The position numbers and the translations under genes were made by a program. 13,995 nucleotides of DNA from a bacterium (GTDB lineage: Bacteria > Patescibacteriota > Microgenomatia > Daviesbacterales > UBA10151), in NCBI GenBank assembly GCA_021786105.1, contig JAJYNW010000002.1, positions 1 to 13,995 on the forward strand, given 5' to 3'. The notes below the pieces were generated by a model that made no database searches, was not told where the DNA came from, and saw nothing but the letters and a program-made list of their open reading frames with translations. This document shows positions 1-13,995 of the stretch, piece after piece (the stretch's first letter is position 1; every line of letters starts with the position of its first letter).

Positions 1-2
1 CT

Positions 3-491
3 AATCTTAAAGCTACTCACGCCTACTCTTCTCCCTGGTGGTCGTGGCCGCTTAATTTATATCCGGTTTGGTATTTTGTGGATTACCAAAAAAATGATAT
101 TGCCAATATATTTGCCTCCGGTAATCCGGCGCTGTTTTGGATTGGTGCTGTTGCCGTTTTGTTAACTCTTTGGGAAACAATTAAAAGGAGATCAATTAAT
201 TTAGCAATTATCCTGTTAGGATTTTTTGCTTTTTGGCTGCCTTGGGCTTTTTCACCGCGGATTATGTTTTTATATCATTTCAGTCCTTCAGTACCATTTT
301 TAAGTTTGGCATTAGGCCATCAACTAGCCAAACTTACAGAAGATAAAAAGAAAAGGCAGTTGGCTTTTATTATCATACTTTTAATTATTCTAAGCTTTAT
401 TCTCATCTTTCCTTTTCTAACAGCAATTCCCATCCCCAGAGATTTTACAAAGATTTTCTTTATGACAAATCTATCAAAAAATATTTTTTAA
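3..491 (+). CDS. C-terminal part of a dolichyl-phosphate-mannose-protein mannosyltransferase-like (PMT/GT39, GT-C) membrane protein; 5' end outside the window
   Basis: The frame is open from base 3 (NLKATHAYSSPWWSWPLNLYPVWYFVDY), so the ORF-track start at 78 is internal. HxYxSxWWxWP, GNPALFW and PRIMFLYHF motifs plus four hydrophobic helices match the PMT C-terminal 4TM region. Confidence 0.85.
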   Translation, partial: NLKATHAYSSPWWSWPLNLYPVWYFVDYQKNDIANIFASGNPALFWIGAVAVLLTLWETIKRRSINLAIILLGFFAFWLPWAFSPRIMFLYHFSPSVPFLSLALGHQLAKLTEDKKKRQLAFIIILLIILSFILIFPFLTAIPIPRDFTKIFFMTNLSKNIF

Positions 492-494
492 TTA

Positions 495-1448
495 TCAAAT
501 TTTTATCACCCAATCTTTAAAATTATCAGCATACTTATAATCAGGTTGATTTTTTAATGATTCATCTAAAAATCCTCCTATAGCCCGGGCTGCCAATACT
601 GTTTTCAACTTATTTGCACTATATCCTTTTTCTACTAATTTATAATAGATCAATTTGGCAACATCAGGATTTTTTAATACACTAAAAACCCATTGTATAA
701 AATAACAAATATCATAACTCTCAACACCATCAGTTAATGCATGTTCACCATCAATCAATCCAAACCTTTGTTCTGCCAACTTGAAAATATGCCAAGGAGC
801 GAAATCCCCATGTCTTGGCTTGCTTAATAATCCGTCAACCTTCCTCTCCACCATCCCCAGCAAATCTTTGATGTCATATTCCCTGCAAATATTAGCCGGA
901 ATATCACCAAACCATCCATTAACTTTCTTTCTCAATCTCTCTCGATAATCTTCTTTCTGATAATTGGCAAATTTAATTACCGGCAATTTTTGTATCAACT
1001 CTGAAAGCTTAATAACTTGATCAAGATACTGTGTCAAATTATTTGATTTTCCCAAAACATCATCAATCTCACAAAGAAGTTTTCCGTCAAAATAATCCGT
1101 AATTAAATAAAAATAAATCCTTTGGTAAAAACCGCTTTCATAGCTTACTGGAACTCTAAAAGGAAATTTCGTCGGGAAGTATTTATTAAAATAATTATTC
1201 CACTCAAGTTCGTTTTGAGTAACAATACTAATTCCTCTGCTAGTTGATAACTTCAGGAAATAAGCAGTATCATTTTTGATTAAAACCCCCAGCACATGCC
1301 TACCGCCATGCCTGATACTTTTAACCTGATAGCCTTTTTTCAGAAAGAATGCTTTTATCTCATCAGTATCAAGTTCCCCTCCCACCCGATAATCAAAAAA
1401 ATTATTTCCTGAGCGGATTTTAAAGGAGTCTAAAATTCTATCTGCCAC
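495..1448 (-). CDS. Protein-kinase-like fold phosphotransferase (aminoglycoside phosphotransferase/choline kinase-like), substrate unknown
   Basis: YFLKL (ATP-binding Lys), NELEW (helix C Glu), HGDFAPWH catalytic loop, LIDGE metal-binding motif, YDICYF. GTG start 2 nt after the HU stop. Confidence 0.8.
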   Translation of the reverse strand: MADRILDSFKIRSGNNFFDYRVGGELDTDEIKAFFLKKGYQVKSIRHGGRHVLGVLIKNDTAYFLKLSTSRGISIVTQNELEWNNYFNKYFPTKFPFRVPVSYESGFYQRIYFYLITDYFDGKLLCEIDDVLGKSNNLTQYLDQVIKLSELIQKLPVIKFANYQKEDYRERLRKKVNGWFGDIPANICREYDIKDLLGMVERKVDGLLSKPRHGDFAPWHIFKLAEQRFGLIDGEHALTDGVESYDICYFIQWVFSVLKNPDVAKLIYYKLVEKGYSANKLKTVLAARAIGGFLDESLKNQPDYKYADNFKDWVIKI

Positions 1449-1450
1449 AA

Positions 1451-1723
1451 TTACTTGATGAGTCTTTTGAGAGTTTTACCAGCAGCAAAACCAGGAGTTT
1501 TTTTAGTAGGAATTTGGATTGTTTCTCCGGTCTGCGGATTTCTGCCGCGTCTGGCTGCCCTGGACCTAATTAGAAAAGTTCCAAAGCCGGTAATAACAAC
1601 CTTCTCTCCTCTGACCAGTCCATCCCTGATTAAATTAAAAGTAGTATTAACTGCATCAGCGGAAGCCCTTTTAGTCAGGTTTGCTTTTTTAGCTACTTTT
1701 TCAATTAATTCATTCTTTGTCAT
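1451..1723 (-). CDS. hup: DNA-binding protein HU
   Basis: MTKNELIEKVA start, KVVITGFGTF and GRNPQTGETIQIP signatures. ATG at 1723 is preferred because the ATG at 1741 abuts the predicted -10 box. Confidence 0.97.
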   Translation of the reverse strand: MTKNELIEKVAKKANLTKRASADAVNTTFNLIRDGLVRGEKVVITGFGTFLIRSRAARRGRNPQTGETIQIPTKKTPGFAAGKTLKRLIK

Positions 1724-1741
1724 AAGCGTCGCGTTGCCCAT

Positions 1742-1770
1742 AAGTTACCAAAAGTTTCCCCTTTTGGCAA
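1742..1770 (-). promoter_or_regulatory. Sigma70-type promoter of the HU-kinase operon
   Basis: TTGCCA (1770-1765), 17-nt spacer ending in TGG, TAACTT (1747-1742). Confidence 0.65.
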
Positions 1771-1815
1771 GCCCCAAATCTAGTTGTGTTAAAATAAATT
1801 ATTACTGCCTCCTTT

Positions 1816-3198
1816 ATGGCACGAAAAATTATCTTTCCTTCATTACTGGCGACATTTTTCATCGTTATTTTTTCGTTACATTCATTAAACAGGCATTTCA
1901 GTTTTAACTCACATGCTTTTGATTTGGGGATTCACACTCAAACAATATATCTTTATAGCCAAAATCTCACCCCATTCAACACTTTAAAACACATGATGAT
2001 ACTAGCTGACCATTTTAGCCCTATATTTTTACTCCTCTCTCCTATTTATAAACTTTTCCCATCTGCTTCAACGCTCCTTGTCTTACAAGCTGTTTTTGTA
2101 GCTTTAAGCAGCATTCCTATTTATCTTATTGCAGCAGACAAGTTAAAAAATACAATAATAAGTCTATTAATTACCCTATCTTATCTAACTTCTGTAGGAA
2201 TCATTTCTGCAGTAAATTTCGACTTTCATTCAGCGACTATTTCTGTTTTGCCTTTATCATTGGCATTATACTGTTGGTATTTTAGAAGATGGAAGATGTA
2301 TTGGATCATTCTTCTCTTTAGTCTTACTTTTAAAGAAGACGTAACTCTGTTCATCTTAGGATTAGGAATTTTCCAACTTCTCCAAAAAGAAATTAAATTA
2401 GGTTTGTTAACCATATTTTTTGCATTAACCAGCATATATCTCATTAAATTCCAATTAATGCCTTTTCTCTGGAAAGGAGCAGAGTTAGGTTATATATCAT
2501 CATCCATCCTACCGTTAAATTCTCCCCTTGACCTATTCTTATTATTTATCACCCGGCCTTCAATATTTACCGACCAGATTTTCAACTCACCAATAAAAAT
2601 ACAAACCATTGATACCCTTTACCAACAGTTTGCTTTTTTACCGATCTTATCTGTATTTAGCTGGTTAACTGTTTTTCCAGCTTTGTATTTAAGATTCTCT
2701 TTTGCATCTTCTCAATTTTGGACTACAAGCTGGCATTACAATGCTAACTTAACCCCCTTTTTAGCAGTCAGCGCCATTTTTGCACTGGATAAATTTAAAA
2801 TCCCCACTAGAGCAGTAACCATTTTACTAATCTTTTTTCTAGCGACTGGGGGGCTCGCACCAAACGGCATGGTTTGGACAACTATTCAAAACCCCCTCCA
2901 AAATTTTTCAAGGTTTGGGTATATTGAGGATTCCATCAAGGGCGTCCCGTCGTCTGCAGCAGTTTCAGCCCAATCACCTTTAGTTCCTCATCTTGCTAAC
3001 AGAGAAAAAATCTATCTTTTTCCTGAGGTTTACGATGCTGAGTATATAGTTTTAGATACATCTTTAAGCACTTATCCAATAGCTCCGGGAACATTAAAAG
3101 ATTTAATATCTAAGTATAAAAAATCAAAGTACTGGAAGGTCAAAAGCGAAACCAAAAGTTTAATTATTTTCCAAAGGAATAACTTTCAAAAGACTTAA
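1816..3198 (+). CDS. DUF2079-family multi-pass membrane protein (putative GT-C glycosyltransferase)
   Basis: FDLGI, DHFSPI, FDFH, KED and WHY motifs, many TM helices, and a C-terminal VSAQSPLVPHLANRE segment typical of DUF2079. Confidence 0.8.
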   Translation: MARKIIFPSLLATFFIVIFSLHSLNRHFSFNSHAFDLGIHTQTIYLYSQNLTPFNTLKHMMILADHFSPIFLLLSPIYKLFPSASTLLVLQAVFVALSSIPIYLIAADKLKNTIISLLITLSYLTSVGIISAVNFDFHSATISVLPLSLALYCWYFRRWKMYWIILLFSLTFKEDVTLFILGLGIFQLLQKEIKLGLLTIFFALTSIYLIKFQLMPFLWKGAELGYISSSILPLNSPLDLFLLFITRPSIFTDQIFNSPIKIQTIDTLYQQFAFLPILSVFSWLTVFPALYLRFSFASSQFWTTSWHYNANLTPFLAVSAIFALDKFKIPTRAVTILLIFFLATGGLAPNGMVWTTIQNPLQNFSRFGYIEDSIKGVPSSAAVSAQSPLVPHLANREKIYLFPEVYDAEYIVLDTSLSTYPIAPGTLKDLISKYKKSKYWKVKSETKSLIIFQRNNFQKT

Positions 3199-4541
3199 GG
3201 CGTAGTCATTGTGCTCTCAGAATAACGGGTTTCTCTAATAGCAGTAATCTTAACTGCTCCAGGCACCATCACTTCTTTGGAAATTCTCTCCGCAATATCG
3301 TGTACTAATTTCGGCAGCTCATCATCAGGAATTCTTTCCGGAGTCACAATAACTCGAACTTCCCTTCCGGCTTGTACGGCAAATGCTTTTTCTACACCCT
3401 CAAAAGAAGTGGCAATTTTTTCAATATCATCCATCCTTTTAATATAATCTCCCACATTTTCGTGTCTAGCTCCAGGCCTGCCTCCAGATATAGCATCAGC
3501 AATATAAACGATAACTGATTCAACTGCTGAAAATGGTTTATCTTCATGATGCTCAGCAATACAATTAATGACCTTTTCCGGCAAGCCAAATTTCTTAGCT
3601 AGTTGCGCACCTTTCTCAACATGAGTACCTTCTTCGCTTTCAGTAACTACTTTACCAATATCATGCAGCAAGCAACCGAGTCTTACCACATTCACATCTG
3701 CCCCAATTTCTTTAGCTAAAGCTATCCCAATTTGGGTTTCTTCCTGAGTATGCAAAATCAGGTTTTGACCATAAGAATAACGGTATTTAAACCTGCCAAT
3801 AATGTCTATCAATTCAACCGGTAAATTATAAACTCCGACATCGTGACACAGCTTTTCTCCAGCAGTCCTCATCAGCTTATTAATATCTTCTTGAGTTTTT
3901 GCCACAATTTCTTCAATTCTTTGCGGCTGGATTCGACCATCTTCCATCAACCTTTCTAACGACACTTTAGCAATTTCCCGTCTGACCGGATCAAAAGAGG
4001 ATAAAATTAAAGTATCCGGAATCTCGTCATCCATCACCACATCTACCCCAGTTGCTTGTTCAAAAGTCCTGACATTCCGGCCTTCTTTACCAATAATCCG
4101 GCCCTTCATCTCCTCATCCGGCAGTTTCACTTTGGAGGTGGTAAATTCGGAAATATAATCGGTCACACCATGACGCATAGCATCGGCCAAAATTTCTTTG
4201 GCTTTTTCATCAGCGGTCAGTTTTATTTCTTCCTCAGCTTCTTTGATTTTTTTGGAAATTTCCCCGGCTAATTCCTGATCTAAATTATCCAGCAGGATTT
4301 TTTGAGCTTCATCGCGGGACATAGAAGAAACTTTTTCCAGTTTGGAAACCAAGTCTTTACGGACTTTTTCCAATTGCTCCAATTTGTCATCAATTAATTT
4401 TTGTTTTTCGGAAATCTGCCTTTCGCGCTCTTCTAAAATACCCTCTCTTTTGGCAAGCTCTGCTTCTTGTTTGACAAAATCTCCATCAGAAGACGGATTA
4501 GCTGGTTGATTAGGTCTAATAGGTCCAAACGTTCTTTGCAT
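3195..4541 (-). CDS. rny: Ribonuclease Y
   Basis: Coiled coil, KH domain (EMKGRIIGKEGRN), HD domain (LLHDIGK, EHHE, ADAISGGRPGAR), C-terminal QAGREVRV. Confidence 0.97.
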   Translation of the reverse strand: MQRTFGPIRPNQPANPSSDGDFVKQEAELAKREGILEERERQISEKQKLIDDKLEQLEKVRKDLVSKLEKVSSMSRDEAQKILLDNLDQELAGEISKKIKEAEEEIKLTADEKAKEILADAMRHGVTDYISEFTTSKVKLPDEEMKGRIIGKEGRNVRTFEQATGVDVVMDDEIPDTLILSSFDPVRREIAKVSLERLMEDGRIQPQRIEEIVAKTQEDINKLMRTAGEKLCHDVGVYNLPVELIDIIGRFKYRYSYGQNLILHTQEETQIGIALAKEIGADVNVVRLGCLLHDIGKVVTESEEGTHVEKGAQLAKKFGLPEKVINCIAEHHEDKPFSAVESVIVYIADAISGGRPGARHENVGDYIKRMDDIEKIATSFEGVEKAFAVQAGREVRVIVTPERIPDDELPKLVHDIAERISKEVMVPGAVKITAIRETRYSESTMTTP

Positions 4542-4747
4542 AAAATTTTCTTTTGGACTTTTCTGAAAAAACTTTATCTAGTTTAATCTCACGAAAAGTC
4601 CGGTTCTACCTCTTTCTACTATCAAGTATTAAGATTTTAATTCAAAAGAAAGAGCGCCTCGTTAAGAGGCCTGAGGAAAAATTAATTATTAAAAATTTTT
4701 CGAGAATGTAAATTCATTCTTAAAAATACCTCAGATTCTTCTGATCT
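4542..4747 (-). ncRNA. Putative structured 5' leader (cis-regulatory RNA) of rny
   Basis: Four consecutive inverted-repeat stems: 4671-4676/4729-4734 (enclosing 4703-4708/4715-4720), 4656-4660/4666-4670, 4610-4617/4647-4654 and 4555-4563/4593-4601. They lie between a predicted promoter and the rny ATG. Confidence 0.55.
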
Positions 4748-4753
4748 ATGTAT

Positions 4754-4782
4754 AGTTTAACTTATCTACTCTCAAAAATCAA
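4754..4782 (-). promoter_or_regulatory. Sigma70-type promoter for rny, overlapping the recX 3' end
   Basis: TTGATT (4782-4777), 17 nt, TAAACT (4759-4754). Confidence 0.65.
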
Positions 4783-5431
4783 ACATCTTACCAACTATTT
4801 CTTTTACTAAATCAAACTCAAATCCTTTTCTCAGTAAAAATTCAATTGATTTTTGATAGAGCTTTTTGGGGTCTAAGTCTTTCCAATGTTTCATCTTTTT
4901 TTCCAAAGCAAGTCTGGCCAATTCCTCCTCGCTGACGACTGACGACTGACGACTGACGACCTCTTCTATAATTTCTTTATCAATTCCTTTTTGAAAAAGT
5001 TCAGCCTTAATTGCCCTTATCCCTTTTTGTTTGCTTTTTCTTCTGGCTTCTACCCAAGCTTTAGCAAATTCTAAATCATTTAATAACCCCTTTTTCTTTA
5101 AAGCTTCTATTACAACATCAATCACTACCTGGCTTCTTTCTTCTTCTTTCTTCATTCTTAATTCTGCATTCTTAACTCTAAAATAATCTCTAACTTCTTT
5201 TTCTGAATGCTGTCTTAAACTAAACCATCGGTACATTTTTTCCATCAACTTCCCCACCTCTGCCTCAAACAAGATTTTTTCCATATCTTCTGGCGCAATA
5301 ATCTTGCCCACTACCAATCTTCTGTTAACCACCAAATCCTCATCCGCCCCAAAGGCAAATTCTCCATCCAAACACACATTAAATCTTTTGGGATTTTTCT
5401 TTTGAGGTTCTACCGAAGTAACCTTAAGCAT
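4772..5431 (-). CDS. recX: Regulatory protein RecX (long form with N-terminal extension)
   Basis: Directly follows recA (TAA-ATG). N-terminal QKKNPKRFNVCLDGEFAF, then RQHSEKEV, LLNDLEFAKAWV, IKAELFQKGI and FLLRKGF. Confidence 0.93.
   Translation of the reverse strand: MLKVTSVEPQKKNPKRFNVCLDGEFAFGADEDLVVNRRLVVGKIIAPEDMEKILFEAEVGKLMEKMYRWFSLRQHSEKEVRDYFRVKNAELRMKKEEERSQVVIDVVIEALKKKGLLNDLEFAKAWVEARRKSKQKGIRAIKAELFQKGIDKEIIEEVVSRQSSVVSEEELARLALEKKMKHWKDLDPKKLYQKSIEFLLRKGFEFDLVKEIVGKMFDF
4932..4960. repeat. Perfect heptamer tandem repeat (CTGACGA)x4 inside recX
   Basis: ctgacga ctgacga ctgacga ctgacga c; encodes VVSRQSSVVS on the minus strand. Confidence 0.95.
5143..5184. repeat. Degenerate heptamer tandem repeat (6 units) inside recX
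   Basis: cttcttt cttcatt cttaatt ctgcatt cttaact ctaaaat; encodes FRVKNAELRMKKE. Confidence 0.75.
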
Positions 5432-6490
5432 TTAAAGAGTTTCTGCAACTGCGACCTCTTCTTTTCCAACTACAATCTTTTCTTTACCCTCTTTTTGCTT
5501 ACCCCATGCCTCCCTAATTTCTTTTTCTAATCTTTCGGCTTCTTTTTTATTCTCTTTTAGATACACTGCTGCGGCAGCCCTACCCTGACCAATAATTTTA
5601 TCTTCCCATTTAATAAAGGCGCCTGATTTATTCAAAATCCCCAATTCTATCCCAACATCCAGAAGCTCCCCTTCGCGTGAAACCCCGTTTTCATCCATAT
5701 CAAATTCGGCGATTCTAAAAGGGGGTGCCACTTTATTTTTGACAATCTTGACCCGGTGCCGGGAACCCACCACCAAATCCCCGTCTTTAATATTTTCAAT
5801 CTTTCTGATATCCAACCTAACTGAAGCATAAAACTTTAAAGCCAGCCCGCCGGTAGTAGTTTCCGGATTACCAAACATCACACCAATTTTTTGCCGCAGC
5901 TGATTGGTAAAAATTACAATGGTATTAGTATTAGAAACTGCGCCGGTTAATTTTCGCAGAGCTTGGGACATTAACCTAGCTTGCACCCCCATAGAAGAAT
6001 CGCCCATTTCTCCTTCCAATTCCGAACGGGGCACCAATGCCGCCACCGAATCTATAACCATAACATCAATTCCACCGGAACGGATTAAGCTTTCGGCAAT
6101 TTCCAAACCCTGCTCACCGGTATCGGGTTGAGAGATTAGTAGATCGTCTAAATTAACGCCAATTTTTTGTGCCCGTTGCGGATCTAAGGCATGCTCAGCA
6201 TCGATAAAAGCTGCCACTCCGCCTTTTTTCTGAGCCTCAGCAATTACATGCAGACAGACCGTAGTTTTCCCCGAAGCCTCGGGACCATAGATTTCGATAA
6301 TCCGCCCCTTAGGTAAACCGCCCACGCCAAGTGCTAAATCAAGAGCAATCGAGCCAGTGGGAATCACATCTGTCATAAACTTTTCCACCCGCTCACCCAA
6401 CCGCATAATTGAGCCGGCTCCGTATTGTTTTTGAATTTGCGCCATTGCAGCGGAGATTGCTGCTTTTCTAGCATCGCCGTTTTGTGCCAT
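5432..6490 (-). CDS. recA: Recombinase RecA
   Basis: Walker [53 protein letters not shown]; no intein. Start placed at ATG 6490 (MAQNGD) from family length and promoter position. Confidence 0.99.
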
Positions 6491-6497
6491 ATTTACA

Positions 6498-6526
6498 AGA
6501 ATAACCAAATATTTCCCAAAGGTCAA
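6498..6526 (-). promoter_or_regulatory. recA promoter, predicted leaderless transcript
   Basis: TTGACC (6526-6521), 17 nt, TATTCT (6503-6498), 7 nt, ATG. Confidence 0.75.
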
Positions 6527-6651
6527 GACCCAAAATAGCTTTATTTGGTCGACCAAGAGCAACCAGAACTTAAACTATTGTTTGACTTCATTTTATCACA
6601 TCTCAAGCTTGATACAGGGATAGCATTTATTAGATCAGTGGATGATGCAAA

Positions 6652-6680
6652 TTGTTTCTTCAAGAAAATTCCAGTAAAAT
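6652..6680 (+). promoter_or_regulatory. Promoter of the HExxH gene, predicted leaderless transcript
   Basis: TTGTTT (6652-6657), 17 nt, TAAAAT (6675-6680), 6 nt, ATG at 6687. Confidence 0.7.
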
Positions 6681-6686
6681 GTGGGT

Positions 6687-7493
6687 ATGATGGAAGGCGT
6701 TGATGCAAACATACCAATACCTAGTAATCCTGAAGCAAGAGAACAACAAGGACTGCGTGTTAATTTCGTTATCAGTAATAGAGAGCTTGCTATTTTAAGC
6801 ATGGATCCAAATCGGATTTCCTCACAAGATCAGGGGGAAGATATTGCGGCTTTTCAAAACTTTGCCAGAAGAGCATCGGAGCGGTGTTATGGTTATACTG
6901 CAATTACACTTTCAGAAGAACAGTTTTTTGCATTAGGAGGAACAAAAGAGGAGGAAGAAACTTTCCTTTCACAAATGCAACAAAGCAACGAATTTAGGGA
7001 GATAAGACAACAAACAGAGGAATATCTGGAAATTGTTAAAGCCCAGTGGCAAAAAAATTATCCACAAACTTTCCAAACAATTCAAGAAATAACAGGATTA
7101 GATCTAAACAAAGAGGTTACTGTCAATATAATACATCCTAGTTTGAATACTGGTCAGTATAGGAGAAACAACACTGTTAGATGGGGACACCATGAGGAAT
7201 GGAATAATTATTCAACTGTCTATTTGTGGCATGAGATTCTTCACTCTTATCTTGACTATACAGACCTAAGCCATGCAATTATCCAACTGGTAACTGATAA
7301 CGAACTGAGAGTTCGTCTCAATAATAGAGAAACTTATCCTCCTTTTGTAGGACATAAAAATCTTATTCCCTTAATGCATAAGCTATTGCCTCATTGGCAT
7401 GCATATCTTGTCAATGTACCAGAAGACGGAAAAAGGGACATTTTTGCTTTTGAAAAAAGACTGCAGGCAATGCCTGAATTTCAAGAAAAATAA
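6687..7493 (+). CDS. Hypothetical cytoplasmic protein with HExxH zinc-metallopeptidase motif
   Basis: YLWHEILHSYL motif followed by a helix (SHAIIQLVTDNE) that could supply a third ligand. No signal peptide or TM segment. Family not recognised. Confidence 0.6.
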   Translation: MMEGVDANIPIPSNPEAREQQGLRVNFVISNRELAILSMDPNRISSQDQGEDIAAFQNFARRASERCYGYTAITLSEEQFFALGGTKEEEETFLSQMQQSNEFREIRQQTEEYLEIVKAQWQKNYPQTFQTIQEITGLDLNKEVTVNIIHPSLNTGQYRRNNTVRWGHHEEWNNYSTVYLWHEILHSYLDYTDLSHAIIQLVTDNELRVRLNNRETYPPFVGHKNLIPLMHKLLPHWHAYLVNVPEDGKRDIFAFEKRLQAMPEFQEK

Positions 7494-7534
7494 GAAAAGT
7501 TAGAAGAACTCTCTGAAACAAAAATTATGGGCCC

Positions 7535-7554
7535 CCACGGGCTTACGCCCGTGG
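7535..7554 (-). repeat. IS right-end subterminal hairpin
   Basis: 8-bp stem CCACGGGC/GCCCGTGG with a 4-nt loop. Confidence 0.9.
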
Positions 7555-7581
7555 TGCCAGTGACTGAGCTTGCTTCGCAAG

Positions 7582-8013
7582 CTAGCTGAACTCTACCTGG
7601 TACTGGTTTAAATCTACTTTTTCCTGAAACTCCACATACTTTGCAATCTCTTGTTCATTAAGTCCAACAGTTGATGAAAAATATCCAGGAGACCAGAATA
7701 CTCCTGATTTTTTATATACTTTATTCAACCATTCAAACCTCTCTCTTATTTTTCTTGAGGAATTTTGTTTGATCTTTCCCACCACTGATGACACATTCAG
7801 TTTGGGTGGAATATCAATGATCAGATGGACATGGTCTACTTGGATATTATATTTGATAATCTCTATCTCTGGATGATACTGGATTATTTCTTCAATACCT
7901 CTTCCAACGTAAGTTTTTACTCCCAGTTTTAATACTTTTCTTCGGTATTTTGGTATCCAGACAATGTGGTATTGATGTTTATATGATCCATGAGCTGATA
8001 ATTTTATCCTCAC
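7582..8013 (-). CDS. tnpA: IS200/IS605 HUH (Y1) transposase
   Basis: YHIVWIPKYRR, HUH motif DHVHL, FWSPGYF, catalytic YxxxQ (YVEFQ). Confidence 0.97.
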   Translation of the reverse strand: MRIKLSAHGSYKHQYHIVWIPKYRRKVLKLGVKTYVGRGIEEIIQYHPEIEIIKYNIQVDHVHLIIDIPPKLNVSSVVGKIKQNSSRKIRERFEWLNKVYKKSGVFWSPGYFSSTVGLNEQEIAKYVEFQEKVDLNQYQVEFS

Positions 8014-8044
8014 CCATCAATCATAACTCATCATTACAATATTA

Positions 8045-8094
8045 AATGCCCACATTCACTCACGGGCTTACGCCCGTGATGCTCTGTGGGCGTT
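8045..8094 (-). repeat. IS left-end extended hairpin
   Basis: Inner stem TCACGGGC/GCCCGTGA (8060-8079), 5x5 internal loop, outer stem GCCCACA/TGTGGGC (8048-8054/8085-8091). Confidence 0.9.
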
Positions 8095-8136
8095 CATAGA
8101 ATAAATTCCACCTAAAAGTGCTCAATTCCCTTCTAG

Positions 8137-8208
8137 TCGGGGTGACAGGAATTGAACCTGCTGCTTCACGCACCCCATGCGCGCGGTCTACCGATGACCT
8201 ACACCCCG
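8137..8208 (-). tRNA. tRNA-Pro(GGG), CCA not encoded
   Basis: Cloverleaf: acceptor CGGGGTG/CACCCCG with discriminator A, D stem GGTC/GACC, anticodon stem CGCGC/GCGTG with loop AT-GGG-GT, T arm GCAGG-TTCAATT-CCTGT; followed by CTA. Confidence 0.96.
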
Positions 8209-8212
8209 ATTG

Positions 8213-8246
8213 TTGTATTTTAACATTTAAGAATTTACAATACCAA
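8213..8246. promoter_or_regulatory. Overlapping divergent promoters for the cyclase operon (+) and tRNA-Pro (-)
   Basis: Plus strand: TTGTAT (8213-8218), 17 nt, TACAAT (8236-8241), 6 nt, ATG. Minus strand: extended -10 TGT-TAAAAT (hexamer 8222-8217), 8 nt before the tRNA. Confidence 0.7.
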
Positions 8247-8247
8247 C

Positions 8248-8865
8248 ATGACTAAAATAATTGATATATCCTTACCAATTTATCAAAGCATGCCGGTTTA
8301 CCCCAATAATCCCCCAGTCACCATCAAGCCGCTCAAAACCCCGACCACTTATATTTCCGAAATTACTTTTGGCTCTCATACTGGTACTCACTTGGATACT
8401 CCCCGCCATATTTCAGAAAACGGACTTGGTGTAGATAAAATTGATCTTAATCAGCTGATCGGTCCGACCCGAATTTTAGACATGACTCATTGCCAAACTG
8501 GTATCACCACTAAAGATTTAGAAAAAGAAAATATTAAAAAAGGTGAAAGAATTTTAGTTAAAACCAAAAACTCCCTACGAGGATTTAAAAATTTTTATCC
8601 GGACTATATCTATTTAGAAGGTAATGCAGCCGAATTTTTAGCCAAACAGGAAATTACTCTCTTTGGCATCGACTCTTTATCAATAAAACAAAAAGGTAAC
8701 CCTGACGTCAGAGCACACACTGAACTTTTGAATAATAATATCGTCATCATTGAAGGCTTGGATTTATCACCAGCTGATCCCGGCAATTACAATCTTTATT
8801 GTTTGCCGTTAAAATTTGTCGGATTGGATGGTTCTCCTGCCCGAGTCATATTAGTATCTTCATGA
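8248..8865 (+). CDS. Cyclase-family metal-dependent hydrolase (kynurenine formamidase KynB-like)
   Basis: IIDISLP start, HTGTHLDTPRH (HxGTHxDxPxH), GIDSLS, IIEGL, LPLKFVGLDGSPARV. Confidence 0.92.
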   Translation: MTKIIDISLPIYQSMPVYPNNPPVTIKPLKTPTTYISEITFGSHTGTHLDTPRHISENGLGVDKIDLNQLIGPTRILDMTHCQTGITTKDLEKENIKKGERILVKTKNSLRGFKNFYPDYIYLEGNAAEFLAKQEITLFGIDSLSIKQKGNPDVRAHTELLNNNIVIIEGLDLSPADPGNYNLYCLPLKFVGLDGSPARVILVSS

Positions 8866-9638
8866 AATTAATTTCCTTAAATGCCTGGGGCGGAAAGCTT
8901 TATCAACCACTCATAACTTTCCTCAAACAACATTCCAAAAATGCAGATATCTTTTGTTTCCAAGAAGTATTTCATAATGCCTCAGGTGTTAAAGAATATG
9001 CGGACTTTAGAGCTAACTTGTATGATGAGTTGTCTCAATTATTAAATCAGTTTCAAGGCTACTATGTCCCTACTCAAGACAAATATGTTTTTTATAAAGG
9101 CTTCGTGGATTTTGATTTATCTTACGGCCTGGCCATATTTATCAAAAAAGATATTCCGGTTTTATCCCATGGAGATTTTTTTCTCTTTAGAGAAAGAAAC
9201 TGTTTAGACCCAAAAGACATCCCCCACACCCTGCCTAAAAATTTACAACACTTAAGCTTTGCTTTTAAAAATAAGCAATTCACTGTTTGCAATTATCATG
9301 GAATTTGGCTGCCGCCCCCTAATTCCAAATCGGACACAGAATCAAGAATAAACCAGTCCCAAAAAATTAATCAATTTCTTAAAAAACTTCCCAGAGAAAA
9401 AATTTTATGCGGAGACTTCAACCTGGCACTCAATACCCAAAGCGTAAAAATATTAGAAGAAGATATGGTTAATTTAATTAAGAAATATCAAATTACTGCC
9501 ACCAGAAATAAATTTTTCCCCGGGGAGGAAAAATTTGCTGATTATACTTTTGTCTCAAATGGCATCAATGTCAAAAATTTCCAAGTTCCCGATATTGAAG
9601 TTTCTGATCACTTGCCAATGATTTTGGAATTTGAATGA
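8862..9638 (+). CDS. Endonuclease/exonuclease/phosphatase (EEP) family protein
   Basis: MKLISLN, FCFQEV, CGDFN, DYTF and SDHLP motifs. The start at ATG 8862 overlaps the upstream stop (ATGA). Confidence 0.92.
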   Translation: MKLISLNAWGGKLYQPLITFLKQHSKNADIFCFQEVFHNASGVKEYADFRANLYDELSQLLNQFQGYYVPTQDKYVFYKGFVDFDLSYGLAIFIKKDIPVLSHGDFFLFRERNCLDPKDIPHTLPKNLQHLSFAFKNKQFTVCNYHGIWLPPPNSKSDTESRINQSQKINQFLKKLPREKILCGDFNLALNTQSVKILEEDMVNLIKKYQITATRNKFFPGEEKFADYTFVSNGINVKNFQVPDIEVSDHLPMILEFE

Positions 9639-9901
9639 AACATTTAAACATTACAATTTACGGTTTGGTCCAAGGAGTATTTTTTCGAGCCAGCGCCAAA
9701 GCAGAGGCTGATAAACTAGAGATCAAAGGCTTTACTAAGAATTTGCCAGATGGATCAGTCTACGTAGAAGCAGAAGGTGAAAAAGAAAAGCTAGATGAAT
9801 TTGTAAAATGGTGTAAAGCAGGCCCATCCATGGCGCAAGTGAAAAAGGTTGAAGTTTTTGAAGATTCTCTGAAAAATTTTTCCCAATTCGGAATAAATTA
9901 G
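9635..9901 (+). CDS. acyP: Acylphosphatase
   Basis: GLVQGVFFR, GFTKNLPDGSV, WCKAGP; ATGA overlap with the EEP gene. Confidence 0.95.
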   Translation: MKHLNITIYGLVQGVFFRASAKAEADKLEIKGFTKNLPDGSVYVEAEGEKEKLDEFVKWCKAGPSMAQVKKVEVFEDSLKNFSQFGIN

Positions 9902-11013
9902 ACTATTTTTTCCCAGGGGAATTCGTTACGGCCAAAATGACCATAAGCCGCAGTTGGTAAATAAATTGGTCTTTGCAAATCCAAACCTTTGATTATTCCT
10001 TCCACTGAGGTATCCAAAATTTTATTCATGAAAGATAGAATGACTTTGTGAGATTTTTTATTAGTCCCAAAAGTTTCCACATCCTGCATGGTGGGTTGCT
10101 TAGCCCCGATAAAGTAAGCCAATCTGACTTCTGCCCGATCAGCCAATCCATGGGCCACAATATTTTTAGCCAAAAATCGAGCTGCATAAGCTCCACCCCG
10201 ATCTACCTTTGATGGTTCTTTACCGGAAAAAGCTCCCCCGCCAACCCTGGCATATCCACCATAAGTATCAACTACAATTTTCCGGCCAGTTAAACCACAA
10301 TCAGAAGCGGGGCCGCCGTTATGCCAAATTCCAGTACCATTCACAATCAAATCTTCTTTTTTAATTTTAAATCCAAAACGTTCCAACACCGGAATTACCA
10401 CAAACTCATAAATATCATCTTTAACCTGATCTAAATCAATTGACTCTTCGTGTGGGATAGCAATTACTACCTGAGTCACTTTATACGGCTTGCCATCTCG
10501 ATATTCAATAGTTACTTGAGATTTTCCATCCGGTCTTAAATAGGGAACAATTTTTTCTTCCCGGACCTGATCCATTCTTTTAGTCAAAGCATGAGCCATG
10601 GTAATTGGCAACGGCATTAAAACATCAGTTTCTCGGCAGGCAAAACCAAACATCATTCCTTGGTCGCCGGCCCCCTTTTTCTTCACCCCAACGGCAATTT
10701 CTGGAGACTGCTCGTGAACAAAAATACTAATGGGGGATCTGTGGCAAAAATTAAATTTCGGATCGGTATACCCCAATCTTTTAATCTGATCCTTAGCAAT
10801 CTTTTTAAAATCCACTTTAGCATTGGCCCCAATTTCCCCAGCAATAATTAACTTATTATTTCCTGCTAAACATTCTATCGCGGTTCTGCCGTGCGGATCT
10901 TGCGCCAACACTGTATCCAAGATAGCGTCGGAAATTTGGTCGCAGATTTTATCCGGGTGTCCGGCACAAACCGATTCTGAAGTAAAAGTTGTTATACCAT
11001 TTGTTTTTATCAT
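9898..11013 (-). CDS. metK: S-adenosylmethionine synthetase
   Basis: ESVCAGHPDKICDQISD, GAGDQG, RPDGKSQV, GLTGRKI, GGGAFSGKE, AAYGHFGR. Confidence 0.98.
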   Translation of the reverse strand: MIKTNGITTFTSESVCAGHPDKICDQISDAILDTVLAQDPHGRTAIECLAGNNKLIIAGEIGANAKVDFKKIAKDQIKRLGYTDPKFNFCHRSPISIFVHEQSPEIAVGVKKKGAGDQGMMFGFACRETDVLMPLPITMAHALTKRMDQVREEKIVPYLRPDGKSQVTIEYRDGKPYKVTQVVIAIPHEESIDLDQVKDDIYEFVVIPVLERFGFKIKKEDLIVNGTGIWHNGGPASDCGLTGRKIVVDTYGGYARVGGGAFSGKEPSKVDRGGAYAARFLAKNIVAHGLADRAEVRLAYFIGAKQPTMQDVETFGTNKKSHKVILSFMNKILDTSVEGIIKGLDLQRPIYLPTAAYGHFGRNEFPWEKIV

Positions 11014-11015
11014 TC

Positions 11016-11040
11016 AAAAAAACCTCTCATCAAGAGAGGT
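11016..11040 (-). terminator. Intrinsic terminator forming the riboswitch expression platform
   Basis: ACCTCTC-TTGAT-GAGAGGT followed by TTTTTT, ending 2 nt before the metK ATG. Confidence 0.88.
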
Positions 11041-11043
11041 CCT

Positions 11044-11140
11044 AAGTTTATCCTAAAAAGGACCACATCCCCCGACTATTCGGGGCTGGCACCGATTACT
11101 TTCCGGTTGCCGGGTCGAAACTTCGACCACTCTTAATGTA
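11044..11140 (-). ncRNA. SAM riboswitch, SAM-I/IV-like variant
   Basis: Upstream of metK. P1 TACATT/GATGTG; J1/2 AAGAG; simple P2 GGTCGA/TCGACC; P3 GGCAACCGG/TCGGTGCC with the SAM-I core bulge; P4 CCCCGA/TCGGGG; P5 GTCCT/AGGAT; 3' ACTT can pair with AAGT in the P3 loop. Confidence 0.88.
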
Positions 11141-11163
11141 TTCTCTAGTTAACCACAAACTGA

Positions 11164-12561
11164 TTACTTTTGCAAGGGCTCAGTTACCGCATGTTTTTCA
11201 ATCAACTCCACAATTTCTTTTCTTTTAACATTCACATCCATACCCTTATGAGCCTCAATGTTAAGCCGTAGTAATGGCTCGGTATTTGAGGATCTTAAAG
11301 AAAATCTCCAATCCGGATAATTAATGGCAATTCCATCCAAATCAGAGAATTCTCCATCATGATAATGCTCTTTTAATTTCTCCATGATTTCCGAAGCATT
11401 TTGGACCTTATAGTTTATCTCGCCTGATTCATCACTAGTCCTGACTTCTTGAGCCAAGGCAGACAAAGGTTTACCAGTTTTGCTCATCATCGACAGGATC
11501 ATTAAGATTACCGGCATCGGTGATTCTGCTCCGCCGGTTGCCCCCCAATAAAAATGACCTGAAGCTTCCCCGGCAAATAAACCTGCATTTTTGTGCATGG
11601 CTTCAGTGATATTGGAGTGTCCTGTTTTACAAACCACCAGTTCTCCGCCAAAATCTTCCACATTTTTCTTTGGGGTGAAAACATATTTTAAATCTACTAA
11701 AATTTTGCCCCCCATTCCTTGCTGTAAAAGTTCCCGAGCCACTAAACTAGTAATAGATGAAGGTAACACTATCCCACCTTTTTCATCAATAAAATACAAT
11801 CGGTCCGCGTCCCCATCCGGCGCCAAACCTAAATTAGCTCCTTCGGAAACCACCCTTTTTTGTAAATCTTTTAAGGTGTCAAACTGTAAAGGGTCAGGTT
11901 GATGGACCGGAAAAGTCCCGTCCAGTTCAAAATTCATTTTGACTAACTCTCCTCCAATCTCTTTAAATAACTGCATCAGATATAAAGCACCCATAGCATT
12001 AGCTGGATCAGCTACCACCTTGAAGGGTTTAATCTGAGGATGATGACTAATATTTAAAGAATTTTGTACTTCATCTGCCAACACTCCGTCATGTTTAGTA
12101 ATTTTACCTTTTTCCACCGGTCCAAAGTCCACACCTTCCAAAGCCAGCTTTTTTATTTCATGCATGCCAGTGTTGGCCCCAATTTTTAGGATTCCGTCAC
12201 TAGTCCGTCTGACAATTTTCAGACCATTGTATTCTTTGGGATTATGGGAAGCGCTGATTTGAATACCCCCGTCATAACTGTAATTTAAAACCGCAAAATA
12301 AAAAGTAGGGGTGGAAGAAAGACCAATATCGATCACTTCTGCTCCTGCCTCAACCAGCGCTTGGGAAGCTTTCTCAAAAAGGCTTGGGGAAGAAATTCTC
12401 ATGTCCCGACCTAAAACTATCTTTAAGGAATTTTTCCCAGCACTATCTAAGAAGAATTTATAAATGGCCCGGACAATTGGAACAATATTTTCCTCATTTA
12501 TCTCATCAGGGTATATGCCGCGGATGTCATAACTTTTGAAAATACCGCCGGGAATATCCAT
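11164..12561 (-). CDS. manB: Phosphomannomutase/phosphoglucomutase
   Basis: FKSYDIRG, phosphoserine loop SASHNP, metal loop DGDADR, sugar loop GEASGH, RSSNTEP. Confidence 0.93.
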   Translation of the reverse strand: MDIPGGIFKSYDIRGIYPDEINEENIVPIVRAIYKFFLDSAGKNSLKIVLGRDMRISSPSLFEKASQALVEAGAEVIDIGLSSTPTFYFAVLNYSYDGGIQISASHNPKEYNGLKIVRRTSDGILKIGANTGMHEIKKLALEGVDFGPVEKGKITKHDGVLADEVQNSLNISHHPQIKPFKVVADPANAMGALYLMQLFKEIGGELVKMNFELDGTFPVHQPDPLQFDTLKDLQKRVVSEGANLGLAPDGDADRLYFIDEKGGIVLPSSITSLVARELLQQGMGGKILVDLKYVFTPKKNVEDFGGELVVCKTGHSNITEAMHKNAGLFAGEASGHFYWGATGGAESPMPVILMILSMMSKTGKPLSALAQEVRTSDESGEINYKVQNASEIMEKLKEHYHDGEFSDLDGIAINYPDWRFSLRSSNTEPLLRLNIEAHKGMDVNVKRKEIVELIEKHAVTEPLQK

Positions 12562-12575
12562 AAAAGGTGAATCTT

Positions 12576-12604
12576 AATATACCTAACTTCTAAGAAAAAT
12601 TCAA
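12576..12604 (-). promoter_or_regulatory. Promoter of the PMM/PGM gene
   Basis: TTGAAT, 17 nt, TATATT, 14 nt before the ATG. Confidence 0.65.
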
Positions 12605-12620
12605 CTATTACATCATCAAT

Positions 12621-12650
12621 TTGACTTTATTAGAGGAACAAATATACCAT
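12621..12650 (+). promoter_or_regulatory. Promoter of the macroglobulin-like gene, predicted leaderless transcript
   Basis: TTGACT (12621-12626), 18 nt, TACCAT (12645-12650), 6 nt, ATG at 12657. The ORF-track TTG start is the -35 box. Confidence 0.65.
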
Positions 12651-12656
12651 CATTAT

Positions 12657-13841
12657 ATGGACAACACCTTACCTCAAAATCCTCCTTATGCGAATCCTCA
12701 AATTACCGCAGTCACATCCAATAATGATAAACCGCCCAATAACCACAGTCATTTCATTAAAAAGATAGCTTTACCCTTAGTATTACTTGTTTTCCTTGCC
12801 ATATTGCTACCTGCTTTATTTTTTATCATTAGCCAATACAAGATTATACCCAACAGGATCATACCTAAACCACACAATAATGCTCAAAAGTTTGAACTCA
12901 TAGAAAGCTCACCGGAAGACCAGGATGGTACTTTTTCAGCCATTGGCCAACCGACTTTTGTTTTCTCGAAGAAAATTGGTGTTTCAGAAAAAGAACTTGG
13001 CAATTATTTCAATATATCTCCAGCTGTTACAGGCACCTGGCATCTGGAAAAAAACGGGCAGGTGGCCTACTTCTCCTCTGATAAAACTCAAGCTGATAAC
13101 TTCCCTAATACCCTGGCATACAATACTGTTTATATGGTTACCATAAATAAAAATCTTCACTCTTCTGATAATCAACAATTACCGGATAATATCAACATTT
13201 CATTCCGAACAAAACAAAACCCATTATTTGGGCTGCATACTAATCAAAAATTAATTGCCATAGCTGCCAACCAACTGACTACTACACCAATTAATGTTTT
13301 ATTTAATGCAGAATCACCAACCAACTCACCTGATAACCAAACAAGCTTGTCTCTGCTAAATTCTCCCTTAACTGTCACCATTCAAAAAGCCTCAGAAAAC
13401 CAACTCCTGAAATATTTTAGTTATAAGGAAGGAAAAAACCCACTTTATCAATTCGAAAACGAATCAAACAATAACGATATAAAAGAATACAGCTCAACTC
13501 TACAAACTGGAAAATCATTAGGAGAGTATTTTTTGCAGCTTGGAGCAAATTATTTTCCTGAAGCAGGCATATACTTTGTCACTGCCAAAAATAAGGAGGG
13601 TAGTGAAGATTTCTTTGTCGTGACATCAAACCATATTAGCCAGGTCTTTAACGATGTCAAAAATACCTATATTTGGACCACTGAGCAAAATACCGGCAAG
13701 GGCATAAGCGGCGTCAGCGCCGAACTATATAAAGTAAAAGGGCCACCGACACTGGTTGACAAAATTGTGACAGGGAATGACGGTATTGGTAGTAGCAAAC
13801 AACCAACTGATGCAGTGGATTTTGTAATTACACATAATTAA
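12657..13841 (+). pseudogene. IS-interrupted 5' part of a membrane-anchored Ig-like domain / bacterial alpha-2-macroglobulin-like protein
   Basis: Pro/Asn-rich tail, one TM helix, Big_5-like domain (ESSP..PTFVFS..ISPAVTGTW..LAYNTVYMVTI..ISFRT), then an MG-domain-like segment (IWTTEQNTGKGISGVSAELY..VTGNDG). The stop codon lies inside the predicted IS left end. Confidence 0.7.
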
Positions 13842-13995
13842 CCGCTGGTAACTCCGCCCTTTTAGGGCGGGGCGGAAAGCGGTAAGCACAAAACTGGTAG
13901 GGTAAAATATCTAGGTGGGATTAAAAAAGTACAATCATTCAGTTGGTGAGTATATCTATCACTTTACCTTCATACCAAAATATCGAAAGAGAAGG
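13836..13995 (+). mobile_element. Left end of a second, distinct IS200/IS605-family element (runs out of the window)
   Basis: Hairpin CTCCGCCCT-TTT-AGGGCGGGG (13852-13872) inside outer stem ACCGCT/AGCGGT (13841-13846/13878-13883); guide GTAA (13848-13851) matches target ACAT (13832-13835); tnpA follows. Confidence 0.88.
13915..13995 (+). CDS. tnpA: IS200/IS605 Y1 transposase, N-terminus only (not in the ORF track)
   Basis: GTG start, MGLKKYNHSVGEYIYHFTFIPKYRKR, matching the family motif H...YHxxxxPKYR. TAAAAT lies 6 nt upstream. Confidence 0.9.
   Translation, partial: MGLKKYNHSVGEYIYHFTFIPKYRKRR

Follow-up and report, generated by a model that had tools for sequence, protein, structure and literature searches.

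The recX-rny locus and its host genome

The window analysed here is a 13,995-nt stretch of DNA, contig 23 of the genome (1.04 Mb, 40.4% G+C) of an uncultured Patescibacteria lineage, a member of the order Daviesbacterales. Its minus strand carries recA, recX and rny, and the 230-nt spacer separating recX from rny on that strand is the subject of the analysis (Table 1). The product of rny, RNase Y, sets global mRNA lifetimes. To our knowledge, control of this enzyme itself is known solely from Bacillus subtilis, and almost no regulatory RNAs have been described in the bacteria considered here.

Table 1. Features of the recX-rny region and of the metK leader. Positions are those of the window.
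Feature	Position	Strand	Remarks
recA	5432-6562	-	
recX	4772..5431	-	219 aa; stop TGA 4774-4772
-35-like hexamer TTGATT	4777..4782	-	within final recX codons; read from sequence
-10-like hexamer TAAACT	4754..4759	-	17 nt from -35; predicted transcription start near 4747
Element A, rny leader core	4633..4761	-	three-way junction P1/P2-P3/P4; R2 and R1 matches
P1 5′ strand CAGAAGAA	4736..4743	-	pairs with 4650-4643 in MFE structure
P2 5′ strand CUGAGG	4729..4734	-	SD-like; 11 nt ahead of uORF AUG
P3 hairpin AGAAUG/CAUUCU	4703..4720	-	contains uORF AUG
uORF	4682..4717	-	ATG 4717-4715; 11 codons, MNLHSRKIFNN; TAA 4684-4682
P2 3′ strand CCUCAG	4671..4676	-	
P4 hairpin GCCUC-UUAAC-GAGGC	4656..4670	-	
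U-rich tract after P4 (GCUCUUUCUUUUG)	4643..4655	-	last 8 nt form P1 3′ strand
Element B	4540..4623	-	SD-like sequence and hairpin module ending at rny ATG; R3 86.8 bits
Element B SD-like AGAAAGAGGU	4617-4608	-	
Element B stem GGACUUUUC/GAAAAGUCC	4601-4593/4563-4555	-	followed by A-rich spacer and rny ATG
rny	3195..4541	-	RNase Y, 448 aa; domains RNase_Y_N, KH, HD
Stem 1 CTGAGG/CCTCAG	4734-4729/4676-4671	-	around AGAATG 4720-4715/CATTCT 4708-4703
Stem 2 GCCTC/GAGGC	4670-4666/4660-4656	-	
Stem 3 (as first drawn) CTCTTTCT/AGAAAGAG	4654-4647/4617-4610	-	
Stem 4 GGACTTTTC/GAAAAGTCC	4601-4593/4563-4555	-	
metK leader, SAM-I/IV riboswitch	11034-11144	-	RF01725

The RNase Y encoded in the window has no N-terminal hydrophobic anchor. 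Across the Daviesbacterales family the protein measures about 445-470 aa and begins MQ[RK][TS]FGP, with an anchor-less N-terminus (L022-L030). The hydrophobic N-terminus is missing from other families of the class too, and in several of these RNase Y opens with a short, possibly amphipathic segment, e.g. MSFLDNLKEIF. The possibility that the spacer is a decayed N-terminal RNase Y coding region was rejected, since the rny frame stays open for just 12 codons upstream and these other families also lack the hydrophobic N-terminus. Elsewhere in the window, the recX coding sequence contains a tandem GTCGTCA repeat at 4920-4975(-) (gtcgtcagtcgtcagtcgtcagtcgtcagc), encoding a short S/V/R/Q-rich run, and an ORF for an IS200/IS605-type Y1 transposase at 7582-8013(-) (PF01797, 114.9 bits) lies beside a tRNA gene at 8137-8208(-). 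In DNA sequencing runs, related strains have 4668-4785 in common and differ to either side of it, which says nothing about expression; one RNA run of the same study gave 0 contigs over 4000-5500.

Several properties of the host genome bear on how a leader might work. It encodes RNase J (549.6 bits, exceeding the cut-off), and no protein reaches the family cut-off for Rho. The 3′ end of its 16S rRNA is a canonical CCUCC tail, and use of Shine-Dalgarno (SD) sequences is low (158 of 798 ORFs, against a background of 12.6%). Terminator-like sites, defined as a hairpin followed by a U-run, occur after 27 of 796 genes and in 31 of 796 control windows within genes. Such sites are not enriched 3′ of ORFs.

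The 231-nt RNA spanning 4760-4530 folds at -56.4 kcal/mol, as compared to -37.8 ± 4.24 kcal/mol in 200 dinucleotide shuffles (z -4.39), none of which is as stable as the native RNA. The original prediction placed four back-to-back stems in this RNA and took them for a single leader. All four are present in the sequence; however, they do not make up one RNA but fall into two unrelated elements, designated A and B. Stem 3 does not correspond to the conserved pairing. In the MFE structure, as well as in relatives, the U-rich stretch 4650-4643 pairs not with AGAAAGAG but with the upstream strand of P1, a conserved helix with which stem 3 would compete. Stem 4, together with the AGAAAGAG strand of stem 3, had been taken as part of the leader; both belong to element B, a dispersed module found ahead of other genes, and the 3′ 100 nt of the spacer lie outside the leader. 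A competing TCAGA/TCTGA hairpin proposed for the 5′ end does exist in the window but is missing from the relatives displayed in the alignments.

Neither element corresponds to a known family. A search of the whole window with Rfam 15 at the gathering threshold returned one tRNA and the SAM-I/IV riboswitch, both outside the spacer. The latter (42.9 bits, gathering score 41.1) bears out the earlier identification of the metK leader as a riboswitch. When region 4450-4850 was searched at E≤10, noise alone was obtained (best hit snR50, 24.7 bits against a gathering score of 45), and at E≤0.1 no match fell on the leaders of 12 relatives or on 4 module loci. A search of a limited literature collection found no paper that connects leader peptides or RNA motifs with Patescibacteria or Daviesbacteria. 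The claim of an undescribed cis-regulatory RNA is upheld for 4633-4761; the spacer as a whole is composite.

A conserved, covarying leader with an embedded reading frame

RNase Y is present in 92 of the 96 genomes of Daviesbacterales, an order consisting of a single family, and the DNA upstream of rny was taken from 88 of these 92. The typical relative has a spacer of 109-131 nt, as opposed to 230 nt in the window. The first 20 spacers, folded singly, all gave the same architecture: a long-range helix (P1), a P2 arm with an inner P3, and a G+C-rich P4. A plain MAFFT alignment of 20 spacers analysed with RNAalifold yielded no structure, the helices being misaligned; a subset of 11 sequences yielded P1, P2 and P4. 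A covariance model built from 11 sequences, R1, detected under strict filters a single match in each of 32 of the 96 genomes, in every case directly adjoining the rny ATG; with the filters off it gave 39 matches at E≤0.005. The model R2, also with filters off, matched 44 of the 88 rny-upstream pieces on the rny strand. In the window, the leader is matched by R2 at 48 bits (E 3.4e-5; L113 153-281, corresponding to 4633-4761) and by R1 at 28.6 bits (E 0.0031). In one relative (L012) the upstream gene is not recX, yet the leader remains with rny.

The helices covary. Pairing percentages are inflated by the fitting of alignments A4 and A5 to the model structure, and the relatives are not independent; read with this in mind, 87.9% of cells are paired in the 39-row alignment against 72.4% when shuffled, and slid partners give 38-62%. 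Double changes affect all 22 pairs and amount to 143 cells versus 43, a level reached by 0 of 500 shuffles. P1 has double changes in 7 of 7 pairs plus 3 further pairs, P4 in 5 of 5 (91.8% paired) and P2 in 4 of 4 (84.4% of cells paired), P3 being the weakest helix among relatives (78.9% paired). From the 44-row R2 alignment (A5) RNAalifold independently recovers P1 and P4, with compensatory changes in 14 of 15 pairs. In P1 the sequence varies by genus, for example GAAGUCU/AGACUUC or GAAAGUUAGGGAU/AUCCCUAACUUUC, and such varied pair types in these two helices, P1 and P4, are hard to explain without a conserved structure. The tttt.t columns of the U-rich tract and the TGAG of P2 are each conserved at 70% or more. 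The covariation check suggested along with the original prediction has come out in its favour, the leader being conserved, structured and covarying.

The promoter proposed ahead of rny, TTGATT-17-TAAACT, is confirmed in the sequence. It scores 8/12 and so goes unlisted in a simple promoter scan, which needs 9/12. Conservation is evident in relatives: 35 of 44 leader matches open, at one aligned position, with a -10-like hexamer (TAAAAT in 21), and a 5-of-6 match to TTGACA lies 16-18 nt 5′ of the -10 in 30 of the 34 leaders scored. These sequences argue for a conserved sigma-70-type promoter of rny's own, buried in the 3′ end of recX, from which a long leader is predicted. P1 begins at about the predicted transcription start, 7 aligned columns past the -10 in the family and 10 nt past it in the window. 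If that start is correct, the RNA would open with a 5′-terminal helix followed closely by an SD-like site, P1 coming first and the SD-like P2 strand next.

In 9 of 83 relatives the gap between recX and rny is just 9-30 nt; here the promoter is kept and the leader is absent, which indicates that the leader has been inserted between the gene and a promoter that is itself conserved. Among upstream regions that are not short, the recX end could be placed in 66, all with a spacer of at least 81 nt; in 8 of 83 it was not located. Four leader-less relatives (L067, L069, L072, L130) have, 16-25 nt before the rny ATG, an ATGAAAG resembling the start of the reading frame described below, followed by GAGG in two cases. 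The motif may be left over from the stretch in which the uORF began. In a further 13 of the 83 upstream regions the spacer is long and agrees with neither the covariance model nor the model-free scan (see below).

Among 151 genomes across the class, R2 matched 4 of the 7 from the Daviesbacterales family (the host genome itself being missed under strict filters), one contig of a genome from another family, G033, and none of the other 142. The G033 match (contig 5, 15258-15529; L172) is a full leader of 91 bits beside an N-terminal fragment of rny with an in-frame TAG. The fragment is of the Daviesbacterales-family type, and the genome's own rny lies on contig 2. Contig 5 may be mis-binned or may hold a transferred, decaying copy of the leader. 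On the genomes compared, element A appears to be specific to rny and to the Daviesbacterales family, save for this one contig, possibly mis-binned. Just before the rny ATG a second hairpin recurs, GUCAUC...GAGAUUCUUCGCUAA.CGCUCAGAAUGAC, followed by 8-12 nt and the start codon, at L117 (G005), L118 (G015), L073 (G081), L112 (G019) and L088 (G072). It may be another portable pre-ATG element.

The most telling feature of element A was overlooked when the leader was first described: a conserved upstream open reading frame (uORF). All 44 aligned leaders have an ATG-led uORF of 10-24 codons, whose ATG in every one lies 2-12 nt past the P2 5′ strand (UGAGG or GAGUGAG). Of 39 rows, 34 have the uORF stop inside the P4 apical loop; the larger alignment gives 37 of 44 (TAA 35, TAG 1, TGA 1). 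In most leaders the stop is 27-34 nt 5′ of the rny ATG. The uORF has 13-16 codons in 33 rows, and in another 4 it has 23-24; since the stop is in the P4 loop at either length, insertions have kept the uORF frame. Between the ATG and the P4 loop, the uORF frame contains 7 stops; the two remaining frames contain 105 and 29. Of the 44 leaders, 7 depart from the stop-in-loop rule, their uORF ending before P4. The window is one of these; its uORF is of a minority type common to G001 and G015 and ends ahead of the P2 3′ strand. Taken together, the 7 exceptions, the 13 long spacers that do not fit and the 9 leader-less relatives indicate that the design is dispensable and variable.

In a scan independent of the covariance models, 53 of 83 upstream regions had a uORF that stops within a hairpin loop; among 2,490 dinucleotide shuffles the share was 8.3%. 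Adding a U-rich tail and P1-like pairing to the requirements left 41 of 83, versus 2.1% of shuffles. An MFE-based search for the same arrangement on 200-nt pieces gave 36 of 83, an undercount due to interference from recX, and the direct stem search was used instead. A strict SD 4-mer precedes the uORF in just 22 of 44 leaders, and no SD was seen within the 7-12 nt from P1 to the rny ATG in the relatives displayed in the alignments. The encoded peptides differ between genera (MNLHSRKIFNN, MDKNFSSMCNSF, MEGINFHLNNLPQSCI). No residue run of the kind that regulatory codons of the trp/his type would give is common to the listed peptides, nor was a conserved arrest peptide of the ermC/cat type found among them.

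A dispersed module ahead of start codons

Element B follows a layout of about 90 nt: an SD-like AGGAGGU comes first, next a 9-bp stem that covaries (UGGAC...GUCC), and AAAA with 4-8 nt more leads up to the ATG. A BLAST-level search for the 3′ 100 nt of the spacer as a repeat in the host genome found only itself; a covariance model then revealed 2 more copies. In relatives, similar sequences (74-78% identity over most of their length) lie directly before the ATG of rpoD, rpsM, rpsD and rpsS. The model R3, built from 11 copies of the module, detects element B in 36 of the family's 96 genomes, the number of copies in a genome reaching 10. It gives 3 matches in the host genome: the copy at rny and, on contig 26 (12960-13122), a back-to-back pair, one member of which abuts nrdR. 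Some copies of the module stand back to back between divergent genes; further loci are L173-L202. The 9-bp stem is 97.7% paired, with double changes in 7 of 9 pairs (47 cells versus 15.7; 0 of 500 shuffles).

The module gave 34 matches at 30 loci, and in 21 of them the match ends 1-7 nt inside the start codon of an ORF at least 70 aa long. Ribosomal proteins or translation factors account for 14 of the 23 downstream proteins tested (S3, S4 twice, S10, S13 twice, S17, S19, L13 twice, L24, IF-3 and EF-Tu twice); the remainder include RpoD, GyrA and FtsA. The module is present at just 2 of the rny loci examined. In the host genome, element B would be a portable module inserted between element A and the rny ATG. 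We also note a possible resemblance to a promoter cassette (TGGAC, 16-17 nt, TAAAT). Should the reading as a portable module be correct, element B would represent a new class of portable, sequence-conserved hairpin module preceding the start codons of ribosomal and other housekeeping genes, and may reveal how these bacteria drive or stabilise expression of ribosomal genes.

Proposed control of rny and comparison with known systems

We lean towards the view that element A is a leader for post-transcriptional control of rny, in which translation of the uORF and folding of the RNA act jointly and RNase Y may feed back. What the sequences show is the conservation, covariation, promoter, uORF and modularity described above; the transcription start, translation of the uORF and each of the regulatory steps that follow are inferred. 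The recX-rny spacer would be the 5′ untranslated leader of an rny mRNA initiated at the promoter in the 3′ end of recX. Its first bases pair with the pyrimidine-rich strand about 95 nt downstream, forming P1 and closing the three-way junction. The uORF starts inside the P2 arm, a few bases past the SD-like P2 5′ strand, and traverses the P2 3′ strand and, in most relatives, also the P4 5′ strand, its stop preceding an rny AUG with no SD of its own. In the folded, ribosome-free leader, the SD of the uORF would be hidden in P2 and the rny start held beside P1. A ribosome translating the uORF would melt P2 and P4 and halt flush against P1. Given the presence of RNase Y and RNase J, the 5′-terminal helix and the ribosome-occupied uORF could serve as 5′ stabiliser and gate. 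With free RNase Y in excess, the AU-rich uORF region would be a likely target, giving a feedback tied to translation status. Nothing in the leader sequence singles out RNase Y as effector; that the leader senses RNase Y we infer by analogy, the B. subtilis rny 5′ UTR providing a precedent.

The main rival reading, and in our judgement an unlikely one, is ribosome-dependent transcription attenuation, with P4 and the U-run acting as an intrinsic terminator. A ribosome following close behind RNA polymerase would, at the P4-loop stop, block the hairpin and allow read-through into rny; without coupled uORF translation, transcription would stop before rny. Such a role would suit the position of the uORF stop in 37 of 44 leaders and the make-up of P4, which is G+C-rich within an A+T-rich leader and followed 1-3 nt later by a run of U4-6; in the window, GCCTC...GAGGC with its T-rich tail is listed as terminator-like by the scan. 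According to PMC4824070, the translating ribosome represses an E. coli terminator almost completely when that terminator lies a few bp past a stop codon. However, P4 stems are short (mostly 5-7 bp), the uORF ends ahead of P4 in the host genome and in 6 other aligned leaders, and no conserved antiterminator pairing was seen by eye in the alignments. The U-run, moreover, is also the P1 3′ strand, so its conservation is explained without termination. What tips the balance towards post-transcriptional control is that terminator-like sites in this genome are no commoner after genes than inside them (27/796 versus 31/796) and that no Rho is found at the cut-off, findings that also weaken the attenuator envisaged in the original prediction.

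A three-way junction with covarying helices, tied to one gene, might also be expected of an RNA that binds a ligand or a protein (riboswitch-like or r-protein-leader-like), the uORF being incidental. This we consider improbable. Outside the helices, the promoter, SD-like strand, ATGAA, stop codon and U-run make up nearly all conserved positions, and for the rest junctions and loops vary in sequence and length; there is no Rfam match; and the frame-specific depletion of stops (7 versus 105 and 29) shows selection on the reading frame. Selection on the frame might in turn reflect a functional micropeptide, for instance a partner of the anchor-less RNase Y, with RNA structure secondary. The frame is kept open in all 44 aligned leaders and often encodes hydrophobic residues such as MKVILGNLILSF. 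However, the peptides, at 10-24 residues, are not conserved between genera and are all too short for a membrane span, and a recurrent P-Q or P-L near their end coincides with the paired CCUC strand, making a functional peptide very improbable. Chance hairpins and short ORFs are frequent in A+T-rich spacers; even so, a functionless spacer that folds by chance can scarcely be entertained, contradicted as it is by the z-score of -4.39, the covariation and shuffle controls and the stop counts by frame.

On a more far-reaching reading of element A, a ribosome ending a meaningless 15-codon uORF in a hairpin loop, halted against the 5′-terminal helix some 30 nt ahead of the SD-less rny start, would decide between translation of rny mRNA and its decay by RNase Y and RNase J, and synthesis of RNase Y would track the translation load of the cell. 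On comparative evidence, this lineage with a genome of about 1 Mb shows a different, putative solution to rny control, made of a covarying three-way junction, an embedded uORF and a stop in a hairpin loop. It offers a concrete, testable case of cis-regulation, and uORFs prove to be maintained despite weak SD use in the genome. The joint reading, in which element A is a new translation-sensing control of the main mRNA-decay nuclease and element B a new class of portable module, is put forward tentatively and is on the whole rather doubtful.

In leader-peptide attenuators of the pyrBI/pyrE type, the ribosome itself blocks the terminator. PMC4824070 and PMC5021804 set out this principle. Element A resembles these systems in having a short leader ORF that runs into a hairpin and U-run just upstream of the gene, with no apparent requirement for peptide sequence. 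It differs in its short hairpin, whose loop contains the stop, and in its U-run, which also serves as one strand of a long-range helix; in addition, the host genome shows no general use of intrinsic terminators.

The closest precedent by gene is rny of B. subtilis. As described in the portion available of PMC10303841, its mRNA has a 164-nt 5′ UTR, and RNase Y together with RNase J1 exerts autoregulation that ribosome occupancy limits. Both are long, AU-rich, structured leaders of the same gene, the B. subtilis one, in the same text, having its own sigma-A-type promoter, and the host genome likewise encodes RNase Y and RNase J. That text describes neither a uORF nor a three-way junction, and reports a very strong SD before rny, whereas element A has a uORF-bearing junction and no SD before rny. 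The E. coli rne 5′ UTR, as far as it is covered there, is also the structured leader of a main decay-initiating endonuclease put to feedback use; in that case the enzyme binds a stem-loop and no uORF is mentioned, and RNase E and RNase Y are unrelated.

In RNase E-less organisms, a masked 5′ terminus and SD or ribosome binding stabilise mRNAs, according to PMC3997798. The same text provides a parallel in ermC/cat translation attenuation and the ermC 5′ stabiliser, where a short leader ORF has its SD near the 5′ end, and the ribosome on this ORF rearranges hairpins further downstream and can protect the mRNA against 5′-to-3′ decay. Element A differs from these in having no conserved arrest peptide, rny has no SD to unmask, and no inducer is known. 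The STAB-SD of cryIIIA and polypurine sequences are 5′ stabilisers with a strong SD-like sequence far from the start codon. Both are cited in PMC3997798. Element B is similar: its SD-like sequence (AGAAAGAGGU or AGAAGGAGGU) is strong, stands far upstream of the start codon beside a stable hairpin, and lacks a start codon of its own; unlike them, the element is multi-copy, conserved in sequence and placed at a constant distance from the ATG in numerous housekeeping genes. As for element A, judged from its sequence it would be at once a regulatory leader with a leader ORF and a structured leader of a decay nuclease, both kinds already known.
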